In this document: positions 1 through 64,000 of the stretch, piece after piece
Layout: each line of letters starts with the position of its first letter
Position numbering within the stretch: the first letter of the stretch is position 1
Source: Coprobacillus sp.
GTDB lineage: Bacteria > Bacillota_I > Bacilli_A > RFN20 > CAG-826
NCBI GenBank assembly: GCA_021203805.1
Contig: JAJQAM010000046.1
Location: 23,840 to 87,839 of the forward strand
DNA length: 64,000 bases
Direction: 5' to 3'
The notes under the pieces: generated by a model
Seen by the model: the letters and a program-made list of their open reading frames with translations, nothing else
What the model was told of the DNA's origin: nothing
Databases searched by the model: none
Translations under genes and position numbers: made by a program

Positions 1-578
1 ATAGCAAGGAGATCTCTTGCCATTGTGTCATAAACGTCAAGGATATTTAGGGCCTCATGACGGGCCTCTTCTTCGGTCTCGTGAAGAGTGTGACCTTCCT
101 GCCAGAGGAACTCGCTTCCTCTTAAAAATGGTCTTGTGGTCTTCTCCCATCTCACCACTGAGCACCACTGATTATATAGAAGCGGTAGCTCTCTATATGA
201 GGAGAGAATTCTTGAGTAGTACTCGCAGAATAACACCTCTGAAGTTGGCCTAATAATGAGCCTATCTTCAAGCTTATCTTCCCCTCCGATAGTGGCGATT
301 AGAGTCTCTGGGGCAAAGCCTTTTACATGCTCTTTTTCCTTATTAAAAAGGGACTCATTTATCACAAGCGGCATATAGACATTTTGATGTCCGCTTTCCT
401 TAAGCTTTTTATCTAAATGCTCTTTAATATTTTCCCAAATCGCATACCCGTATGGCCTATATATGATAAAACCTTTCACTGAGGAGTAGTCCATAAGCTC
501 GGCTTTTTTACAGACATCAGTGTACCATTTAGCAAAGTCTTCTTCTCTTGGGGTTATTGATTCATTTTTAATTTCCAT
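1..578 (-). CDS. proS: Proline--tRNA ligase (class II, archaeal/clostridial type), N-terminal part; 3' end runs off the window
   Basis: Absent from the ORF track because it is open at the window edge. My reverse-strand translation from ATG (578..576) reads [51 protein letters not shown]...[12 protein letters not shown]...[30 protein letters not shown], typical of ProRS. AAGGAG lies at 585..590, 6 nt upstream. Confidence 0.9.
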
Positions 579-594
579 ACTCTGCTCCTTATAT

Positions 595-2367
595 TTACTT
601 AGTAATCTGGGCTATCTTATCGAGTTTCTTCTTTTCGATTGGGAGAATCATTTCGCTATAATATGATATAACGTCACTTGAAACTAAATCAATTCCTGAT
701 CGAATTATTAATTCGATCGTGGTCCAAGAATCGATATCAGTGGCGATGATTGGCTTCTTATATTTAAGAAGGGACTCGAGAAGCGAGTGAATTGAAAGCC
801 TCGTCTTATTACTAGTTTTGACCTCTCCGATAAGAGAGGAGCCCACGACGAAGTAGTCAAAGTTACGATATATCTTCGTGTCTAAGAGAAGGTTACGGTC
901 TCTCATCGAGATCGCGACTTCATATCCAAGGGCCTTGATTTCATCCATCTTCTGACTAAACACTTCGATATCATCTGCGTTTTGAGAGACATCTTGCTCG
1001 CTGAGTAAAATGACGAGATTTATATCATCAATACGCGGGATCTGCGGGAATATTTCCACAATGTTATTGATATTGACCATCGAGACAGGATAGAAAAGTC
1101 TCGCTTTTTTATTTGGGGTTTCTATTGTGTATTTAGTTATTAAGCCCCTTGAAGCCTTGGCAAAGAGATCTCTATTTTGATTAAGCTCATAGGCATAATA
1201 CATTGTCTCTTCAAAGTTCACAAAAGGCGTGTCAAAGAGCCTAATGTCAGAGAAGTAGCCGTATGTTGATTTCTCCTTAGAGTCCACAACCGGTCTAAAG
1301 ACATAGTGCATGAGATTATTCTTGATGAGTCGATTAATATATTCTTCATACTGAGAGAAGTTCGTCTCTTGATAGGAAGAGATAGTCTGATAAATATAGA
1401 AGGGTTTACTTTCCTGATGAGCGTAGGTCGCTGCGCTTTGCGCCTCTTTTACTAGTGAATTATAGTTATGATAGAAAGCGGAGATAGGAACCACACCTAT
1501 AGAATAGGTGAGTCTCTCTTTAAAGCCGTTTACTTCAATGGCTTTATTAAGCGCTTTGATAACGGAGGAGACGAGTTGAAGGGCTTCATCGGTATTACTA
1601 GTGGTAAAGTCAAAGATAAAGAGCTCGTTTTCATTCATCTCTAGAATCTTACGGGGATGACGGGTGTCATTTGCAAATGGATAGATCTCGTTTCTAAGGG
1701 TCATTGCGATAAAGCCTTCCTCTTTATCAGTATTTAAAACCGACTGCTTAAGATGGAAGAAGCGGACGCAGTAGGCATATCCACCGGTATGTTTCATGCT
1801 ATTAATTTGCTTTGAAATTGTATTTTGATCGGTAATACCTGTTTTTCCTTTATAGCTCTTTTTCTTCTTTGGAGAGTTAAGAGGAGTAATGTATTTAAGA
1901 ATATGAGACTCTAGATGGATGAGCCCGCTTTCTTTGTCGTAATGGAGGAATTTAAGAAGCGAGAAATAGTTAGTCTTATCTTTTTTAATATGGATGTCCG
2001 CTTGGAGGTAGTGCTCGACGCTTTTCGGGTCCGTGCATATATCGGTTAGCCATTTTTTTACTCTTTCCGAGTCATTAGGATGAAAGCTATTAAAGAAGGT
2101 AATCGTGTCCACTGTTTCCTTACTTCTAAGATTCGTCTTATTAAAATAGGTCACCATTTCGTTTTTAGAGTCGATGATATAAATTCTTGAGGTATTAGAC
2201 TCATTTAGAATTTGGTCCTGCTTTGCTTTATTATGATGACGGATAGCGAAAAAGGAGATAACAAAGGCCACGATAACAATAAGAGCGAATAAAATCACAC
2301 CAAAAAGGAGATCGAAGGCCAAATCATTAAAGTTCCAGTAGTCGATATAAACATTTGCTTGATTCAT
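595..2367 (-). CDS. Membrane-anchored PAS-like / degenerate GGDEF / degenerate EAL domain protein
   Basis: 590-aa ORF with one N-terminal TM helix ([23 protein letters not shown]). A GGDEF-like core is visible (TYSIGVV..., [18 protein letters not shown]) but the GGDEF position reads NENEL. An EAL-like core is visible ([23 protein letters not shown]) but EAL reads FSD. It lies directly upstream of proS and is probably co-transcribed with it. Confidence 0.6.
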
Positions 2368-2450
2368 ATAGGCATATTATAACACTTTTTATGAATTTTC
2401 CATTCATAAAGAAAACCATAATAAATATTCACATAAAGTCGCTATTTTTA

Positions 2451-2459
2451 TGGTATAAT
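2451..2459 (+). promoter_or_regulatory. Extended -10 promoter element (TGgTATAAT) for tRNA-Ser
   Basis: TGGTATAAT ends 9 nt before the tRNA 5' end. No good -35 box, as is usual for extended -10 promoters. Confidence 0.5.
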
Positions 2460-2468
2460 CAATCGCAT

Positions 2469-2559
2469 AGAGGAATACCCAAGCGGCCGAAGGGGGCAGT
2501 TTCGAAAACTGCTAGGAGATTAACGTCTCGCGGGGGTTCGAATCCCCCTTCCTCTGCCA
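2469..2559 (+). tRNA. tRNA-Ser (anticodon CGA), class II with long variable arm, CCA encoded
   Basis: Hand-folded. Acceptor AGAGGAA/TTCCTCT; anticodon stem GCAGT/ACTGC with loop TTCGAAA; variable arm GAGA..TCTC; T arm GGGGG-TTCGAAT-CCCCC; 3' GCCA. Confidence 0.9.
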
Positions 2560-2592
2560 GTAATAATTATTAATCTATTTAATAATTCATAC

Positions 2593-2621
2593 TTGATAAT
2601 TATAAGCGTTTACATTACAAT
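2593..2621 (+). promoter_or_regulatory. Sigma70-type promoter for the CNNM gene pair
   Basis: -35 TTGATA (2593..2598), 17-bp spacer, -10 TACAAT (2616..2621). The ATG at 2639 has no SD. Confidence 0.5.
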
Positions 2622-2638
2622 AATTAACCGATAAAAAA

Positions 2639-3772
2639 ATGGAACCTGAACTGTTAGCTGATGCTCCTATAGATCCTCTGAGTAGTCTGACCATATTTGC
2701 CGAAGATGCTTCGTCAAGTGGCTCGATTTTTTCTTTGCCTAACTGGGCCTGCTGGCTTCTCATTGTTTTAATGGTCATCGTCTGCGGGATTCTCTCAGGA
2801 AGCGAAAACGCTTTTGATAACTGCAATAAATATCACTTTAAGGTATTAGCCGATAAAGGCAAAGTAACTGCGAAATTAATAACAAGATTTATAGATAAGT
2901 TTGATAATACGCTTACCACTGTTTTAGTGGCTAATAACGCCATTCAAACTCTTATGTCCTTCCTTGGGGCCATGGTTTTCTACGGCATGTTTAAGGGAGA
3001 GAACGCTGAGACCCTAGAGGCCATTGTCGCCACTATTGTGATGGCGGTTATTGTCTACGTTTTCTCGGATACGATTCCTAAAATCCTGTCCGATAAGATT
3101 CCTAACGTCATGGTCTATGTCCTAGTCTGGCCGGACTTTATCCTGTCTATTATCATCTGGCCAGTGGCCATCTTATTCCGTCTTATGCTTAAGGGAGTGC
3201 AAAAACTCTTCCACTTTAAGGATGAGTCTATCCTGACTAAGGAAGACTTCATTGAAAAAGCAGATGAAGCGCTTTCTACCGAAAACTTTAATAATGAAGA
3301 AGAAGAGCTCTTTGAGGATAATGAGATTGCCCTAATTGATAGAACTTTCTCTTTTGACACGATTCCCGCTTCTGAGGTTTACACTCCTCTTAATAAGATG
3401 GTGTCAATTGACGCGAAAGACCTAAACGCCAAATACGTTAATAGTTTTATCTTACTTAATGAATACTCCCGTTTCCCTGTCTATGACGGAAGGAAGAATA
3501 ATATCGTGGGAGTCCTTTCTATTAATAACTACTTTAAGGAATATGGACTTGATCCCCACGTGGATGTGAGAAGCGTTCTTCTCCCGCCTGTTTTTGTCTA
3601 TGACGACGAAAAAATTGATGAAGTCTTTAATACGATGAATAGCGAGCAAATCCATCTCGCTATCGTAAAAAATAGAGAAGAAAAGGTTATTGGAATGATT
3701 ACCCTTGAGGATGTCCTTGATGTCCTCGTGGATAAAAATAATCCAGCACCCGTGGGAGATAGTGTCTTATGA
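2639..3772 (+). CDS. CNNM/CorC-family transporter (DUF21 + CBS pair, no CorC_HlyC domain)
   Basis: 377-aa ORF. The N-terminal multi-TM region contains SGSENAF, followed by a CBS pair (FPVYDGRKNNIVGVL..., HLAIVKNREEKVIGMITLEDVLD). The TGA stop overlaps the next ATG (ATGA). Confidence 0.8.
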   Translation: MEPELLADAPIDPLSSLTIFAEDASSSGSIFSLPNWACWLLIVLMVIVCGILSGSENAFDNCNKYHFKVLADKGKVTAKLITRFIDKFDNTLTTVLVANNAIQTLMSFLGAMVFYGMFKGENAETLEAIVATIVMAVIVYVFSDTIPKILSDKIPNVMVYVLVWPDFILSIIIWPVAILFRLMLKGVQKLFHFKDESILTKEDFIEKADEALSTENFNNEEEELFEDNEIALIDRTFSFDTIPASEVYTPLNKMVSIDAKDLNAKYVNSFILLNEYSRFPVYDGRKNNIVGVLSINNYFKEYGLDPHVDVRSVLLPPVFVYDDEKIDEVFNTMNSEQIHLAIVKNREEKVIGMITLEDVLDVLVDKNNPAPVGDSVL

Positions 3773-5157
3773 GTTTCGCTGGGCTTGTTGCTTTATACAC
3801 TGTGATTATCGTGGTCCTTATCCTCCTCTCCTTTTACTTTTCGGTGGCGGATATGGCGTACGGGTCTGTTACCCTATCAAGGATGGAAAGAATTGCGGAA
3901 AAAGGCGATAAAAAAGATAAGACCGCCGCTAAACTAAAGCGTCACTATGATAAGACGATTTCCACCATTCTTTTCTATAACGATGTGTGTAATGCCGGTA
4001 TTGATATCTTCGCCACCTTCCTAGGAGTGTTAATTGCCACGCAGTATGACTGGAGCATGTCGGCTGCTAACGCTGGTCTTATATTCTCTCTTATCGCTCT
4101 CATCTTTAAGGTCGCCTTTGGCGATATAATCGCTAAGTCCATAGGTAAAGTCTATAATTACCGCTTAGCAAGGCTCTACGCCCGGGTGATTAATGTCCTC
4201 TATTATATTTCTATTCCTATCACTTATCTTGTCGGTGGGTTTGGCTCTTTAGTGACTTACCCTATTACTAATAATGTGAAGGAAAACGTCACTAATGATG
4301 AAGACCTACAAGAGATGGTGGATGAGATTGAAGAGGAAGGAACCGTTGATGAAGAAAAAGCGGAAATGCTAAGAGGGGCAATTGACTATGCCACCACAGA
4401 GCTTTATGAGATTATGACCCCTAGAGCTAAGATCTACGCCGTTGATAAAACAAAATCAGTATCTAAGATTCTCTCTGATGAGAAAGCCTTTGCTCACTCC
4501 CGTATCCCTGTCTATGAAGAGAGTATTGATAACATTATTGGATACGTTAGAATGAGAGATCTCATCGCTCTTAAGATTCAAAAAAAGGAAGATATCACCC
4601 CAATTATTGAAAATATCCCTATTTTCCCTCGAACAGAGGAAATTAATGATATCCTTGCTTACTTCAATGAGCATCACTCTCATATTGGAGTGGTCCTTGA
4701 TGAATATGGAGGCACTGAGGGAATTGTTACTAAAGAAGATATCGTTGAGGAAATCGTTGGCGACATATGGGACGAGACTGATGACCCTGAAGAGCTTCTC
4801 GATGAAAAGACAGACGGCACCTTCATCGTGGACGGGAGTATGAACCTAGAAGATTTCTGCGCTGAGTTTGATATCGACTACGACGAGATCGATACCGAGT
4901 ATGTCACAATTGGCGGCTTTATGATTGAGCTTCTCGATGATAGGTTTGCTAATGTTGGGGATGAAGTCTGGCTTGACGGCGTGGGCCTTAAAGTTATCGC
5001 CACGGATAAAAATAGAACCGTGAAGAAGCTTCAGATTACTCCGAAAGTCGAGGAAGAGGATGATGATATCCCTATCCTTGCGGTTATGGGTAGACCTACT
5101 GAAAAAACGAGTAAAAACGAGCCTAAAAAAGACTCTAAAACAAAGAAATCTAAGTAA
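3769..5157 (+). CDS. CNNM/CorC-family transporter (DUF21 + CBS pair + CorC_HlyC transporter-associated domain)
   Basis: 462-aa ORF. CBS pair (RIPVYEESIDNIIGYV, HIGVVLDEYGGTEGIVTKEDIVEEIVGDI) and C-terminal GTFIVDGSMNLEDF...TIGGFMIELL. It is a tandem paralogue of the upstream gene. Confidence 0.85.
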   Translation: MSFAGLVALYTVIIVVLILLSFYFSVADMAYGSVTLSRMERIAEKGDKKDKTAAKLKRHYDKTISTILFYNDVCNAGIDIFATFLGVLIATQYDWSMSAANAGLIFSLIALIFKVAFGDIIAKSIGKVYNYRLARLYARVINVLYYISIPITYLVGGFGSLVTYPITNNVKENVTNDEDLQEMVDEIEEEGTVDEEKAEMLRGAIDYATTELYEIMTPRAKIYAVDKTKSVSKILSDEKAFAHSRIPVYEESIDNIIGYVRMRDLIALKIQKKEDITPIIENIPIFPRTEEINDILAYFNEHHSHIGVVLDEYGGTEGIVTKEDIVEEIVGDIWDETDDPEELLDEKTDGTFIVDGSMNLEDFCAEFDIDYDEIDTEYVTIGGFMIELLDDRFANVGDEVWLDGVGLKVIATDKNRTVKKLQITPKVEEEDDDIPILAVMGRPTEKTSKNEPKKDSKTKKSK

Positions 5158-5172
5158 ATAGGATTTATTTTG

Positions 5173-6264
5173 CTATTTTTTCATCACTCCGATAAGGAGT
5201 TTTTTAATATTTTCGCTTTTTAGCATTTCATTTATATCGTTATATGAAGAAATCTCTTTATTAAGGAGATACGTATGAAAGTTATTGATTAGAATATCGG
5301 TGAAATTCTCGTGTTTTGTATAGCTCACATCAAGCTTATTTATCTCTTCAAAAAGATTAGTTATGAGGCAGCGCCTCGCAAGGGCGATCATTGAGGTTTC
5401 AAGCCAGTAGCTAAATTTAATATGAGGATATCTTTCCTCTAAGGGAATAATCCTAAGATACATTGGAAGACCCTCTCCCGCGTCATGCCACATATCGGAA
5501 TAGACATAGTCAAACTTTCCTCTACTAAGCTCCTCTTTAAGATAGACAAAGGCGTCCTGATAGAGAATCTTAATCTTATTCTTATTTTTGAAACGGCCTA
5601 ATATATTCTCGTTAAAGAGATTAATGACTTCTTTGTTGTTCTCAAGAACAACAATATTTTTCACTTCGTCTTTAAGGGAGAGCATATATGGGAGATAGCC
5701 TAGCCCAAGCCCGCAGACAAGAACATTTCCCCTTGCCTCGCTTATCATCTCCTTCATGGTTTCGATTTCATTTGGATTGATACTCATCCAAATTACCCCT
5801 TTATCGATAAGAGCGAGATACTTATATTCCTCTTTAAAGTAGCCTATCTGAGAGTACTCCTCAAAGTAAGAAGATTCATCCACTTTGATCTCACTAAGCG
5901 GGAAGGGCTCATAGGGCTCGTAGTGAAGATAGGTAAGCTCTAAATTTCCCTCTTTTACTTTGTTAATTAAAAGGTTATTGAATGGATTTTCTCTGTATTC
6001 ATTAATATCTAGCTCGTGAAGTTGACTAAGAAAATATCTCTCTCCTAACTCGCTATTTTCTTCATCTTCAAGATCGATTTGATAGTATTCCATCATCGTC
6101 TCATAAACGAGCTGTTTATCCATTTCCTCTTCTTCGCTGACATCAATATAAAAGCCGTCGCCATACATTTCGTTTAGCATATCCGCTACCGATAAATTGA
6201 CTTCTTTAGCGTCGACGAGTTTATTAAATTCTTCTATGTCTTTTTTAGAGAGGGAAATTTTCAT
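5173..6264 (-). CDS. Class I SAM-dependent methyltransferase / spermidine-synthase-like fold protein with an extra acidic N-terminal domain
   Basis: 363-aa ORF. Gly-rich motif I NVLVCGLGLGYL, acidic beta-2 end VVLENN, then YQDAF and DYVYSDMW. Specific function unknown. Confidence 0.5.
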   Translation of the reverse strand: MKISLSKKDIEEFNKLVDAKEVNLSVADMLNEMYGDGFYIDVSEEEEMDKQLVYETMMEYYQIDLEDEENSELGERYFLSQLHELDINEYRENPFNNLLINKVKEGNLELTYLHYEPYEPFPLSEIKVDESSYFEEYSQIGYFKEEYKYLALIDKGVIWMSINPNEIETMKEMISEARGNVLVCGLGLGYLPYMLSLKDEVKNIVVLENNKEVINLFNENILGRFKNKNKIKILYQDAFVYLKEELSRGKFDYVYSDMWHDAGEGLPMYLRIIPLEERYPHIKFSYWLETSMIALARRCLITNLFEEINKLDVSYTKHENFTDILINNFHTYLLNKEISSYNDINEMLKSENIKKLLIGVMKK

Positions 6265-6300
6265 ACCATTATTATATTGAAATTAATTGGTAGTGATAAC

Positions 6301-6322
6301 AAAAACTAATTGATTAGTTTTT
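6301..6322. repeat. 22-bp palindrome (10-bp arms, 2-nt centre) in a divergent promoter region
   Basis: AAAAACTAAT-TG-ATTAGTTTTT, between the divergent starts at 6264 (-) and 6368 (+). Confidence 0.6.
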
Positions 6323-6367
6323 TATTTTTCTTTAAATAATACTTACTTGCTATTATAATCACTTGTT

Positions 6368-7435
6368 ATGGATTTAGTGAAAGCCTATTGTCCCTATTGT
6401 CATAAAGAGCATTCTAAGGATGACCCTATTTTTATTAATCCCGAAGAAAAAACCGCGATTTGCCCTAACTGTCTTAATGAGTTTAAGACAAAACAGGGCA
6501 TAAAGCTTTTTGATACTTATATCTCTCTTCTCCTTCATGACGCCTATTACACACTAGAGAAGATTAATGACTATGAGATGGCCTACCGTAAATTTGCGGA
6601 CATTCTTGAAATCGATGAGTCCTGCTGCGCCGCTCGTGAAGGAAGAATTATTGCCCTCATTTATCTTTCCACTATGGAGTTTCCTCAAATCCAAAACGCA
6701 CAGATCATGTTTGAAAAGGATCTCGTGCAGTATCTTAAAAATAGACCCGCTAAACTCGTCCCTTTTATTCGAAGAGTGAACGAAACCCTTAACGTTTATG
6801 ATTCAATGCTCCTTCATAAACTCTCTAATCAGGGACTATTCTATACAATTGATGGTCTTCGTTTTTATATGAGTCAGATCGTTGATATCATTAAGTTTAA
6901 GATCTCAATTCTTCAATATCTAGAGAGAATTAGCACTAGGGCTAAAGATAATAGCGGAGTAGTGGAGCTAGTAGGTCAGGTAACTAATGAGTGCAATAAA
7001 TTAAATGGCTTTCTCTCTATGAGCGAGCATTACTCCCCAAGTGGTGACACTTATAACGTTATCTCTATAAATCATGAAACAGGGGAGGCTCTTATTACGA
7101 GAGCGGTGTCCGCTTTCGATACATCAAAAGATGTAGGCCGCTACGGCACTAACTCCTATTTTACTAAGCAGAAAAAGCCTAAAAATAAAAACGAGATCTT
7201 TCACTCAAGAAGTAGCTTATATTCCTTCATGAATTCCCTCGTATCGCTTGGATGGCTGAGCCTTGTCCTTGCTTTCCTCTCTTTTGTTAATACCTTCTTA
7301 GTAATCTTCTTTACTGATATTAGCTATCTTCCCTATATCTTTGGTCCTCTTACTATTGTTTTATTTATTCTTGGACTTATAATGCTTCTAGTCCACCGCA
7401 ATAAGTTCCATCAGTATTATAAAGAAGACAAGTAG
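6368..7435 (+). CDS. Hypothetical zinc-ribbon membrane protein
   Basis: 355-aa ORF. N-terminal CPYC...CPNC zinc ribbon and two C-terminal TM helices. TATAAT at 6354..6359 lies 8 nt before the ATG and there is no SD. Confidence 0.6.
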   Translation: MDLVKAYCPYCHKEHSKDDPIFINPEEKTAICPNCLNEFKTKQGIKLFDTYISLLLHDAYYTLEKINDYEMAYRKFADILEIDESCCAAREGRIIALIYLSTMEFPQIQNAQIMFEKDLVQYLKNRPAKLVPFIRRVNETLNVYDSMLLHKLSNQGLFYTIDGLRFYMSQIVDIIKFKISILQYLERISTRAKDNSGVVELVGQVTNECNKLNGFLSMSEHYSPSGDTYNVISINHETGEALITRAVSAFDTSKDVGRYGTNSYFTKQKKPKNKNEIFHSRSSLYSFMNSLVSLGWLSLVLAFLSFVNTFLVIFFTDISYLPYIFGPLTIVLFILGLIMLLVHRNKFHQYYKEDK

Positions 7436-7436
7436 A

Positions 7437-8042
7437 CTACTTACTAATTAGTCCGTTTATCCTAAGATAAGTTAAGACCTTCTTAAGCGCTCTTGCGCGG
7501 TGGGAGATCTTATTTTTTTCCTCTTCGCTAAGCTCGGAAAATGCCTTTTCTTCCTCTCTTACATAAAAGATAGGGTCATAGCCAAAGCCGCCTTCTCCCT
7601 CTCTTATTTCGCCGCTGATTTCCCCTTCTATTTCCCCAGTAAAATAAAGGGGCTTATCCTCAACGTTTAAGAGACACATCGTGCACTTAAACCTTGCTTT
7701 TCTATTTGAATTTCCCGCTAAATCCTCAATTATTTTATTCATTGCGGCCCTATTTGACCCGCATTCTTTCATATACCTAGAGGAGTGAACACCCGGTCTA
7801 CCCTCTAGTGCTTCAACCTCTAGCCCCGAATCATCCGCGAGGACTGGGTAAGATGTATATTTACTGACCGCCTCCGCTTTTATAAGAGCGTTTTCTTCAT
7901 AGGACGAGTCACCTTCATTCATCTCGATATCTAAATTAAGGTCGCTTAGTCCATAAACGATAATCCCGTGGGGAGAAAGTATATCTCTGACTTCTTTTAC
8001 CTTCCCTTTATTATTTGTGGCTAGTATTATCTCGTAGTTCAT
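7437..8042 (-). CDS. rdgB: dITP/XTP pyrophosphatase (Ham1/RdgB family)
   Basis: 201-aa ORF with ILATNNKGKVKEV, DDSGLEV, GRPGVHSSRY, GFGYDPIF and SHRARAL motifs. Confidence 0.9.
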   Translation of the reverse strand: MNYEIILATNNKGKVKEVRDILSPHGIIVYGLSDLNLDIEMNEGDSSYEENALIKAEAVSKYTSYPVLADDSGLEVEALEGRPGVHSSRYMKECGSNRAAMNKIIEDLAGNSNRKARFKCTMCLLNVEDKPLYFTGEIEGEISGEIREGEGGFGYDPIFYVREEEKAFSELSEEEKNKISHRARALKKVLTYLRINGLISK

Positions 8043-8061
8043 ATCTCTATTTTATCTTTTT

Positions 8062-8092
8062 TATAAAATAAAAAACACTATCCTAGTGTTTT
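8062..8092 (-). terminator. Rho-independent terminator after tRNA-Gly
   Basis: On the minus strand: AAAACACTA-GGA-TAGTGTTTT followed by a T-rich run. Confidence 0.6.
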
Positions 8093-8094
8093 CC

Positions 8095-8168
8095 TGGAGC
8101 AGGTGACGGGAATCGAACCCGCGTAATCAGCTTGGAGGGCTGATGTTCTACCACTGAACTACACCTGC
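8095..8168 (-). tRNA. tRNA-Gly (anticodon UCC), CCA encoded
   Basis: Reverse complement is GCAGGTGTAGTTCAGTGGTAGAACATCAGCCCTCCAAGCTGATTACGCGGGTTCGATTCCCGTCACCTGCTCCA. It folds as a cloverleaf with anticodon loop CCTCCAA. Confidence 0.9.
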
Positions 8169-8180
8169 ATCAGTGAATAT

Positions 8181-8210
8181 ATTATAAGAGTAAGAGAGAC
8201 AAGAACGCAA
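8181..8210 (-). promoter_or_regulatory. Sigma70-type promoter for tRNA-Gly
   Basis: Minus strand: -35 TTGCGT (8210..8205), 18-bp spacer, -10 TATAAT (8186..8181), 12 nt before the tRNA 5' end. Confidence 0.55.
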
Positions 8211-8227
8211 GGGGCGAATATTATCTT

Positions 8228-8545
8228 TTACTCGTTTATAAATGCTATCACTTTATCGTGAGGAATATAGCCAAGCGATGACTTTACCATTTCCCCATTT
8301 CTATAGAGGATAAGAGTGGGGATTGATCTAATTCCAAATCTCTGATTTAGAGATTGATTTCCTTCTAAATCGGTGTCAATTTTAACGATAACCGCTTCGG
8401 TTTCTCCCTTTTCATCAATTTCCTCTAAGACAGGAGAGAGCATATTACAGGGACCGCACCAATTAGCGAAGAAATCCACTAAAACAGTGGGGTTTGACGC
8501 AATTATTTCATTAAATTGCTCTTCATTTTCAATATGAACTATCAT
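8228..8545 (-). CDS. trxA: Thioredoxin
   Basis: 105 aa with a WCGPC active site and the usual IRSIPTL segment. Confidence 0.92.
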   Translation of the reverse strand: MIVHIENEEQFNEIIASNPTVLVDFFANWCGPCNMLSPVLEEIDEKGETEAVIVKIDTDLEGNQSLNQRFGIRSIPTLILYRNGEMVKSSLGYIPHDKVIAFINE

Positions 8546-8557
8546 ACTTTTTCCTCC

Positions 8558-9499
8558 TTAAACGATAAGCCAGAATATGATATATAATATCACGAGATGG
8601 ACCGGATAGTAAGCATAGGAGCTATAGTTAAACCATTTAGCGTTATAGCCTCTCTCTCCCGAGGCAAAGAGAAGCACTAAGATAGCGATTATAGAGTAAG
8701 TCTCATAGGCGCTATCAATCCAGTCGTAGGCCGGTGCAAACATTCCAAGAACCCATAGCAGAAGCGTTACTATCACAAAGAAAGCGCATCCATAGGCATT
8801 AATAAGCACTCTATAGTTAGGATACTCCTCAGGATGTTCATCTACCACAGGAACCTCGTTCCCTTCATCATCATAAGTGATATTAACGATTGGATTATTC
8901 TTATAATAGACCTGAGTGACCTTATAGCCGGCGTAGAAGCAGCCCACCACTGCGATAGAGTACCAGCCGTACTGAGTTCTAAGGTAATAAGGATACCAGT
9001 TAATACTGGTAATATCGCTATTTCCCTCCTCAATGGCAAAGCAGACATAGGAGAGAATTCCAATAGCTATTGGAATAAGAACAAGAAGTCTAAGCTTAGG
9101 ACTTCTTTTTTGCTCTAGCGACCAGACAAAGAGCACTCCGAGGATGAGATCAATAAAGATATTTCCCATATGCTCAAGAGCGGCAAAGTCTTTAAGCGCG
9201 TATTCCGTCACAATCTGGAAGACGAGAACCACCGCTCCAACAATAGCGAGTCTCATGATGTATTTACCGACGCTATGGGTGTGAAGTGTTCCTTCGACGA
9301 TTAAAAAGCAGAACAAGGGAAGCGCGATTCTTCCAATCGCTCTAAAGACCATATAGACCGTATAAACCGCTCCCTCAAGCGGTAAGAAGTAAGCCAAAAA
9401 ATAACCGATATGATCGATCGTCATACAAACAATCGCAATTATTTTAATCACGAAGTCTGAGACTCTTGAGCCGTTTCTCATCATCGCTAGGAAATTCAT
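8558..9499 (-). CDS. TraX-family integral membrane protein
   Basis: 313-aa polytopic ORF. The N-terminal IKIIAIVCMTIDHIGYF matches the TraX signature as I remember it. Confidence 0.6.
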   Translation of the reverse strand: MNFLAMMRNGSRVSDFVIKIIAIVCMTIDHIGYFLAYFLPLEGAVYTVYMVFRAIGRIALPLFCFLIVEGTLHTHSVGKYIMRLAIVGAVVLVFQIVTEYALKDFAALEHMGNIFIDLILGVLFVWSLEQKRSPKLRLLVLIPIAIGILSYVCFAIEEGNSDITSINWYPYYLRTQYGWYSIAVVGCFYAGYKVTQVYYKNNPIVNITYDDEGNEVPVVDEHPEEYPNYRVLINAYGCAFFVIVTLLLWVLGMFAPAYDWIDSAYETYSIIAILVLLFASGERGYNAKWFNYSSYAYYPVHLVILYIIFWLIV

Positions 9500-10338
9500 A
9501 CGCCCATTCTGACCTCCACAAGTATCATAATAACGGCAATCATGTTATTGAGGAAGTGAGCAAAGAAGCTCGCTCCAAATCCCCTTCTATCATATATGAA
9601 ACTGAAGATAACTGCGGCAATTAAATAGGAAGGCAAGTTAATCAGTTCATTAGCAAGCTCTTCATTCCATCCGCCTATAAGGGTTGAGAAATCAAAGTGA
9701 ATAAGAGCAAATATCACCATGGTAAGTAGGTAGGCTGCCCACTTATTGATTCTCCTTAAAAAGGAGAATAGTCCCACTCTATAGGTTGTCTCTTCCACAA
9801 GGGGTCCGATAAGACCAAAGACAAGAAGAGAGGCAAAGGGATATAGCTCTGTTAAGGTATTGATACTACTTTGATTATTATTTCCACTCGTAGTGTAGAA
9901 AAGACTAATAATCATCGAGTAAAGCCCAGTTACTAAGATTAAGACAATAAAGGCAAGAAATCCATATAGATACGTCTCACCTTTCGTGAAGGCCTTAGAA
10001 AAGCTCTTTCGGTCCTTAAAGAGAAGAGCAAAGAGACACACCATCACTAAAGCGTATGCTGCAATATTGATGGTCATGGAGGCCTGGTTAGTATAGAGGA
10101 AGTCGCTATCACTTGCTACCCCCATAATAATAACCTCAGTGATAAGGGCAAAGATCTCTAATCCAACAAGTCCAATAAGAAACGCTATTACTTCCTTAGC
10201 GGGAGTAACCATAATCATTTTATTAAATCCGTCGAAGCGGGCAGCTGATGTATTTTCGGCGTGACAATTAGGGCATTCGTCCCCAACCTCATCGTACTCC
10301 GTTCCACAGTTTGGACAGTAGCTCTTAGAGAAATGCAT
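9496..10338 (-). CDS. CPBP (CAAX/Abi) intramembrane glutamic protease with N-terminal zinc ribbon
   Basis: 280 aa. CPNC...CPNC ribbon plus CPBP motifs EETTYR, FALIHF and HFLNN. ATGA overlap with the TraX gene. Confidence 0.75.
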   Translation of the reverse strand: MHFSKSYCPNCGTEYDEVGDECPNCHAENTSAARFDGFNKMIMVTPAKEVIAFLIGLVGLEIFALITEVIIMGVASDSDFLYTNQASMTINIAAYALVMVCLFALLFKDRKSFSKAFTKGETYLYGFLAFIVLILVTGLYSMIISLFYTTSGNNNQSSINTLTELYPFASLLVFGLIGPLVEETTYRVGLFSFLRRINKWAAYLLTMVIFALIHFDFSTLIGGWNEELANELINLPSYLIAAVIFSFIYDRRGFGASFFAHFLNNMIAVIMILVEVRMGV

Positions 10339-10418
10339 ATATAGAATAATACACTTTTTTAAAGTAAAGTGTTATCACTTTAATTTAAGCTAATATTTCG
10401 CTATAATGGAGGAGTTTT

Positions 10419-10796
10419 ATGAAAGAAGCTATATCTAATAGTAGTGATGAGACTGTGGTTCTCTCTTCTAGATTCATCGCTTTAGTTTATCCCGCTAGTG
10501 ACATAGGCGAGGTCAAAGCTATTCTAGCGGAGACGAAAAAAGAATATAAAAAAGCCACTCACTACGTCTATGCTTACCGCATAGGAGAAACCTCTAAAAG
10601 TAATGATGACGGCGAACCAAGTGGAACAAGCGGTCGTCCCATCCTTGAGCTTCTTTATAAAAAAGAGATTACTAATACCCTTGTTATTGTGGTGCGCTAC
10701 TTCGGTGGCTCTAAGCTTGGAGCAGGTAGGCTTCTTAGAACCTATGTAAGTGCCGCTAACGGGGCTCTTGATAAAGCGGAATATAGGGAGGTATAA
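10419..10796 (+). CDS. IMPACT/YigZ-family (UPF0029) N-terminal domain protein
   Basis: 125 aa with ATHYVYAYRIG...DDGEPSGTSGRPIL. GGAGGAG SD lies 4 nt upstream. The C-terminal domain found in full-length YigZ is absent. Confidence 0.7.
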   Translation: MKEAISNSSDETVVLSSRFIALVYPASDIGEVKAILAETKKEYKKATHYVYAYRIGETSKSNDDGEPSGTSGRPILELLYKKEITNTLVIVVRYFGGSKLGAGRLLRTYVSAANGALDKAEYREV

Positions 10797-10797
10797 A

Positions 10798-11595
10798 ATG
10801 CCAGACTGCGATTATAACTGTGAAGCCTGTGATGTCGAAAATTGTGACTCACGCACTGAGAAAGCTAGGCCCAACGAGCACTCAAACATCAAAAAAATTA
10901 TCGCTATTCTCTCCGGTAAGGGAGGAGTGGGTAAATCGTATGTTACCTCGCTAGTGGCGGTCTATCTTGCTCGGGACGGCTATAAAGTGGGAATTATGGA
11001 CGCTGATGTAACTGGCCCCTCTATTCCTAAGGCTTTTGGCCTTAAGGGCATGCTATCAAGCGATGGCACCTCGCTTTATCCTAAGGTGACTGACTCCGGG
11101 ATAAGAGTGGTCTCCTCTAATCTTCTCATGGAGAAAGAGGACGAGCCTATTATCTGGAGAGGCCCGCTTCTTGCCTCCCTTGTTAGACAGTTTTATGAAG
11201 ATGTCGCCTGGGGAGATCTCGACTATCTTCTTATTGATATGCCTCCAGGAACTGGAGACATTGCTCTCTCCATCTTTCAGCTTCTCCCAATCGATGAGCT
11301 CTATATTGTAACGTCTCCTCAAGACCTAGTCTCACTAATTGTTACAAAAGCGATAAAGATGGCGGAGCAAATGCATATAAAGGTCAGCGGAGTAATTGAA
11401 AATATGTCTTATATCGTCTGCCCTGACTGCGGCTCTAAAATAGAGCTATATGGCCATTCATCATCTTTAGATGATGTTATCGCCCATATCCCTCTTAATC
11501 CCGATAACACGCTTCTTATGGACACGGGTCTAGTAGAAAGCGCCGTGGAAGAGGCTATAATTCCAGTGGTTAATAAAATAAAGGAAGGAAAATAA
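10798..11595 (+). CDS. mrp: Mrp/ApbC/NBP35-family Fe-S cluster carrier ATPase
   Basis: Deviant Walker A SGKGGVGKS, CPDCG (CxxC) motif and N-terminal Cys cluster CDYNCEACDVENC. I start at ATG 10798 (GGGAGG upstream), not the track start at 10750, which lies inside the upstream gene. Confidence 0.85.
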   Translation: MPDCDYNCEACDVENCDSRTEKARPNEHSNIKKIIAILSGKGGVGKSYVTSLVAVYLARDGYKVGIMDADVTGPSIPKAFGLKGMLSSDGTSLYPKVTDSGIRVVSSNLLMEKEDEPIIWRGPLLASLVRQFYEDVAWGDLDYLLIDMPPGTGDIALSIFQLLPIDELYIVTSPQDLVSLIVTKAIKMAEQMHIKVSGVIENMSYIVCPDCGSKIELYGHSSSLDDVIAHIPLNPDNTLLMDTGLVESAVEEAIIPVVNKIKEGK

Positions 11596-11599
11596 AACT

Positions 11600-12877
11600 A
11601 TGGATGAACTAGAAAGAAGAAGAAATGAAGTCTTCAAATTAATGGCGGAAAATTCCGCGCTTATCGTACACGCCGGTGTCACGAAAATCTCAAGTGAGGA
11701 TGAGGAGCTCCCCTTTGTCACAAATACCTCCTTTTACTACCTCACTAATATTAGGCAGGAAAACTCAGTGGTCCTCCTTATTAAAGGAATTGGAGTAGAG
11801 CTTACTTATCTCTTTGTCGATGAGTATAGCGAGCTTAAAGAGAAGTGGACTGGGAAGAGACTTACGATTAAAGAGGCTCAGGATATCTCTCATATCGATA
11901 ATGTTTTGACCTCTAACACTCTTCAGGCCACCCTTGATAGTATCTTAAAGGGGCACTTTGGAGATATCGGTCAGATTAATACAATCTATCTCGACCTTAC
12001 TCCCGAGACGAAGATTGGCACTAAAAATGATGGAGAGCCCTATTTTACTAAAGATCTCGCCTCTGATATCAAAGCGATATTCCCCTATATTACCATTAAA
12101 AATGGTAAGGACTTAGTAACAAGTGTCAGACTTATTAAAAGCGAGTTTGAAATCGATTTAATTAAGAAAGCGATAGAGGCCACGAATAAAGGAATCATGC
12201 ATCTTCTTGCTAATCTTCACGGGGGCCAATATGAATGGGAAGTTTCTGATGACTTTGCCTACTACGGGAGAAAAGATAATCGAAGAGAGCTCTCTTTCCC
12301 CTCTATTATCGCGGGAGGAGCAAATGCGACATGCCTCCATTATCCTCAGCAAAACGATAAGCTTGATGATAAAGATCTCGTCTTATTTGACCTAGGATAT
12401 AGAGAAGATAATTACTGCGCGGATATCTCCCGTACCTATCCGATAAGCGGAAAGTTTAATGAGACGCAGCGTAAAGTCTATGAAGCGGTTCTTAACTGCA
12501 ATAAAGCAGTAATTGAATATGCGCATGTGGGTCTATCCTGTAAGGACCTTAATGATTTCACCATTGAATTCCTTAGAAAGGAATGTATCCGCCTAAAGCT
12601 CATGGAGCCAGGCGATGATATTCGAAAATATTATTATCACGGCGTCTCTCACTATCTAGGAATCGACACTCACGACGTGAGCTTTGGAAGAGATAAACCT
12701 CTTGAAGTGGGCAATGTTATTACCGTAGAGCCAGGTTTATATTTTAAGGAGCTTGGCATCGGCGTTCGTATCGAAGATAACGTCGTTATCCGTGATTGGG
12801 GCGCTGAGGTTTTATCTCCTGAGATTAAAAAAGAAATAAATGATATTGAAAAACTAATGTCCACTAAAGCGAGGTAA
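11600..12877 (+). CDS. pepP: Xaa-Pro aminopeptidase/dipeptidase (M24B)
   Basis: 425 aa with the M24 pita-bread ligand pattern: FDLGY..YCADISRT, HGVSHYLGIDTHD, EPGLY, RIEDNVVI. Confidence 0.8.
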   Translation: MDELERRRNEVFKLMAENSALIVHAGVTKISSEDEELPFVTNTSFYYLTNIRQENSVVLLIKGIGVELTYLFVDEYSELKEKWTGKRLTIKEAQDISHIDNVLTSNTLQATLDSILKGHFGDIGQINTIYLDLTPETKIGTKNDGEPYFTKDLASDIKAIFPYITIKNGKDLVTSVRLIKSEFEIDLIKKAIEATNKGIMHLLANLHGGQYEWEVSDDFAYYGRKDNRRELSFPSIIAGGANATCLHYPQQNDKLDDKDLVLFDLGYREDNYCADISRTYPISGKFNETQRKVYEAVLNCNKAVIEYAHVGLSCKDLNDFTIEFLRKECIRLKLMEPGDDIRKYYYHGVSHYLGIDTHDVSFGRDKPLEVGNVITVEPGLYFKELGIGVRIEDNVVIRDWGAEVLSPEIKKEINDIEKLMSTKAR

Positions 12878-12880
12878 TTA

Positions 12881-14365
12881 ATGGGGAAGTATATTCTCTC
12901 AATTGATCAAGGAACAACCTCATCAAGAGCCATTCTCTTCGACCATAATGGTCACATCTTTAAGAGTGCGTATCGGGAAATTAAAAACTATTTCCCTAAA
13001 CCAGGTTGGGTGGAGATTGACCCTCAAGAGATTTGGATCTCGGTCGTGGAAGTGGTGAATGAAGTATTAATTAAAGCTAATATTTCTTACTCTAGTATCG
13101 ACTCTATTGGAATCACTAATCAAAGAGAAACAGTCGTGGTCTGGGAAGAAGAAAGCGGTCTTCCGATTTATAACGCGATTAACTGGCAGTCTCGTCAAAG
13201 TAGTGAAATCTGCGAAAGATACACCGCTATGAAAGAATATATCCATAAGAAAACAGGTCTACTTATTAACCCTTATTTCAGTGCTTCTAAAATCAGATAT
13301 ATTTTAGAAAACGTCAAAGGCGCAGAGAAAAAGGCCAAAGAGGGAAAGCTTTTATGCGGAACGATTGACACCTGGCTTATGTATAAGATGAGCGAAGGTA
13401 AGATCTTTGCAACGGACGTCTCAAACGCTTCTAGGACCATGCTCTTTAATATCAATACTTGTGAGTGGGATAAAGACCTTCTCGATTTATTTAAGATTCC
13501 TAGCCACATGCTCCCTAAGGTTTGTCCCTCTTCTTATGACTACGGCATAGCCTCCTTTTTTGATAAGAATCTACATATATGCGGAGTCGCGGGAGACCAG
13601 CAGGCCTCTTTATTTGGTCATACCTGCTTTAAAAAAGGTGACTCGAAAAACACGTATGGAACGGGCTGCTTTATGCTCACTAATACCGGAAAGACCCCGG
13701 TTTACTCTAAAAATGGTCTATTGACCACCATTGCCTGGCAGGTGGGTAGTGAAATTACCTATGCCTTAGAGGGTAGCGTATTTATTGGCGGCGCGGTTGT
13801 TCAGTGGCTAAAAGACGAGATGAAGATGATTAGAACCTCGGATGAGAGCGAAAAGGAAGCCTATTTATGCGACACCACCGGCGGCGTTTATCTCGTCCCC
13901 GCTTTTGTGGGACTAGGAACTCCTTACTGGAATGATGACGTAAGAGGCGCGGTCTTTGGTCTTACGAGAGGCACGAATAAACATCAGTTTATAAGAGCCG
14001 CTCTCGATAGTATTGCCTATCAGTGCGCTGATGTATATGAGGTCATGAAGAAAGAGACAAAACTTGATATTCCAGTTCTCAGCGTCGATGGAGGGGCCAC
14101 TGAAAATAATTATCTCCTTCAGTTTGAAGCGGATATTCTTCGTATCTATATCGAGAGAACATCCTGTAAAGAGATTACCGCTTTAGGAGCCTGCTACCTC
14201 GCTGGTCTATATACCGGCTACTTCCCTACTATTGAATCGATTAAGAAAACGCACGAAGTAGAAAGAGCCTTTACAAGCGAGATCACTAGGGAGGAAGCAA
14301 ATAAATACATCGCTGGCTGGAAGAAAGCCGTTAAGGCCACTGAGGCCTATAAAGTAAGCGAGTAA
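12881..14365 (+). CDS. glpK: Glycerol kinase
   Basis: 494 aa with ILSIDQGTTSSRAILFD, GITNQRETVVVWE, GDQQASLFG and YALEGSVFIGGAVVQWL. Confidence 0.95.
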   Translation: MGKYILSIDQGTTSSRAILFDHNGHIFKSAYREIKNYFPKPGWVEIDPQEIWISVVEVVNEVLIKANISYSSIDSIGITNQRETVVVWEEESGLPIYNAINWQSRQSSEICERYTAMKEYIHKKTGLLINPYFSASKIRYILENVKGAEKKAKEGKLLCGTIDTWLMYKMSEGKIFATDVSNASRTMLFNINTCEWDKDLLDLFKIPSHMLPKVCPSSYDYGIASFFDKNLHICGVAGDQQASLFGHTCFKKGDSKNTYGTGCFMLTNTGKTPVYSKNGLLTTIAWQVGSEITYALEGSVFIGGAVVQWLKDEMKMIRTSDESEKEAYLCDTTGGVYLVPAFVGLGTPYWNDDVRGAVFGLTRGTNKHQFIRAALDSIAYQCADVYEVMKKETKLDIPVLSVDGGATENNYLLQFEADILRIYIERTSCKEITALGACYLAGLYTGYFPTIESIKKTHEVERAFTSEITREEANKYIAGWKKAVKATEAYKVSE

Positions 14366-14400
14366 TTTATAATTTTATTTATACAAGTATAAATTAAATT

Positions 14401-14431
14401 AAAAAAATAGCCCTTTACGAGCTATTTTTTT
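14401..14431 (+). terminator. Rho-independent terminator after glpK
   Basis: AAAAAAATAGC-(9 nt loop)-GCTATTTTTTT. Confidence 0.6.
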
Positions 14432-14450
14432 GTGTGCTAGAGTGAATGCT

Positions 14451-16775
14451 ATGAAAAAGAAACTTCTCGTTATTGCCCCCTCTAGCGCGCACCGCTATCT
14501 CTTTAGTGACTACCGCGCTAAAGATAGTTTTTGTGATGTGAAGATTGTATCTAAAGAGGAGCTTTATCACTCTTTTCTAAATAAATATGATTCGAGCTAT
14601 ATCGCTTATCTTATTGATAAGTTTGATCTCACTTATGACTTTGCTAGGGAAATCGTCTCCTATTTCCCGTATCTAGATAAAAAGGAGCCGAGAGCGGGCA
14701 CGATAACCCCTAAAATAGCGAGGATTATGGCCTATAAAGAAGAGTGCGAAAAGTCTTTGCTTGTTCATCCCGTTGAAAGGCCTTTCTTTCCTGAGCTTAT
14801 TTATGAAGGGAGAGAAAAAGAGCTTAGAGGGTATAGGCCGGAGGACTGCTACTTTAGTAAGCTTAATTTAGATTTTCCTACTACACTTAATATCGAGCCC
14901 GTTAGAGACTATGACGTTGACTATTTTGTGGACGCGGATGACGAGGTGCTCTATGTCCTTAACGAGATAAGCTCCCTCATAAGTCAGGGCGTTTCTCCCT
15001 CTAATATCTATATCACTTTTGAAAATAAGGACTATACTTATCTCCTCGTGAAATACGCTCCAATATTTAATCTAAAAATCAATCATTTAGTGCAAAAAAC
15101 TCTTAATACGGCGCCAATTTGTCTTGATTTTATTAAAAAACTTGAGGAGTGTCAGGACCTAGATTTAGCAACTGATTATCTCGAGTCAAATTGGAGCGAG
15201 GATCCTAATTACGGAGTCCTAATTAATCTAATTAGTGAGAATTCTTTTAAATTTCTTTCCCTAGATAAGCAGCTTTTAGTTTTTAAGAAGGTTTTTTCTG
15301 AAGAGATTATTCATTCTGAAACCTACCTCGGCGCGATTAATATTATTAGCGGCCCCACCCTTAATCCTAGCGATCATATTTTTGTGCTCGGCTTTGCACT
15401 TGACTATTACCCGAGAGAGAATAAAGAAACCTCTTATCTATCAGAAGATGAAAAAAGCATCATTGGATATTTTAGCGCTAACGAGCTTAATGAAAGCCGA
15501 AAAGCGGATGTTAAAGAGCTCTTATGCTCTGCTTCAACTATCCATCTCTCTTTCTCTGAATATGTCTTTGCCAATAAGTATTACCCAGTTGATCCTGATT
15601 TCATCAGTCAAAACTTTATTAAAGACCACTTTGTTAGTGAATACTTCTCAAAAGAATACGCCTATATCAATGCCTGTAAAGCGGAGGATCAACTCTCTAA
15701 TTATCTTCAGATGAGTGATAATGTAAGTTCTCTGAGAACTTACTGCCCTGAATTTAAAGATAATATCTATGGTGCCTATGATTATACTTTCTCTGGTTTA
15801 GATCAAGATGCATCTAGAAATAAAGTTCATATCTCATATAGCGGCGCTAGGCAGTATCTAGGCTGCCCCTTTGCCTATTACACTAACTATATACTAGGAA
15901 TAAAAGACGATAAAGACACCTTTAGCGCAGATGTTGGAACTATCGCTCACGAGGTCTACGAGCAGTATTACAAACTAGGTGGATCTTTTGACTTTGAAGA
16001 GGCCTATAGCGAAGCGGTTTTTAAACTTGCGGATAAGTTTGACACTCGTGACATGATCCTTCTTGACACTAATCTTAAGCAGTGGATTCATCATCTTCTT
16101 GATACCTTTAAGGTTCATGACGCCGCGATGGGAACTAAATTAACCCATACGTATGCTGAAACCTATGTCGATCATTTCCCAATTGATGATGAAGGAAAAA
16201 TAGAAATAAACGGGAAAATTGATAAAGCGATAGTTACGGATAACCATTATGCCTATATCGTTGACTATAAATCCTATGAGATGAAATTTAAGGAGAGTCA
16301 GATTAGCACGGGCGAAAGCCTTCAGCTTCCAACCTATCTTCTCTTATCAGAGTCCCCTGACTCGCATTTATCAAGCTATGATATCGCAGGCGTCTTCTAT
16401 CAAAGATATCTTCCGCCTAAACCATACGAAAATGATAACTATTATATCCTTACAGGAAAGATTCTTGATGAAGAAGAAGCCGTAAGTTCTTTTGACCCTG
16501 ATAGATCGTTTATTAAATACCCCACTCGAGGGGAAAGCGCTTTTTCAAGCGCCGATGATTTTGCGCGCTATAAAAAGATAGCAAGAGATACCTATCTAGA
16601 CCTCGGAAATAGAATTCTTAAAAACGACTTTTCTATTAGTCCAATCTTTTATAGTAAGTCAAAAAGCGCTTGTACGGACTGCCCTTATAAAGACATATGC
16701 TACCGCTTTAGCAAGGTAAATAGTGAAGACGAGGACGAAGAAGGCGGAGAGCTAGAGGAGGCTAGTAATGAGTAG
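14451..16775 (+). CDS. addB: AddB/RexB-type helicase-nuclease subunit B, compact, with degenerate P-loop
   Basis: The N-terminus LLVIAPSSAHRY occupies the AddB Walker A position, and I saw no GxxxxGK[ST] by eye. The C-terminal PD-(D/E)xK motif is GKIDKAIV...YIVDYKS. Four Cys fit an Fe-S staple (YLGCPFAYY; CTDCPYKDIC). Start taken at ATG 14451; the track start at 14430 is a TTG inside the glpK terminator. Confidence 0.8.
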   Translation: MKKKLLVIAPSSAHRYLFSDYRAKDSFCDVKIVSKEELYHSFLNKYDSSYIAYLIDKFDLTYDFAREIVSYFPYLDKKEPRAGTITPKIARIMAYKEECEKSLLVHPVERPFFPELIYEGREKELRGYRPEDCYFSKLNLDFPTTLNIEPVRDYDVDYFVDADDEVLYVLNEISSLISQGVSPSNIYITFENKDYTYLLVKYAPIFNLKINHLVQKTLNTAPICLDFIKKLEECQDLDLATDYLESNWSEDPNYGVLINLISENSFKFLSLDKQLLVFKKVFSEEIIHSETYLGAINIISGPTLNPSDHIFVLGFALDYYPRENKETSYLSEDEKSIIGYFSANELNESRKADVKELLCSASTIHLSFSEYVFANKYYPVDPDFISQNFIKDHFVSEYFSKEYAYINACKAEDQLSNYLQMSDNVSSLRTYCPEFKDNIYGAYDYTFSGLDQDASRNKVHISYSGARQYLGCPFAYYTNYILGIKDDKDTFSADVGTIAHEVYEQYYKLGGSFDFEEAYSEAVFKLADKFDTRDMILLDTNLKQWIHHLLDTFKVHDAAMGTKLTHTYAETYVDHFPIDDEGKIEINGKIDKAIVTDNHYAYIVDYKSYEMKFKESQISTGESLQLPTYLLLSESPDSHLSSYDIAGVFYQRYLPPKPYENDNYYILTGKILDEEEAVSSFDPDRSFIKYPTRGESAFSSADDFARYKKIARDTYLDLGNRILKNDFSISPIFYSKSKSACTDCPYKDICYRFSKVNSEDEDEEGGELEEASNE

Positions 16776-19700
16776 TGTTAATTTCTCCTCTTCTCAGCGT
16801 GAAGCGATAAAAGGGTATCCAAATACTAATATTTTAGTGAGCGCCGGCGCGGGAAGCGGTAAGACCACGGTCATGACGGAAAGAATTATAGAGCTTGTCT
16901 CTCAGGACACTCCTATTGATAAGTTCCTTGTTCTAACCTTTACAGACGCCGCCGCTAACTCGATGAAGAGTAAAATTAGAAAAGCTATCGCGGAAAGTCA
17001 AGACTCTAAGGTCCGTGAATCTCTTTCTAAGATAGATCAGTCTCATATTGAAACCTTTGACGCTTTTGCCCTCTATATCGTGAAGAAATACTCCTATCTT
17101 GATTCGATTAAACTCGATAAAGATATCTCAATTATCGATAAAGGAATTATCGAGATTAAAAGAAATGAAATCCTAGAGGAGACAATATGTGACTATCTTG
17201 ACTCAGACAGGGAGGAAGGCGAGGAATTCTTTGATATCTATACCGCTTACTCCTATAAAAACGATGATGAGATTAAAAAGACCATTAGCGACATCATTAA
17301 TAAAGCCCATCTCACCTCAAATAAAGATGAATACTATAAAAGCTGCATCAGTCTCTTTAATGAAGGTTTTATAAGAGAAAAAGTAAGGCAAGTTGTAAGC
17401 GATACAATTAGCGGACTTCACCATTATCTCGATATTGTTAATAATCCAAATTCCCTAAGTAGTCAGCGCTTAGTGGACCAGCTTAATGAATACCTTCATA
17501 GTGTCCTCTACTTTGATGATGGGAGAGAAAGAAAAACTTACGAAGAGCTTGCGGACGCGCTTAATAACATCGAGTTTAAGCGTAAACCCGCCAAGAGCAA
17601 AGACGATAGTGATGAGACGGCCGCCGCTGATAAAGCCTTAAACGATACGATTAGTGATTACATTAAAAGCCTTAAACCACTCTTTAGTTTTGAAAGCGAA
17701 GAAGAAATTGTAAGAGACTATATGTCTCACCGCTACGAAGCGGAGACTCTTGTTAATATCGCTCGTGAAGTCGACGATAAGCTCACTGAATATAAGAGAA
17801 GTCTAAATGTCTTTGAGTTCTCTGATATCTCCCTTATGTCGAGCGCTATTTTACGAGATAACCCCGAAGTCGCTAGTGAATTACGCGACTCATTTGAATA
17901 TATTTTTATCGATGAATATCAAGACACTAATGATATCCAAGAATCGGTAATTGACGCAATTAGTAAGAATAATGTCTATATGGTGGGAGATATCAAGCAG
18001 TCAATCTATGCTTTTAGAAACGCGGACTGTGAGATATTTAATGAGAAGTTTAATCTCTATAAAGCGGGAGAAGGCGGCAAAGAGATCGATATGAACGATA
18101 ACTACAGGAGCCGAAAAGAAATCGTAGAGGGTGTGAATACGATGTTTTCTGTTCTTATGAGCCCCGCGAGCATGGTCTCCTCATATTCTCCAATCGACTA
18201 TAAAAAGGGAAATCATAGCTTTACCTACGCCCGAAAAGACTATGAAGATCACAGCTTAAAGAAAGACTACGGCTTCTCAGTGAACCAGTTCCACTTTGAA
18301 AAGAGCGATGACCCTACCGCCCCCTCTATCTTTGACTATCAAGCTAGTCTCATCGCTGATGACATCATCTCGAGAATAAATAATGAAGAGAAGATATATG
18401 ACGAAGGAGAAGAAAGAGTAGTGAAATACTCCGATTTTGCTATCCTTATTCAGGCGAGCACTCACTTTTCTTCCATTCAAAGAGTGTTTAATGAAAAGCA
18501 TATTCCTCTCATCATAAAAAAAGACGAGGACTCAATAGACTATTCATTTAAACAGATTATCAAAAGCCTAGTAAAACTTGTCTATTTTATTTCTATTGAT
18601 GAATATAGTAACGATTTCTATCACGCTTTTGCCTCGGTTTACCGCTCCCCAATTGTCAAAATGGAAAATAAAGATGCCCATTTATATGAGTTATTCCGAA
18701 ATAAAGAGCTTATTAAAAGCGATGAACTCTTCCTTAAAATAAAAAACATTTCTGATCAAGTAAATTCCCTCTCACTTTCAGAAATTATGCTCGCCCTCTA
18801 CCGTGATTTTGATTTTCTTGGGACTATTTTTTCTCTAGCGTCCTACTCTAAAAACTCCCTTCTCTTTGATAAATTCCTCTCTAATAGCCTAGAAATGGAA
18901 AAGCTAGGTTACACCCTTAAAGAGTTTGTGGACTACTACGATGATATCGATAAATATAGCGTCTCTATTGAGATCCCATCTGATTCAAGTATTGAAAACG
19001 CGGTGGTCTTATCCACCATTCATAAAGCCAAGGGCCTTGAGTATCATATTTGCTATTTCCCCTTCCTTGACCAAGCGCCACGCGGGAATAATTTCCGTAG
19101 CCCCACTCCGAAATACATTACCCCAACAAAGAAAAACGGCCTTCTCTTCCCCTATAGGAAGCAGTCAAAAGAATATGTTTCTTCTTTCCTTCAAATTAAA
19201 ACCAGTAATGACGAGAAACTCGATAAGTTCTACGAGCAAATCCGTCTCCTCTATGTCTCTCTTACTAGAGCTAAAGATGAGAATATCATCTATCTAAAAG
19301 ATGATACGAAATCATGTCTCTTTTTAGACACCGCGAAAAACTTTGGTCAGTTTATTCAGTTTGCTCTAAATCATAATCCATATGATTTTAGAATAAACGA
19401 AGGAGTCGAGCCTAAAAACAATAGCCTTAACTATAGCGGTGAGGAGAGTAGTGAGGTGAAACCTATTACTATCTCCTCTATTAATCCTGACTATGAACTC
19501 ATAACTCGCACCCACGCCTCCAAAGAGATGAAGGAAGAAGTGGATGTGAACGCTCTTAGAAGAGGAAGCGAGCTTCACTACGTTTTAGAGCACCTTGATT
19601 TTGCTAGCCCTGACTTTTCTAAATTCCCAGGATTAGAGGAAAAAGACATCGCTCATATTCAAAATATGCTTAGCCTCGACATCTTTAAAGATGTCGAAAA

Positions 19701-19956
19701 TAAAGAGGTCCTCCATGAATTTAAATTCTATGATGAAAAAAACGGCCTTACCGGAGTCATAGACTGTATGCTAGTTAGCCCAGATAGAATCGATATCATT
19801 GACTTTAAAACGAATAATATAGAAGATGAGGCTTATTATAACCAGCTTCGAGCATATAAAGACTACATAAAACAGACTACGTCTCTTAGCGAAGAAGACA
19901 TTCATGTGCATTTACTCTCTCTTGCTGGTAAAATTGATTTAGACATAAAACTATGA
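16768..19956 (+). CDS. addA: AddA-type ATP-dependent helicase/nuclease subunit A (UvrD/PcrA superfamily 1)
   Basis: 1062 aa. Walker A GAGSGKTT, DEYQDT, helicase motifs (VGDIKQSIYAFRNA; TIHKAKGLEY; YVSLTRAK) and C-terminal nuclease motif GVIDCMLV...IIDFKTN. Overlaps addB by 8 nt. Confidence 0.9.
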   Translation: MSSVNFSSSQREAIKGYPNTNILVSAGAGSGKTTVMTERIIELVSQDTPIDKFLVLTFTDAAANSMKSKIRKAIAESQDSKVRESLSKIDQSHIETFDAFALYIVKKYSYLDSIKLDKDISIIDKGIIEIKRNEILEETICDYLDSDREEGEEFFDIYTAYSYKNDDEIKKTISDIINKAHLTSNKDEYYKSCISLFNEGFIREKVRQVVSDTISGLHHYLDIVNNPNSLSSQRLVDQLNEYLHSVLYFDDGRERKTYEELADALNNIEFKRKPAKSKDDSDETAAADKALNDTISDYIKSLKPLFSFESEEEIVRDYMSHRYEAETLVNIAREVDDKLTEYKRSLNVFEFSDISLMSSAILRDNPEVASELRDSFEYIFIDEYQDTNDIQESVIDAISKNNVYMVGDIKQSIYAFRNADCEIFNEKFNLYKAGEGGKEIDMNDNYRSRKEIVEGVNTMFSVLMSPASMVSSYSPIDYKKGNHSFTYARKDYEDHSLKKDYGFSVNQFHFEKSDDPTAPSIFDYQASLIADDIISRINNEEKIYDEGEERVVKYSDFAILIQASTHFSSIQRVFNEKHIPLIIKKDEDSIDYSFKQIIKSLVKLVYFISIDEYSNDFYHAFASVYRSPIVKMENKDAHLYELFRNKELIKSDELFLKIKNISDQVNSLSLSEIMLALYRDFDFLGTIFSLASYSKNSLLFDKFLSNSLEMEKLGYTLKEFVDYYDDIDKYSVSIEIPSDSSIENAVVLSTIHKAKGLEYHICYFPFLDQAPRGNNFRSPTPKYITPTKKNGLLFPYRKQSKEYVSSFLQIKTSNDEKLDKFYEQIRLLYVSLTRAKDENIIYLKDDTKSCLFLDTAKNFGQFIQFALNHNPYDFRINEGVEPKNNSLNYSGEESSEVKPITISSINPDYELITRTHASKEMKEEVDVNALRRGSELHYVLEHLDFASPDFSKFPGLEEKDIAHIQNMLSLDIFKDVENKEVLHEFKFYDEKNGLTGVIDCMLVSPDRIDIIDFKTNNIEDEAYYNQLRAYKDYIKQTTSLSEEDIHVHLLSLAGKIDLDIKL

Positions 19957-21095
19957 AAATAATTACTTTATCAAAAGACGATTTTCGCTCAGTCCTTGAA
20001 AGAGCCAAAGCGAGTGATGTTGATCTCGACTATGCTTATGAGGTCTATCTTTTATCATGTGACATCATAAAAGATGCCTCTTCCTCTGATATCTTCTCAA
20101 GCTTTGAGAGAAATAACCCAGTGGACCACGTCTTCTATGTCATTGGCGAAGTGAGCTACTATTTTAAAAGAATCCCTCCTGAAAGAAGAGAGAGCGTGAA
20201 GCAGGACGAAAATCTTAAAAAGAATTTTGCGATTATGGTCGCCGATAAATACCTTTCCCTTTCCTTTTTTAGATATAGCGAGAAACGCTACTCAAATAAG
20301 TTTCTTCCCCAGATATCCACCATTCAGGTTTATCTAAATTTCTTTTTAAATACTTTGCAAACTCTCTCAAAAAAGGATCCACGTACCTCTTTAGTGCTCG
20401 ATATTTTTGATAAATGCGCTAAGCTTGCCTCTACCTCTATCCAGCTACTTGTAGAGGGACATGAAAGCGAGGCCTTCTCAAGCTGGAGAACCCTTCATGA
20501 GTGCGAGTGTATTCTCGCTATCCTCGAGAAATATGGTGACGAGGCCGTGGACGCTTATAACCGCCATATCCTTTACGGCCAGGCCTATCGTAACTTCTAC
20601 GATAAGGAGACAACTGATAAGATCTTTGAGGATATCAAAAAGCAAATGAAAGATCTTGGCCTCAAGAGTAAGGATATGAAGAAGTGGATTGAATACGGAT
20701 GGATTACAGAAATTAAAGGGGTAAGCGAGGAAGAAAAAGAGTCACTTCATTATAATTTCCGCGATGGAATCGAAAAACTTGCCTGCCTAGAGAAATGTAG
20801 TAAGGACTATGATTTATCAAGCGAGCTCATTCACTCAACCCCCACACTTATCTATAAAGACGATCAGTTCTTCTACTATAAAACTTTGACCTGCGTTTAT
20901 TCGACTTTCTTTAGACTTGAAGAAATCTTCTATAATTTCTTTTCTAAGATTGCCGCTAAAGAAGCACTTAGTAGCTACGAAAATATGAGAAAAGTGTATC
21001 TCCCTATTCTCCATTTTAACCACGAGCAGACAGTCGCAGAGTCTCAGGTCTATAACCTTAATCGCTTAAAAGCGAGGCGAGCATCCCGTAAATAA
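19953..21095 (+). CDS. Hypothetical all-alpha protein translationally coupled to addA
   Basis: 380-aa ORF with an ATGA overlap to the addA stop. I recognise no catalytic motif. The segment LLVEGHESEAFSSWRTLHECECILAIL is vaguely DUF5677-like, from memory only. Confidence 0.6.
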   Translation: MKIITLSKDDFRSVLERAKASDVDLDYAYEVYLLSCDIIKDASSSDIFSSFERNNPVDHVFYVIGEVSYYFKRIPPERRESVKQDENLKKNFAIMVADKYLSLSFFRYSEKRYSNKFLPQISTIQVYLNFFLNTLQTLSKKDPRTSLVLDIFDKCAKLASTSIQLLVEGHESEAFSSWRTLHECECILAILEKYGDEAVDAYNRHILYGQAYRNFYDKETTDKIFEDIKKQMKDLGLKSKDMKKWIEYGWITEIKGVSEEEKESLHYNFRDGIEKLACLEKCSKDYDLSSELIHSTPTLIYKDDQFFYYKTLTCVYSTFFRLEEIFYNFFSKIAAKEALSSYENMRKVYLPILHFNHEQTVAESQVYNLNRLKARRASRK

Positions 21096-21112
21096 TAATC
21101 TCGTTTAACCAT

Positions 21113-21142
21113 AAAAAAACTGGGTTTTTGCCCAGCTTTTTT
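21113..21142. terminator. Bidirectional rho-independent terminator between convergent genes
   Basis: AAAAAAA-CTGGG-TTTTTG-CCCAG-C-TTTTTT. Confidence 0.6.
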
Positions 21143-21158
21143 ATTTATGACCTATTTA

Positions 21159-22802
21159 TTATTCATATCCTTCGTAGCAGGATCCGCCGATAAACTCTCT
21201 GACCAAAGAGTTACATGGTATCCATTTAGAGGGCATATCGACGAAGAATTTAAGCATACGGATAAGTCTTTCCGCTGTGGGGTAATAAGGCGAGTCTTTA
21301 TCTACCATGGCTAGAAGCGGTAAGCAGTACTTTTTCATCGCGCATAGCTCATAGGAGAGGAAACTATTAAAGACGAAGTTAGCTCCTTCCTCCGTGTCAT
21401 ATATCCATTTAAACTCTCCTTTACGAACAGAGTCCCAGCTGGATATAGTTTCTTCCGCGGAAGAGTTTCTAAACTGGTAGTCTCTTACCATTCTTCTAAG
21501 AAGTCTAATATCTGTGGATGATAATGGGTTTTCGTTATCGATATTCACTTGCGCCTGAGGGGCTATAAAGATTTTAAACTTCTGGTGATTTGGAATAGAT
21601 CTAGACATCTTTTCGTTTAACGCATGGATTCCCTCAATAATAATCGGCTCATTCTCGGCGATTTGAAGCACTCTTCCCGGCACTCTCTTTCCAAGCTGGA
21701 AATCAAATCTAGGAAGCTGTACCTCTAGCCCTGAGATGAGGTCGGTCATATTATCGTTAAATAAATCAATATCAAGAGCATCGATTGACTCTAGGTCATA
21801 GTTCCCATTTTCATCAAGCGGGCATAGCTCCTTAGGGAGGTAGTAGTCATCAAGCGATATTCTAACGGGATGAATTCCTCTTGAAAGAAGCTCTATTCTA
21901 AGTCTATTCGCAAAGGTAGTCTTACCGCTAGAGCTCGGCCCCGCGATACAGATAAGCCTAATATTTTCGATATCATCTTCAATTCTTTGACCAAGCTCGC
22001 AGAGCTGACGGGAATGATTAGCCTCGCAGAGATTAATGAAGTCAATAATGCCGTCTTCCTTAATGTGTTCATTGATATCCACAACGGTGGAGGCATTAGT
22101 GGCTACGCCGTATTCATGGGCTCTCTTTAGTGTTCTCCCAAATGTTGGTGTGTCCTCAAAGGTGGGGATTTGTCCGTCAAGCTCGCTTCGAGGATACTGA
22201 ATAATAATTCCAGGGGAGTAGAACTTAAGTTTCCATCTCGTTAGATAACCGCTAGAAGGAACCATTCTTGAATACATGTAGTTCTTATAGCCGCAGCATT
22301 CATAGTAGTGGGCGGTCTTCTCAGGCCTATATTTCATGATATCGACCTTATCTTGATATCCCTCTTTTTCAAATATCTTCTTTGCTTCGGCTTTAGAAAC
22401 GATGCAGCGGGTAAAGGGGAGATCCTCTTTTACTAAGCGGTTCATCTCTTCTTTTAGCTCCATGATAAGCTGATTAGTGACAATCACCTTCGGCTCTAAA
22501 ACCTGAAGGAATAGGGATCTAGAAACATTGACTGAGAAACGGATTTTATAATTAGGATGAATATTTCGCATCGCCATAGAGATGAGGTAGCGGAGTGAAG
22601 CTTCATAAATCTTTTGAGCTTCTTTATGGCTCGTGGTAAGGGGCACAACAGTGGCATCTCCTCTTATCACATAGGTAAGCTCCCTCACGCTGTTATTAAC
22701 AAGCGCGCAAATATAGCTCTTATCATCTCCAATTAAATCAAGGATAGATATGGGCTCATCCCTAGTAATTTCTTCGTCATTCAAAACTATCTTAAAAGAC
22801 AT
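21159..22802 (-). CDS. udk: Nucleoside (uridine/cytidine) kinase with N-terminal TGS / ThrRS-like domains
   Basis: 547 aa. P-loop GPSSSGKTTFANRL in the C-terminal half. The N-terminal about 270 aa resemble the TGS plus second-additional-domain arrangement known for long Bacillota uridine kinases. Confidence 0.75.
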   Translation of the reverse strand: MSFKIVLNDEEITRDEPISILDLIGDDKSYICALVNNSVRELTYVIRGDATVVPLTTSHKEAQKIYEASLRYLISMAMRNIHPNYKIRFSVNVSRSLFLQVLEPKVIVTNQLIMELKEEMNRLVKEDLPFTRCIVSKAEAKKIFEKEGYQDKVDIMKYRPEKTAHYYECCGYKNYMYSRMVPSSGYLTRWKLKFYSPGIIIQYPRSELDGQIPTFEDTPTFGRTLKRAHEYGVATNASTVVDINEHIKEDGIIDFINLCEANHSRQLCELGQRIEDDIENIRLICIAGPSSSGKTTFANRLRIELLSRGIHPVRISLDDYYLPKELCPLDENGNYDLESIDALDIDLFNDNMTDLISGLEVQLPRFDFQLGKRVPGRVLQIAENEPIIIEGIHALNEKMSRSIPNHQKFKIFIAPQAQVNIDNENPLSSTDIRLLRRMVRDYQFRNSSAEETISSWDSVRKGEFKWIYDTEEGANFVFNSFLSYELCAMKKYCLPLLAMVDKDSPYYPTAERLIRMLKFFVDMPSKWIPCNSLVREFIGGSCYEGYE

Positions 22803-22908
22803 TCTTTTACCTCTTTATGTAATTCATTATCTTTATTGTAGTTAAATCTACGATTTATTTCAACCCCCTTATTTAGTGGAAACGGGACGCCGATTTTGCC
22901 GATATTTC

Positions 22909-22937
22909 TTGTCCGTACACGGAAAATATAGTAAAAT
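22909..22937 (+). promoter_or_regulatory. Sigma70-type promoter of the atp operon
   Basis: -35 TTGTCC (22909..22914), 17-bp spacer, -10 TAAAAT (22932..22937). Confidence 0.55.
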
Positions 22938-22963
22938 ATTTTTCGCGTAAATGAGTTAAAAAA

Positions 22964-23374
22964 GTGAAAAATTGGTACAAATCTCTCTCTGAAAATTATA
23001 AGACCTCAATCTGGACAGCGCTTGTTGTCCTTTTCGCTTTTCTTGTCTGTATCCCGCTTATTGTTATCGGGAAGAAAGAGTTTCCAATTTCTATTTTAGT
23101 GGGAGGGGCTGTTGGAGCCCTCTTCTACCTTGGACTAGGCCTAACCGAAAATATTTCCTCTAGAAAAACCTCTGAGACCGTAACTATCACTCTTATGTTT
23201 GTGAGACTTGTTTTTGTGGTAGGTATTGTCTTTCTTTTTGGCTATTTATATTACCGCTTAGAATTTCACGTCTTTGAACCGATTACTTTTATCTGTGCTT
23301 ATCTAGTTAGCCTCGTGGTCTTACTTATCGTTCATCTAATCGACGCTCATAAGGAGAAAAAAGCCACATGTTAG
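22964..23374 (+). CDS. atpI: ATP synthase protein I-like small membrane protein
   Basis: 136-aa, 4-TM ORF immediately upstream of and overlapping atpB. The call rests on position and topology. GTG start, no SD. Confidence 0.6.
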   Translation: MKNWYKSLSENYKTSIWTALVVLFAFLVCIPLIVIGKKEFPISILVGGAVGALFYLGLGLTENISSRKTSETVTITLMFVRLVFVVGIVFLFGYLYYRLEFHVFEPITFICAYLVSLVVLLIVHLIDAHKEKKATC

Positions 23375-24141
23375 TCTACGCTAGTGAAGAGTTTAATGAG
23401 AGATTATCCGTTTTTATGGATTTTGATATCGCTGGGGAAGTATGGACCTCTCTTATCTGCATGGTCATTATCCTTATCCTTACTTTCATCGTTGGCTATA
23501 TGGCAAAGCATCATGACCCCTTAAAGAAGACTAAAGGTCTCCTTTATCTCTCCGAGTGGGGAGTGACCTTCTTTGATAGGCTCGTTCGCGATATGATGGG
23601 ACCTCAGTTTGAAGGATTCGGTGGTTATATCATGATCATCGCCATCTATCTCTTCCTCGGTTTCATCTTTGGAATGACTGGTCTTCCCTCTCCATTTACT
23701 AATCTTGCGGTTCCTTTATCCCTTGGTCTATCGACCTTCCTTATGATTCATGGAACCTCAATTTACTATAAGAAGTGGCGCTACTTTAAACGATACGTTG
23801 ATCCTAACCCCATCTTCCTTCCTATTAACTTAATCAGTATGTGGTCCCCTCTCATCTCCCTTACCTTCCGTCTATTTGGTAATGCGGTCGCGGGATGGGT
23901 CCTTATGTCTATTGTCTATAACGCTCTTGAGAATGCCTCGGCAGCGGTATTCTCCTTTGTGGAAAGCGGGCTTGGCTCGATTTGGTTTGCTCCATTTGTC
24001 GCTCCCGCTCTTCACTGCTATTTTGATTTATTCTGCGGCTTCATCCAGACGACTGTTTTCATCTTCTTCTCGATGATCCTTATCTCTCAGGAAGCCCCAG
24101 AAGAAATAGAAGAAAAACTATCATTAGAAGGAGGTAGATAA
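23368..24141 (+). CDS. atpB: F0F1 ATP synthase subunit a
   Basis: 257 aa with the conserved stator arginine segment ISLTFRLFGNAVAG. Confidence 0.9.
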   Translation: MLVYASEEFNERLSVFMDFDIAGEVWTSLICMVIILILTFIVGYMAKHHDPLKKTKGLLYLSEWGVTFFDRLVRDMMGPQFEGFGGYIMIIAIYLFLGFIFGMTGLPSPFTNLAVPLSLGLSTFLMIHGTSIYYKKWRYFKRYVDPNPIFLPINLISMWSPLISLTFRLFGNAVAGWVLMSIVYNALENASAAVFSFVESGLGSIWFAPFVAPALHCYFDLFCGFIQTTVFIFFSMILISQEAPEEIEEKLSLEGGR

Positions 24142-24142
24142 T

Positions 24143-24358
24143 ATGAGTCCTGCTTTATGTGCGGCGATTGCCATTTTCGCAGCCATGCCTAGTGCTTTCT
24201 GTGAAGGGTGGGTTTGTGTGAAAGCCCTCGATGGGATGAGCCGTAACCCAGAAATGTATTCCAAACTAAGAACCACTCTTATTCTTGGTTGTGGACTCTG
24301 TGAAACGACCGCTATTTATTCGTTCGTTATTTCAATCTTAGTGCTCTTCGTTGGCTAG
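24143..24358 (+). CDS. atpE: F0F1 ATP synthase subunit c
   Basis: 71-aa hairpin with RNPE loop and helix-2 carboxylate in GLCETTAIYSFV. See the finding on its Na+-type site. Confidence 0.9.
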   Translation: MSPALCAAIAIFAAMPSAFCEGWVCVKALDGMSRNPEMYSKLRTTLILGCGLCETTAIYSFVISILVLFVG

Positions 24359-24370
24359 TCGAGGTATGTC

Positions 24371-24922
24371 ATGATCGTTCTTGCTGATTTAAGTGAACTC
24401 TTTAACGGCTTTTTAGAGAAACTCATTCCGAGCTTCTGGTCTTTCCTTGTGCAGTTCCTTGCCCTTGTGGTTTTAATCGTGGTCTTCTTAATCTTTGGCT
24501 ATAAGCCTGTTAAGAAGATGCTAAATAAGAGACAAGATCACATCGAGGAGAATATCAAAGAAGCGGAGGAGAATAACGAAATCAGCCGAAGGAACATCGA
24601 AGAGAGCGAAAGGCTCATTCTCGATAGCAAGGTAGAAGCTAATAAGATCATCACCGAAGCGAAAGAAAAGGCGATTGAAGAATCAAATATCATCGTCATG
24701 AACGCCGAGGAAGAGAGTAAAGCTATGAAGAGAAGAGCGGAAGAAGAGATCAAGCAAAAAGAAGCCGACTCTCTTGACGCGATTCATAAGGAAATGGTGG
24801 ACGTCGCTCTTGACGCTTCTAGCGAGCTCCTTAAGAGAAATATTACCAGCGAAGACAACAAGAAACTTGTTAAAGACTTTATTGATGAACTAAGCGAGGG
24901 CGATGATGAGCGAGCTAACTAA
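24371..24922 (+). CDS. atpF: F0F1 ATP synthase subunit b
   Basis: 183 aa. One N-terminal TM helix followed by a long charged coiled coil. Operon position. Confidence 0.85.
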   Translation: MIVLADLSELFNGFLEKLIPSFWSFLVQFLALVVLIVVFLIFGYKPVKKMLNKRQDHIEENIKEAEENNEISRRNIEESERLILDSKVEANKIITEAKEKAIEESNIIVMNAEEESKAMKRRAEEEIKQKEADSLDAIHKEMVDVALDASSELLKRNITSEDNKKLVKDFIDELSEGDDERAN

Positions 24923-25442
24923 AAGATATGCGGTTGGGCTATACTCACTCGTGGAAAGCGAGAAAGACTATCTTTCCTATAAAGACGAAGCGGAAGCTCT
25001 TATCACAATCTTTAGTGAAAACCAGGATTATAGCCGCGCTCTTCAGTCAGCGTTTCTCTCAAAAGAAGAGAAAATTGAACTAATTAATGAGACTTTAGGG
25101 GGTTTTCACCCTTACATGATTAGTTTTATCTCTGTGATTTGTGATAATCACCGTATCGATAACGTGGAGGAGATCCTCTACGACTTTATTTCTCTAATAA
25201 ACGAAAAAATAGGCGTGAAGGAAGGACTTATTTATTCCGCGGAGCCTCTTACTGGTGATGAAATAAAAGAAGTAGAGATGAGTATCTCTAAAAAAGAGAA
25301 ACGTAAAGTCGAGCTTAAAAACGTCATCGATAACACCCTTATTGGAGGGGTCAAAGTCCTCATCGGTGATAAAGTCTATGACGGCACTATTAAAAACAAA
25401 CTAGAAAATCTCAAACTAAATTTATTGAGGGGAGGTAACTAA
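24903..25442 (+). CDS. atpH: F0F1 ATP synthase subunit delta (OSCP)
   Basis: 179 aa. RYAVGLYSL N-terminus and C-terminal LIGGVKVLIGDKVYDGTI. The start could be the second ATG at 24906. Confidence 0.85.
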   Translation: MMSELTKRYAVGLYSLVESEKDYLSYKDEAEALITIFSENQDYSRALQSAFLSKEEKIELINETLGGFHPYMISFISVICDNHRIDNVEEILYDFISLINEKIGVKEGLIYSAEPLTGDEIKEVEMSISKKEKRKVELKNVIDNTLIGGVKVLIGDKVYDGTIKNKLENLKLNLLRGGN

Positions 25443-25445
25443 CCT

Positions 25446-26963
25446 ATGCCGATGGATATTAAACCAAATGAAATAAGCGCTCTTATTAAAGAGAAGATTA
25501 AAAACTATGACCACAAGGTTGAAAATGCTGATGTGGGCACAGTTATTTCAGTAGGTGATGGAATCGCTCTTATATATGGCCTAGAAAAAGCCATGCTTGG
25601 AGAGCTTCTTATCTTTCCTCATGGAGTCAGCGGAATGGTCATGAACCTTGAGCCTGATCATGTCGGAGCGGTCCTTCTTGGAGACGCCGATAAGATTAAG
25701 GAAGGCGATATCGTTAAAAAGAGTAATGCAGTGATGGAGGTTCCCGTTGGGGACGCTCTTCTCGGAAGAGTGGTCAATGCTCTCTGCGAGCCAATTGACG
25801 GCCTAGGCCCTATTAAAACTAAAAGTACCCGCCCCATTGAAGTCATTGCCCCAGGAGTTATTAAGCGTAAATCAGTCGATACCCCTTTAATGACCGGTAT
25901 TAAAGCGATTGACGCGGTCACTCCCATTGGTAGAGGACAGCGTGAGCTTATTATCGGAGATAGACAAACCGGTAAGACCGCAATAGCGATTGATACAATT
26001 ATCAATCAAAAAGGAACAGGCGTACTCTGCATTTATGTCGCTATTGGCCAAAAGAACTCCACGGTTGCTCAAATTGTGGATAAACTCAGGCAGCACGGAG
26101 CTCTTGACTATACAGTCGTGGTTAGCGCTTCCGCGAGTGAATCCGCTCCAATGCAGTATATTGCTCCTTATGCCGGCTGCGCTGTGGCTGAGGAATGGCT
26201 CTATCAAGGTAAGGACGTCTTAATCGTCTATGACGATTTAAGTAAACACGCTGTAGCGTACCGCGCTCTCTCGCTTCTTCTTAAGCGTAGCCCTGGAAGA
26301 GAAGCTTATCCTGGTGATATCTTCTATCTCCACTCAAGACTCCTTGAAAGAGCGTGTAAGCTTAATGAAGCAAACGGCGGCGGCTCTATTACCGCTCTCC
26401 CAATCGTTGAAACTCAGGCGGGAGATATCTCCGCTTATATTCCAACTAATGTTATCTCAATTACCGATGGACAAATCTTTCTTATAACCGACCTATTTAA
26501 CGCCGGTCAAAGACCAGCGATTGACGTTGGACTTTCCGTCTCCCGTGTGGGAGGCGCGGCCCAGTATAAAGCCATGAAACAGGTCAGTGGTTCTCTTAAG
26601 ATTGATCTCGCTTCCTATAACGAGATGAAGTCCTTCTCTCAGTTTGGCTCGGACCTAGATGCCTCCACTGTTAAGATTATTAAGCACGGCGAGGTACTTG
26701 AGGAGATCCTTAAGCAAGGCCAGTATAAGCCCTGTACATTTGATAGAGAAATCTTTGAGCTCTTTATAGGAAAGAATGGATATCTTGATAACTGCCCTAT
26801 TAGTGACGTCAGTCACACTATAAGTGACGCTTATGTCTACGTCACTAATAACCATAAAGAGATACTCGATGCGATTAACACTGAAAAGGCTTTATCAGAG
26901 GAAACAGAAAGAGAACTAAGAGAGGCAATTGAAGCCTATTTAAGCCTATATGGAAAAGAGTAA
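25446..26963 (+). CDS. atpA: F0F1 ATP synthase subunit alpha
   Basis: 505 aa with GDRQTGKT Walker A and other typical alpha-subunit motifs. Confidence 0.97.
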
Positions 26964-26965
26964 TT

Positions 26966-27805
26966 ATGGCCCAGCAACTTATCGCTATTAAATCACGTAT
27001 TAAATCGGTCTCAAGTGTTTTAAAGATCACTAAGGCGATGGGACTAGTCTCCACTGTAAAAGTAAATCGATGGAAAAATAGAATGCTCTCAAATAGAGAC
27101 TATATCGATGAACTTGAAGAGATGGCCTCTTCCCTTCTCTCTAGCTGTAACGTTAAAGACACTCCCTTTGTGGTAACTAATAGTGAGGCTAAAGGCAATC
27201 TCTATCTACTTATTACTTCCTCACTCGGTTTATGCGGCTCCTATAACACTAACCTCTTTAAGTTTGTAGAGGAGATCGTCACTAGTGACGATACCCTTAT
27301 GGTGATTGGTAAAAAAGGCCTTGCTCACTATGAGAATAGTGACCTTCATATTAACACTGACTTTAGTGAATACTCATCCTTTCAAAACGATGATGACGTC
27401 AGAAAGATTGGAGATTATCTAGTAAACGCTTATTTAAATCACGAGTATAAAGAGATTCATATTATCTACACTCATTATAAAAATTCGATAACTTTTTCTC
27501 CTATGGATTTCACTCTTCTCCCACTTCACTCGGAGCAGAGTGAAGATAGTAAATACATCATCTATGAACCGGATAAGAAAGCTATTATTGATAAACTTAT
27601 TCCGATGTATTTATCAAGTACGGTTCACACTAAACTCCTCGAGGCGGAGCTTAGTGAAAATGCCTCCCGCTCCCAAGCGATGGATAATGCCTCAGATAAC
27701 GCTAACGATATTCTTAGCGACTTATCCCTTGAATATAATAAAGCCCGTCAGGGTAAGATAACGGAAGAAATAACTGAAATTGTCGCGGCAAGCCGTGATA
27801 GATAA
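26966..27805 (+). CDS. atpG: F0F1 ATP synthase subunit gamma
   Basis: 279 aa. IKSRIKSV...KITKAM N-terminus and C-terminal RQGKITEEITEIV. Confidence 0.9.
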   Translation: MAQQLIAIKSRIKSVSSVLKITKAMGLVSTVKVNRWKNRMLSNRDYIDELEEMASSLLSSCNVKDTPFVVTNSEAKGNLYLLITSSLGLCGSYNTNLFKFVEEIVTSDDTLMVIGKKGLAHYENSDLHINTDFSEYSSFQNDDDVRKIGDYLVNAYLNHEYKEIHIIYTHYKNSITFSPMDFTLLPLHSEQSEDSKYIIYEPDKKAIIDKLIPMYLSSTVHTKLLEAELSENASRSQAMDNASDNANDILSDLSLEYNKARQGKITEEITEIVAASRDR

Positions 27806-27819
27806 GGAGGAGCATATAG

Positions 27820-29231
<1,412 letters not shown>

Positions 29232-29232
<1 letters not shown>

Positions 29233-29648
29233 TGCCAGTCTTAAATGTTGAAATCTATACACCCACTAAAAAGTATCTCACGATGGATGCTAGTTTAGTC
29301 AGTGTTCAAAGCGATAATTATCGCCTCGGTATTCTCCCGGAGCACGCGGAGATGATTTCAACAGTGGCGATTAGCGAGCTTGACCTTAAGGACGGCGAGA
29401 ATACTTACCGCTTTGCCGTAGGCAAAGGAGTCCTTCATGTAAAGAAGGACAAAGTGACTATTCTCGTAGATTCAATAGAGAGCGATAAAGAAATAGATGT
29501 TAGTAGAGCGCTCCTAGCTAGAGAACGAGCTCTTCATCATCTTAGTAAAAAAGATCCAACAGTGGATCTTGATAGAGCGCAGCAAGCTCTTGATAGAGCC
29601 CTTAACCGCTTAAAAGTTGCTAATTATACAATCCCACAAAATCAGTAA
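29232..29648 (+). CDS. atpC: F0F1 ATP synthase subunit epsilon
   Basis: 138 aa. Beta-sandwich plus helical hairpin pattern. Its start shares the last base of the atpD stop. Confidence 0.85.
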
Positions 29649-30408
29649 TCGTGGATTTTGTAAGATCATAACTTGCCTTGGTTATAGTAAGATTCTCGAC
29701 GTAATAAAGAGAATCTTTTTCTATATCCACTCCCATACTAACAAGATTTTGCTCTAAACTATTTTCAATTTGGTTTAGGTTAATGAAAAGCGTTGGAGTG
29801 CTTTTACTCTTAACTTCATTATAAACCGAGTTATAAATATTAAGGGATTCAGAGCTAGCGCCGTCATAAACAAGCATCATATATGAATCAAAGTCGCTAT
29901 TAAACTGCTCAAACGAAGACGATAAGGATAAGGTATAAAGCGAGGCAAATTCAAAGTAATATCTCAAAGTGGACTTTAACCTACCATTATTATAGAATCG
30001 TGATGGGTCAATAGCTGTTATTAGCTCTCCATTTTGGATGATACGAAACTGGGGAGTAACCGCCTCTTCATTTAGCACTCCTGGTATCTGACTTGACACA
30101 GAGTAATATTCAGTTGAGGTTTCAACCTCCCACATATAAACCGTGTTATGATACTTCTCGCTCTCCATCACTTCTTTGAAGGTTTCATCGGCGTCGAGGC
30201 AGTGAGAGCAGTAGTCGGAGTGGACAAAAAGGAAAAACTCCATCTCTGAATTTACCATTGAGATTAGTGTTTCTCCGCTGACACTGACATAATTAACTCC
30301 GTTATCTATGTCATAGTTATATAAATCGATATATTTTTCGCTATTACATGAAGAGAGAGCTAGCGGTAAGACCGCCATTAAAGAAATGAGTGCTTTTTTA
30401 GTTCGCAT
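29620..30408 (-). CDS. Thioredoxin-fold lipoprotein with CxxC motif
   Basis: 262 aa. Signal peptide plus lipobox MRTKKALISLMAVLPLALSS-C. CSHC in FVHSDYCSHCLDADETF. The 3' end overlaps atpC convergently by 29 nt. Confidence 0.65.
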   Translation of the reverse strand: MRTKKALISLMAVLPLALSSCNSEKYIDLYNYDIDNGVNYVSVSGETLISMVNSEMEFFLFVHSDYCSHCLDADETFKEVMESEKYHNTVYMWEVETSTEYYSVSSQIPGVLNEEAVTPQFRIIQNGELITAIDPSRFYNNGRLKSTLRYYFEFASLYTLSLSSSFEQFNSDFDSYMMLVYDGASSESLNIYNSVYNEVKSKSTPTLFINLNQIENSLEQNLVSMGVDIEKDSLYYVENLTITKASYDLTKSTITDFVGLYN

Positions 30409-30479
30409 ATGTTTATAATATACTTGTCTTTTAAAATTGTTAATAAATTTTAAATCCTCAAAAAAAGGAGAAAAATATT

Positions 30480-31043
30480 ATGAATCCATGGCATGATGTT
30501 AACCCCTCAAGAGTCAGTGAAGATCAGTTTGTGACCTGTATTGAAATCTCTAAGGGAAGCAAAGCAAAATATGAAGTTGATAAGGAGACAGGTCTACTCG
30601 TTCTTGATAGAATTCTCTTTACTTCGTCAATTTACCCTCAAAACTATGGCTTTATCCCGCTTTCTTATGGAGAAGACTATGATCCACTTGATGTCCTTCT
30701 TCTTTCAAGTGAGCCAATCTTACCCTTATCTTTAGTGGAGTCTCGTCCTATTGGAGTTCTTAACATGGTGGACCAAGGGCTAAGAGATACGAAGATTATT
30801 GCAGTGGCAACCTCTGACCCCTTCTATAACATCTATAACGATCTAAGCGAGCTCCCCTCTCACATTATGGATGAGATAAAGCATTTCTTTACCGTCTATA
30901 AAGAGCTTGAAGGTAAACCCACTGCTATCGAGCAGTCCTTTGGAGCGACCGAAGCAAAAAAGATTATAGCGAACGCTTTAAAGAGCTATAAAAAGAATAT
31001 TCAGCCAGTCATTAAAGCCGAGAGAAAAGCTCGAGGATATTAA
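30480..31043 (+). CDS. ppa: Inorganic pyrophosphatase (family I)
   Basis: 187 aa with KYEVDKETG, YPQNYGFIP, DGDPLDV-like (EDYDPLDVLLL) and DTKIIAV. AAGGAG SD. Confidence 0.93.
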   Translation: MNPWHDVNPSRVSEDQFVTCIEISKGSKAKYEVDKETGLLVLDRILFTSSIYPQNYGFIPLSYGEDYDPLDVLLLSSEPILPLSLVESRPIGVLNMVDQGLRDTKIIAVATSDPFYNIYNDLSELPSHIMDEIKHFFTVYKELEGKPTAIEQSFGATEAKKIIANALKSYKKNIQPVIKAERKARGY

Positions 31044-31567
31044 TGATTCATATCGTCTTATATAGACCTGAGAAGCCCCTTAATACCGGCAATATAATGA
31101 GAACTTGTAGTGCCTCAAGTAGTGAGCTTCACATTATTGGTCCCCTCTCCTTCTCCCTTGATGAGAAGGATATTAAAAGAGCGGGACTCGATTATATAAC
31201 TAGTCTTAATTATCATTACTATGATAATTATGATGAGTTTATTAAAGAAAATCCTAATATAAACCTATACTATGTCACCCGCTACTCAAATAAGGTGTAT
31301 TCTGAGTTTGACTATTCTAAAAAAGACATTGACTACTGATTTATGTTTGGTAGGGAGTCCACCGGAATCCCTCATGATATATTACGAGCGCATAAAGATA
31401 GATTAATTCGTATCCCCATGAAGATGGATGCCCGCTCCCTTAATCTATCTAACTGTGTCGCTATTGTGCTCTATGAGGCCCTTAGACAGCAAGAATTTAA
31501 TGATCTATCCACTCATGAAGCCATTAAGGGAGAAGATTTCTTAGAAAGGGAAAATAGTGAAAAGTAA
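31043..31567 (+). pseudogene. trmL: tRNA (cytidine/uridine-34 2'-O)-methyltransferase TrmL (SPOUT) interrupted by one in-frame TGA at 31337..31339
   Basis: Track ORFs 31043..31339 and 31343..31567 share a frame. Joined, they read ...KKDIDY*FMFGRESTGIP...RIPM...RSLNLSNCVAIVLYEA, collinear with E. coli TrmL as I remember it (GDYLMFGPETRGLP...IRIPM..RSMNLSNAV). Confidence 0.75.
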
Positions 31568-32027
31568 AGCGCTTCTATCTAGTTTACTTCTTATTCCATG
31601 CCTTTTTTCTTGTGTCGATCCAGATATTAAGGTTCCTTTTCCCCGTGCCGATGAAGGGCAGCTTATCGAGATTAGCTGCGAAGAGCTTCACACTAAAACC
31701 GTTGTTAATTATGAAACTCTTGTTGTTTTAATTGGTAGTAGTGACTGCGCAGAATGTAATGATGCACACGAAACCGTAGAGGCGTATGCTCAAATTGAGT
31801 CCATAATCATCTATTATATCGATATGATAAATGCTACTGAATCCGACTGGATTTATCTCGTAAATGCGACTACTCATGATAATGAGGATACCGATTACTA
31901 CGCTTGGCCTAACTATGGGGAAGAAGCGTATTATCCAACGATGTATATCTTTTATACTGGATATGTTATTAACGAGGCTCAAACCGATTTTGTTGATTTT
32001 CTCGTTAGGCACCTTGATTTTTATTAA
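31557..32027 (+). CDS. Thioredoxin-fold lipoprotein with CxxC motif (short paralogue of 29620..30408)
   Basis: 156 aa, GTG start. Lipobox LIPCLFS-C. CAEC in GSSDCAECNDAHETV, parallel to HSDYCSHCLDADETF in the other protein. Confidence 0.6.
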   Translation: MKSKALLSSLLLIPCLFSCVDPDIKVPFPRADEGQLIEISCEELHTKTVVNYETLVVLIGSSDCAECNDAHETVEAYAQIESIIIYYIDMINATESDWIYLVNATTHDNEDTDYYAWPNYGEEAYYPTMYIFYTGYVINEAQTDFVDFLVRHLDFY

Positions 32028-32036
32028 GTAATTGGC

Positions 32037-33437
32037 CTAACTTTTTATATAAGGTTTCATATTATTTAGAAGAAGCTTAGTTTCTTCTTTTATTTTATTT
32101 ACGTGATATTTCTTATAGCTTTTCATTATGACTAAGCCTTCTCTATCTCCCTTTTTAGTGTCTTTTACTTGGCAGTAGTGGACCGAGCCGCTTTCCTGTC
32201 CCGAGAGGACTATTGAGATTGATGCGGCCTCCTTTAATAGATCATCATTTAGCTCACTTGAGCACACGATAACATGGCTTCCAGAGTAGCCTGCGATATG
32301 GACAAATGTATAATTTTTTTGAGCAAATTTGAAGGTTAAATAATTATTTTGGGCGCTATTCTTTCCAAAGGCAATTTTCACTCCATTATATTCGACGTAA
32401 TAGAATAGCGGCCTTCTCTTTTTAACGTCTTTCCTAACGCCTTTAATTTGGAAATGGAGCTGACTTGCGATGTCGATATATTCTTCATTAGTGTAGTATG
32501 GAAATAGGTTTATTATATTTTGATAACTCTCTAATTCCGCGTTTAATCTTTCAATTTCCGAGGCAAAAACAAACTGCTCATTTTGAAGTTTATGGTATTT
32601 TTTATAGAGCTTATTAGCATTTTCAATTGGGCTAAGAAGACTATCATATAGGTCCTTATTCTCCTCTATTATTTTATTTAGCTCTTCGGTTTCGCTCTGG
32701 TATGTGAGGATGAGATCCGCTAGGTCTTTATATCTAAGCGAGCTTTCTTTATCATTAATTCTCTCCTCCATGAGCTTTTTGGTTTTCTCATCTGTTTTAA
32801 TACGGCTCTTCACATAGTTATATAGCGGAGAGTATATGCTTTTATGTCTTCTTGATAGAGCGGCGTTATATCTACTTATCCCTTCTTTTAGATACTCCTC
32901 TAAGTCATCATCCCTATCTGGCACTACGGAATTTTGTGGGAAGTCGTATTTCTGATTTACTACGATTGGATGGGAAGTTAATTCATCTCTATAATGGATT
33001 GCCTTTATTACCTGGTAGTCTGAATTTACTAAGATGATATTGCTCTTAAGAGGGATGAGCTCAATTATTAAATGTCTCTCTTCTTTATTAAAGAGATCGT
33101 CGACATGCACTAAATCTATTTCAAGGATTCGATCGTTTTTAATAGAGTGAATATCGCTGACGTAAGAGTCTCTCACCTCTTTTCTTAGCCATTCATTATC
33201 CTTATTTTCAATTGTAGGGACGGAAGCGGTTTCCTCTATAAAGGATATGGCGGGATCATTATTAAAGAGAGAAACGAAAAGTTTTTCCTTTCTATTTTTT
33301 GAGAAAATAAAGAGAAAATCGCATGGAGAAACAAGAGAAATATTCTCAATATATGAGTTTTGATAGGAGTTTTGCGCTTCTATTGCAATTTTTTCAATTA
33401 AATTTGCACTTATCTTCATATTTTTAGTATATCCCAA
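32037..33437 (-). CDS. rqcH: NFACT-family RqcH/FbpA-like ribosome quality-control protein (short form)
   Basis: 466 aa. NFACT-N-like N-terminus, central coiled coil and an NFACT-R/DUF814 segment FGKNSAQNNYLTFKFAQKNYTFVHIAGYSGSHVIV. Confidence 0.7.
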   Translation of the reverse strand: MGYTKNMKISANLIEKIAIEAQNSYQNSYIENISLVSPCDFLFIFSKNRKEKLFVSLFNNDPAISFIEETASVPTIENKDNEWLRKEVRDSYVSDIHSIKNDRILEIDLVHVDDLFNKEERHLIIELIPLKSNIILVNSDYQVIKAIHYRDELTSHPIVVNQKYDFPQNSVVPDRDDDLEEYLKEGISRYNAALSRRHKSIYSPLYNYVKSRIKTDEKTKKLMEERINDKESSLRYKDLADLILTYQSETEELNKIIEENKDLYDSLLSPIENANKLYKKYHKLQNEQFVFASEIERLNAELESYQNIINLFPYYTNEEYIDIASQLHFQIKGVRKDVKKRRPLFYYVEYNGVKIAFGKNSAQNNYLTFKFAQKNYTFVHIAGYSGSHVIVCSSELNDDLLKEAASISIVLSGQESGSVHYCQVKDTKKGDREGLVIMKSYKKYHVNKIKEETKLLLNNMKPYIKS

Positions 33438-33454
33438 TCCTTTTTAATATTTAA

Positions 33455-33484
33455 TTGAAAAGAGCTATCCTACTTCTTTATAAT
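33455..33484 (+). promoter_or_regulatory. Near-consensus sigma70 promoter directly abutting the gmk start codon
   Basis: -35 TTGAAA (33455..33460), 18-bp spacer, -10 TATAAT (33479..33484). ATG at 33494, no SD. Confidence 0.6.
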
Positions 33485-33493
33485 ATACATTAC

Positions 33494-34102
33494 ATGGAGA
33501 ATAAAGGTTTACTAATAATTCTAAGTGGTCCTTCGGGAGTGGGGAAAGGGACAGTCCGTAAACACATCATGGCTGACCGCTCTCTCAACCTCAAATATTC
33601 TATCTCGATGACCACCCGTGAGCCTCGTCCTAAAGAGAAGGATGGAAGAGATTACTTTTTCGTGACCGATGAGGTCTTCGAACAAAATATCAAAGATGGA
33701 AATTTTCTCGAATGGGCCGAATTTGTTGGCCATAAATATGGCACTCCAAGAGACAAGGTTGAAGAGCTAAGAAATAGCGGCTATAACGTTTTCCTTGAGA
33801 TTGAAACAAGCGGCGCCGCTCAGGTCATTAAGGCCGTTGGAGATGATCCTGGATTAGTAACTATCTTCCTCATGCCTCCATCTATTGAAGCCCTTGAAGC
33901 GAGAATTCGAAATAGGAAGTGGGAAAAAGAGGAAGTCATCCAATCCCGACTCGCTAAAGGAAGAGTGGAAATTGAAAGTGCTGATCTCTATCAATATACA
34001 GTTCTAAACGATTATGTTCAGCGAAGCGCTTGGGAAATAAGACATATCATTAGAACCCGAATGGCTGAATTAAATGGAGATGAAAAACCTATAGTTGAAT
34101 AA
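33494..34102 (+). CDS. gmk: Guanylate kinase
   Basis: MENKGLLIILSGPSGVGKGT P-loop, then TTREPRPKEKDGRDYFF. I use ATG 33494. The track start at 33455 is a TTG that coincides with the -35 box. Confidence 0.93.
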   Translation: MENKGLLIILSGPSGVGKGTVRKHIMADRSLNLKYSISMTTREPRPKEKDGRDYFFVTDEVFEQNIKDGNFLEWAEFVGHKYGTPRDKVEELRNSGYNVFLEIETSGAAQVIKAVGDDPGLVTIFLMPPSIEALEARIRNRKWEKEEVIQSRLAKGRVEIESADLYQYTVLNDYVQRSAWEIRHIIRTRMAELNGDEKPIVE

Positions 34103-34103
34103 A

Positions 34104-34137
34104 TAAAAAACCTGCTTACGGCAGGTATTTTTTTTTA
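34104..34137. terminator. Bidirectional rho-independent terminator
   Basis: AAAAAA-CCTGC-TTACG-GCAGG-TATTTTTTTTT, between convergent genes. Confidence 0.7.
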
Positions 34138-34141
34138 TTTT

Positions 34142-34462
34142 TTATGCTGCATTGGAAACGTACCAAAGGATAAGTATGACCCACAGGATGGCCCCTATTA
34201 TTCCAAGCCATAATCCCGCTCTAGCTAGATTTTTACTCTTCGGATATTCTTCCTTCTTGCCTAGGCCAATCGCGCTAAAGGTTACTCCGACTAGATTAAA
34301 GAAGACAAGCCCAAAGAAAAGACAGCTTATAAGGGAGACGACAAAACCAGCAATGGCGAATCCGTTATGCCCCACCTGCATATTTGCTTCTATTTCATAG
34401 GAGCAGTGAGGACACACCACTGTGTCTTTTTCAATTTTTTCGTGACAATTTGGACATTTCAT
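34142..34462 (-). CDS. Zinc-ribbon / DUF4190-like small membrane protein
   Basis: 106 aa. CPNC...CPHC ribbon followed by two TM helices. Confidence 0.6.
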   Translation of the reverse strand: MKCPNCHEKIEKDTVVCPHCSYEIEANMQVGHNGFAIAGFVVSLISCLFFGLVFFNLVGVTFSAIGLGKKEEYPKSKNLARAGLWLGIIGAILWVILILWYVSNAA

Positions 34463-34472
34463 ACTTAATTAC

Positions 34473-34853
34473 TCATGCGGCAACAATTAATGCTAGTGCG
34501 ACTATAAAGACTATAAGCCAAATAGCGAGAGCGACGATTCCGATGATTACCCCCGCTTTAGCAAGAGTATTGTAATCGCTATATTGATTTCTTCTTCGAT
34601 AGGCCACTAGGCTAAGGACAAGTCCCACAATTGCGACCACTAAACCCATAAAGACAATAGCGACTAAAGAAACAATAAAACCCGCTAAACCTAAATAATT
34701 TTTAGAACTTTGGCCGTATTTTTTTCTTTCTTCAGGAGTGGTTTCCCGATAAGTATTTCCCGTTTGACTATCCCTATTAAACTGGGGCTCTCCGCAATAG
34801 GGACAAAACTGAGCATCCTCGCTTATCTGTCCGCCGCATTTCTTACAGTACAT
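34473..34853 (-). CDS. Zinc-ribbon / DUF4190-like small membrane protein (tandem paralogue)
   Basis: 126 aa. CKKC...CPYC ribbon followed by two TM helices. Same architecture as the neighbouring gene. Confidence 0.6.
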   Translation of the reverse strand: MYCKKCGGQISEDAQFCPYCGEPQFNRDSQTGNTYRETTPEERKKYGQSSKNYLGLAGFIVSLVAIVFMGLVVAIVGLVLSLVAYRRRNQYSDYNTLAKAGVIIGIVALAIWLIVFIVALALIVAA

Positions 34854-34957
34854 TCTTTTTGCTCCTTTATACCCTAGGTATAAGCATATTATAAACTATG
34901 AACAAATAAGTCGTGAAATAAATTAAATAAATTAGTGAAATAATTTATAATTATTTT

Positions 34958-37153
34958 GTGATTATATTAGAAGTTTTGCCTCAGTATACCATAACAGTCT
35001 TAGACCGCTCTTTTACCTATGTCTATAGCGGCGATAAAAAGGTTGATAGCGGCTACCGTGTTCTCATCAAATTTAATAACAAGCAGATTGCTGGCTATGT
35101 CGTAAGCGCTGAGAAAAGCGATTTAACTAGGGAAGAGTTAATCAAAAAATCAGGATATGATATTGAAGAGATTATCGATGTCATAGACACTGAGCCAATT
35201 CTAAATCAGGATCTTTTAGCGCTTGTGGATGAGATGACGGATTACTATTTATGCGGAAAGATGGCTATCCTTCAATGCATGCTCCCTCCGTCCCTAAATA
35301 TTAGAAAATCCACGTTAAAAGCCCCTAAAATTGCTTATGAATCGCTTCTTGAGATAAACGGAGAGTTTAATACCGAAGGTCTAACCGCAGCCCAAAAAGA
35401 GATCTATGTTTATATAAATGACCACGCTCCAGTGATCAAAAGAGAAATCCATTCTCAGTCTATTATTTCTAAGCTTCTCGCCTCGGGTAAAATTAAAGAG
35501 GTAAAAGTTGAAAAAAGAAGGTTAAATGTAGAACCTGAGGAAAAAGAGAAAATTGACCACTTAACTCCTGATCAAGAAAGGGTTATAAACGAGTTTAATT
35601 CGTCTAGTGATTCCGTCTTTTTACTTGAAGGGGTGACCGGCTCAGGGAAGACTGAAGTCTACTTAACAATCTGCGAGCAGTATCTCAAAATGGGCAAATC
35701 CATTCTCATGCTTGTGCCGGAGATTGCTCTTACTAAAGCCATGAGCGATTACTTCATTTCGAGGTTCCACTCTGACGTTGCTATCCTTCACTCTAACCTC
35801 ACTCCAGCGGAGCGATACGATGAGTACCGCCGCATTCAAAGAGGAGAAGCTAAAATTGTCGTAGGAGCGAGAAGCGCTATTTTTGCCCCTCTCTCTAATA
35901 TTGGTCTCATTATTCTTGATGAAGAGCATACCGAAAGCTATAAGCAGGATGTCTATCCCTTTTATCACGCAAGAGATATTGCCCTAATGAGAGCGAAAAT
36001 GCATGGCGCTAAAGTTATCCTTGGAAGCGCCACCCCATCCCTAGAGTCTCGCTCAAGAGCGTCAAAAGGTATCTATCATCTTCTCACTCTTGATAAGAGA
36101 ATAAACGAGATGCCGCTTCCCTCTGTTACGGTAGTGGATATCTCTAAGAGATATAACATGTCAGATGAGTCCTATTTATTCTCCCGTAGGCTCGTTAGTG
36201 AAATGAGAGATAGACTCGCTAAAAAAGAGCAGATAATCCTTCTTGTTAATAAGAGAGGCTTCTCGACGATGATGTGTAGAGAATGCGGAAAACCTATATT
36301 ATGTCCAACCTGTAAAGTCCCTCTTGTTTATCATAAAAAAGATGACACTTTAAAGTGCCATCACTGCGGTTTTATTGAGGACGCCTGCACCGCATGCCCC
36401 CACTGCGGCTCTGATAAGCTGATGAAACTCGGCTACGGAACCGAGAAAATTGAAGAAGAGATAGGTAAAGTGTTCCCAGAGGCGAAGATTCTTCGCCTAG
36501 ATAGCGACTCCGCAAAAGGAAGAAGCGCTATTAGAGAGATTATAGACGACTTCTCCCACGGGAAAGCGGATATCCTTATCGGAACGCAGATGATTGCTAA
36601 AGGCCATGACTTTAAAAATGTTACCCTAGTCGGCGCTCTTAACGCTGATATCGGGCTTAATAATCCTTCCTATAAGAGTAGTGAGCGCACCTTCCAGCTT
36701 CTCACTCAGGCGATAGGAAGATGCGGAAGAGGGGAGAAAGAAGGCGAGGCGATTATTCAAACCTATAATCCCTCTCACTATGCAATCACTAACGCCGCGC
36801 GTCAGGACTATGAAAATTTCTATAAGATAGAAATGAAAAGTAGAAAGACCCTTAAAAATCCGCCTTACTACTATCTATGCGCTATTCGTCTTTCCTGTAA
36901 AAGCGCTCGGCTAGTGGTTGAGCTCTCTCTTAACGTTAAAGACTCTCTTACTAAAATACTTAAAGATGACGCTATAATCTACGGACCAATTACTCCTTAT
37001 ATCTCTTATTCTGACGGGAAATATAATAGAACCATTCTTCTAAAATACCGAGACGTAGAGAAGATTAAAACCGCTTTAAAAAACATAAAAGATCTTCTCT
37101 CTCATCACGGTAGTATTGATATCGGAATGGATTTTGACCCATATGATTTTTAA
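34958..37153 (+). CDS. priA: Primosomal protein N' (replication restart helicase PriA)
   Basis: 731 aa. Walker A GVTGSGKTEVY, DEEH box and a Cys-rich zinc-binding insert (CRECG...CPTC...CHHCG...CPHCG). GTG start. Confidence 0.93.
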   Translation: MIILEVLPQYTITVLDRSFTYVYSGDKKVDSGYRVLIKFNNKQIAGYVVSAEKSDLTREELIKKSGYDIEEIIDVIDTEPILNQDLLALVDEMTDYYLCGKMAILQCMLPPSLNIRKSTLKAPKIAYESLLEINGEFNTEGLTAAQKEIYVYINDHAPVIKREIHSQSIISKLLASGKIKEVKVEKRRLNVEPEEKEKIDHLTPDQERVINEFNSSSDSVFLLEGVTGSGKTEVYLTICEQYLKMGKSILMLVPEIALTKAMSDYFISRFHSDVAILHSNLTPAERYDEYRRIQRGEAKIVVGARSAIFAPLSNIGLIILDEEHTESYKQDVYPFYHARDIALMRAKMHGAKVILGSATPSLESRSRASKGIYHLLTLDKRINEMPLPSVTVVDISKRYNMSDESYLFSRRLVSEMRDRLAKKEQIILLVNKRGFSTMMCRECGKPILCPTCKVPLVYHKKDDTLKCHHCGFIEDACTACPHCGSDKLMKLGYGTEKIEEEIGKVFPEAKILRLDSDSAKGRSAIREIIDDFSHGKADILIGTQMIAKGHDFKNVTLVGALNADIGLNNPSYKSSERTFQLLTQAIGRCGRGEKEGEAIIQTYNPSHYAITNAARQDYENFYKIEMKSRKTLKNPPYYYLCAIRLSCKSARLVVELSLNVKDSLTKILKDDAIIYGPITPYISYSDGKYNRTILLKYRDVEKIKTALKNIKDLLSHHGSIDIGMDFDPYDF

Positions 37154-37199
37154 TGAAATTAAAAAATAAATCGATATAATAACTAGTGAGGAAATAGAC

Positions 37200-37664
37200 A
37201 TGATTAATATTTCAATTATTGGACTAGATCAATTCATTGTTGGGGATATCTCAAAAGAGATTACCCCTAATCTTGCTAAAATCTATGAAACAGATGAAGA
37301 AGAGATTAATTTTATTGCCCCAAGTAATATGTATTTTCATAAAGGCATCGATCAAACTAGCTGGAACACTCTAGTGAGAGTCAGCGCTCCCCATCAATAC
37401 GATATCATTGAAAAAGAGGTCGCGGAGATTATTGAAAAAGGAATCGGTGAGAACGCCATTAACGTCGCCATAGAATTTAACTACTATGAAGAAACTCACC
37501 GCTACGAAAGAATAAGTGAGGACTATCCCCGCTACATGACAGAAGAGAATCTTATTAATATTGAAGCGGATGAAGACGACGAAGATGAAAATGAAGAAGA
37601 TGACGATCTATCCGATGTTTTTGACGGAGATATCTTCGCTAATTTCAATAAAACGCACTCCTGA
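37200..37664 (+). CDS. Small acidic protein, DUF1904-like (tentative)
   Basis: 154 aa with a GAGGAAA SD and a poly-D/E C-terminus. The family assignment is from memory only. It occupies the slot where def-fmt usually sit. Confidence 0.5.
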   Translation: MINISIIGLDQFIVGDISKEITPNLAKIYETDEEEINFIAPSNMYFHKGIDQTSWNTLVRVSAPHQYDIIEKEVAEIIEKGIGENAINVAIEFNYYEETHRYERISEDYPRYMTEENLINIEADEDDEDENEEDDDLSDVFDGDIFANFNKTHS

Positions 37665-37737
37665 TTTACCTTAAAAATTTTTATTAATAAATAATTTTTA
37701 TTATTACTTTACAAATAATGTGTCTTATAATTAACCT

Positions 37738-39039
37738 ATGGACGGATGTGAAATTTCATATAATGTTTTAACTTCGATTATTTGTGAGGATGTCTCATTT
37801 AATGTGGCGATGAAGAGAGCGGTCACTGAATATAAACTCTCAGGTAAGGATAAAAATGAGGTCTCTATTATCGTTGGATGTAGCCTCCGTCACTATTACA
37901 TCTTCCATGAACTAGTCTTTCGATATTTTGGAGAAATAAGTGAGAAGAGCGCTTCTGCTCTCTACATTATGCTTTCTAAGCTTCGCTTCCTCAATAAAGA
38001 TCTCGATGAGGAAGCACTTTTTAGCTTTGTAAAGCATGTTTTAGAGGAAAATGACCTCGAATATGAGGCTAAAAACTTTGATGGACTTGTGGACTATGCG
38101 AAAAATAGCGAGGTTTTAATCCCCCCAGATATCGAGATAAACTCCCCTGAGTATCTCCACTTCCGCTATAACGTTCCAACCCAGCTTGTCAAAATGTGGC
38201 AGAAGCATCTCGGTAAAGGCCGCACGCAAAGAGTCCTTAGAGCCTTTACCCATACCGCCACAAAATACTATAGAGTGAATACCCTTCTTCTCGATATGGA
38301 TAGATTTGATTCCCTCTATTCATCTATCTTTGATAAAGTGGAGTCTCATCCCCTTATGGTCACCCCTAAAAAGGATGTGAGCTATCATGAGCTACTTGAC
38401 AAAGCCCTTGCAAGTAATCATATCTACTCGTTTAATCGTGGCGTTGACTCTCTATTAAACTCCCTAGATATTCCCGCTTTTAGCCATGTCGCGCTTGAAG
38501 CTAACTGCCTTAGCACCTTCCATTTAGCCCTTTCCGCTAAGCTTAAAGACCAGCAAAATAGCATCGATGTCATTATTGAAAATGGAGCGGACTATTACCG
38601 TATCTCTAAGAGCATGAAGAGCAACGGCGTCACTAATATGCGCTTTTATAACGCCGCTCCAAGTGCTTTTATTACCTGCATTAGTGAGCCAGTGGATTAT
38701 TTCTTCCTCTGTCCTCATAACTCTAATTTTGAACTTCTCCGTCTCTCCCCTGACTATGCCTATCACTTTAAGATGACAAGTCTCGACGCTCTTATTGAAG
38801 GAGAGCTTACTTCCCTTACGGAAGCGAGTAAACTCCTCGCTATAGGCGGAGAGATTATCTATATCGTTCCGACCATATCTAACAAAGAGAGTAAAGGTCT
38901 AATTCATCAGTTTGTGTCCACTCATCCTGACTTTGAACTCGTGGAGGAAAGACAGTTCCTTCCTATCGATGATGACAATTGTACTCTCTACTATGGAATC
39001 ATTAAAAAGAAAGTAATAGAGAGTAAGAGTGATGATTAA
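37738..39039 (+). CDS. RsmB/Sun-like protein (NusB-like N-terminus + MTase-like C-terminus) with degenerate SAM-binding and catalytic motifs
   Basis: 433 aa in the rsmB position between priA and rlmN. Overall collinear with RsmB, but CAAPGGKT, DAPCSG and YSTCS read EANCLSTF, FLCPHNS and YIVPTIS. Confidence 0.6.
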   Translation: MDGCEISYNVLTSIICEDVSFNVAMKRAVTEYKLSGKDKNEVSIIVGCSLRHYYIFHELVFRYFGEISEKSASALYIMLSKLRFLNKDLDEEALFSFVKHVLEENDLEYEAKNFDGLVDYAKNSEVLIPPDIEINSPEYLHFRYNVPTQLVKMWQKHLGKGRTQRVLRAFTHTATKYYRVNTLLLDMDRFDSLYSSIFDKVESHPLMVTPKKDVSYHELLDKALASNHIYSFNRGVDSLLNSLDIPAFSHVALEANCLSTFHLALSAKLKDQQNSIDVIIENGADYYRISKSMKSNGVTNMRFYNAAPSAFITCISEPVDYFFLCPHNSNFELLRLSPDYAYHFKMTSLDALIEGELTSLTEASKLLAIGGEIIYIVPTISNKESKGLIHQFVSTHPDFELVEERQFLPIDDDNCTLYYGIIKKKVIESKSDD

Positions 39040-40078
39040 TCTATACGGACTTGAGTTTCATAAGCTTGAGCATCTTTTAGTGGACGAAGGCCAAAAGAAA
39101 TTTAAAGCGGTACAGCTCTATAACTGGATATACACGAAAAAAGCGGAAACTTTTGACGAGATGAGTGATATCTCTCTCGCTTTTCGTAAAACTCTTAGCG
39201 AGAAATATAGCCTCTCTCTTCCAAGGGTTTATACCCGTCAGGAGAGTAGTGACGGGACAATTAAGCTTCTCCTTGAAATGGAAGACGGGATGAAAGTAGA
39301 GACAGTGCTAATGCGCTACGACTACGGAAATGTCGCCTGCGTTTCTAGTCAGGTGGGATGCTCGATGGGCTGCACTTTCTGCGCCTCGGGTCTACTTGGA
39401 AAAAAGAGAAACCTTGAAACCCATGAAATGGTAGGGGAAGTTATTCTCCTTAATAAAGAGCTAGAAAAAGAAAATAAAGGGCAAAGAGTTACCCATGTCG
39501 TTTTAATGGGAACTGGGGAGCCTTTTGATAACTATGATAACGTCATGGATTTTATAAGAATCATTAATAATCAGAGAGGCTTATCAATTGGGGCTCGTCA
39601 TATCACTGTGTCTACATGCGGTCTTCCCGAGCAGATAAGAAGATACGGAAGAGAAGGGCTTCAAACTAACTTAGCGATATCTCTACACGCTCCAAATAAC
39701 GAGCTACGTAATCAGATAATGAATATCAATAAGGTCCATCCAATAGAGGAAGTTATGGACGCTGTTGAAGAGTATACCGACTACGCTGGAAGACGCGTCA
39801 CCTTTGAATATCTCCTCCTTGATCACCTTAACGACACCAAAGAATGCTGCGAACAATTAATAAAATTAGTGAAGCCAATCAATGGATATGTTAACCTTAT
39901 TCCTTATAATGAAACAAATTTGTGTCATTATAAGAGAAGTAGTAATAATAGAGTGCATTACTTCGCTGATATGCTCGCTAAAAACGGAGTAAATGTCACG
40001 ATAAGAAAGGAGTTTGGAAGCGATATTGACGCGGCCTGCGGTCAATTAAGAGCCAAAGTGGAATTAAAAAATGAGTAA
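39029..40078 (+). CDS. rlmN: 23S rRNA/tRNA m2A methyltransferase RlmN (radical SAM)
   Basis: 349 aa with CSMGCTFCASG (CxxxCxxC), GTGEP and a C-terminal catalytic Cys (DIDAACGQL). The start is GTG 39029 or ATG 39032. Confidence 0.93.
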   Translation: MMINLYGLEFHKLEHLLVDEGQKKFKAVQLYNWIYTKKAETFDEMSDISLAFRKTLSEKYSLSLPRVYTRQESSDGTIKLLLEMEDGMKVETVLMRYDYGNVACVSSQVGCSMGCTFCASGLLGKKRNLETHEMVGEVILLNKELEKENKGQRVTHVVLMGTGEPFDNYDNVMDFIRIINNQRGLSIGARHITVSTCGLPEQIRRYGREGLQTNLAISLHAPNNELRNQIMNINKVHPIEEVMDAVEEYTDYAGRRVTFEYLLLDHLNDTKECCEQLIKLVKPINGYVNLIPYNETNLCHYKRSSNNRVHYFADMLAKNGVNVTIRKEFGSDIDAACGQLRAKVELKNE

Positions 40079-40829
40079 AAAGTTAAGATTATTAAATGGA
40101 AGTTTTATTTTTAAAAGCGATGTTGGAAAAGTAAGAGAGGTCAATGAAGATAGATGCGTCGCTCTTCGAAACGCCGCTGGAGATGTCCTTTTATGTGTCT
40201 GCGACGGGATGGGCGGACAAAATAAAGGCGACTACGCCTCGGAGCTCACTATTAATACAATCGAAGATAGCTTTAAAATCAAAAATAAATTTAGATCCGC
40301 AAGAAGCGCTTCTCGCTGGCTTAAAAATACCGTGCGTGATGCGAATAATAGGGTCTACACCACGGGAGCGACCACTCCTGAATATCAAGGCATGGGAACT
40401 ACGGTAACCATTGCCCTTCTTATTAAAGGAAGCCTCCTTACCGCTCAGGTAGGTGATTCCCGCTGCTACTCCTACTCTTCTACCACTCTTGAGCAGCTTA
40501 CCGAGGACCAATCTTATGTCCAATATCTTTATAACGCCGGTAAGATTAGCGAGCAGGAAAAAGAAATTCATCAAAATAAAAACGTTCTTACTAATGCTTT
40601 AGGAACTTTCCCTTCTCTCTCCCTTGATATTAGAGTGAGCCGCTATAAGGGAGAAAGTCTCTTTCTTTGTAGCGACGGAGTGTATAACTCCATTCCTAAA
40701 GTGGATATTGAAAATATACTGCACTGCCACGAATCCCTTGCCATAAAAGCGGATATGCTTATCTCCACTGCTAATAGCTATGGAGCAAAGGATAACCTCT
40801 CGGTTATTTTATGGGAGTGCGCTAATTAA
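40071..40829 (+). CDS. stp: PP2C-family Ser/Thr phosphatase (Stp/PrpC)
   Basis: 252 aa with VREVNEDR, CDGMGG, GMGTT and CSDG motifs. Confidence 0.9.
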   Translation: MSKKLRLLNGSFIFKSDVGKVREVNEDRCVALRNAAGDVLLCVCDGMGGQNKGDYASELTINTIEDSFKIKNKFRSARSASRWLKNTVRDANNRVYTTGATTPEYQGMGTTVTIALLIKGSLLTAQVGDSRCYSYSSTTLEQLTEDQSYVQYLYNAGKISEQEKEIHQNKNVLTNALGTFPSLSLDIRVSRYKGESLFLCSDGVYNSIPKVDIENILHCHESLAIKADMLISTANSYGAKDNLSVILWECAN

Positions 40830-41692
40830 TGGCTCTTAAAGACGGACAAGTTATTGATTCTAGATATCGAATAAGCGCCCGACTTGGTGAAGGCGGGATG
40901 GCGGATGTCTATGAAGCCTTCGATATCGTTTTTAGGCGAAGCGTTGCCGTTAAGTTTATCAAAGAAGAAGCGATGATAAGCGAGACAAATCTTACTCGGT
41001 TTGAAAACGAAGCGACCATTGCCGCTTCGCTCTACCATCCAAATATTGTCAAAGTTTTAGGACACGGCGTTCATGAAGGAAGGCCTTATATCGTTGAGGA
41101 ATTAATTCAGGGTAAAACCCTAAAGGAGATACTTGAAATTAGATCCCCGCTTCCCCTTAGCGAGTGCCTTGATATAATGCTACAGGTCACTAGCGCCATG
41201 GGCTATGCTCATCAAAAAGGCGTTATTCATAGAGATATAAAGCCACAAAACATCTTTATTGAAGCGGATGGCACCGTTAAAATTGGCGATTTTGGAATAA
41301 GCGAGGCCGCCGGTCTCACCACGAGAAAAAGTAGTGATATTAAAGGCTCTGTTCATTACCTTGCCCCCGAGATTACTCAGGGGAAACCCGCTTCTATCCA
41401 GTCTGATATCTATGCGATAGGAGTGACCTTTTTTGAGATGGTAACAGGTCATCCTCCCTTCAATAAGAAGAAAGCCTCGGAAATCGCTTTGGCTCATGTC
41501 AACGAAAAATTCCCCTCTCCAAAAATTGATGTTCCCACTCTCCCTAGCGAGATAGAAAAGATTATACTAACCGCCACCGAAAAGAAACCAAATAAGCGCT
41601 ATAAAAGCGCCTGGCATATGAACGAAGACATTAAAAAGTTTGTTAATAGGGGCGAAAAACCCGTTAAGAAAGGATTATTTAAGAAAAAATAA
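40829..41692 (+). CDS. Hanks-type Ser/Thr protein kinase, catalytic domain only (no TM, no PASTA)
   Basis: 287 aa with GEGGMADVY, VAVK, HRDIKPQN, DFG and APE motifs. It ends in a Lys-rich tail right after the kinase domain. Confidence 0.9.
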   Translation: MALKDGQVIDSRYRISARLGEGGMADVYEAFDIVFRRSVAVKFIKEEAMISETNLTRFENEATIAASLYHPNIVKVLGHGVHEGRPYIVEELIQGKTLKEILEIRSPLPLSECLDIMLQVTSAMGYAHQKGVIHRDIKPQNIFIEADGTVKIGDFGISEAAGLTTRKSSDIKGSVHYLAPEITQGKPASIQSDIYAIGVTFFEMVTGHPPFNKKKASEIALAHVNEKFPSPKIDVPTLPSEIEKIILTATEKKPNKRYKSAWHMNEDIKKFVNRGEKPVKKGLFKKK

Positions 41693-41694
41693 GT

Positions 41695-42546
41695 ATGAAA
41701 GGACTTGTAATAGAAGCCGATTCCTCTCTATATACGATTGAAGCTGATGGCGTCTTTTACCGCCTCGCTCCACGCGGTATCTTTCGTAAACAAAATATTC
41801 ATGTCATAGCGGGAGATTACGTGGATTTTGACGACGAAAATCTCGTTATTAATTTTGTCTATGAGAGAAAGTCATCTCTTAAAAGACCAAATATCGCAAA
41901 TATTGATCAAATCGTTATCGTGATGTCTCTTAAAGAGCCTGACTTTTCTCCATATTTACTTCTTAAATATCTTACCTACGCTAACTATAACGAGGTGACC
42001 GCTAAGGTTATCCTTACCAAAAACGATTTAGCAGATGAGAAAAACCTAGCGGAAGCGGACTCTCTTTTAGATAGTCTTCATATCGAGCATTTTGCTGTCT
42101 CTAATAAAAGCGGTGACGGAATGGATAAACTCCCTAACTTATTTTCAGGTCAGATTACTGTATTAGTGGGCCAAACCGGAGTGGGTAAGTCCTCTCTTCT
42201 TAACTCTCTTAATCCGGATTTTAATCGGGAGATTGGAGAGTATAGCTACGCTCTTAATAGGGGAAAGCATAAGACCACTTCGACTACCCTTCTCCCGTTT
42301 CTTGGGGGATATATCGCCGATACTCCAGGCTTCTCCTCTTTAGAGCTTAGAATGAACGAAAATGAACTTGCGAAGTATTTCCCCTCTTTTTCACCCGCTT
42401 ATCTATCTTGCTACTACGCTGACTGTAAGCACGTCAGTGAGCCAAGCTGCGAGGTTAAAAAGCAAGTAAGTGAAGGAATTATTCCCCAACAAGTGTATGA
42501 TATATATATGAGAATGAGGGAGGATATCAATGAAGGAATCTTCTAA
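41695..42546 (+). CDS. rsgA: Ribosome small-subunit-dependent GTPase A
   Basis: 283 aa. Circularly permuted GTPase motifs (LTKNDL; GQTGVGKSSLLN) and a C-terminal zinc-finger Cys/His cluster (CYYADCKHVSEPSC). Confidence 0.9.
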   Translation: MKGLVIEADSSLYTIEADGVFYRLAPRGIFRKQNIHVIAGDYVDFDDENLVINFVYERKSSLKRPNIANIDQIVIVMSLKEPDFSPYLLLKYLTYANYNEVTAKVILTKNDLADEKNLAEADSLLDSLHIEHFAVSNKSGDGMDKLPNLFSGQITVLVGQTGVGKSSLLNSLNPDFNREIGEYSYALNRGKHKTTSTTLLPFLGGYIADTPGFSSLELRMNENELAKYFPSFSPAYLSCYYADCKHVSEPSCEVKKQVSEGIIPQQVYDIYMRMREDINEGIF

Positions 42547-43195
42547 AGAAGTATTTGTCGCGCCCTCTCTTCTAAGCGCTGATTTTTCAAAGCTAAACGA
42601 AGAGATTAGGGAAGTAGAAGAGCTAGGAGTAAAGTATCTTCATTTTGACGTCATGGATGGTCATTTTGTGGACAATATTTCTTTTGGCATTCCTGTCCTT
42701 AAAAGTATCTCTCACACTCATCACATGATAAACGATGTTCACCTCATGATAAGTGAGCCTAAAAAATATGTCGAAGATTTTATAGACGCCGGAGCGGATA
42801 TTGTTACTTTTCACTATGAAGCATGCGCAAAAGATGAGATAGAAGAAATTATTGATCTTATTCATTCTCACGGCGTTAAGGCCGGAATTGCGATTAAACC
42901 AAAAACAGATGTCAGTGAAATTATTCCGTTTTTACATGATTTAGATCTTCTTCTTGTCATGAGCGTTGAGCCTGGTTTTGGCGGGCAACAGTTTTTACCT
43001 ATTTCACTTTCAAAAATTAAAAAATTAGACGAGTATCGAAGTGAAAACGATTTAAATTATCTTATTGAGGTTGACGGCGGAATTAATGAAGTGACCGCAA
43101 AAGAATGTCGGGAAGCCGGCGTTGATATCTTAGTAGCGGGTAATTATATCTTCAAAAATAATAAAAAGGACGCCATTAGGGCGCTAAAAGGATAA
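42530..43195 (+). CDS. rpe: Ribulose-phosphate 3-epimerase
   Basis: 221 aa with PSLLSADF, HFDVMDGHFV, MSVEPGFGGQ and VDGGI. Confidence 0.93.
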   Translation: MKESSKEVFVAPSLLSADFSKLNEEIREVEELGVKYLHFDVMDGHFVDNISFGIPVLKSISHTHHMINDVHLMISEPKKYVEDFIDAGADIVTFHYEACAKDEIEEIIDLIHSHGVKAGIAIKPKTDVSEIIPFLHDLDLLLVMSVEPGFGGQQFLPISLSKIKKLDEYRSENDLNYLIEVDGGINEVTAKECREAGVDILVAGNYIFKNNKKDAIRALKG

Positions 43196-43197
43196 AA

Positions 43198-43908
43198 ATG
43201 AATAGCGTTTTGATGATAGTGCTTCCAATTATCACCATCATGTTTCTAGTGGTGGCTTTTTTTCTTCACCGCGCGGACTATTTTCATCGAAATAATAGGC
43301 AGTATTCCTGCCGTAACACTTTCCCCTATGAGCTAAATGAGCCCATAGAGCTAACTAAGAATTTAGCGGGTAATATTTTCCTTCTTCTCGGTCTAATCTG
43401 CGAGGTCTTATTCTTCTCCTTTTTTATGATGAGCACAAATGAGAGTAGTGCTTCCTTTTATGTGATTGTCATCGGCGGAGCGATTCTTTCCGTCTTAATC
43501 TTCTTTCTCTATTTTGTCCCCTTTAAGTATGTAACCGCTCATCTACTTATTTCTCTTATCAGCTATGTCTTATCTCTTGCCCTCTCTATTATCTTTGTCA
43601 TTAATGTCACTGGGGAGACAATGTATTATTATGATTTATTTGTCTCGGGATCTGCGGTCGCGGAGTTTACTGAGCTAATCCTATCCGATATCTTTGCCTA
43701 CGGCGCTGCTGTGACCTCAGTTGCCGCTTTTATCGTCGTGTGTATGACTAGAGAGCCCTTTAGACTGAAAGAGGTAAAGCAGGAAGACGGAACCGTAACG
43801 TACGAAAGACCGAAGGTCTTTGCTCTTGCCTCGATGGAGTGGCTTACCATTCTCACTAATGTCTTATTTGTAGTGGCCCTCCTCTTCTATGTAATCGCGG
43901 TTATTTAA
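43198..43908 (+). CDS. Hypothetical polytopic membrane protein
   Basis: 236-aa ORF with 5 or 6 predicted TM helices and no recognised motif. Confidence 0.6.
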   Translation: MNSVLMIVLPIITIMFLVVAFFLHRADYFHRNNRQYSCRNTFPYELNEPIELTKNLAGNIFLLLGLICEVLFFSFFMMSTNESSASFYVIVIGGAILSVLIFFLYFVPFKYVTAHLLISLISYVLSLALSIIFVINVTGETMYYYDLFVSGSAVAEFTELILSDIFAYGAAVTSVAAFIVVCMTREPFRLKEVKQEDGTVTYERPKVFALASMEWLTILTNVLFVVALLFYVIAVI

Positions 43909-43932
43909 TTAGTTTCTTTCTTATTTAGATAT

Positions 43933-43962
43933 AAAAAAAGACTTCAACGAAGTCATTTTTTT
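43933..43962. terminator. Bidirectional rho-independent terminator
   Basis: AAAAAAA-GACTTC-AAC-GAAGTC-A-TTTTTTT, between convergent genes. Confidence 0.75.
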
Positions 43963-43979
43963 AATCAATGAAGCTTAGC

Positions 43980-44165
43980 TTAGTTGCCTTTATTTAGAGA
44001 ACGATAAGCGTGAGCAGACATTTTGACACGGGTTTTCTTCCCATCCACAATGATGGTGTGTGTCTGTAAGTTGACGTTCCATTTTCTACGTGTGGCAATC
44101 ATTGATTTAGAGCGTTTGTTACCGCTTTGGGGTCCCTTACCGCTATAAGTACAAACTCTGGACAT
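43980..44165 (-). CDS. rpmB: 50S ribosomal protein L28
   Basis: 61 aa, MSRVCTYSGKGPQSGNKRSKSMIATRRKWNVNLQ. GGGAGG SD. Confidence 0.95.
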   Translation of the reverse strand: MSRVCTYSGKGPQSGNKRSKSMIATRRKWNVNLQTHTIIVDGKKTRVKMSAHAYRSLNKGN

Positions 44166-44192
44166 ACTTTCGCCTCCCTTTTAAATTTGCAA

Positions 44193-44227
44193 TTGTGATA
44201 TTATCACAAATTCCTACCTTTATTCAA
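44193..44227 (-). promoter_or_regulatory. rpmB promoter with a 17-bp palindrome over the -10 box and start site
   Basis: Minus strand: -35 TTGAAT (44227..44222), 16-bp spacer, -10 GATAAT (44205..44200). The palindrome TTGTGATA-T-TATCACAA spans 44193..44209. Confidence 0.45.
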
Positions 44228-44683
44228 TTAAAATTTCACATTTGGATAGCTTAAATGAAAATCTTCTTCACTGATAAGACTTTTGCATTCTTTAAGCATG
44301 ATGGAATAGATCTTCCCGTCTTTGTCAAAAGTGAGATATTTCTTATAGCCTTCCCTAGTAAAAAAGCAGACCATTTTTCTCTTTTCAGAGACCGCTTTAT
44401 CGATGTAGATGATGTTATCTAGTTTATAAGTGGTCTTTCTAAACATTCTCACCTGAACCACTTCGCTTTTACTAACGAGGTAGTAGTTTTGAGTGATTGA
44501 TAAGATGTAGAAGACAATGGAGAGGATAAGCCACACTCCAATAATCGTATAGGGCTGCCAGGTGCTCCACTTTTCAGGAGTCACAAATACGCTAAAGAAG
44601 ATTCCAAAAAGCGCTGCCGCGACAATCACGATAGCGATTAGGAATGTGTAGGTTATTTTCCATAGACCAAGCTTTAATTTCAT
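44228..44683 (-). CDS. Small membrane protein (2 TM + cytoplasmic PH-like domain), last gene of the dTMP-related operon
   Basis: 151-aa ORF with an ATGA overlap to the upstream gene. No recognised catalytic motif. Confidence 0.6.
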   Translation of the reverse strand: MKLKLGLWKITYTFLIAIVIVAAALFGIFFSVFVTPEKWSTWQPYTIIGVWLILSIVFYILSITQNYYLVSKSEVVQVRMFRKTTYKLDNIIYIDKAVSEKRKMVCFFTREGYKKYLTFDKDGKIYSIMLKECKSLISEEDFHLSYPNVKF

Positions 44684-45276
44684 ATCACGAATTTATCCGC
44701 TCCTGTGAGCTCTAAAAACTGAGGGAGTGATTCGCACCAATCGCAAAACTCATGCCACTCTTTTAGCTTATGATTTTTTCGCTGTATATACATGGTTTTA
44801 AGCTGCTGATAATTAGTGGTCATGGTCGCTCCTAGACAGAACCCTGCGGGAAGAGAGGCGACGATTTCTCTCCACTTTTCGCTTTTAGCCACTGGGTCTT
44901 CAAGCGCGTTCCACTCATCGACAAGTCCCTCTAAGATTTTAATCACTTCTTTATTAGTTTCATCAACGCACTGCTCACTGATTTTAAATTTCATGAGGCT
45001 ATGCATTGTGGACTGAGAGGAGACAAAATCAAACCAGTGATAACGCTGAGCCTGTTTCCACCAATACTGAGGCGCGGTGACATCCATTTGCACAATAATT
45101 CCTTTAAGGTAATTATCATGTCCTTGTCCGTTTTGAGCGGTTCCTAAGCTTTTTGCTCTCGCGAGATCTTTTTCGGTTACTTCCCCTCTATCAAAGACGG
45201 TTCTCATGGGATTACCGCTTGCTTTTACGGACTTATTAAGTCCGTATACTTCAGTATTTTCAATCTTGAAGTTCAT
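44680..45276 (-). CDS. ThyX (Thy1)-fold protein with a non-canonical ThyX motif; candidate divergent flavin-dependent thymidylate synthase
   Basis: 198 aa. ...GQGHDNYLKGIIVQMDVTAPQYWWKQAQRYHWFDFVSSQSTMH... aligns by eye to T. maritima ThyX [40 protein letters not shown]. Operon context with dCMP deaminase and FolD. Confidence 0.55.
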   Translation of the reverse strand: MNFKIENTEVYGLNKSVKASGNPMRTVFDRGEVTEKDLARAKSLGTAQNGQGHDNYLKGIIVQMDVTAPQYWWKQAQRYHWFDFVSSQSTMHSLMKFKISEQCVDETNKEVIKILEGLVDEWNALEDPVAKSEKWREIVASLPAGFCLGATMTTNYQQLKTMYIQRKNHKLKEWHEFCDWCESLPQFLELTGADKFVI

Positions 45277-46063
45277 AATATGCCTCCATTAAGTTCTTCA
45301 TCAATGAGAGTCTAGTAAGTAGGCCCACTCCCTTAGGGACAGGGGTCTGTAGTCTCACCGGTAAACCGGGGAGAGAGTCGCCGTGAAGTTTTCCGTCTTC
45401 TCTTGTTATTCCTACGTCCACAATAACCGCGCTCTCCTTAAAGGTAAACGAGTCATCTAAAAAGTGTTTATGACCAATCGCAATGACGATGATATCCGCC
45501 ATGGCGACATATTTTTTCATGTCTTCTTTACTCGTATGGGAATGAAGAGTGGTGACGTTACCGTTTTCATTAAGTAAGACCTTTGCCATTGGTTTACCAA
45601 CGATGTCGCTTCTTCCAATGACGACGCAGTTTTTTCCGTCGATCTCTATCTCTTCTTCTTTTAGATAATCTAGGATTCCCCTTGGGGTACAAGGGGTAAA
45701 GTGAGATAAAGGATTAAACCCATCGATATCCTTAGCGGGATCGATGGCGCATTTAACGTGAGCGGGATTAATTTGAGGGGGAAGAGGAAGCTGGACAATA
45801 ATACCATGAACATCTTTATTGTGGTTTAAATCATTAATGAGTCTAAGAAGGTCTTCTTCCCTCATATCAAGGGGGCATTTCATATGCTGAACATTAATTC
45901 CTAGCTCTTGAGCGTCTTTTATCTTTCCTGCGATATAGATATTACTGCCTTCATCTTCATTGACCTGGATAATCGTAAAATAAGGGGCCACTCTTAGCCC
46001 GCTAACTTCTTCTCTGATTCGCTCTTTTTCCTGCTTTACGTATTCAGTTATTTCCATTTTCAT
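45260..46063 (-). CDS. folD: Bifunctional methylene-THF dehydrogenase / methenyl-THF cyclohydrolase
   Basis: 267 aa with HGIIVQLPLP, KDIDGF, PCTP, VIGRSDIVGKP and TPVPKGVGLLT. Confidence 0.9.
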   Translation of the reverse strand: MKMEITEYVKQEKERIREEVSGLRVAPYFTIIQVNEDEGSNIYIAGKIKDAQELGINVQHMKCPLDMREEDLLRLINDLNHNKDVHGIIVQLPLPPQINPAHVKCAIDPAKDIDGFNPLSHFTPCTPRGILDYLKEEEIEIDGKNCVVIGRSDIVGKPMAKVLLNENGNVTTLHSHTSKEDMKKYVAMADIIVIAIGHKHFLDDSFTFKESAVIVDVGITREDGKLHGDSLPGLPVRLQTPVPKGVGLLTRLSLMKNLMEAYYELQD

Positions 46064-46548
46064 TTGTAATTAATCTCCGGAATACGTCCCTCGTATTTTC
46101 TAACCTTTACTCCCGCTAGCTCAAGAAGCTTCTTACTTGCCTGAGTGCTTACTTGCTCGGGATATTTATCTTCAACATATATCACTTCTTTAATTCCGGT
46201 TTGAATTATAGCTTTTGCGCATTCATTACAGGGAAAGAGGGTCACATAAAGATGACATCCCTCGAGGGCGCTTCCATTTCTTGTATTAAGTATGGCGTTA
46301 AACTCAGCGTGACAAACATAGAGATACTTGCTATCTAGTCCCTCCCCTTTATTCCAGGAGAGCTTAGACTCATCCACTCCCGCGGGCATTCCGTTATAGC
46401 CGATCGACACCACTTTATGGGCCTCATCAGCGATGCACGCTCCCACCTTCGTGTTTGGATCTTTACTTCGTAAAGAGGAAAGCACTGCTATCCCCATAAA
46501 ATATTCATCCCAGTTAATATCTGCTTTCATACCTATTTCCTTAATCAC
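46060..46548 (-). CDS. comEB: dCMP deaminase (ComEB type)
   Basis: 162 aa with zinc motifs HAEFNAI and PCNECAKAI. Confidence 0.88.
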   Translation of the reverse strand: MIKEIGMKADINWDEYFMGIAVLSSLRSKDPNTKVGACIADEAHKVVSIGYNGMPAGVDESKLSWNKGEGLDSKYLYVCHAEFNAILNTRNGSALEGCHLYVTLFPCNECAKAIIQTGIKEVIYVEDKYPEQVSTQASKKLLELAGVKVRKYEGRIPEINYK

Positions 46549-46684
46549 TTAATTTTATATGAGTTATGGCTATAAATAAATATTTTGTTTATTTATTCAC
46601 TTCCTTTTCTTAATTTAGACTTAATGTTATTGAATAAGGTTTTATTTTTGAATAAAATAAAAATGCAAAAAGAAGGAAGTAGAT

Positions 46685-47824
46685 ATGACAAATAGTCTTA
46701 TCGCGGTCGTCTTAGCCGGTGGCAAGGGAACGCGATTATATCAGTTAACAAAGAGAATCGCTAAACCAGCGGTTCAGTTCGCCGCTAAATACCGCCTCAT
46801 TGATTTTTCTCTATCAAACTGCGTTAACAGCGGAATTAACACCATCGGTGTTTTAACTCAGTACGAATCTACATTTTTAAACTCATATATCGGTAATGGT
46901 GAGAAGTGGGGACTAAATGGTCTTCATTCTTTAATGACCGCGATTGCTCCTAAGCAGACTGATGAAGGAGCTAATTGGTATAAAGGCACCGCCGATGCAA
47001 TCGCTCAAAACATTGAGTGGATTGACTCTATGTATCCTGAGAATGTTTTAATTCTCAGCGGTGATCATATCTATAAGACCACCTTTAATGATATGTTTTG
47101 GCGTCATACCACTAATGACGCAGATGTCACCATCTCCGTTATTGAAGTGGACCCAACTGAGGCCCCTCGCTTCGGTATTATGGTCGCCGATGAAAATGAT
47201 CATATCACAGAGTTTCAGGAAAAACCTAAAAACCCAAAGAGCAATCTTGCTAGTATGGGTATTTATATGTTTAAGTGGAAGACTCTTCGTAAGCTCCTCA
47301 TTGAGGATATGAAGGATGAAAATAGCACTCATGACTTTGGAAACGATATCATTCCAAAGATGCTTGAAAGAAATATGAAAGTGTTCTGCTACCGCTATAA
47401 CGGATACTGGAGAGACGTCGGAACTATTCCTAGTCTCCACGCGGCAAATATGGATATCATCGATGGAAAGTTTAATCTAAACTCCATCCGTGATGACGAT
47501 AGAATCTACACTCAAGATACATATTCTCTCCCTCACTATGTGGGTAAGAGAGGAACCTCGATTACCAGTAGCATCGCTAACCAAGGCGCGGTCATTCTCG
47601 GTAAGGTTAATTACTGCGTCATCTCTAATGAAGTCATGATTGATTATGACTCAGTGTGCGACCACTGCGTCATCATGAGCGATGTTCATATTGGAAAAAA
47701 TTCGAAGGTACGTAATGCGATTATCGCTCCAGGAGTGTGGATTGGAGATAATGTCTCCATTAATCAAAAAGGGAACGAGATCATCCTCGTTGCCGATAAC
47801 GTCGATAGTCAGGAGGTCAAGTAA
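46685..47824 (+). CDS. glgC: Glucose-1-phosphate adenylyltransferase
   Basis: 379 aa with LAGGKGTRL, RLIDFSLSNC and WYKGTADA, plus a C-terminal left-handed beta-helix. Confidence 0.93.
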   Translation: MTNSLIAVVLAGGKGTRLYQLTKRIAKPAVQFAAKYRLIDFSLSNCVNSGINTIGVLTQYESTFLNSYIGNGEKWGLNGLHSLMTAIAPKQTDEGANWYKGTADAIAQNIEWIDSMYPENVLILSGDHIYKTTFNDMFWRHTTNDADVTISVIEVDPTEAPRFGIMVADENDHITEFQEKPKNPKSNLASMGIYMFKWKTLRKLLIEDMKDENSTHDFGNDIIPKMLERNMKVFCYRYNGYWRDVGTIPSLHAANMDIIDGKFNLNSIRDDDRIYTQDTYSLPHYVGKRGTSITSSIANQGAVILGKVNYCVISNEVMIDYDSVCDHCVIMSDVHIGKNSKVRNAIIAPGVWIGDNVSINQKGNEIILVADNVDSQEVK

Positions 47825-47826
47825 GT

Positions 47827-48945
47827 ATGAGTGAAGTCGTCGGACTTGTTAATTTACATTACTCGCCTTCTTTAGGCTCTCTCACCGCGCGTCGACCTTT
47901 TGGAACAGTCACCTTCCTAGGCCGATACGGCATTATGGATTTTACCCTTTCTAATTTCTCTAACTCCGGAATTAACGATATCTTAATCCTTGCAAAAAAC
48001 TATGCCTACTCCATTCACTCCCATATCCAAAATGGTCAGGCCTGGATAAATAACACCAAAGCGGGCTATATTAGAACCGCGATTAACGAAAAGAGCATCA
48101 ACGATCCAACCTTTAACACTGATATTGGAAATATCAATGCTAACCTTGAACAGATTGATTTATTTAATACTCAGTACTTTGTGATCGCTCCTGTTCACTA
48201 TCTTACCTCTATGGATTTCCGTCCGATTATTGATGAGCATCGAAGAAGCGGGGCCTCAATTACCATGGTCTATACGAGAGTGGATAACTCTCAGGGTAAG
48301 TTCCGTAACTGCACCTCAATTAAGCTTGATAAATCAAGAAAGATTGTGAGAAGCGCTACCCCTCATAATAGCGCTCCCTCAATTGATGTATCTTTAGATA
48401 CCTTTATCATTTCTAAAGATGCTCTTCTTGATCTCATCAAAATGCAGAAGAGTATATCTACTCTTCTCTCCGTCTCAGATCTTATTAACTACTGCATTAA
48501 TAACCATCTATTAACCGTGAACGCTTATAGACACACTAATAGAGTGTTTCCTATCTTCTCTCTTCATGATTATGTCGATGTCTCGATGCAGCTTCTTGAC
48601 CATCAGACGAGAATGGAGCTCTTCCTTGATTGGTGGCCGATTTACACCACAACAAATAATACGCCGCCGTCACTATACGGCCCAAAAGCGGAAGTCTCTA
48701 ACTCCTTTATCGCTAATGGAGCGATTATTAAAGGAAAAGTAGTGAACTCCATTATTTCCCGTGACGTTACAATTGAAGAAGGTGCGGTGGTGGAAGACTC
48801 GATTATCTTTACTAGGTCTCTTGTGGGTAAAGACGTTAAACTCTCAAACGCCATCTGCGATAAAGACGTCAAAATAAAACAAGTCAAAGAGCTCAGCGGT
48901 AGTGAAGATGAATTCCTTGTTATTGCTAAGGGAGTAACCGTTTAA
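47827..48945 (+). CDS. glgD: Glucose-1-phosphate adenylyltransferase regulatory subunit GlgD
   Basis: 372 aa. GlgC paralogue lacking the GGxGxRL motif (LTARRPFGTVTFLGRYGIMDF). Positioned between glgC and glgA. Confidence 0.85.
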   Translation: MSEVVGLVNLHYSPSLGSLTARRPFGTVTFLGRYGIMDFTLSNFSNSGINDILILAKNYAYSIHSHIQNGQAWINNTKAGYIRTAINEKSINDPTFNTDIGNINANLEQIDLFNTQYFVIAPVHYLTSMDFRPIIDEHRRSGASITMVYTRVDNSQGKFRNCTSIKLDKSRKIVRSATPHNSAPSIDVSLDTFIISKDALLDLIKMQKSISTLLSVSDLINYCINNHLLTVNAYRHTNRVFPIFSLHDYVDVSMQLLDHQTRMELFLDWWPIYTTTNNTPPSLYGPKAEVSNSFIANGAIIKGKVVNSIISRDVTIEEGAVVEDSIIFTRSLVGKDVKLSNAICDKDVKIKQVKELSGSEDEFLVIAKGVTV

Positions 48946-50378
48946 TGAAAATAGCGATGATTGCTTCTGAAGCGGTCCCTTACGCCAAAACGGGGGGACT
49001 AGGAGATGTCGTTTATTCTCTCTCAAAAGAGCTAAATAAACTCGGGGAAGAAACAGTAATTGTTCTCCCCTTTTATAAGTCAGTTCGCTCTAAGATTAAA
49101 GGCGCTCTTAAAGAAGTCAGTAGCTTTTATGTCAGTATGAGCTGGAGAAGAGAAAAAGCCACTATATATGAGACAAAATACGACGGAATTACTTACTTTT
49201 TAGTGGAAAATGCTCACTATTTTGATAGGGATGTGATGTATGGAGAATATGACGATGGGGAAAGATTTGCTTTCTTTACCCATGCCTGTAACCAGCTCTT
49301 TCCTGAAATCGGCTTTAAACCCGATATCATTCATGTTCATGACTGGCAGGCCGGAATGCTTCCGGTTCTTATTAAAGAGCAAAACCAAGAGTTTTACATA
49401 GGCACTAAAGTAGTTTTTACCATTCATAACCCCGCTTTCCAGGGCCTCTTTCCTAAGATTGTTTTAGGAGACTTTTATAATCTTCCTGATTCTCTTTTTG
49501 ATAACGGAAAGGTCCGCTTTAAAGACCAAGTTTCCACGATGAAAGCGGCGATTATCTACGCTGATAAAATTACCACTGTCTCCCCAAGTCACGCCGCGGA
49601 GCTTCTTACTCCAGAAGGCGGACAAGGTCTTGATCAAATCCTCAGGCTAAGGGAGTGGGATTTCTGCGGATTTCTTAACGGCGTGGATTACTCCGAGTTT
49701 GACCCTGAAACTGATGATATTATAAGCGCTAAATATAACTCCAAAAACTTTGCGGAGGGGAAAGCTAAAAATAAAGCCGCTCTTCTTAAAAGCATGCACC
49801 TAGTGGACACGGGTAAGCCTTTATTTGGAGTAGTGAGCCGCCTCACCTGGCAGAAGGGTATCGATTTACTCTTTGCCATGTGCTACGAAATGGCAAATAG
49901 AGGCTGTAATATTGTTATTCTTGGCTCAGGAGAATATAGCGTTGAGCAGAGAATGGAGCAGCTTCGCGCGACTTATCCTGATATAGTCGGTATCTATATT
50001 GGCTATAATGATGACCTTGCCCATCAGGTTTATGCCGCTTCTGACTTCTTCTTTATGCCCTCTCTATTTGAGCCGTGCGGTATTGGGCAAATGATCGCCC
50101 AAAAATACGGGGCTCTTCCGATTGTCCGTAGGACAGGAGGCCTTAGAGATAGCGTTATTAACTACGATGGATCAAATAAAGAGAGCGCTAACGGATTTGG
50201 CTTTGATTCCTATAGCCCTGATGAAGCGGTTAAAACCGCCATCTTTGCCTATGACACCTGGTGGAATGTGACCTTAAGAAAAAAGCTTATGAAAAACGCG
50301 ATGACTGTGGATCACTCCTGGAAGCAGTCAGCGACTCTATATCTCGGCCTATATAGGTCGATAGCAGCGAGAAAATAA
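48945..50378 (+). CDS. glgA: Glycogen synthase (ADP-glucose type)
   Basis: 477 aa with SEAVPYAKTGGLGDV (KTGGL motif), HDWQ and PSLFEPCGIGQM. Confidence 0.93.
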   Translation: MKIAMIASEAVPYAKTGGLGDVVYSLSKELNKLGEETVIVLPFYKSVRSKIKGALKEVSSFYVSMSWRREKATIYETKYDGITYFLVENAHYFDRDVMYGEYDDGERFAFFTHACNQLFPEIGFKPDIIHVHDWQAGMLPVLIKEQNQEFYIGTKVVFTIHNPAFQGLFPKIVLGDFYNLPDSLFDNGKVRFKDQVSTMKAAIIYADKITTVSPSHAAELLTPEGGQGLDQILRLREWDFCGFLNGVDYSEFDPETDDIISAKYNSKNFAEGKAKNKAALLKSMHLVDTGKPLFGVVSRLTWQKGIDLLFAMCYEMANRGCNIVILGSGEYSVEQRMEQLRATYPDIVGIYIGYNDDLAHQVYAASDFFFMPSLFEPCGIGQMIAQKYGALPIVRRTGGLRDSVINYDGSNKESANGFGFDSYSPDEAVKTAIFAYDTWWNVTLRKKLMKNAMTVDHSWKQSATLYLGLYRSIAARK

Positions 50379-52775
50379 ATGGGATACGACTATAAAAATA
50401 TAGAAGCAAAATGGAGGAAAAAATGGGAGGAGTGCAATGCTTTTTACTGCGACACCCATGATTTTAGTAAACCTAAATACTATGTTTTAGATATGTTCCC
50501 TTACCCTAGCGGAGAGGGTCTTCACGTGGGCCATCCCGAAGGATATACCGCGAGTGATATCGTCGCCCGAATGAAAAGGATGCAGGGCTATAATGTCCTT
50601 CACCCCATTGGCTGGGACGCCTTTGGACTACCAGCGGAGCAGTACGCGATTAAAACTAATAATCCTCCTAGCGAGTTTACCTATAGAAATATTGCCCGCT
50701 TTAAGGAGCAGATTAAGATGCTAGGCTTCTCTTACGACTGGGATAAAGAGATCGCCACATGTGACCCATCATATTATAAGTGGACCCAGTGGATTTTTAT
50801 TAAGCTCTATGAGAACGGTCTCGCTTATGTCGACTATAAACCAGTAAACTTCTGCCCCGAGCTTGGAACGGTTCTTGCCAATGAAGAAGTAATTGACGGA
50901 AAAAGCGAAGTAGGCGGCTTCCCTGTTATTCGTAAGAATATGAGGCAGTGGGTCCTTAAAATTACTGACTACGCTGATCGGCTTCTTGATGATTTAGAGC
51001 TTCTCGACTGGCCTAGCTCCACCGTGGAAATGCAAAAAAACTGGATAGGTAAGTCTTACGGCGCGGAGATTACCTTTAAGGTAAAAGGAAGCGAGGAATC
51101 ATTTAAAGTCTTCACCACAAGAGCGGATACGCTTTATGGGTGCACCTACTGCTGCCTAGCTCCCGAGCACCCCTTAGTGCTTAAAGTGACCACTCCTGAG
51201 CAGAGAAAAGAAGTCGAAGAATATATAAATCTTGTCTCATCCCGCTCTGATATGGAAAGAACAGAGCTTAATAAAGATAAGACTGGAGTCTTTACCGGAG
51301 CGTATGCTATTAACCCTATAAACGGGAAAGAAGTTCCTATCTATATCGCGGACTATGTCCTTGCTAGCTACGGAACAGGCGCTGTTATGGCGGTTCCCGC
51401 TCATGACCAAAGAGACTATGAGTTTGCAAGTAAATATCATCTCCCAATGATTCAGGTTTTAAAGGGAGATATATCTGGGTCTGCGATGGTTGAGGACGCT
51501 CCTCATATTAATAGCGAAGACGCTAATGGACTAGGAATAGAGGACGCTAAAAAAGTAGTGATAAAGAAACTCGTTTCTTTAGGCGCGGGAAAAGAGAAAG
51601 TAACCTACCGCCTAAGAGACTGGCTTTTCTCTCGTCAGAGATATTGGGGCGAGCCTATCCCCACAGTTACTCTTGAAGATGGAAGTATTATCTCTATATC
51701 CACTGATGAGCTTCCTCTTGAGCTTCCTCCCCTTAAGGAATATAAGCCAAGCGGAACGGGAGAGTCTCCCCTTGTGCACGCTAAAGACTGGCTTAATGTC
51801 ACTATAGATGGAAGGAAAGGAACTAGAGAAACTAACACCATGCCTCAGTGGGCGGGCTCATGCTGGTATTATCTTAGATATATCGACCCCCATAACGATA
51901 AAGAAATTGCGGATAAAAAGCTCCTTGATCACTGGCTTCCAGTGGACCTATATATCGGAGGAAGCGAGCACGCTGTCCTTCATCTTCTCTACGCGAGGTT
52001 TTGGCATAAATTCCTCTATGACATTAATGTAGTGACCTGTAAAGAGCCTTTCCAGCGCCTTTTCCATCAAGGAATGATTCTTGGAGAAAACGGAGAGAAG
52101 ATGAGTAAATCAAAAGGGAACGTCGTTAACCCAGATGAGTGCGTAAAGCGATACGGCGCGGACGCTCTTAGACTCTACGAGATGTTTATGGGACCGCTTG
52201 AAGATTCACTCCCTTGGAGTGAAAGAGGCCTAGAAGGAGCTAAGCGCTACCTCGATAGAGTGTATCGTTTATTTGAGTCTCCTCTTAAAGAAAAGATAAC
52301 ATCAGATAATAACCCAGGGCTTGACTATATCTATAACTACACCGTAAAGAAAGTAACTGATGACTATGAGAACCTTCAGTTTAACACTGCAATTAGTGCT
52401 CTTATGGTGCTTACTAACGAATTCTATAAAGCGGAGACTATTCCGCTTAGCTATATCGAAGGCTTTATTAAGCTTCTTGATCCCGTCGCTCCCTTTGTGT
52501 GCGAAGAGATTTGGAATATGCTTGGTCACGAAAATCTCATTACGTATGAGCCTTGGCCGGTCTATGATGAGTCTAAACTAGCCCAGGACATCGTTCATAT
52601 AGCGGTCCAGGTAAACGGAAAACTACGCGATACATTTGACGCGCCAATCGATAGCGAGGATAATGTACTTAAAGAGATGGCGCTATCCTGCGATAACGTA
52701 AAGCATCACATAGAAGGACACGAAATAAGAAAAATAATCGTTGTCAAAAACAAAATCGTCAATATTGTTCTTTAA
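50379..52775 (+). CDS. leuS: Leucine--tRNA ligase
   Basis: 798 aa with HVGHPEGY (HIGH) and KMSKSKGN (KMSKS). It starts on the base after the glgA stop. Confidence 0.97.
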
Positions 52776-52822
52776 TTTTAGTAACATGGGACCCTTAGCG
52801 GCCTATAGGGAGGAAATTAAAA

Positions 52823-53587
52823 ATGAATTTAATGGTGGACGTGGGTAACTCCACAGTTGTCCTTGCCCTTTTTGAGGGCAGTGACATTAAAGCAAAGTTT
52901 AAAATTAAGACGGACACTCATATGAGTCAAAGCGAAATCGAAGTGGAAATTCGTTCGCTTTTTTCTTCGCGTGATTTGCCCTTATCAGTAGTTAAAAGCA
53001 TCGTCTATTCAAGCGTTGTCCCAGTGCTGAATCATAGCATTAAAGAAGCTTTAGCTTCTTTATTTAACGCTGATATTCTTACTATTGGAGCGGGCACTAA
53101 AACGGGACTAGCTCTTCTTATTGATTCCCCTAGTGAAGTGGGAAATGACCTAGTCGCGGATCTAGTCGCCGCTAAGTTTGTATATGGAGCCCCCGCTCTT
53201 ATCGTCGATATGGGAACGGCGACGAAGTTCCTCTTCCTTGATAAAAACGGTGCCTTTAGCTCCGCTCATATTGTCCCGGGCCTAGTTAAAAGCGCGAATA
53301 ATCTTAAAGAATCCGCCTTCCTTCTTCCGGAGGTAGGCCTAGAAAAACCCAAAGGCTTTATTGCGAAGAATACGATCGATGCCATTAATAACGGAATCAT
53401 CTATTCAAACGCGGAAATGATTAAAGGCATGGCGAGGGAGTATAAAAAGGCCTACGGCTATGACTTTAAAGTAATTATTACCGGAGGATGCGCTAATCTT
53501 GTCACGGATTTACTCTCCTTTCCTTTTACCTATGATGAGGATCTACTCATTAAGGGACTAAATATCATATTAGAAAAGAATAAATAA
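52823..53587 (+). CDS. coaX: Type III pantothenate kinase
   Basis: 254 aa with MVDVGNS, VDMGTATK and ITGGCA motifs. GGGAGG SD. Confidence 0.9.
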   Translation: MNLMVDVGNSTVVLALFEGSDIKAKFKIKTDTHMSQSEIEVEIRSLFSSRDLPLSVVKSIVYSSVVPVLNHSIKEALASLFNADILTIGAGTKTGLALLIDSPSEVGNDLVADLVAAKFVYGAPALIVDMGTATKFLFLDKNGAFSSAHIVPGLVKSANNLKESAFLLPEVGLEKPKGFIAKNTIDAINNGIIYSNAEMIKGMAREYKKAYGYDFKVIITGGCANLVTDLLSFPFTYDEDLLIKGLNIILEKNK

Positions 53588-55593
53588 TGACTAATAAAGC
53601 CATCTATAAAATGACAACATATGCAATGATAATTGCCATCATTGCGGTTATGACTTTCATTCCTGAGGTTGGCTATATCTCAATCGGTGGAGTCATCTCT
53701 TTTACCACTGTCCATGTCGTGGTCTTAATATGCGCCATGGTCTTTGGCTGGCAGGAAGCCTTTGTCGCGGGTATTACCATGGGAGTGTGCTCCCTAATTA
53801 AAGCCGCGGCCATGCCTCAATCGGTTTTTGACCCCGACTTTATTAATCCCTTTATATCCGTTCTTCCTAGAGCGATATTTGGCTTAGCTGCGGGTTTTAC
53901 TTATGAAGGAATTAATAAAATTCCTTCACGCGGAGCGAAATACACCCTTGCGATTATCGCCGCTCCTGTATTAACATTATTTCATTCAGTCATAACATTA
54001 TCATGTTATTGGCTATGGGATTATCTATGGTTTCCGATTCATGAAGGGACGATGATGGCCCTCTTATCGACGATATTTACCGTTAACGGCCTGATTGAAA
54101 TGGGAATAGCTCTTGTTCTCGTGCCCTCGATCTCACTAGGCGTCGCCGCTGGTCTACACGGGAAAAACCATGGAATGAAATTTGAAGAACTACTAAGGAG
54201 AAAGAAAACAATGTATCCAAAACTTGTAAAAGACTACGAGACTCCTCTTAAAGAGAACCTCGTTAAATTCTGCGCGATTAACTCCGCTTATGATGAAGCG
54301 AGTAGTGACGAGGCTAATCCCTACGGACTAGGCGTTACCAAAGCTCTTAACTTTATTAAAGATTTAGCGACTTCTGACGGCTTTCGGGCCACCATCTACG
54401 ATAATCAGGTATGCGAAATCCTTATAGGTGAGGGAGAAAAGAATATTACGATTATGTCTCACTGTGACACAGTCCCCGCGGGAGACGGCTGGGAAGGGGA
54501 TCCCTTTACGGTCCGCGAGGAAGACGGAATTCTTTACGGTAGAGGCGTCTCTGATGATAAAGGGCCAACACTCTCGGCGTATTACGCCGTTAAAGCTCTA
54601 AGCGATAATCATATGCTTGGTAACTATCAGGTAAGAATTCTTGTCGGTGGGAATGAAGAGAGAGGCTCTAGCGAGCTTAAATACTATTTTCACACTTTAA
54701 ATAAAGCGCAGCCGACATACGGCTTTACTCCAGATAGCGATTTCCCTCTCGTCTACGGTGAAAAAGGAATGATTAACTATATGGTAAGAGGAAAGGTTGA
54801 TATCCCAGGGGTAAAGTCTATAAAAGCAGGGACTGCTTTTAACGCGGTTATTGATAAGTGCTCTATTACAATGGAGGGTGGAGAAAAGCTTGCCGCTCTA
54901 CTAGCGGAAGATAATATTCCTTATAGCCTAGAAAAAGGTGAAGAAGGCGATGAAGTCATAGTCTATGGGAAAAGCGCTCATGGATCAATGCCTGAAAAAG
55001 GCATAAACGCTGGAATGCTTGGGCTTAAATATCTATCTAAGCTATACCCAGAATGCGAGATTAAAGTACTCGCTAAAAACTATGAAAACGTCAATGGACT
55101 TGGAATTGGAGGATATGCTAGCTCCTCTGTCTTTGGCCTAAATACTCTTAACGTTGGTATTATTACCTATGAAAATGGAGAGCTTATTATGGCGGTTAAT
55201 TTCCGTCATGGCGAGACCACTGACCCGGAAGTAGTGATGAAAAATATAGAGGAAAATACCGCTCCATTTGAAGCTAAATTTATGGGAACGGATAAGTTAC
55301 TTTATTATCCTACAGACTCTCCACTTGTGAAGACCCTTTTAAAGGCCTATCGAGATGAGACAGGAGACATCTCGACTCAGCCTTACGCTATCGGCGGAGG
55401 CACCTATGCTAAGGAAGCGGATAATGTCGTGGCCTTTGGAATTGAGAAGGCGGATTTTGATACCTATATGCACTCTAATAAAGAAAGAGTAAAAGTAAGT
55501 GCTCTTAATGAAGCGATGGCTATCTATGCTCATGCCATTGTCGATCTAGGAAAATTAATTGAAAATGAGAACGAAGTACAAAGCGTGGGCTAA
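53587..55593 (+). CDS. Fusion ORF: ECF-transporter S-component-like 6-TM domain (aa 1 to about 195) + M20 dipeptidase PepV/Sapep-like domain (aa about 209 to 668)
   Basis: A single 668-aa frame with no stop. The C-terminal part carries M20 motifs SHCDTV, GRGVSDDKGP and GGNEERGS. An internal AAGGAG (54195..54200) plus ATG (54211) sits exactly at the PepV N-terminus. Confidence 0.7.
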   Translation: MTNKAIYKMTTYAMIIAIIAVMTFIPEVGYISIGGVISFTTVHVVVLICAMVFGWQEAFVAGITMGVCSLIKAAAMPQSVFDPDFINPFISVLPRAIFGLAAGFTYEGINKIPSRGAKYTLAIIAAPVLTLFHSVITLSCYWLWDYLWFPIHEGTMMALLSTIFTVNGLIEMGIALVLVPSISLGVAAGLHGKNHGMKFEELLRRKKTMYPKLVKDYETPLKENLVKFCAINSAYDEASSDEANPYGLGVTKALNFIKDLATSDGFRATIYDNQVCEILIGEGEKNITIMSHCDTVPAGDGWEGDPFTVREEDGILYGRGVSDDKGPTLSAYYAVKALSDNHMLGNYQVRILVGGNEERGSSELKYYFHTLNKAQPTYGFTPDSDFPLVYGEKGMINYMVRGKVDIPGVKSIKAGTAFNAVIDKCSITMEGGEKLAALLAEDNIPYSLEKGEEGDEVIVYGKSAHGSMPEKGINAGMLGLKYLSKLYPECEIKVLAKNYENVNGLGIGGYASSSVFGLNTLNVGIITYENGELIMAVNFRHGETTDPEVVMKNIEENTAPFEAKFMGTDKLLYYPTDSPLVKTLLKAYRDETGDISTQPYAIGGGTYAKEADNVVAFGIEKADFDTYMHSNKERVKVSALNEAMAIYAHAIVDLGKLIENENEVQSVG

Positions 55594-56170
55594 ACCGCTT
55601 TTAGATGAAAACCCAGAAATTGTTTTAGATAATAATAGACTTATTTCCCAAGCGGATTATTATTTAGAAATCGGCTCTGGAAAAGGGAAATTTCTTTCAG
55701 AAATGGCCTCGAATTATCCTAATTTAACTTTTATTGGAGTGGAAAAGAATATCACTGTCGCGGGCTACTGCCTTAAAAAAATCCTTGAGTCGGGCGTAAA
55801 TAACGCCTTTTTATATCCCGAGGATATTAATTTAGTGCTCCCTGATATTCCTAGTGAGTCTATTCTCTCTATTTTTCTTAATTTTTCTGACCCCTGGCCA
55901 AAGGCAAGACATGAAAAGAGAAGACTAACCACTCCAGGGCTTATTGATGAGTATTATAGAGTTCTGAAGAAAGACGCTCATCTCTATTTCAAAACAGATA
56001 ATGCTGATTTATATAATTATTCCCTTGATCAGTTTAAAAATTCACATTTTCTTACCGAAAATATGAATGAGGACTATAATAGTATAGATAGTTTTGACAC
56101 AGAAACAGAATACGAGCTCAAAGCAAAAGAAAAAGGACAAAAGATATATCGTATAATTCTAAAAAAATAA
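55565..56170 (+). CDS. trmB: tRNA (guanine-N7)-methyltransferase
   Basis: MRTKYKAWAKPLL..., EIGSGKGKF and FSDPWPK motifs. I use ATG 55565 rather than the TTG at 55559. Confidence 0.9.
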   Translation: MRTKYKAWAKPLLDENPEIVLDNNRLISQADYYLEIGSGKGKFLSEMASNYPNLTFIGVEKNITVAGYCLKKILESGVNNAFLYPEDINLVLPDIPSESILSIFLNFSDPWPKARHEKRRLTTPGLIDEYYRVLKKDAHLYFKTDNADLYNYSLDQFKNSHFLTENMNEDYNSIDSFDTETEYELKAKEKGQKIYRIILKK

Positions 56171-56188
56171 GATAGAAACTAGGCAGTT

Positions 56189-57298
56189 ATGGAAGAGATT
56201 GAAGTTAAACTTAAAGAAGAAGGAAAAATATCGCGTCTTACCAATAAGACCTTTAAATTTGATCCTAAACTTGGAGAAGGCTACTATTCCGCTAATTATT
56301 TTCTAAAAACAAGAGAAATAGTGGCTAAGCTTGCTCCTAATCATAGAGTAACTATGCAGTGGTTTCAGCGCCGCGATAATGTGATGCTATGCGGAATTGA
56401 TGAAGCGATTGCCATTTTGCATACTTTTTCCCCGCATCCCGAGGATCTTGAGATTGTCGCCCTTAATGATGGCGATATGATAAGTGCTGAGGAGCCAGTT
56501 TTAAAAGTAACTGGGAAATACGAAGATTTTGGTTTTCTTGAAAGCGTTATTGATGGAGTCCTTGCGAGACGATCAAGCGTTGCCACTAACACCAAAGAAG
56601 TTTTAGACGCCGCTGGGTCCACCCCAGTATTTTCGATGGCGGACCGTCAGGATGACTATCTCACTCAGGTGGGCGATGGATATGCTTCTTATGTCGCTGG
56701 AATTAATAGAGTCTCCACTGACGCTCAAGGCGAGTGGTGGGGAGGTAAGGGAATGGGGACGATGCCTCATGCCCTAATTCAGATATGCGGAGGCGATCTC
56801 TGTAAGGCGGGAGATTTATACTACAATATGTTTCCTGAAAATGGAGTGACATCACTTGTTGATTATAACAATGATGTGGTTAGTGACTCCCTTAAACTTG
56901 CTCGTCATCTAGGCACTAAACTCCATGCCGTGAGAGTGGATACTTCCTCCTCTTTAATCGATCATTATTTTGATGATAAAGACACAAGTGGGTTTGATCC
57001 ACATGGCGTTTGTAAAGAGCTTATCTTTGCTCTTCGTAACGCTCTTGACGCAGAAGGTTTTACTTATGTTGATATTGTGGTGTCTAGCTCCTTCTCTAAA
57101 GAAAAGATTAAAGAATGGACAAGTCTAGGGGTTCCGGTGTCGATGTACGGCGTTGGAACATCGCTTGTTAATAATACAACTTGCGGATTTGTGGGAGACC
57201 TTGTCGTCCTTGACGGCAAGGATGAAGCGAAAGTTGGAAGATATAATATTCCTTCTTCCCGCCTTGAAAAAGTCCCTTATCCTATTTACAATAGGTAA
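56189..57298 (+). CDS. pncB: Nicotinate phosphoribosyltransferase family protein (type II PRTase)
   Basis: 369 aa. The overall pattern (YFLKTREI..., GTMPHALIQ, VRVDTSS, YGVGTSL) fits the short NAPRTase family. Confidence 0.7.
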   Translation: MEEIEVKLKEEGKISRLTNKTFKFDPKLGEGYYSANYFLKTREIVAKLAPNHRVTMQWFQRRDNVMLCGIDEAIAILHTFSPHPEDLEIVALNDGDMISAEEPVLKVTGKYEDFGFLESVIDGVLARRSSVATNTKEVLDAAGSTPVFSMADRQDDYLTQVGDGYASYVAGINRVSTDAQGEWWGGKGMGTMPHALIQICGGDLCKAGDLYYNMFPENGVTSLVDYNNDVVSDSLKLARHLGTKLHAVRVDTSSSLIDHYFDDKDTSGFDPHGVCKELIFALRNALDAEGFTYVDIVVSSSFSKEKIKEWTSLGVPVSMYGVGTSLVNNTTCGFVGDLVVLDGKDEAKVGRYNIPSSRLEKVPYPIYNR

Positions 57299-57313
57299 AG
57301 TTAGGAATTAAGT

Positions 57314-58567
57314 ATGAATATTTTAGATGACTTAAAATATCGAGGCCTAGTTAAAGACGTATCTAACGAAGAAAGTCTTCGCAAGCTTTTAGACACTCCG
57401 CAGACAATCTATGTGGGCTTTGACCCAAGTGCCTCCTCTCTTCACCTTGGGAATTTCCTTATGATTTCCCTTCTTATGAGATTTCAAAGAGCGGGGCATA
57501 GAATTATCGCCGTTATCGGTGGCGCTACCGGTATGATTGGTGATCCATCTGGAAAAAGCAGCGAGCGAAATCTACTAAGTAAAGAAGATCTAGACAAAAA
57601 CGTCGCTAATATTAAAAAGCAGCTTGAAAAGTTTATTGATCTCTCTGACCCTAAAAAGGGAATCCTTCTTAATAACTATGACTGGCTCTCTAAAATATCA
57701 ACGCTTGATCTTTTAAGAGACTATGGAAAACACTTCTCTATAAACTACCTTCTTTCAAAAGATATCATTGCAAGTCGTCTTGAAAGCGGTATTTCATTTA
57801 CCGAGTTCTCTTATAACATTCTTCAAGCTATCGATTTCCTCTATCTCTTCGATAACTATGACTGTCATATTCAGTGCGGCGGCTCTGACCAGTGGGGTAA
57901 TCTAACAAGCGGCCTCGAGCTTATCCGTAAAACTAGAGGCGCTGACGCGAGCGCTGAAGTCTTAACCACGCCTCTAATTACGAGAAGCGACGGCACTAAA
58001 TTTGGAAAAAGCGAAAAGGGAGCGTTATTTCTTGACCCAAGCCTTACTTCTCCCTATAAGCTTTATCAGTTCCTCATTAACTGCGCAGATGACGAAGTCA
58101 TTAATTATCTTAAAGTCTTTACTTTCCTCTCTAGAGAGGAAATAGAGGCCATAGAAAAAGAGCATAACGCTCATCCGGGAGCGAGAATTGGTCAGAAAAA
58201 GCTCGCTTTTGAGCTTACCTCAATTATCCACGGAGTCGATAAAGCGGAAGAAGCCATGAAGATGAGTGAGGTTCTCTTTTCAGGAGATATAAAAACCCTT
58301 AGCGAAGATCAGCTAACCGATGTCTTCTCCGACTTTTTAATCGATATTTGTGAGCCGAAAAGGCTTGAAGACCTCCTTGTCGCTATCGGCGCGGCCTCCT
58401 CAAAAAGAGAAGCGAGAGAGTTTCTTGGAAGCGGCTCCATCTTAGTAAACGGGGAGAAAACTAGTCAAAGCGATTTAGTGATTGATAAAAGCTATGCTTT
58501 GCACAGTAAATTTACTCTTGTCAGAAGAGGCAAAAAAAACTATTATCTAGTAAGGCATTCTTACTAA
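57314..58567 (+). CDS. tyrS: Tyrosine--tRNA ligase
   Basis: 417 aa with HLGN (HIGH), KFGKS (KMSKS) and a C-terminal S4 domain. Confidence 0.96.
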   Translation: MNILDDLKYRGLVKDVSNEESLRKLLDTPQTIYVGFDPSASSLHLGNFLMISLLMRFQRAGHRIIAVIGGATGMIGDPSGKSSERNLLSKEDLDKNVANIKKQLEKFIDLSDPKKGILLNNYDWLSKISTLDLLRDYGKHFSINYLLSKDIIASRLESGISFTEFSYNILQAIDFLYLFDNYDCHIQCGGSDQWGNLTSGLELIRKTRGADASAEVLTTPLITRSDGTKFGKSEKGALFLDPSLTSPYKLYQFLINCADDEVINYLKVFTFLSREEIEAIEKEHNAHPGARIGQKKLAFELTSIIHGVDKAEEAMKMSEVLFSGDIKTLSEDQLTDVFSDFLIDICEPKRLEDLLVAIGAASSKREAREFLGSGSILVNGEKTSQSDLVIDKSYALHSKFTLVRRGKKNYYLVRHSY

Positions 58568-58733
58568 ACTATTAGTAAGGTTATAATATAGGGTCCAAAA
58601 AGCTTTATATTTTTTTAAAGAAAAAAACACTTCACATTAACCTCTTTTTTCCTTAAAATAACTATCGTTTATTTTTGGTTAGTAACGAAAAATAAAGCTT
58701 GGCGAAATTTGTAAATATCATATTAGGGATGGA

Positions 58734-61277
58734 ATGATGATTTATTTAATTTGTGCAGGATCAGTCTTAGTCTTTGGAGCGATCTTAATCCCTCTAAAGT
58801 GCTCTAAAAAAGTAAGTCAAAACGTCATGACGTGGGTTTTACGCTTTGCCGCAATTCTCCTCATGGGTTTATTTTTTATTCGTTACTATGCCTATAGCGG
58901 CTCCGTCTTTACTAGTATCTATAAACTAGAGCTTAGTGAAACCGATCCCGAGTTCTCCTCGAGATGGCTTGCCGGTCTTACCGTTATCGCGGTCTGGCTT
59001 GAAATAGTCGCGGTCTTACTCTGCTCTTTATATCCCTTCTTTACCAGGTTTAAGGTCCTTAAAAACTACGCCAAGACTCTTGGCCTTGTTTCTAGTGTCC
59101 TTAACTTTGTTCTTATTGAGCAGGTCTCCTATTCATTCGCTGGGGAATATAGCCTTAACCTTTGCTCCATCTTTATGGCGATAGAGGTGGGACTAGTTAT
59201 TGTAATGTGTCTTCTCCCCTACCTAGAAAAAGGAGGCTATAAGATTAACGCGAGAGAGCTTTTTGATATGCTCTCCGTTTTTCTTATTATTGTTATCATG
59301 AGTGTCCCTCCCTATCTCCCCGAGGCTTTATTTGGAAGATTTGGTCTTAACCGTGTCAGCGGCTTTGAAACCTATCATAGAATGTATATCTATATCGCTA
59401 TTGGGATATTCGCTATCTTCTTACTATTACTACGTAATAGAGATAAAGACTTCATCCGTATGATGCTCCTCTATCTAATCATGGGCACGATAATCGCTTA
59501 TGCCTATAATGATAGCTTTAAAAACTTCACCGAGATTTATAGCTGGCCGCTACATCTATGTGAGCTTGGAATATTCCTTATCGCCATCTGCCTAGTCTTT
59601 AGGTGTAAATGGCTGTTTTGGTTTACCCTATTTGCAAACGTCGTTGGAGCCTTTGGCGCTATGCTCTTCCCAGGCTATAGCGGCTACTACGCTTTTAGCG
59701 ACTATGTCGTAAAGTTTTGGTATATCCACATCGCGACCTTTGTAACGCCTCTGCTCATGGTCCTTCTTGGAGTGTATGAAAGACCTAGGTTTAAGCAGTT
59801 CCTTACTGGATGCCTCGGCTTCCTCGTCTATTTTGTGGCTATCTGCTTTATCGATGCCATTCTTGTTAACTATCATAGCACAGTGGACTTCTTCTTTGTC
59901 GTCGGGACGGATATCACGGATGTTCTCGGGAGCTGGGCCACTAATATCCATAATAACTATATTTGGAGCTTTGAATTGGGAGAGCTTACCCTTAGCTTCT
60001 ACTGGCTATATCAGCTCATCTATTTTGGAGTCTACATCGTCATGATGGCGATTATGTATCTAGTCATCGAAGGCTTCCTCGTTTTAAGAGAAAACTATAA
60101 AGAAGCCGAAGATATTAACTATAGAGTGAGAGTGGAGGAATACGCTCTCAGAAAGAGAAATAATACAAGGAGATTAAGTGAGATTATGAATGAAGAAAGT
60201 AAAGACAAACTAGTGGTTAAAAATCTCTATAAGAGCTACGGCCACTCTAATATCTATGCCGTTGAAAATGCTTCCTTTACCGTCGAGGCGGGAGAGATAG
60301 TGGGCTTCCTTGGTCATAACGGAGCGGGTAAATCCACCATCATCAAATCAATCGTGGGTATTCACCCCGCCACAAGTGGTACTATTGAAGTTAATGGCTA
60401 CGACGTGAGTAAGCAGCCAGTGGAAGCGAAAAGTCAAATCGGCTTTGTCCCTGATCATTACGCCCTATATGAAAGACTAACAGGTAGACAGTATATTAAC
60501 TACGTCGCGGATTTATATAACGTCTCTATCTCTGATAGAGAGACAAGACTTAAAGATCTATGTGAGTCCCTATCTATGACGGACGCAATCGACTCAAAGA
60601 TCTCAACTTACTCTCACGGCATGAAGCAGAAGACCGCGATTATGGCGGCCCTTATCCATGAGCCAAAAGTCTGGATTCTTGATGAGCCGCTTACCGGTCT
60701 AGATCCAGTCAGTGTCTATGAGGTTAAGGAGTGTATGAGAAAGCACGCCGCGAAAGGTAATATCGTCTTCTTCTCCTCTCACCTTATCGATGTCGTTGAA
60801 AAGCTATGCGACCGTATTATTGTGATTAAGGAAGGTCATATTCTTCTAAACACTCCGCTTTCTAATATTGAAGCGAAATATGATGACCTTGAAAAGTTCT
60901 ATCTCGATATGAACGCGATAGACGTTCATAGATCAAAGGTAAAACCCGATAAGAAAGCGGCGAAAGGTATGAGCTATTTCTATCGTACTAAGCGTAGAGA
61001 GGCGAAAAAGAATCCGCCTGTTATTGAGACCACTCCATATCAGGAGTATGTCTTTGATACGATTAATATCAGCGCCGACGCTCCCAAAAAAGAAGAGAAG
61101 CGTCAGCCCACCCCTGAAGAGATCCTAAATAGCCTAATCGATGAGCTTCATAAGGATAACGAAAAAGCAAGAGAAGAGAGGCTAAGCCGAGAAGAGGAAG
61201 AAAAGGCGATTGCCGAACAGATGGCTCAGTACGGCATCGGTATCTATGACGACGGCTTTGGGATAAAGACCTATTAA
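58734..61277 (+). CDS. Fusion ORF: large polytopic membrane domain with a YwaF/TMEM164-like core (aa 1 to about 460) + ABC ATPase domain (aa 485 to about 715) + K/E-rich tail
   Basis: 847 aa. SWPLHLC...GAFGAMLFPG resembles the TIGR02206/YwaF signature, from memory. ABC motifs GHNGAGKST, YSHGMKQK, VWILDEP and SSH. An internal AAGGAG (60167..60172) plus in-frame ATG (60186) sits at the ATPase N-terminus. Confidence 0.7.
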   Translation: MMIYLICAGSVLVFGAILIPLKCSKKVSQNVMTWVLRFAAILLMGLFFIRYYAYSGSVFTSIYKLELSETDPEFSSRWLAGLTVIAVWLEIVAVLLCSLYPFFTRFKVLKNYAKTLGLVSSVLNFVLIEQVSYSFAGEYSLNLCSIFMAIEVGLVIVMCLLPYLEKGGYKINARELFDMLSVFLIIVIMSVPPYLPEALFGRFGLNRVSGFETYHRMYIYIAIGIFAIFLLLLRNRDKDFIRMMLLYLIMGTIIAYAYNDSFKNFTEIYSWPLHLCELGIFLIAICLVFRCKWLFWFTLFANVVGAFGAMLFPGYSGYYAFSDYVVKFWYIHIATFVTPLLMVLLGVYERPRFKQFLTGCLGFLVYFVAICFIDAILVNYHSTVDFFFVVGTDITDVLGSWATNIHNNYIWSFELGELTLSFYWLYQLIYFGVYIVMMAIMYLVIEGFLVLRENYKEAEDINYRVRVEEYALRKRNNTRRLSEIMNEESKDKLVVKNLYKSYGHSNIYAVENASFTVEAGEIVGFLGHNGAGKSTIIKSIVGIHPATSGTIEVNGYDVSKQPVEAKSQIGFVPDHYALYERLTGRQYINYVADLYNVSISDRETRLKDLCESLSMTDAIDSKISTYSHGMKQKTAIMAALIHEPKVWILDEPLTGLDPVSVYEVKECMRKHAAKGNIVFFSSHLIDVVEKLCDRIIVIKEGHILLNTPLSNIEAKYDDLEKFYLDMNAIDVHRSKVKPDKKAAKGMSYFYRTKRREAKKNPPVIETTPYQEYVFDTINISADAPKKEEKRQPTPEEILNSLIDELHKDNEKAREERLSREEEEKAIAEQMAQYGIGIYDDGFGIKTY

Positions 61278-61324
61278 TCTATATATAAATATAAATATAT
61301 AAATATATATATAAGGAAAGGAAT

Positions 61325-63067
61325 ATGAGCGAAAACGAGCTAGAAATTAATAGTAGTGACCCCTCACCAATGGAAGAGCCAAAAAAAGAGAGCATTTGGT
61401 CTAAACTTAAAAAAGGCTTTAAACAGGTGAAGATTCTTTTCCTTATGCAGTGCAGGGAAAAGATTGATTTCTCCGTTGTTCAAAACCCGAGAAAATGCTT
61501 TATTAGAATTCTCGTCTTCCTCATTGAGTTTGTCGTCATTGGGGCGGTAGCCTGGGCGGTCCTTCTCCTCTGTCAGTGGCTAAATATCTTTAGCCCAATC
61601 GGGATTATCCCTAACTCCGTGATGAGTGTGGTCTTCTTTATCTTATTTATTTTCTCGCTTATTACCTGCACCGCGGCCCTCTCAAGAGACTTATTCCATA
61701 GTAAGGATAATGAGGTCCTCGCCACCTATCCAAGTAGCGCTAACGCTATCTATCTCTCTAAGATTGGCGTGACTTTTATCCATGAGGTGAGAAAGACTCT
61801 TTTATTCTACGTTCCAATCTTCTTTGCTTTCTCGATTATTAGCGGTCACGCTTGGTATATCTATCTATGGGAGCTTGTAATGCTCCTCCTCTTTACCGTT
61901 TTAGAAACACTCCTAGCGGGCATCTTAGCCCTTCCGGTTCACTATATCATTATCGCCTTTAGACGCTACTTCGCGGTTAAGGTTACGGTCTCCGCAGTCT
62001 TTGCCGTCGGCGCGGTCGCTCTTGCCATTTGGCTTATCTCCCTTATCCCCGCGGATATCAATCTGATTACCATGTGGTCAAGTGTCTCGCAGGCGCTTCG
62101 TAACTTCCTTGACTGGTTTACAAAATACTTCTATATCTTCTACGCTTTTACCTTATTCTTAGTCGGACCCTTCCCCACAAACTCCTTTGCCTATAGCAGT
62201 GATCTCACCTGGGAAGTCTTCCTCGTCACTATGGCGTGTATTGTGGTCTTCTTTGCCCTTAATATTCTTATCTCTCACTATCTCTATCAGAGAGTCTCAA
62301 TTAGACAAAATGATAATCCCCCTCGTGTCATAAAAGCGGTTAAAAAGAATCATAGGAGAAGAGGCTTTAATAGCGACACTCACTACGAGAATATGAAGTT
62401 CTTCTATAACTCTAGTAACGTCGCTTCTTCAATTGCGGTCATTATCATTATGCCGCTTATTACGCTGCTTCTTAATAGCATCTTTGACGCTATCTCCACT
62501 AGACTGGTTGGAGACTACTTTGTCATCTGCTTTAATATCTTAATCGTCCTCCTCTTTACGACCTCATCTAACGTCTATGTCGCTTCGATATACTCGCGGG
62601 ATGCGGACGCCTTGAAGATCCAGAGGACCTTCCCAGAGGGCTATAAGAGAACAATCTTCCCTAAGCTTATTATGCCTCTTATCGTCTCGATGCTCACTCT
62701 TATCCCTTCCTCTATTATTTTCCTAATGAGGTGTAATATTAATACTGGTAATACAGTCCTAGTAATCTTAATGGAGGTCTGTATTGTTGTTGGTCATATC
62801 CTTTGGAGCGCAGAAATTGATTTCACCCATCCTCATACCGACCTATTCCAGACTAGCGGCGCTGCGGCGGTGAACCCTAATGAGACAAGATCTATTGTCT
62901 TATCCTTTGTCTTAAGCGCCATCGGCTTTGGTCTTACCTTCTTCTTCCTCATGTTTGCTAATCGATATATGTATCTACAGGTCTTTATAATCGCCCTTGT
63001 CTTCCTTATCTATAGGATTATTGCCTTTATGTATCGAAGTAAAGCCGCGCAGAGAAAGGAAGTATAG
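61325..63067 (+). CDS. Large polytopic membrane protein, probable permease partner of the ABC ATPase
   Basis: 580 aa, roughly 10 to 12 TM helices by eye. Adjacent to the ATPase gene on the same strand. AAGGAAAGGA SD. Confidence 0.6.
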   Translation: MSENELEINSSDPSPMEEPKKESIWSKLKKGFKQVKILFLMQCREKIDFSVVQNPRKCFIRILVFLIEFVVIGAVAWAVLLLCQWLNIFSPIGIIPNSVMSVVFFILFIFSLITCTAALSRDLFHSKDNEVLATYPSSANAIYLSKIGVTFIHEVRKTLLFYVPIFFAFSIISGHAWYIYLWELVMLLLFTVLETLLAGILALPVHYIIIAFRRYFAVKVTVSAVFAVGAVALAIWLISLIPADINLITMWSSVSQALRNFLDWFTKYFYIFYAFTLFLVGPFPTNSFAYSSDLTWEVFLVTMACIVVFFALNILISHYLYQRVSIRQNDNPPRVIKAVKKNHRRRGFNSDTHYENMKFFYNSSNVASSIAVIIIMPLITLLLNSIFDAISTRLVGDYFVICFNILIVLLFTTSSNVYVASIYSRDADALKIQRTFPEGYKRTIFPKLIMPLIVSMLTLIPSSIIFLMRCNINTGNTVLVILMEVCIVVGHILWSAEIDFTHPHTDLFQTSGAAAVNPNETRSIVLSFVLSAIGFGLTFFFLMFANRYMYLQVFIIALVFLIYRIIAFMYRSKAAQRKEV

Positions 63068-63071
63068 CCTT

Positions 63072-63542
63072 ATGAAAAAAAGCTCTATGTTTCTTATTGT
63101 TGTTGTCTTTGCGGTCGCGATTGTCGTCGTCTCTTTCTTTGGCCAGGCCATTTCAATGGACCAGTTTAAAGTCTATATGACCACTCTTGAAATCACTAAT
63201 GAGTATCAAACGTGGTATGATAGCGCTGGTAATCCGGTTATGAAGATGATTATGCTCCCTTATGATTGGGCTAACGGCTGGAGCTCGGTTTTCCTTACTT
63301 TTGAAACCGGCCCAGAAGACGCCACGGAAAAAGACGCAGTAAGGTGCTACCTCGCAAATAATACCTACACTATGGATAACGGAGAGACGGGATATTACGC
63401 CGATATCGTTAATCTCCGTGAAGTAGTGTTCTATAAGCCTGCGACGGTCAAAGCCTATGTCACCACCACAGATGGGTCTGGTCTTACCGATTCCATCGAT
63501 ATTTGGTGCTATGACCCTAATGTTTATAACTTTGACTTATAA
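63072..63542 (+). CDS. Signal-anchored extracytoplasmic beta-rich protein, possibly Ig-like
   Basis: MKKSSMFLIVVVFAVAIVVVSFF anchor, then a beta-rich domain (TVKAYVTTTDGSGLTDSIDIW). I use ATG 63072. The track start at 62997 lies inside the upstream gene. Confidence 0.6.
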   Translation: MKKSSMFLIVVVFAVAIVVVSFFGQAISMDQFKVYMTTLEITNEYQTWYDSAGNPVMKMIMLPYDWANGWSSVFLTFETGPEDATEKDAVRCYLANNTYTMDNGETGYYADIVNLREVVFYKPATVKAYVTTTDGSGLTDSIDIWCYDPNVYNFDL

Positions 63543-63565
63543 ATAATTATTATTAAGTCCATCCC

Positions 63566-63595
63566 AAAAAGCGGCTCACGGCTCAGCCGCTTTTT
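63566..63595 (+). terminator. Rho-independent terminator of the ABC cluster
   Basis: AAAAA-GCGGCT-(8 nt)-AGCCGC-TTTTT. Confidence 0.75.
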
Positions 63596-63729
63596 GTTTC
63601 TAAATGGGGACGAGTTAAAAAATTTATTATATAAAATATTTTAATTTATGGTCTTTTTTTGGGACATATACCCTAAAAGAGGCTAAAAACGGCGCAAAAC
63701 CCCTCTATTTTCCTCTTTCCTCAATAAAA

Positions 63730-63763
63730 TTGTTTTTTTTTTTTTTTTTGATAACACTATAAT
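63730..63763 (+). promoter_or_regulatory. Candidate promoter of the downstream lipoprotein gene with a poly-T spacer
   Basis: TTGTTT (63730..63735) and TATAAT (63758..63763) are separated by 22 bp, most of it the T tract. Confidence 0.4.
63733..63749 (+). repeat. Homopolymeric (T)17 tract in a promoter region
   Basis: I counted 17 consecutive T, between TTG (63730..63732) and TATAAT (63758..63763). Confidence 0.9.
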
Positions 63764-63792
63764 TTAAGCAATTGGCAGGAGGAGATGCCTAC

Positions 63793-63814
63793 TACTTATT
63801 TTGCAAAATAAGTA
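63793..63814. repeat. Perfect 22-bp palindrome (11-bp arms, no spacer) in the 5' leader of the lipoprotein gene
   Basis: TACTTATTTTG|CAAAATAAGTA. Confidence 0.85.
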
Positions 63815-63830
63815 CTAAAATAGAATAAAT

Positions 63831-64000
63831 ATGAATAGCAAAAAAGGATTATTTTTATCGATTATTGTCTCGGTAGGGGCGATGGGCGCCTTATCGAGCT
63901 GTTTAGGCGCCATTGAAGGGAATGAGTCAGACGCTACGGTCACTAGTGTAACTCTTAATAACCTTGCGACCTATTATTTACCCACTGACACGATTAGCTG
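63831..64000 (+). CDS. Lipoprotein, N-terminal part (runs off the window)
   Basis: My translation is MNSKKGLFLSIIVSVGAMGALSS-CLGAIEGNESDATVTSVTLNN..., a signal peptide plus lipobox LSSC. It is not in the track because it is open-ended. Confidence 0.7.
   Translation, partial: MNSKKGLFLSIIVSVGAMGALSSCLGAIEGNESDATVTSVTLNNLATYYLPTDTIS

Follow-up and report, generated by a model that had tools for sequence, protein, structure and literature searches.

A folD-linked family of ThyX-fold proteins with a rewritten signature motif: a probable thymidylate synthase of an unrecognised kind

The open reading frame (ORF) at positions 44680..45276 of the minus strand encodes a protein of 198 aa (ATG start) that, going by its predicted structure, belongs to the ThyX (Thy1) structural superfamily as a deeply divergent member. 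Positions refer to the window, that is, the whole 64,000-nucleotide stretch of Coprobacillus sp. DNA that was analysed. Because the protein combines a ThyX fold with a rewritten motif, comes from a large family without a name, and is encoded by a gene that nearly always lies right after folD, it probably represents a type of thymidylate synthase that has gone unrecognised. Most likely, it serves as the cell's thymidylate synthase.

An AlphaFold2 model of the 198-aa protein was obtained with a pLDDT of 95.8 and a pTM of 0.88. When this model was compared with the PDB by Foldseek, the best 50 matches listed were all ThyX structures (probability, 1.0; TM score, 0.55 to 0.73; E values, 1e-7 to 1e-6, the best being 1.1e-7), with sequence identities of 14 to 19%, and no ThyA structure was among these 50. 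The matches in BFVD carried ThyX or thymidylate synthase annotations, apart from two uncharacterised phage proteins. The ThyX fold, which the original prediction had proposed from a comparison by eye, was thus supported by AlphaFold2 and Foldseek in agreement and, besides, by a weak reciprocal sequence signal, with HMM scores of 8 to 16 bits between the family and ThyX. Structure prediction was needed for this link because direct sequence searches gave no ThyX match. A search with the Thy1 model PF02511, which had been suggested as a check, came back negative; the protein had no match at E<=1 to any Pfam model, PF02511 included, and no NCBIfam match. No PDB sequence was matched by phmmer or by a profile of the family, and a tblastn search of the window with Thermotoga maritima ThyX left the ORF untouched. 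Among 48 diverse relatives, seven were matched by PF02511, all weakly (best E value, 1.7e-5). There was likewise no Pfam match to ThyA (PF00303). A tblastn match of Escherichia coli ThyA elsewhere in the window (positions 56768-57004; E value, 0.011) was dismissed as a chance hit, the ORF there having the N-terminal domain of a quinolinate phosphoribosyltransferase (QRPTase).

The ORF product was found to be a full-length member of PHROG 6721 (E value, 1.6e-60; 205.5 bits), with residues 2-191 aligned to positions 7-215 of the 218-position profile. This entry, of which the function is given as unknown, is the only name that the family has; its members are otherwise annotated as hypothetical, and no description of the family was found in literature searches. 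The family comprised 2131 clusters at 90% identity and 2976 at 50% identity, and relatives were present in 563 GTDB species representatives and in many phages. The gene probably entered the bacterial clade from phages, in which the family is far more diverse. The invariant residues were G52, H53, R78, Y79, S86, S87, S89, M91, H92, P143, G145, N155, Y156, Q158, Q165, R166, H169, and W174, and these were located in the segments that form the active site of ThyX; in some phage members, H53 was replaced by Glu. Across 78 species, the median identity was 68.7% for the ThyX-fold protein versus 54.4% for FolD, and the former was better conserved than the adjacent FolD in all 78 loci.

The gene is part of a minus-strand operon. 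Upstream of it lie folD (45260..46063), encoding methylene-tetrahydrofolate (THF) dehydrogenase/methenyl-THF cyclohydrolase (PF02882, 2.5e-42; PF00763, 1.9e-29; NCBIfam FolD models), and a gene for a ComEB-like dCMP deaminase (46060..46548; PF00383, 2.8e-27; TIGR02571 ComEB, 9.5e-24) with the zinc motifs HAE and PCxxC. The Pfam matches bore out what the original prediction had said of these two neighbours, a zinc-dependent dCMP/cytidine deaminase (PF00383) and FolD (PF00763 plus PF02882), and its gene overlaps were exact: 4 nt at 46060-46063, 17 nt at 45260-45276, and 4 nt at 44680-44683. To judge from the AGGAA that precedes it, the ATG at 46530 is a more likely start for the deaminase than the GTG at 46548. 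Downstream, an ORF at 44228..44683 (minus strand) encodes a 151-aa protein with two hydrophobic segments, predicted to be N-terminal transmembrane segments, for which no significant family match was found in Pfam, NCBIfam, PHROG, or PADLOC. A tblastn search placed this protein downstream in 9 of the 80 loci, and ORF clustering did so in 7; all of these loci belong to the closest relatives of the window, and the protein is a variable accessory outside the core. The operon is followed on the same strand by rpmB (ribosomal protein L28; 43980-44165), which has a promoter-like site of its own at 44227-44200 in a promoter scan, and an L28 homologue was also located downstream in the closest loci. 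The first terminator-like site 3' of the operon in the terminator and promoter scans was a bidirectional hairpin at 43940-43954, after rpmB. A role in defence was considered and rejected, since the ThyX-fold protein, FolD, and the membrane protein had no PADLOC match; for the deaminase, the match was confined to the deaminase portion of a dCTPase model of 630 positions.

The link to folate and deoxynucleotide metabolism extended well beyond the window. In 78 of the 80 GTDB species loci, folD was directly upstream on the same strand. The genes flanking the pair varied (GlgC/GlgD, NrdD-TrxB-like-NrdG, UvrB-SecG, or GatAB); in a subset of species, the pair was adjoined by an NrdD/NrdG cluster, and a dCMP deaminase gene was present upstream of folD in 17 of the 80. 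One Clostridia chromosome carried the family gene without folD. No thyA, thyX, folA, or tdk gene was detected in the 64-kb window or within 10 kb on either side of any of 160 loci. In phages, the gene was found in settings such as NrdD-Grx-NrdG-dUTPase...TK-[family gene]-NT5C, Grx-NrdD-NrdG...FolD...[family gene], and class II RNR-[family gene]...dNMP kinase, and Fusobacterium phage Fnu1 carried it together with its own FolD, NrdD/G, and dUTPase. In three phage records (Fnu1, pCD1602_4, and MT835485), neither ThyA nor ThyX was found, the ThyX profile used having been built from Thermotogae-type sequences, with which a very divergent ThyX could be missed. In small temperate phages, the gene lay mostly within plain replication modules. 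The expectation, drawn originally from the operon alone, that a thymidylate synthase should occupy this position was therefore strengthened by folD upstream in 78 of 80 loci, by deoxynucleotide clusters nearby, and by the nucleotide-metabolism modules of phages.

The conserved motifs of the protein are G52-H53-D54, Q75..R78-Y79-H80..D83..S86-S87-Q88-S89-x-M91-H92, P143-x-G145, N155-Y156-x-Q158, and Q165-R166..H169..E173-W174. In hhalign comparisons, residues 35-82 were aligned to residues 35-82 of T. maritima ThyX (E value, 0.0015), and residues 37-80 were aligned to positions 37-80 of a ThyX alignment (E value, 0.005, improving to 3e-4 with a more diverse family alignment). The ungapped register that had been read by eye against T. 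maritima ThyX was the same, and the coincidence of G52-H53, Q75, and R78 with that protein therefore held. With residues 37-80 in the register of Thermotoga ThyX, RHR has become RYH, so that the first Arg is the only residue of RHR in register and the ThyX signature RHR-x7/8-S(-x-R-Y) is absent; the region reads R78-Y79-H80-W-F-D-F-V-S-S-Q-S-T-M-H. Y79 was invariant, and H80 was present in 75% of the family. Past residue 80, the registers given by global and local hhalign runs with whole proteins and with halves, and by hmmsearch with the ThyX HMM, conflicted, with offsets of 0, +1, or +3 or an insertion of 13 residues. Of the four substitutions originally listed, His79 to Tyr and Arg80 to His were accordingly upheld by hhalign, while Arg90 to Met and the Gln in place of the Arg of NAR lay where the alignment register was not established; in the family, Lys or Thr occupies position 90, and Arg, Lys, or Ser occupies position 93. 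The proposed second match, in the C-terminal segment, was not significant as a sequence alignment (E value, 0.1), but its secondary-structure elements corresponded. In the AlphaFold2 model, the invariant R166 ends a helix equivalent to that ending in Arg174 of ThyX. The equivalence of R166 to Arg174, like the Gln at the NAR position, is suggested by these matching elements and by a fusion protein, P0129. No conserved basic residue was present in the family alignment opposite His79, Arg80, and Arg165 of ThyX, which contact the FAD phosphates, or opposite Arg147, which contacts the dUMP phosphate. Three of the ligands of the FAD phosphates named for ThyX (PMC6514825) are substituted in the family, and canonical binding of flavin and dUMP is therefore not assured.

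P0129, a tandem fusion of two family domains, retains GHD, RY, and QR..H only in its first domain and SSQSTMH only in its second. The active site of ThyX, a homotetramer, is shared between subunits, with RHR and Arg174 contributed by chain A and the Ser/Arg/Tyr loop by chain C (PMC6514825), and the split of motifs in P0129 matches this division of one active site between two chains.

We favour, with reasonable if incomplete confidence, the reading that the protein is a folate-dependent enzyme that methylates dUMP by means of a remodelled cofactor site. The substrate would be dUMP from the co-transcribed dCMP deaminase, the methylene group would come from 5,10-methylene-THF replenished by the translationally coupled FolD, and the product would be dTMP. 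As in ThyX, the active site would lie between subunits, with R78, R166, and H169 supplied by one chain and the S86-H92 loop by another, and R166 may take the role of the uracil-polarising Arg174. His79, Arg80, and Arg165 of the FAD-pyrophosphate site would correspond to Tyr, His, and a variable residue; with these side chains replaced, cofactor binding is presumably remodelled, such that FAD might be held differently, or FMN or another hydride source might be used instead. A bolder proposal, which we regard as tentative, is that the family constitutes a third, mechanistically distinct thymidylate synthase, built on the ThyX scaffold, dependent on another hydride source, and the sole synthase in the clade and in the phages. 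With the FAD-pyrophosphate clamp of RHR and Arg165 lost, the hydride could be provided by FMN, by a partner flavoprotein (for instance, the adjacent TrxB-like reductase), or by folate as in ThyA; such an enzyme would be spread over a whole clade of uncultured gut Bacilli with the rank of an order and over many of the phages of Firmicutes and Fusobacteria.

It is rather doubtful that the protein has kept the fold and the use of folate while acting on a different pyrimidine substrate or yielding a different product. It might convert dCMP to 5-methyl-dCMP, from which the deaminase would make dTMP, produce 5-hydroxymethyl-dUMP or 5-hydroxymethyl-dCMP, or methylate UMP as PolB does. The contacts of ThyX with base and phosphate are indeed altered, with no conserved basic residue at the position of Arg147 and with M91-H92 in the region of Arg90/Tyr91; ThyA homologues that make 5-hydroxy-dCMP with flavin have been described (PMC13326640), as has a phage route to dTTP in which a dCMP methylase is followed by a 5mC-specific deaminase (10.1101/2024.12.05.627091), and phages are rich in family members. 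However, in 78 of 80 species the gene is found with folD in a housekeeping position, whereas the deaminase, found at only 17 of 80 loci, is therefore not an obligate partner. In addition, there is no sign of modified DNA in these bacteria, and a uracil/dUMP site would be expected to retain Gln75, Arg78, and the invariant Arg166.

Considerably less probable is a methyltransferase that depends on folate but has nucleic acid as its substrate in place of a free nucleotide, forming m5U in tRNA or rRNA or modifying a DNA base, as a functional analogue of TrmFO/RlmFO. Loss of a phosphate clamp of the Arg147 type could suit a polymeric substrate, in many temperate phages the gene has DNA replication and recombination genes as its neighbours, and folate/FAD-dependent RNA m5U methylases are known in Bacilli and mollicutes (PMC7226160). 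The protein, however, consists of one compact ThyX domain of 198 aa, without a nucleic-acid-binding domain, and its informative neighbours (dCMP deaminase, RNR, dUTPase, thymidine kinase, 5'-nucleotidase, and dNMP kinase) are enzymes of free nucleotides. Literature searches found no ThyX-fold methylase of nucleic acids, and to our knowledge none has been described. Least probable of all is a non-catalytic derivative of ThyX, either a pseudoenzyme, as the original prediction had allowed, or a protein that binds nucleotide or folate and thereby regulates FolD or dNTP pools. The broken RHR..S..R signature and the lack of a PF02511 match would fit such a protein, but at active-site positions about 20 polar residues are invariant or almost invariant among sequences with only about 40% identity, the gene is retained by small-genome phages, and the complementary retention of motifs in P0129 is as expected for a composite catalytic site. 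With thousands of members, invariant active-site residues, and conservation above that of FolD in 78 of 78 loci, a pseudoenzyme is effectively excluded.

Thymidylate synthases are recognised in two families only, ThyA and ThyX, and no further route to dTMP is known at present (PMC7226160). With ThyX (PF02511; T. maritima TM0449, PDB 1O26; Helicobacter pylori, PDB 3N3Y), the present family shares the fold, a similar size (198 versus about 210 to 220 aa; the originally noted shortfall of about 20 aa agrees with a ThyX length of 220 aa), G-H at 52-53, Gln75, and the first motif Arg in register, an invariant Arg closing the Arg174-type helix, the company of nucleotide and folate metabolism genes, and probably a composite intersubunit active site. 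It differs from ThyX in that RHR is replaced by RYH and the x7-S-x-R-Y loop by an invariant SSQSxMH, in that the positions of Arg147 and Arg165 lack a conserved basic residue, and in that the Pfam model finds no match. PolB (PDB 4P5A), a ThyX paralogue that C5-methylates UMP in polyoxin biosynthesis, has changed its substrate while keeping the folate and flavin chemistry (PMC7226160). PolB is nevertheless still a ThyX by sequence (4p5a versus T. maritima ThyX, 3.7e-34) and belongs to an antibiotic biosynthesis cluster, whereas the present family has diverged much further and occurs in housekeeping or phage DNA-metabolism settings. The ThyA variants of phages, namely, the dCMP hydroxymethylase of T4, the dCMP methylase of Xp12, and the 5-hydroxy-dCMP synthase of RB69 and DLP3, are of an unrelated fold (PF00303); such enzymes are a precedent for the retooling of a scaffold to other substrates or cofactors (PMC13326640; 10.1101/2024.12.05.627091). 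PHROG 6721 has no functional annotation, and the folD-linked bacterial clade is unrecorded there.

Since the family is invisible to Pfam and NCBIfam and its members are annotated as hypothetical, gut Bacilli that carry it could be wrongly scored as thymidine auxotrophs in metabolic reconstructions. If the protein does function as a synthase despite its rewritten cofactor site, it would reveal how much of the ThyX motif can be done without, offer a new class of antifolate or antimicrobial target that is missing in humans, and add one more auxiliary metabolic gene to phage annotation.

In line with the main reading, the gene can carry endonuclease insertions, for which thyX and thyA are known sites. 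In long members of the present family, HNH_3 and AP2 endonuclease domains were found inserted in the variable loop at residues 27-37; inteins were rejected as the explanation for these long members, the inserts being without Pfam intein domains. The title of a reference in PMC6514825 indicates that endonuclease insertions also occur in thyX and thyA genes.

The ORF at 44680..45276 (minus strand) has an ATG start and encodes the 198-aa ThyX-fold protein. ORF calling reproduced the operon of the original prediction with its overlaps of 4, 17, and 4 nt: the dCMP deaminase gene (46060..46548, minus strand) overlaps folD (45260..46063, minus strand), folD overlaps the ThyX-fold protein gene, and the latter overlaps an ORF (44228..44683, minus strand) encoding a 151-aa protein with two N-terminal hydrophobic segments. 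The predicted neighbors were borne out by Pfam matches of the deaminase (PF00383, 2.8e-27) and FolD (PF02882, 2.5e-42; PF00763, 1.9e-29). A terminator scan found no terminator-like sites between the four genes, and the nearest one downstream was at 43940-43954, after rpmB. The deaminase probably starts at ATG 46530, which is preceded by AGGAA, rather than at GTG 46548. This protein (46060-46548, minus strand) also matched the PADLOC dCTPase model (1.9e-32) and the NCBIfam model "anti-phage dCTP deaminase" (5.9e-26); the matches covered about 80 residues of these 437- to 630-position models, namely, the shared deaminase domain only, and a defense function was therefore rejected. PADLOC models likewise excluded a defense role for the ThyX-fold protein.

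The ThyX-fold protein has the same sequence as a hypothetical protein from a Coprobacillus sp. MAG. It had no match in Pfam or NCBIfam at an E value of ≤1, including PF02511 (Thy1), the model proposed for checking the original prediction, and no match among PDB sequences with either a single-sequence or a family-profile query. Its sole family match was PHROG 6721 (function not annotated; 1.6e-60), and sequence methods by themselves tie it to nothing named. An AlphaFold2 model built from 58 family sequences had a pLDDT of 95.8 and a pTM of 0.88, and its best 50 listed matches in the PDB were all ThyX, from H. pylori and T. maritima (E values of about 1e-7, probability 1.0, TM scores of 0.55 to 0.73, identities of 14 to 19%). 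In a viral structure library, the top two matches were uncharacterized phage proteins, and nearly all of the named significant matches below them were annotated as ThyX-like or thymidylate synthases. The weak sequence signal agreed with this fold: hhalign placed residues 35-82 on the identically numbered residues of T. maritima ThyX (E value, 0.0015; T. maritima sequence checked against the PDB) and residues 37-80 on 37-80 of a 23-sequence ThyX alignment, PF02511 matched 7 of 48 diverse relatives (best, 1.7e-5), and reciprocal HMM searches gave a consistent 8 to 16 bits. The claim of a ThyX fold was thus correct, as was the ungapped T. maritima register up to residue 80, in which G52-H53, Q75, and R78 coincide. 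Although a structural relative of ThyX by predicted fold and probably a functional one too, the protein fails both the family-defining model PF02511 and the RHR-x7-S motif, and for this reason it was classified as a new variant inside the ThyX superfamily and not as a ThyX. PolB, a known ThyX paralogue, is far nearer to ThyX (3.7e-34), and no description of the present family was found in the literature searched.

The family comprises 2131 clusters at 90% identity (E value of ≤1e-3) and 2976 representatives at 50% identity. A relative is encoded by 563 GTDB species representatives and by at least 426 viral contig stretches, and all names shown for the protein-search sources were "hypothetical protein." Across 48 members sharing only some 40% identity with the query, the invariant or nearly invariant residues were L44, G52, H53, G59, V62, R78, Y79, S86, S87, S89, M91, H92, P143, G145, N155, Y156, Q158, Q165, R166, H169, and W174. 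These residues sit in the segments bearing the ThyX active-site residues, and about half differ in identity from those of ThyX, a pattern that, at the level of sequence, indicates a remodeled working pocket and not decay. In some phage members, the nearly invariant His53 is replaced by Glu (G-E-D), as in gp109 of Fusobacterium phage Fnu1 (locus L089:32601-33236) and in P0122.

The FAD of ThyX is held by hydrogen bonds from the RHR motif and Arg165 to its AMP phosphate, ribityl, and FMN phosphate; the first Arg of the motif also touches the isoalloxazine ring and dUMP (PMC6514825). The family keeps this first Arg; an invariant Tyr stands in place of His79 and, in most members, a His in place of Arg80. 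The residue at the Arg165 position varies, and the alignment of 48 members has no conserved basic residue replacing the Arg147 phosphate clamp. The predicted change of RHR to RYH stood, whereas that of R90 to Met was not endorsed, since past residue 80 the alignment methods disagree on the ThyX register (offsets of 0, +1, and +3). With only the first Arg of RHR kept, R78 and R166 could plausibly activate the substrate, and cofactor binding would have to differ from that of ThyX, with FAD held another way, FMN, or another hydride source.

R166 may be equivalent to ThyX Arg174, as each Arg ends the corresponding helix in the model and as suggested by P0129, a 456-aa protein consisting of two family domains in tandem. 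Domain 1 keeps G-H-D, R-Y, and Q-R..H and has lost the SSQSxMH loop; domain 2 keeps SSQSTMH and has lost R78/Y79 and Q165/R166/H169. In ThyX, chain A contributes the RHR arginine and Arg174 to an active site whose Ser/Arg/Tyr loop belongs to chain C (PMC6514825). Because the losses in P0129 are complementary in the same way, these sequences argue that the family may retain a ThyX-like composite active site in which R166 belongs with R78. Many longer members (390 to 470 aa; P0122, P0157, P0171, P0182, P0185, P0244, and P0266) carry an in-frame HNH_3 homing-endonuclease insert, in some with AP2, in the variable loop equivalent to residues 27-37 of the ThyX-fold protein, and none contained Pfam intein domains. 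Highly conserved genes of phage DNA metabolism are typical targets of such endonucleases. According to the title of a cited reference (reference 7 in PMC6514825), their invasion has been documented for thyX.

The 80 best species-level loci came from uncultured gut Bacilli labeled Coprobacillus, Erysipelotrichaceae, Mollicutes, or Bacilli, and in 78 of them folD lay directly upstream of the family gene on the same strand. The flanks of this pair varied by subclade, including glgC/glgD; NrdD(-Grx), a TrxB-like flavoprotein, and NrdG; UvrB and SecG; GatA/GatB; and M29 aminopeptidase. A gene pair kept together through rearrangement is a classical mark of functional coupling, and the persistence of the pair amid changing flanks argues for such coupling here. 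At each of the 78 loci, conservation of the ThyX-fold protein exceeded that of FolD (median identity, 68.7% versus 54.4%). No thyA, thyX, folA, or tdk was found in the 64-kb window or within ±10 kb of any locus. In one subclade (L069:4665-7948, L080:3008-3694, and approximately 11 to 15 further species loci), an NrdD-glutaredoxin fusion, a TrxB-like NAD(P)H flavoprotein, and a radical-SAM NrdG-like activase precede the pair; the flavoprotein could be a candidate reductant partner.

Homologues were encoded in 25 GenBank phage records, including C. difficile phiCD211-like, Fusobacterium Fnu1-like, C. perfringens, and Enterocloster phages. Many temperate phages carry the gene within a replication/recombination module, a position that tells little about function. 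More can be learned from the contexts in larger phages: NrdD-Grx-NrdG-dUTPase...thymidine kinase-[gene]-5'-nucleotidase, Grx-NrdD-NrdG...FolD...[gene], and class II RNR-[gene]...dNMP kinase. Fnu1 (131 kb) encodes, besides gp109, its own FolD (gp151; L090:9906-10742), NrdD/NrdG, and dUTPase; no ThyA or ThyX was annotated or detectable in it, nor was either found in records pCD1602_4 and MT835485, the ThyX HMM used being Thermotogae-biased. A second phage FolD homologue lies at L171:4041-4859, on a contig for which the analysis covered the surroundings of the gene. An own FolD appears to be unusual for a phage. The complete Fnu1 genome contained no known folate-consuming enzyme; since a FolD-bearing phage must have a consumer of methylene-THF, the family protein is the candidate for it.

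No dTMP synthesis routes besides ThyA, ThyX, and salvage are known (PMC7226160). With moderate confidence, we regard the ThyX-fold protein as a folate-dependent dUMP C5-methylase, i.e., a thymidylate synthase. An activity altered in its substrate or product (methylation of dCMP with later deamination, hydroxymethylation, or methylation of UMP) has precedents among phage ThyA homologues (PMC13326640; 10.1101/2024.12.05.627091) but seems unlikely, given that the deaminase gene lies upstream of folD in only 17 of the 80 species-level loci. Methylation of nucleic acids is highly improbable for a protein that lacks a nucleic acid-binding domain and whose neighbors are free-nucleotide enzymes, and a pseudoenzyme or regulator, contradicted by the conservation pattern, is scarcely credible.

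Besides the thymidylate synthase candidate of the window, two family paralogues about 175 kb apart were present in IMGVR_UViG_3300024999_000029 (349 kb, jumbo-phage-sized; loci L103 and L125), and both adjoin dUTPase and 5'-nucleotidase genes. A chromosomal member in Clostridia bacterium JAQVDB010000002.1 (L175:6001-6573) lies between genes for homoserine dehydrogenase and a short-chain dehydrogenase, with no folD or phage genes nearby. Elsewhere in the window, a 668-aa ORF (53587-55593, plus strand) directly 3' of the type III pantothenate kinase gene encodes an ECF-transporter S component (PF12822) fused to an M20 peptidase domain (PF01546).

What the first reader, a model, noticed from the sequence alone, without database searches (positions are those of the whole stretch)
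53587..55593. ECF S-component fused in frame to a PepV-type M20 dipeptidase, directly after coaX
A single 668-aa ORF starts on the last base of the coaX stop. Its first about 195 aa are a 6-TM protein of the size and helix pattern of an ECF-transporter substrate-capture (S) component. The rest is a complete M20 dipeptidase of the PepV/Sapep type (SHCDTV, GRGVSDDKGP, GGNEERGS).

Six TM helices put the peptidase in the cytoplasm. A canonical AAGGAG (54195..54200) plus ATG (54211, Met209) lies precisely at the PepV N-terminus, yet no stop codon closes the S-component.

Adjacency to type III pantothenate kinase suggests a pantothenate or precursor S-component (PanT-like). PepV-type enzymes are known to cleave beta-alanyl dipeptides, and beta-alanine is the pantothenate precursor. 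A coupled uptake-and-hydrolysis salvage module is therefore conceivable, but this is inference only.
Basis: partly seen in the sequence, partly recalled or inferred. Interest (0 to 1): 0.6.

Follow-up and report, generated by a model that had tools for sequence, protein, structure and literature searches.

The report
PanT vitamin-capture protein fused to dipeptidase
A small gut bacterium makes one protein that joins a membrane capture subunit for a coenzyme A precursor to an ordinary cytoplasmic dipeptidase; the join is real and arose repeatedly among its relatives, but most likely welds two neighbouring genes together and is not a new salvage pathway.

Summary
The 668-aa ORF is exactly as described. 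Residues 1-190 are an ECF S-component of the PanT (pantothenate) family. Residues 210-668 are a complete Sapep/PepV-type M20 dipeptidase with all catalytic and dipeptide-binding residues kept.

The fusion is not an assembly error. About 50 protein clusters and 19 of 128 inspected genomes carry it, including all four species of the window's genus.

Across the order the genes lie in one syntenic block: leuS-coaX-(S)-pepV-trmB. S and pepV are usually separate neighbours. On the PepV tree the fused state changed at least 7 times, while no fusion was seen at 328 other junctions of the block.

The S-component is tied to CoA genes across the whole class. PepV persists where S and coaX are lost.

No genome of the family (0 of 121) has CoaB, and PanC was not found. 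The organism must live on pantetheine or a later precursor.

Best reading: a bifunctional protein made by stop-codon loss, with both halves working independently. Real metabolic coupling is not excluded, at about 15%.

The parts
52823..53587 (+). coaX, a type III pantothenate kinase homologue of 254 aa. Its stop codon overlaps the start of the fusion gene.
   Evidence: PF03309 scores 170 bits. The best PDB hit is B. anthracis PanK-III 2H3G at E 1.8e-44. The motif reads EVGNDL where solved PanK-III enzymes read EVGADR.
53587..55593 (+). Single 668-aa ORF: PanT-type S-component, linker, then Sapep/PepV dipeptidase.
   Evidence: AlphaFold2 model with pLDDT 88 and pTM 0.65.
53587..54156 (+). S-component domain, residues 1-190. 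It has six helices and an AxxxA motif (A13-MII-A17) in helix 1.
   Evidence: PF12822 is above its cut-off. PanT 6zg3_C scores 6.6e-13 and 4rfs_S scores 2.3e-10, with no other PDB family at E<10. The profile search gives 5e-40 and 3e-39. Helices are at 4-24, 42-53, 55-75, 88-110, 115-148 and 156-190.
54157..54210 (+). Lys/Arg-rich flexible linker, residues 191-208. This is where the stop of S and the start of pepV lie in relatives with separate genes.
   Evidence: pLDDT is about 61, and below 50 at residues 202-204.
54195..54213 (+). Retained Shine-Dalgarno sequence AAGGAG (54195-54200) and ATG (54211-54213, Met209) at the PepV N-terminus. This is a possible internal start giving free PepV.
   Evidence: Read from the sequence. 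The signal is kept in G000, G102, three of four genus g20 genomes (not G019), G073, G048 and G046. It is lost in G038, G072, G019, G043, G106, G078, G107, G079 and G156.
54211..55593 (+). Sapep/PepV-type M20 dipeptidase domain, residues 209-668.
   Evidence: TIGR01887 scores 354 bits. Sapep 3KHX scores E 4e-65 and PepV 1LFW scores 7e-54. H87, D119, E153, E154, D177, H439, N217, H269 and R350 (1LFW numbering) are all conserved in the alignment. Foldseek gives TM 0.88 to 3KI9 and 0.87 to 1LFW.
55559..56170 (+). trmB (tRNA m7G methyltransferase). It overlaps the last 35 nt of the fusion gene and is a conserved downstream neighbour of pepV.
   Evidence: PF02390 scores 136 bits. pepV-trmB adjacency was seen in 124 loci.
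50379..52775 (+). leuS, the conserved upstream member of the syntenic block.

Best explanation
The gene encodes a bifunctional membrane protein.

**The two halves**
- The N-terminal six-helix domain is a PanT-family S-component. It docks on the genome's shared EcfAA'T module and captures a CoA precursor.
- The lineage has CoaX, CoaD and CoaE but no CoaBC and no PanC. The useful substrate must therefore be pantetheine or a closely related late precursor, which the adjacent CoaX would phosphorylate. This step is inferred.
- The C-terminal domain is a canonical cytoplasmic Sapep/PepV dipeptidase. It hydrolyses ordinary dipeptides that have a free amino and a free carboxyl end.

**How the fusion arose**
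- The two genes are old neighbours in a compact housekeeping operon: leuS-coaX-S-pepV-trmB.
- The fusion arose by loss of the S stop codon. It is tolerated because the C-terminus of an S-component and the N-terminus of PepV are both free and cytoplasmic.
- It becomes locked in once the internal start of pepV decays.

**Consequence**
- Both halves keep working, and no shared substrate is required.
- In this particular gene the retained SD and ATG at Met209 may also give some free PepV.
For: **Shown: identity of the halves**
- The S domain is PanT-family and the peptidase is a complete Sapep/PepV enzyme.
- ecfA-ecfA'-ecfT lie on contig C48 of the same genome.

**Shown: distribution of the fusion**
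- Among 128 loci, 19 are fused, 61 have S and pepV adjacent but separate, and 48 have no S at the locus.
- Seven of the separate pairs are in the same frame with a single TAA or TAG between them.
- The fused state needs 8 changes on the PepV tree, and at least 7 are forced by well-supported branches.

**Shown: both halves stay functional**
- The S domain evolves at the same rate relative to PepV in fused and unfused genera. The median S/PepV identity ratio is 1.02 against 0.94.
- The invariant polar residues of the S domain are kept in the fused forms.
- In G038, G072, G019, G043, G106, G078, G107 and G079 there is no internal start. Each of these genomes has only one PepV hit, so the fusion protein is their only PepV.

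**Shown: PepV does not depend on S or CoaX**
- PepV is kept in about 40 genomes without S, and in genus g17 without either coaX or S.
- In G147, S stays next to coaX while pepV-trmB lie 6.6 kb away.
- Outside the order, S sits next to CoaX, CoaB-CoaC or CoaBC, but next to PepV in only 1 of 20 loci.
- S is fused to a type II pantothenate kinase in P0123 and P0124.

**Shown: CoA pathway**
- CoaB was found in 0 of 121 genomes, with the control positive in 14 of 14.
- CoaX was found in 114 of 121, and CoaD in 5 of 5. CoaE is present in the window's genome.
- PanC was not found.
Against: - Fusions occur only at the S|pepV junction: 19 of 80, against 0 of 79 coaX|S, 0 of 38 coaX|pepV, 0 of 124 pepV|trmB and 0 of 87 leuS|coaX. 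This asymmetry could reflect selection for tethering or coupling, and not only tolerance.
- The S-PanK fusion found elsewhere shows that, in this S family, a C-terminally fused enzyme can be the one that acts on the imported substrate.
- No transport, kinase or peptidase assay exists for any member. All of them are uncultured MAGs.
- Characterised type III pantothenate kinases are reported not to accept pantetheine (PMC12570885, PMC8721197). The pantetheine step therefore needs an unproven change of specificity.
Confidence: 0.6

Rival explanations
1. Coupled uptake and hydrolysis. The S domain imports an amide-linked conjugate of a CoA precursor or another micronutrient, for example a Cys-Gly or aminoacyl derivative of pantetheine. 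The tethered dipeptidase cleaves it as it enters, as the fused kinase would trap its substrate in the S-PanK fusions.
For: - The fused state changed at least 7 times at this junction, and never at four other junctions of the same operon.
- The fusion is stable through the diversification of whole genera: g1 4 of 4, g20 4 of 4, g48 3 of 3.
- An S-PanK-II fusion has the same topology.
- Mixed disulfides of pantetheine with cysteine or glutathione are known natural CoA precursors (PMC11487621, PMC12406275). PepV-like enzymes that cleave S-substituted Cys-Gly exist: NF052477 is hit weakly at 217 bits, far below its cut-off of 1025.
Against: - PepV keeps every residue for an ordinary dipeptide, including R350 for the free carboxylate. 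Pantetheine has neither a free amine nor a free carboxylate.
- Hydrolysing pantothenate or pantetheine would be useless without PanC or CoaBC.
- PepV is retained where S and CoaX are absent, and S is dispensable in many genomes that are at least 97% complete.
- The S-PepV association is confined to one order, and its synteny is by descent.
- No candidate substrate follows from the data.
Confidence: 0.15
2. Membrane anchor. In fused lineages the S domain has lost its transport function and only tethers the dipeptidase to the membrane, for example near peptide importers.
For: - S is dispensable in many relatives.
- In several fused genes the fusion is the only PepV, so selection on the ORF could come from PepV alone.
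Against: - The S domain is as conserved relative to PepV in fused genera as in unfused ones, with ratios of 1.02 and 0.94.
- The invariant polar residues (T41, R96, H134, E172 in alignment A1) and the AxxxA docking motif are kept.
- It is the only PanT-type S in the genome. It still sits directly after coaX, and the ECF module is present.
Confidence: 0.08
3. Artefact. A sequencing or assembly error removed a stop codon or shifted the frame, so that two separate genes read as one.
For: - The genome is a 78%-complete MAG in 68 contigs.
- The SD and ATG of a separate pepV are still present.
- Reads could not be checked.
Against: - The same single ORF is found in G102 (81% identity), G038 (58%) and G072 (56%) of the same genus.
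- It is also found in 15 further genomes and about 50 protein clusters from independent assemblies, several of which have no internal start at all.
Confidence: 0.02

Closest known systems
PanT, the pantothenate S-component of group II ECF transporters (L. brevis 4RFS chain S; L. delbrueckii 6ZG3 chain C)
   Same: - The similarity runs the full length (profile E 3e-39 to 5e-40).
- It has the six-helix S fold and the AxxxA motif in helix 1.
- It uses a shared EcfAA'T module encoded elsewhere in the genome.
- It is genomically linked to CoA biosynthesis genes.
   Different: - It carries a 460-aa enzyme on its C-terminus.
- It sits in a lineage without CoaBC, where pantothenate cannot be used. The physiological substrate is therefore probably pantetheine or a related precursor.
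- Pairwise identity to the solved PanTs is only moderate (E 6.6e-13 and 2.3e-10).
Sapep (S. aureus SACOL1801; 3KI9, 3KHX) and PepV (L. delbrueckii; 1LFW), M20 dipeptidases
   Same: - The fold matches (TM 0.88 and 0.87).
- The metal ligands, the catalytic Glu and the lid residues N217, H269 and R350 are the same.
- It passes the TIGR01887 cut-off.
   Different: - It is tethered to the membrane through an N-terminal S-component.
- It scores below the PepV equivalog cut-offs: NF005591 gives 359 against 435, and TIGR01886 gives 274 against 632.
S-component fused to type II pantothenate kinase (P0123 and P0124; PF12822 + PF03630, 448 aa)
   Same: - The same PanT-like S domain is at the N-terminus (35% identity).
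- A cytoplasmic enzyme is fused at the C-terminus.
   Different: The partner there is the kinase that acts on the transported vitamin, so the coupling is obvious. Here the partner is a general dipeptidase with no evident shared substrate.
Pantetheine shunt pathway variant 'Apn' (PanK + CoaD + CoaE without CoaBC) described for human gut bacteria (Rodionov et al. 2019, PMC6593275)
   Same: The gene complement is the same: CoaX, CoaD and CoaE are present, and CoaB and PanC were not found.
   Different: - That paper found known B5 transporters in only 12% of such genomes.
- Here a PanT-family S-component lies directly beside coaX and is a candidate pantetheine importer.

Membership tests
ECF transporter S-component, PanT family | Sequence match to the S-component model and to characterised PanT proteins over the full length | tested here: met
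   PF12822 scores 46.9 bits, above the cut-off of 30.7. The only PDB hits are PanT 6zg3_C and 4rfs_S. The profile search gives 5e-40 and 3e-39, against 1e-4 for ThiT.
ECF transporter S-component, PanT family | Six-helix S-component fold with both termini cytoplasmic | tested here: met
   The AlphaFold2 model shows six helices in residues 4-190 at pLDDT of mostly 80-95. The topology is inferred from solved S-components and from the Lys/Arg-rich linker.
ECF transporter S-component, PanT family | AxxxA motif in helix 1 for docking on EcfT (group II) | tested here: met
   A13-M-I-I-A17 is present in the window protein. The consensus across 28 relatives is AMFIA. The role of the motif is taken from PMC11109136.
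ECF transporter S-component, PanT family | A shared EcfA-EcfA'-EcfT energising module in the genome | tested here: met
   G000 contig C48 positions 2888-5237 carries ecfT (PF02361, 127 bits) and two ECF ATPases (358 and 234 bits) in tandem.
ECF transporter S-component, PanT family | Genomic association with CoA biosynthesis genes | tested here: met
   It lies directly after coaX in 79 loci of the order. Outside the order it lies next to CoaX in 9 of 20 loci, with CoaBC adjoining in one of them (G287), and next to CoaB-CoaC in one more (G247). It is fused to PanK-II in P0123 and P0124.
ECF transporter S-component, PanT family | Binds and transports pantothenate | not testable with these tools
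Without CoaBC, pantothenate would be useless to this lineage, so pantetheine is inferred instead.
Sapep/PepV M20 dipeptidase | Passes the curated family model | tested here: met
   TIGR01887 (Sapep family) scores 354 bits, above its cut-off of 208.
Sapep/PepV M20 dipeptidase | Equivalog of PepV proper | tested here: not met
   NF005591 scores 359, below its cut-off of 435. TIGR01886 scores 274, below its cut-off of 632. It should be filed as Sapep-family, not as PepV itself.
Sapep/PepV M20 dipeptidase | Binuclear metal ligands, catalytic Glu, and the lid residues that hold the dipeptide carboxylate | tested here: met
   H87, D119, E153, E154, D177, H439, N217, H269 and R350 (1LFW numbering, roles recalled from Jozic et al. 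2002) are all identical in the HMMER alignment. They are invariant or nearly invariant in the alignment of 51 fused proteins.
Sapep/PepV M20 dipeptidase | Two-domain fold with a catalytic domain and a lid domain | tested here: met
   Foldseek gives 3KI9 at TM 0.88 and rmsd 2.4 A, and 1LFW at TM 0.87.
   PanC was not found in G000. In 5 high-quality relatives the only hit was a 21-bit partial match on a 148-aa nucleotidyltransferase-like ORF. CoaB was found in 0 of 121 genomes, with the control positive in 14 of 14.
Pantetheine shunt (PanK + CoaD + CoaE without CoaBC) | CoaX, CoaD and CoaE are present and CoaB is absent | tested here: met
Pantetheine shunt (PanK + CoaD + CoaE without CoaBC) | The kinase accepts pantetheine | not testable with these tools
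   - Characterised PanK-III enzymes are reported not to accept it (PMC12570885, PMC8721197).
- This CoaX has Leu where solved enzymes have the Arg of the GADR motif.
- The same variant also occurs next to coaBC in G287.

The most novel reading that the evidence does not exclude
The fusion is a true transport-and-processing machine of a CoA salvage route that has not been described. In bacteria that lack CoaBC, the PanT-type domain would import a peptide-like conjugate of pantetheine, for example a Cys-Gly or aminoacyl adduct produced in the gut. The tethered Sapep-type peptidase would trim it at the inner face of the membrane, and the Arg-to-Leu CoaX variant would then phosphorylate the product.
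Probability: 0.12. Interest if true: 0.8.

Novelty: new variant of a known kind. Interest (0 to 1): 0.45.

Why it matters
**The fusion itself**
- S-components fused to a metabolic enzyme are rare. I found no paper that describes a fusion of an S-component to a peptidase.
- The case shows that an S-component, which is thought to topple in the membrane and dock on EcfT, can carry a 50-kDa cytoplasmic domain. That is useful for mechanistic and engineering work on ECF transporters.

**The CoA context**
- A whole family of uncultured gut and rumen bacteria with small genomes lacks CoaBC. It keeps a PanT-type S-component beside an unusual CoaX.
- The uptake system for pantetheine is stated to be unknown (PMC12570885, PMC6593275). 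Type III kinases are held not to use pantetheine.
- This locus therefore offers concrete candidates for both steps.

**If the fusion is simply tolerated**
- It is a clean natural example of repeated gene fusion by stop-codon loss in reduced genomes.

Tried and rejected
- **Raw-read check of the junction.** I used comparative evidence instead.
- **The search for related loci with the single protein.** It found nothing. The run with the alignment worked and gave organism names.
- **'open_frame_aa' values from the genome search.** These over-called fusions (G010, G034, G120, G017, G058, G071 and others). My own stop-to-stop ORF calls showed real TAA or TAG stops between the genes, so I used my own classification.
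- **TGA=Trp recoding as an explanation of in-frame stops.** Rejected. The separating stops are TAA or TAG, and TGA ends 106 genes.
- **Synteny with coaX as evidence of functional coupling of PepV.** Rejected. leuS, trmB and pncB are conserved just as well.
- **Beta-alanine salvage.** Rejected because PanC and CoaBC are missing.
- **Pantetheine hydrolysis by the peptidase.** Rejected as pointless without CoaBC, and as unlikely given the conserved R350 carboxylate clamp.
- **CoaX Arg-to-Leu change as a marker of CoaBC loss.** Only partly upheld. Seven of 8 genomes outside the order that carry this variant lack CoaB, but G287 has coaBC next to it.
- **Literature search for the residue roles in PanK-III.** It found nothing usable, and PMC4284524 is not held. 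The role of that Arg rests on my memory.
Full report
**1. Observation**

The ORF at 53587..55593 (+) encodes 668 aa. Its ATG shares one base with the coaX stop codon (TAATG). AAGGAG at 54195-54200 and ATG at 54211 (Met209) are present, and no stop separates the two halves.

Pfam finds PF12822 (ECF S-component) on residues 8-182 at 46.9 bits, above the cut-off of 30.7. It finds PF01546 (M20) on residues 289-651. NCBIfam places the C-terminal part in the Sapep family: TIGR01887 scores 354 bits against a cut-off of 208. The scores are below the PepV equivalog cut-offs.

An AlphaFold2 model built on 51 fused homologues has mean pLDDT 88 and pTM 0.65. It shows six helices in residues 4-190, a poorly defined linker at 191-209, and a confident peptidase from residue 210.

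**2. Identity of the two halves**

Against all PDB sequences, the N-terminal 208 residues hit only the two solved PanT proteins. 6zg3_C scores E 6.6e-13 and 4rfs_S scores 2.3e-10. A profile of 28 related S domains scores 5e-40 and 3e-39 on these over the full length. The next family, ThiT, reaches only 1e-4.

Helix 1 carries the AxxxA motif (A13-MII-A17), and the family consensus is AMFIA. PMC11109136 links this motif to assembly with an ECF module. The genome holds one ecfA-ecfA'-ecfT cluster, on contig C48.

The C-terminal 460 residues match Sapep (3KHX, E 4e-65) and PepV (1LFW, 7e-54). In the alignment to 1LFW the following residues are all kept:
- the metal ligands H87, D119, E154, D177 and H439;
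- the catalytic E153;
- the lid residues N217, H269 and R350.

The roles of these residues are recalled from the PepV structure paper. The PDB also holds an R350A Sapep mutant. The model superposes on Mn-bound Sapep at TM 0.88 and on PepV at TM 0.87. The peptidase is therefore a canonical dipeptidase that needs a free C-terminal carboxylate.

**3. The fusion is real**

A search of 5.8 billion proteins returned about 50 clusters of 649-673 aa that carry both Pfam domains, at 40-90% identity. It also returned many unfused PepV-like proteins of 448-462 aa.

I fetched 128 loci from the same GTDB family and order and called stop-to-stop ORFs myself. The result was:
- 19 loci are truly fused. They include all four species of the window's genus (G000, G102, G072, G038), genera g20 (4 of 4), g48 (3 of 3), g46 (2 of 2), g44 (2 of 3), g43 (2 of 3) and g39 (1 of 2), and one genome of another family (G156).
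- 61 loci have a separate S gene directly upstream of pepV.
- 48 loci have no S at the locus.

Independent assemblies that share the architecture rule out an artefact for practical purposes.

**4. How the fusion evolves**

In seven of the separate pairs the two genes are in the same frame, with a single TAA or TAG between them. One point mutation would fuse them. TGA is a normal stop in these genomes.

On a maximum-likelihood tree of the PepV domain (126 rows), the fused state needs 8 changes. At least 7 of them are forced by well-supported branches. Fused and unfused forms coexist within genera g39, g43 and g44.

As an internal control, no fusion was seen at the other junctions of the block:

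| Junction | Fused / total |
|---|---|
| S\|pepV | 19 / 80 |
| coaX\|S | 0 / 79 |
| coaX\|pepV | 0 / 38 |
| pepV\|trmB | 0 / 124 |
| leuS\|coaX | 0 / 87 |

The internal SD and start at the PepV N-terminus are kept in the window's gene and in some others. They are absent in G038 and G072 (same genus) and in G019, G043, G106, G078, G107 and G079. Each of these genomes has a single PepV hit, so there the fusion protein is the only PepV.

The S domain is not decaying. Within genera, the ratio of S identity to PepV identity has a median of 1.02 for fused pairs and 0.94 for unfused pairs. The invariant polar residues of the S domain are retained.

**5. Context**

The block glgA-leuS-coaX-(S)-pepV-trmB-(x)-pncB-tyrS is syntenic through the family and much of the order. 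The coaX-pepV adjacency is therefore inherited, and it says nothing specific about function.

Where the block breaks, S goes with coaX and pepV goes with trmB:
- In G147, coaX-S lie 6.6 kb from pepV-trmB.
- Genus g17 keeps pepV-trmB but has neither coaX nor S.
- Eight genomes of the family that are at least 97% complete have no PanT-like S anywhere but keep PepV.

In 301 genomes of the class, the PanT-like S is found in 167. Outside the order it is always a stand-alone protein. In 20 loci from other families:
- it lies beside CoaX in nine, in either gene order; in one of these (G287) coaBC lies next to coaX as well;
- it lies beside CoaB-CoaC in one more (G247);
- it lies near PepV in one only.

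Two proteins, P0123 and P0124, fuse the same kind of S domain to a type II pantothenate kinase.

In short, S is tied to CoA metabolism across the whole class. The tie between S and PepV is local to this order.

**6. CoA pathway**

- CoaB (PF04127) was found in 0 of 121 genomes of the family and in 0 of 92 high-quality ones. The control was positive in 14 of 14.
- CoaX is found in 114 of 121.
- CoaD is found in 5 of 5 high-quality genomes.
- CoaE is present in the window's genome.
- PanC was not found.
- Within the window, the usual gmk-...-priA slot has no room for coaBC.

This gene complement is the 'pantetheine shunt' pattern that Rodionov et al. described for some gut bacteria (PMC6593275). 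It also means that pantothenate itself is of no use here.

The S domain and CoaX make sense only if they handle pantetheine or a similar late precursor. That is an inference. It conflicts with reports that characterised type III kinases do not take pantetheine (PMC12570885, PMC8721197).

In passing, every S-linked CoaX that I examined reads G[ASN]D[LIM...] where the solved enzymes read GADR. From memory, that Arg contacts the pantothenate carboxylate. Seven of the eight such genomes outside the order lack CoaB, but G287 has coaBC next door. The change is therefore not a simple marker of CoaBC loss.

**7. Mechanism proposed**

- The protein sits in the membrane through the PanT-type domain. That domain captures its ligand outside the cell and delivers it through the shared EcfAA'T motor, and CoaX phosphorylates the ligand. 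The family assignment and the presence of the module are shown. The ligand is inferred.
- The flexible basic linker holds a fully competent dipeptidase in the cytoplasm, where it hydrolyses ordinary dipeptides. The residues are shown. The activity is inferred.
- The fusion arose by loss of the S stop codon. It persists because it is harmless, and because PepV can no longer be made separately once its own start has decayed.
- In the window's gene the retained SD and ATG may still give some free PepV.

I put this reading at about 0.6.

**8. Rivals**

- **Coupling of uptake and hydrolysis (about 0.15).** The striking restriction of fusions to this one junction supports it, and so does the S-kinase precedent. 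Against it, no plausible shared substrate emerges, and the phyletic patterns of the two halves are independent.
- **S domain reduced to a membrane anchor (about 0.08).** Its conservation contradicts this.
- **Artefact (about 0.02).**

**9. Novelty**

Both domains are known families. The combination is annotated in databases only as a 'Sapep family dipeptidase'. I found no description of it in the literature.

The organisms are uncultured gut and rumen MAGs. Record titles name them Coprobacillus sp., Candidatus Onthovivens, Candidatus Enteromonas, Firmicutes CAG:449, and uncultured Mollicutes or Erysipelotrichaceae. From memory these names belong to GTDB order RFN20, which I did not verify.

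I class the finding as a new variant of a known kind, of moderate interest. The CoaBC-less context and the candidate genes for pantetheine uptake and phosphorylation are the part most worth following.

Noticed in passing
window 53144..53152 (CoaX residues G107-N108-D109-L110): This CoaX reads EVGNDL where all solved type III pantothenate kinases read EVGADR. Every S-linked CoaX examined in the order, and in six other families of the class, has a hydrophobic residue (L, I, M or F) in place of that Arg. Seven of 8 such genomes outside the order lack CoaB, but G287 has coaBC adjacent. This may be a subfamily that tolerates pantetheine.
   Followed up: partly
L051, L052, L069, L086, L104, L113 (between coaX and pepV): In genera g6, g40, g7 and g42 and in genomes G136 and G177, the slot between coaX and pepV holds a different PF12822 S-component subfamily. 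It is not PanT-like and has no PDB sequence hit. This looks like replacement of one S-component by another at the same position.
   Followed up: partly
P0123, P0124 (448 aa): A PanT-like S-component (residues 12-182) is fused to a C-terminal Fumble / type II pantothenate kinase domain (residues 279-445). This would be a transport-and-trapping fusion in another lineage.
   Followed up: partly
L064, L092, L118, L120 (genus g17: G016, G057, G089, G114): These genomes are 92-98% complete. They keep pepV-trmB but have no CoaX, no PanT-like S and no CoaB. They must obtain CoA from an even later precursor.
   Followed up: no
L050 (G156) 3120-6509: The fused S-PepV gene (676 aa) is followed directly by a second, free PepV paralogue (453 aa) before trmB.
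   Followed up: no
window 33455..37153: gmk and priA are separated by about 850 bp that holds only small ORFs. The coaBC gene usual at this position in Bacillota is missing.
   Followed up: partly
window 55559..55593: The predicted TTG start of trmB lies 35 nt inside the end of the fusion gene. Overlaps of this kind are the rule along the whole block, yet only the S|pepV junction ever fuses.
   Followed up: partly
G000 contig C3 4570-5112 (L001): This is the only other PF12822 S-component in the genome (82 bits, open frame 239 aa). Its specificity was not determined.
   Followed up: no

Follow-up and report, generated by a model that had tools for sequence, protein, structure and literature searches.

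What would a bacterium do with an ABC transporter ATPase that is built into the same polypeptide as a membrane domain resembling the acyltransferase TMEM164? The question is raised by a locus near the end of the window, by which we mean the whole 64,000-nucleotide stretch of a Coprobacillus sp. contig that was analysed. A sequence-only reading had described three same-strand genes here, and we find them as plus-strand ORFs at 58734..61277, 61325..63067 and, for the third gene, up to 63542. The first (58734..61277, +), which we call N-A, encodes 847 aa in which a 13-TM domain continues in frame into an ABC ATPase, and its AlphaFold2 model has a mean pLDDT of 88.1 and a pTM of 0.74. The sequence motifs that had been listed for it (SWPLHLCELGIF, GAFGAMLFPG, FWYIHIATF, GHNGAGKST, YSHGMKQK, and VWILDEP) are each present in its translation. 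Downstream lie the genes for a permease (P), a small anchored protein (S), and, leaving the window, a large surface lipoprotein (L). A genetic code with TGA read as tryptophan was considered as something that might change the ORF ends; the stop codon of the first ORF is TAA. The database copy of N-A (P0001) begins at the second ATG and has 846 aa.

The membrane part of N-A is composed of a family-specific N-terminal extension with six TM helices in the AlphaFold2 model (aa 1-205; 58734..59348, +) and a seven-helix core (aa 206-476; 59349..60161, +) assigned to the TMEM164/YwaF type by PF14808 and by residue conservation. The extension was considered as a duplicate of the core, an idea we rejected on an hhalign probability of 9% between the two. 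PF14808 (TMEM164) matches aa 218-442 over profile positions 11-217 of 217 (E=5.9e-18; 65.6 bits, past the gathering score of 25 bits), which bears out the earlier YwaF/TMEM164 domain call; the TIGR02206 match reaches 51 bits (E=1.1e-13), under the curated cut-off of 75 bits. Judged by these sequence scores, the core is a divergent subfamily and no ordinary YwaF. Its last helix (aa 424-476) extends into a cytoplasmic linker.

Five residues of the core are conserved: His215 (59376-59378; 68 of 68 sequences), His274 (59553-59555), Cys276 (59559-59561; 66/68), Gly305 (66/68), and His332 (59727-59729; 65/68). Cys276 and His332 give the arrangement expected of TMEM164 and YwaF, a nucleophilic Cys on one core helix and a His on a later one. 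A sequence search of the PDB with aa 1-480 found no match, a profile built from fused N cores missed TMEM164 in the PDB, and a Foldseek search with the whole N-A model returned ATPases only among the matches listed (best 50). Standalone YwaF provides the bridge: the N core aligns with it at 99.6% probability in a profile-profile comparison, and the standalone-YwaF profile has a single PDB match, TMEM164 (9lw1), which is weak (E=0.21). HMMER alignment of that profile with 9lw1 pairs the conserved Cys with C123, the Gly with G155, and the His with H181. By this weak match and one profile-profile step, Cys276, Gly305, and His332 align with C123, G155, and H181 of TMEM164, all three of which are required for its activity or function; TMEM164 uses a phospholipid as acyl donor and forms an acyl-Cys intermediate. 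A previous guess from residue spacing, which equated P272-L273-H274 with P122-C123-H124 of TMEM164, is superseded by the HMMER alignment of Cys276 with C123.

The K/R content is 31% in loops assigned inside and 5% in loops assigned outside, and by the positive-inside rule this bias puts the ATPase in the cytoplasm and Cys276/His332 at the outer face of the membrane, with the conserved His and Cys residues predicted on TM7, TM9, and TM11 in the outer half of the bilayer. Retention of the Cys/His/Gly site in >92% of sequences over deep divergence favours catalysis. Some cassettes combine a dead active site with an ATPase, P, S, and L that are all intact (for example P0004, with WPLSLS and His332 replaced by Arg, and P0006); the N domain thus also has, or can shrink to, a noncatalytic role.

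The ATPase had been called complete, and that assessment stands. The nucleotide-binding domain runs from Met485 to about aa 730 (60186..60923, +), matches PF00005 over aa 511-653 (E=9e-31), and carries Walker A GHNGAGKST, the signature YSHGMKQK, Walker B VWILDEP, and the switch His683; GHNGAGKST, YSHGMKQK, ILDEP, and H683 are invariant among the sequences compared. Foldseek aligns this part of the model with free ABC ATPases at TM scores of 0.89-0.91. Its top NCBIfam matches are GldA and DrrA, each under the equivalog cut-off, and by sequence it is best described as being of the DrrA/PmtA/lantibiotic-protection (ABC-2) type. The K/E-rich tail that had been noted is present (aa ~731-847; 60924..61274, +), modelled as disordered at aa 744-789 and as a long helix at aa 794-832, and comparison with homologues confines it to the closest relatives.

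Is the fusion real, and how old is it? One explanation would be an assembly or annotation artefact, in which a sequencing error merged two separate genes, and the presence of a Shine-Dalgarno (SD) sequence and an ATG at the junction is the one thing that speaks for it. The fused frame is nevertheless uninterrupted in >60 independent assemblies, among the cases being the second paralogue of the same genome and both copies of a relative assembled in 5 contigs; a missed stop codon or frameshift is therefore very unlikely, and we assign the artefact explanation a virtually negligible probability. The sequence-only reading had asked whether orthologues are fused or split. The fusion is conserved in 52 protein clusters and at least 57 species genomes; within the order to which the window belongs, ~50 of 201 genomes have it. 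In a tree of the ATPase domains all fused genes fall into one clade, whose members come from many genera and from several orders; its sister group consists of the split N|A|P operons (L070, L079, and L091), and plain A+P pairs branch outside. On this tree the fusion arose once and is old, which contradicts the suggestion that loss of a stop codon created it recently. Plain A+P pairs are preceded by a 430-aa gene that encodes an MgsA-type AAA+ ATPase and is unrelated to the module.

The second gene (61325..63067, +) encodes P, a 580-aa polytopic protein that had been read as the probable permease. This is borne out by a PF16949 match of 28.7 bits, narrowly over the gathering score of 25.7, and by a model (pLDDT 89.2, pTM 0.83) with 12 helices in two 6-TM halves. 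Its PDB fold matches are, in order, 8k1m_B (Rv1217c), ABCG2, PmtCD, NosY, and CcmB, all with modest scores; that to 8k1m_B has E=2.6e-3, a TM score of 0.38-0.41, and 9% identity. Together the model and these modest matches identify P as a predicted single-chain 12-TM type V (ABC-2) exporter permease. In the type V exporter Rv1217c-Rv1218c of Mycobacterium tuberculosis (8K1M), the permease is likewise a single chain with two nonidentical 6-TM halves; it pairs with two Rv1218c ATPases, two copies of one protein, and its cavity is lipophilic and lipid filled (PMC11406275). The mycobacterial system differs from ours in being without a fused enzyme domain, S and L partners, and an internal start. 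Because Rv1217c, the best structural match, pairs with two Rv1218c, P by analogy would also need two ATPase domains.

One gene may supply both. The AAGGAG at 60167..60172 (+) arises from the Arg-Arg codons AGG AGA; it and the in-frame ATG of Met485 at 60186, 13 nt apart, lie at the start of the ATPase domain as had been pointed out, where they coincide with the gene start of the split operons. The ATG is retained in 53 of 62 fused genes. SD pairing has a median of -8.5 kcal/mol at the fusion ATG and -1.5 at 1277 other internal ATGs (p=8e-26), and values <= -8 occur in 66% of fused genes as opposed to 2% of control ATGs. Mean pairing is -7.97 across the family compared with -5.02 in synonymous recodings (p=8e-9); the same test on single genes gives p ~0.03 for the window gene and ~0.02 for its paralogue. 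SD and start also vary together: where the Met485 codon is ATC, ATT, ATA, or GCA (seven fused genes) the SD is missing, where it is GTG (one gene) the SD is strong, and at locus L059 a weak SD occurs together with a separate free-ATPase gene between the fusion and P. On the strength of ATG retention, SD enrichment, this covariation, and L059, both the fusion and a free ATPase are probably products of one gene, a proposal of the sequence-only reading that thereby gains strong comparative support in SD enrichment, codon choice, and covariation. In eight fused genes the ATG persists behind a weak SD, and in one fused clade both elements have been lost, so the free ATPase is not universally made by internal initiation. 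The spacing between SD and ATG in the window gene and a large subclade is 12-13 nt, longer than the usual optimum.

The same position of SD and ATG, exactly at the gene start of split operons, could be read as a relic of an ancestral gene boundary in an ordinary drug or peptide efflux pump with N as a nonenzymatic accessory, a proposal in keeping with the rifampicin efflux pump as the best fold match of P and with the DrrA/PmtA/lantibiotic-protection type of the ATPase. Such a relic should decay over 31-73% identity, yet SD pairing exceeds the synonymous expectation and is mostly missing where the ATG has been lost; the conserved active-site residues, and conserved S and L partners that are atypical of efflux pumps, likewise argue against it. 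We regard the efflux reading as very improbable and retain the two-product interpretation of the gene.

The third gene encodes S (63072..63542, +), a small protein with an N-terminal membrane anchor and a beta-rich ectodomain. The ORF lister placed its start at TTG 62997; homologues begin with MKK, which moves it to ATG 63072. The membrane anchor (MKK...FFGQ) is conserved, split operons included, and supports the previous description of an anchored small extracellular protein; against the third gene of the split operons, which bears Big_2, the anchor alone aligns. A profile of S found no usable match in the PDB or Pfam, and an Ig-like fold that had been considered for it is unsupported by these searches. 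The strong terminator said to end the cluster is confirmed 3' of S at 63565..63600 (+), with a 12-bp stem at 63565..63596 and a T-run (-18 kcal/mol, z=-5.1). A consensus scan had missed this terminator.

Beyond the terminator, and in this genome with its own promoter, begins L (63831..64000 within the window, +; lipobox LSSC), which has 896 aa in the contig and is followed by a second paralogous lipoprotein. The cassette-flanking lipoproteins (n=53) form one BLAST family, and a homologous large lipoprotein stands next to the cassette in ~50 loci. By this synteny the unit has four genes, L included; the three-gene cluster first proposed thus stands as to its three ORFs and falls short as to the size of the unit.

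The company of a large extracytoplasmic protein and a lipoprotein recalls NosDFY(L), an ABC-2 complex that matures nitrous oxide reductase and that combines, as this module does, an ABC-2 ATPase and permease with such partners. By that precedent the ABC-2 core might transport nothing and ATP might instead move L and S, with N as a scaffold or regulator. In its favour, the fold matches of P include NosY (7o0y, 7znq), weak signals of a beta-helix or pectate-lyase-like kind occur in L proteins, cassettes whose N site is dead retain everything else, and the S anchor is conserved even in split operons. The NosY matches are weak, however (E 0.5-3), and P matches a lipophilic efflux pump best; the Beta_helix or Pectate_lyase_5 signal is sub-threshold in each of the 5 of 28 L proteins that have it; no NosD or NosL family match was found; and the >92% conservation of the Cys/His/Gly site points to catalysis. 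Pfam finds Big_3, Big_2, and Flg_new on L proteins, and their profile matches the PDB through N-terminal Ig-like domains only. The module departs from NosDFY(L) further in that P is a fused 12-TM chain, that the Nos system has no acyltransferase, and that the beta-helix nature of L is weakly indicated. We consider a mechanotransducing role unlikely and favour a catalytic N domain.

The host is a tiny wall-less gut bacterium. Genomes of its genus measure ~0.8 Mb and contain two cassettes each, roughly 8-10 kb apiece, so that the module takes up ~2% of a genome. Searches of this genome and of 5 near-complete relatives found no PBP transpeptidase and no FabF, and Lnt is absent from this genome by TIGR00546 homology; Lgt and DegV are present. 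A lineage without FabF and with DegV/FakB invites the idea of a fatty-acid auxotroph that scavenges or remodels lipids, with acyl chains moved by the outward-facing transacylase from exogenous (host or dietary) phospholipids onto its own lysolipids, which P would present or remove, and with L as no more than a co-regulated surface adhesin. The phospholipid donor and acyl-Cys chemistry of TMEM164 and the predicted active site at the outer face suit this idea. It leaves the strict synteny with one lipoprotein family unexplained, and it sits poorly with a patchy distribution, a module match in 58 of the 201 genomes of the window's order although relatives presumably share the auxotrophy, and with occurrence in genomes labelled Christensenellaceae or Clostridia. 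Scavenging or remodelling of this kind is in our view decidedly unlikely.

We favour, with roughly even confidence, a four-gene envelope module in which an asymmetric (N-A)(A)P complex couples transport to acyl transfer in the outer leaflet. The first gene would supply both ATPases for P. Its full-length product would bring one ATPase tethered to the 13-TM domain with its Cys276/His332 acyl-enzyme site in the outer half of the membrane, and initiation at SD 60167 and ATG 60186 would release the second ATPase free; with both from the same gene, the complex is likely to be asymmetric, a stoichiometry that we infer along with use of the internal start. The tethered N domain would then transfer acyl groups in a reaction coupled to ATP-driven movement of lipid by P. 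These groups may go to the co-encoded L, at its lipid anchor or its N-terminus, or to a lysolipid, and S may serve as an adaptor; we infer catalysis, these substrates, and the contact with L and S. A bolder version, an ATP-coupled outward acylation machine made from two proteoforms that would acylate or remodel the lipid anchor of its own, possibly phase-variable L, is doubtful; if true, wall-less, Lnt-less, mollicute-like bacteria would have in it a candidate system for editing lipoprotein anchors or for N-acylation of lipoproteins.

Precedents exist for parts of this design. By its Pfam score the N core, a predicted multihelix membrane domain, belongs with human TMEM164 (cryo-EM structures 9LW1/9LW3) and YwaF in the AIG1/TMEM164/GPC1/YwaF/YpjA superfamily; N-A adds six N-terminal helices and a covalent ABC ATPase. 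Lnt works with a phospholipid donor, through an acyl-Cys intermediate, and at a site that faces outward, and LplT-Aas couples a lysolipid transporter (flippase) to an acyltransferase. The module has no homology to the lipoprotein N-acylation enzymes Lnt, Lit, and LnsAB or to LplT-Aas; the resemblance could only be a functional analogy, and the cassette could be at most a functional analogue of Lnt. ClpB, IF2, CheA, and Cas11 within cas8 are cases of two proteoforms made by in-frame internal initiation, and here too a conserved SD and start inside a long ORF predict a shorter C-terminal product; in the present case an ABC transporter would receive its second ATPase in this way.

Each of the two components, the ABC transporter and the TMEM164/YwaF acyltransferase, is known on its own, and their covalent union is undescribed in the literature searched: we found there no publication describing the module, no bacterial YwaF protein with functional characterisation, and no case of a TMEM164/YwaF acyltransferase covalently joined to an ABC transporter. 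The claim of novelty therefore stands against that literature. Genomes from metagenomes commonly carry this architecture, under no other database label than "YwaF family protein." The ~2% share of the genome and the spread over many uncultured small-genome gut Bacillota point to a probably important role of the module at the cell surface. Should the two-proteoform model hold, the gene would offer a compact route to an asymmetric ABC machine. The module may also serve as a bacterial model for the TMEM164 reaction. Should lipoproteins or outer-leaflet lipids prove to be its substrates, the enzyme would matter for the way in which wall-less bacteria that depend on fatty acids construct and vary their surfaces, which include lipoproteins that host TLR2 recognises.

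On the forward strand, a fused gene (ORF1, 58734..61277, 847 aa) is followed by a permease gene, P (ORF2, 61325..63067, 580 aa), and a gene for a small anchored protein, S (ORF3, 62997/63072..63542), and a strong terminator 3' of ORF3 (12-bp stem, -18 kcal/mol, z=-5.1) closes the cluster, as a sequence-only reading had described it. Pfam placed a TMEM164-family domain (PF14808) at aa 218-442 of ORF1 (E=5.9e-18; 65.6 bits; gathering threshold, 25), and the complete ABC ATPase claimed to follow it was recovered as ABC_tran at aa 511-653 (E=9e-31). The proposed YwaF/TIGR02206 assignment stands at the level of PF14808, but the match to NCBIfam TIGR02206 ("TMEM164-related integral membrane acyltransferase"; E=1.1e-13) reached 51 bits, under the 75-bit cut-off. 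NCBIfam placed the ATPase among the DrrA/GldA/NodI/PmtA (ABC-2) kind, below every equivalog cut-off; ORF2 barely passed PF16949 (28.7 versus 25.7 bits), and the Pfam search assigned ORF3 to no family. ORF1 ends in TAA, so TGA reassignment is no issue for this frame. Its K/E-rich tail (60924-61274; aa 731-847) is restricted to the closest relatives (homologues P0002 and P0003), contains a predicted helix of 39 residues (aa 794-832) and has a weak, sub-threshold match to the H-NS N-terminal coiled coil; it might be a dimerisation element. The spacer before P (61279-61316) is a pure A/T micro-repeat of ATATAAAT units and an AT run, immediately 5' of the P Shine-Dalgarno (SD) sequence.

A protein search for the PF14808+PF00005 architecture recovered 52 clusters (34-73% identical, 724-888 aa), and a survey with a single genome per species found that orthologues are fused in at least 57 species, with the domains as separate adjacent genes in operons with the permease at three loci (L070, L079, and L091). 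The records carry the labels Clostridia, Christensenella, Bacilli, Acholeplasma, Izemoplasmatales, Enteromonas, Pelethenecus, and Scatosoma. Within the window's own order the occurrence is patchy: the domain was matched in 58 of 201 sampled genomes (0.8-2.2 Mb), about 50 of them with frames of 700-880 aa. An ATPase-domain tree unites all fused genes in a single clade, with the split operons as its sister group and plain ATPase-permease pairs outside, for which a single ancient fusion event would be the simplest reading; the recent stop-codon loss considered earlier does not agree with this topology. Many of the plain pairs, which have a PF16949-like permease and no acyltransferase domain (L068-L090), are preceded by a gene for an MgsA-type AAA+ ATPase, and some by a protein of ~1800 aa, probably an unrelated case of neighbourhood conservation in Clostridia. 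The novelty suggested for the fusion holds for the literature, where our search found no paper on a YwaF-ABC ATPase fusion or on any bacterial YwaF function and PF14808, PF09529, and PF16949 are scarcely mentioned, but the architecture is widespread in databases, where NCBI labels it, if at all, "YwaF family protein" and nothing more. The window's own genome (835 kb in 68 contigs, 78% complete) carries a second complete cassette, 52% identical to that of the window (minus strand of contig C67, 168-6993; a 767-772-aa fusion whose WPLHLC motif is intact, a 572-aa permease and a 155-aa small protein), and a same-genus genome (~800 kb, 96% complete) has two cassettes as well.

The structural model of the fusion was confident (pLDDT 88.1, pTM 0.74) and has 13 membrane helices, the last of which (aa 424-476) extends as a stalk to the ATPase (aa 492-727); the tail beyond it is first disordered and then forms a long helix. 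Across 68 aligned sequences, Lys and Arg make up 31% of the loops assigned to the cytoplasm and 5% of those assigned to the outside, a bias that fits a cytoplasmic ATPase and an N-out/C-in topology. A comparison of the N-terminal extension with the core ruled out that the first six helices repeat the core. Conservation is strong at H215 and P272 (both 68/68), H274 (64/68), C276 and G305 (both 66/68), and H332 (65/68). The profile of the fused core matched one built from the standalone YwaF proteins of related genomes (99.6% probability, E=3.8e-24), with C276 and H332 opposite the invariant YwaF Cys and His. The sole PDB match of the YwaF profile was TMEM164 (9lw1_A), a weak one (E=0.21), in which the YwaF Cys, Gly, and His pair with C123, G155, and H181. 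In TMEM164, C123 is needed for acyltransferase activity and bears the acyl thioester, and mutagenesis shows that G155 and H181 are needed for cellular function (bioRxiv 10.1101/2022.07.06.498872; PMC12830759). Under the N-out/C-in topology the outer end of TM7 holds H215, that of TM9 holds C276, and H332 lies in the outer half of TM11; the predicted active site would therefore face the outer leaflet.

A few cassettes lack the active-site residues: homologue P0004 has WPLSLS and Arg for H332, and P0006 has WPLGIT and Gly for H332. A P0004-type copy in the same-genus genome (L092:1716-4019; WPLSLS instead of WPLHLC, His332 to Arg) retains its ATPase, P, S, and two lipoproteins intact despite the lost site, and resembles a pseudo-enzyme form of the cassette. 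A rival reading of the module is a NosDFY-like mechanotransducer in which the membrane domain is mostly structural.

The model of P was also confident (pLDDT 89.2, pTM 0.83). Its best PDB match was the Rv1217c permease (8K1M chain B; E=2.6e-3, TM 0.38-0.41), followed by ABCG2, PmtCD, NosY, and CcmB, all type V (ABC-2) transporters. Rv1217c is one chain of two unlike 6-TM halves, has lipids in its cavity, and works with two Rv1218c ATPase subunits (PMC11406275); by analogy, one P would require two ATPases.

A second ATPase could come from within the fused gene. The AAGGAG (60167..60172) and ATG (60186, Met485) described at the domain junction are present, 13 nt apart. On a further rival reading, the module would be a plain efflux pump and this SD/ATG a relic. 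A conserved Met opens the ATPase domain in 41 of 43 database homologues, and the codon is ATG in 53 of the 62 fused genes with available DNA. Anti-SD pairing in the 17 nt 5' of the internal ATG had a median of -8.5 kcal/mol, versus -1.5 at 1277 control ATGs elsewhere inside these genes (Mann-Whitney, p=8e-26), and was -8 or below at 66% of junctions versus 2% of controls. The peptides through which the SD is encoded differ between clades (RR, GR, GG, EG, KG), and the observed SD is stronger than in recodings with the peptide and the codon usage of each gene preserved (mean -7.97 versus -5.02; Wilcoxon p=8e-9); 16 of 53 genes fall in the lowest 5% of their own recodings (p ~0.03 for the window gene, ~0.02 for its C67 paralogue). 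Seven genes with ATC, ATT, ATA, or GCA at the junction have no SD (six in one tree subclade, L048 elsewhere), and a very strong SD precedes the codon in one gene where it is GTG. An Izimaplasma fusion (Candidatus; L059:2-3889) with a weak internal SD (-2.4) has a separate free ATPase gene between fusion and permease, a naturally occurring variant with a dedicated gene for the second ATPase. In eight fused genes the ATG is retained behind a weak SD, and the 12-13-nt spacing in the window gene and a large subclade is long. Together, SD strength, codon choice, the co-variation of SD and start codon, and the L059 complement argue that most fused genes would yield a free ATPase in addition to the fusion. 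With both products, the complex could pair one fusion and one free ATPase with one P and so hold a single enzyme domain.

Three ORFs are present as first described, but the module comprises four genes: at almost all loci whose flanks extend far enough, S is followed on the same strand by a protein of 670-1640 aa (L) that bears a signal peptide and a lipobox Cys; in one clade L precedes the fusion instead. Of these lipoproteins, 53 form one BLAST-connected family, including both encoded after the window cassette, whereas a very acidic 718-aa lipoprotein beside the C67 cassette was not in it at the BLAST threshold used. Their N-termini bear variable Big_3, Big_2, or Flg_new repeats, and the core has beta-helix or pectate-lyase-like matches, all sub-threshold. 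The window's L gene starts at 63831 (forward strand), 3' of the terminator, and continues past the window end; the cassette is followed by the two tandem L-family paralogues at C65:87670-91636 on the same contig, just beyond the window, the first interrupted by a run of N at an assembly gap. Two lipoproteins also follow each cassette of the same-genus genome (L092, L093). Upstream of L (63730-63763), a (T)17 run separates a -35-like TTG from a perfect TATAAT, an arrangement that resembles the homopolymer-controlled phase-variable lipoprotein promoters of mycoplasmas. Homologues of S share an anchor (MKK...FFGQ) and a beta-rich ectodomain; alignment with the Big_2-bearing third gene of the split operons is limited to the anchor.

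Neither a PBP transpeptidase nor FabF was found in the window's own genome (78% complete) or in five same-family relatives that are 96-99% complete, and Lnt is absent from the former, but Lgt and a DegV/FakB protein are present; the lineage thus looks wall-less and reliant on external fatty acids, mollicute-like. Lgt (C51:7374-8132, minus strand) is part of a 725-aa open frame, with extra membrane helices at its N-terminus and a HAD-phosphatase-like domain (DLDGTLA...) at its C-terminus. On one rival reading, the module would serve to scavenge acyl chains from foreign phospholipids. The best-supported reading is that of an undescribed four-part envelope machine around a type V ABC core, in which one ATPase would be tethered to a predicted outward-facing TMEM164/YwaF transacylase, the internal start would supply the second, and the core would be linked to S and the large surface lipoprotein. 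Our preferred mechanism is that such a machine would move lipids at the expense of ATP and couple this movement to acyl transfer at the outer leaflet, where the acceptor may be a lipoprotein anchor or a lysolipid.
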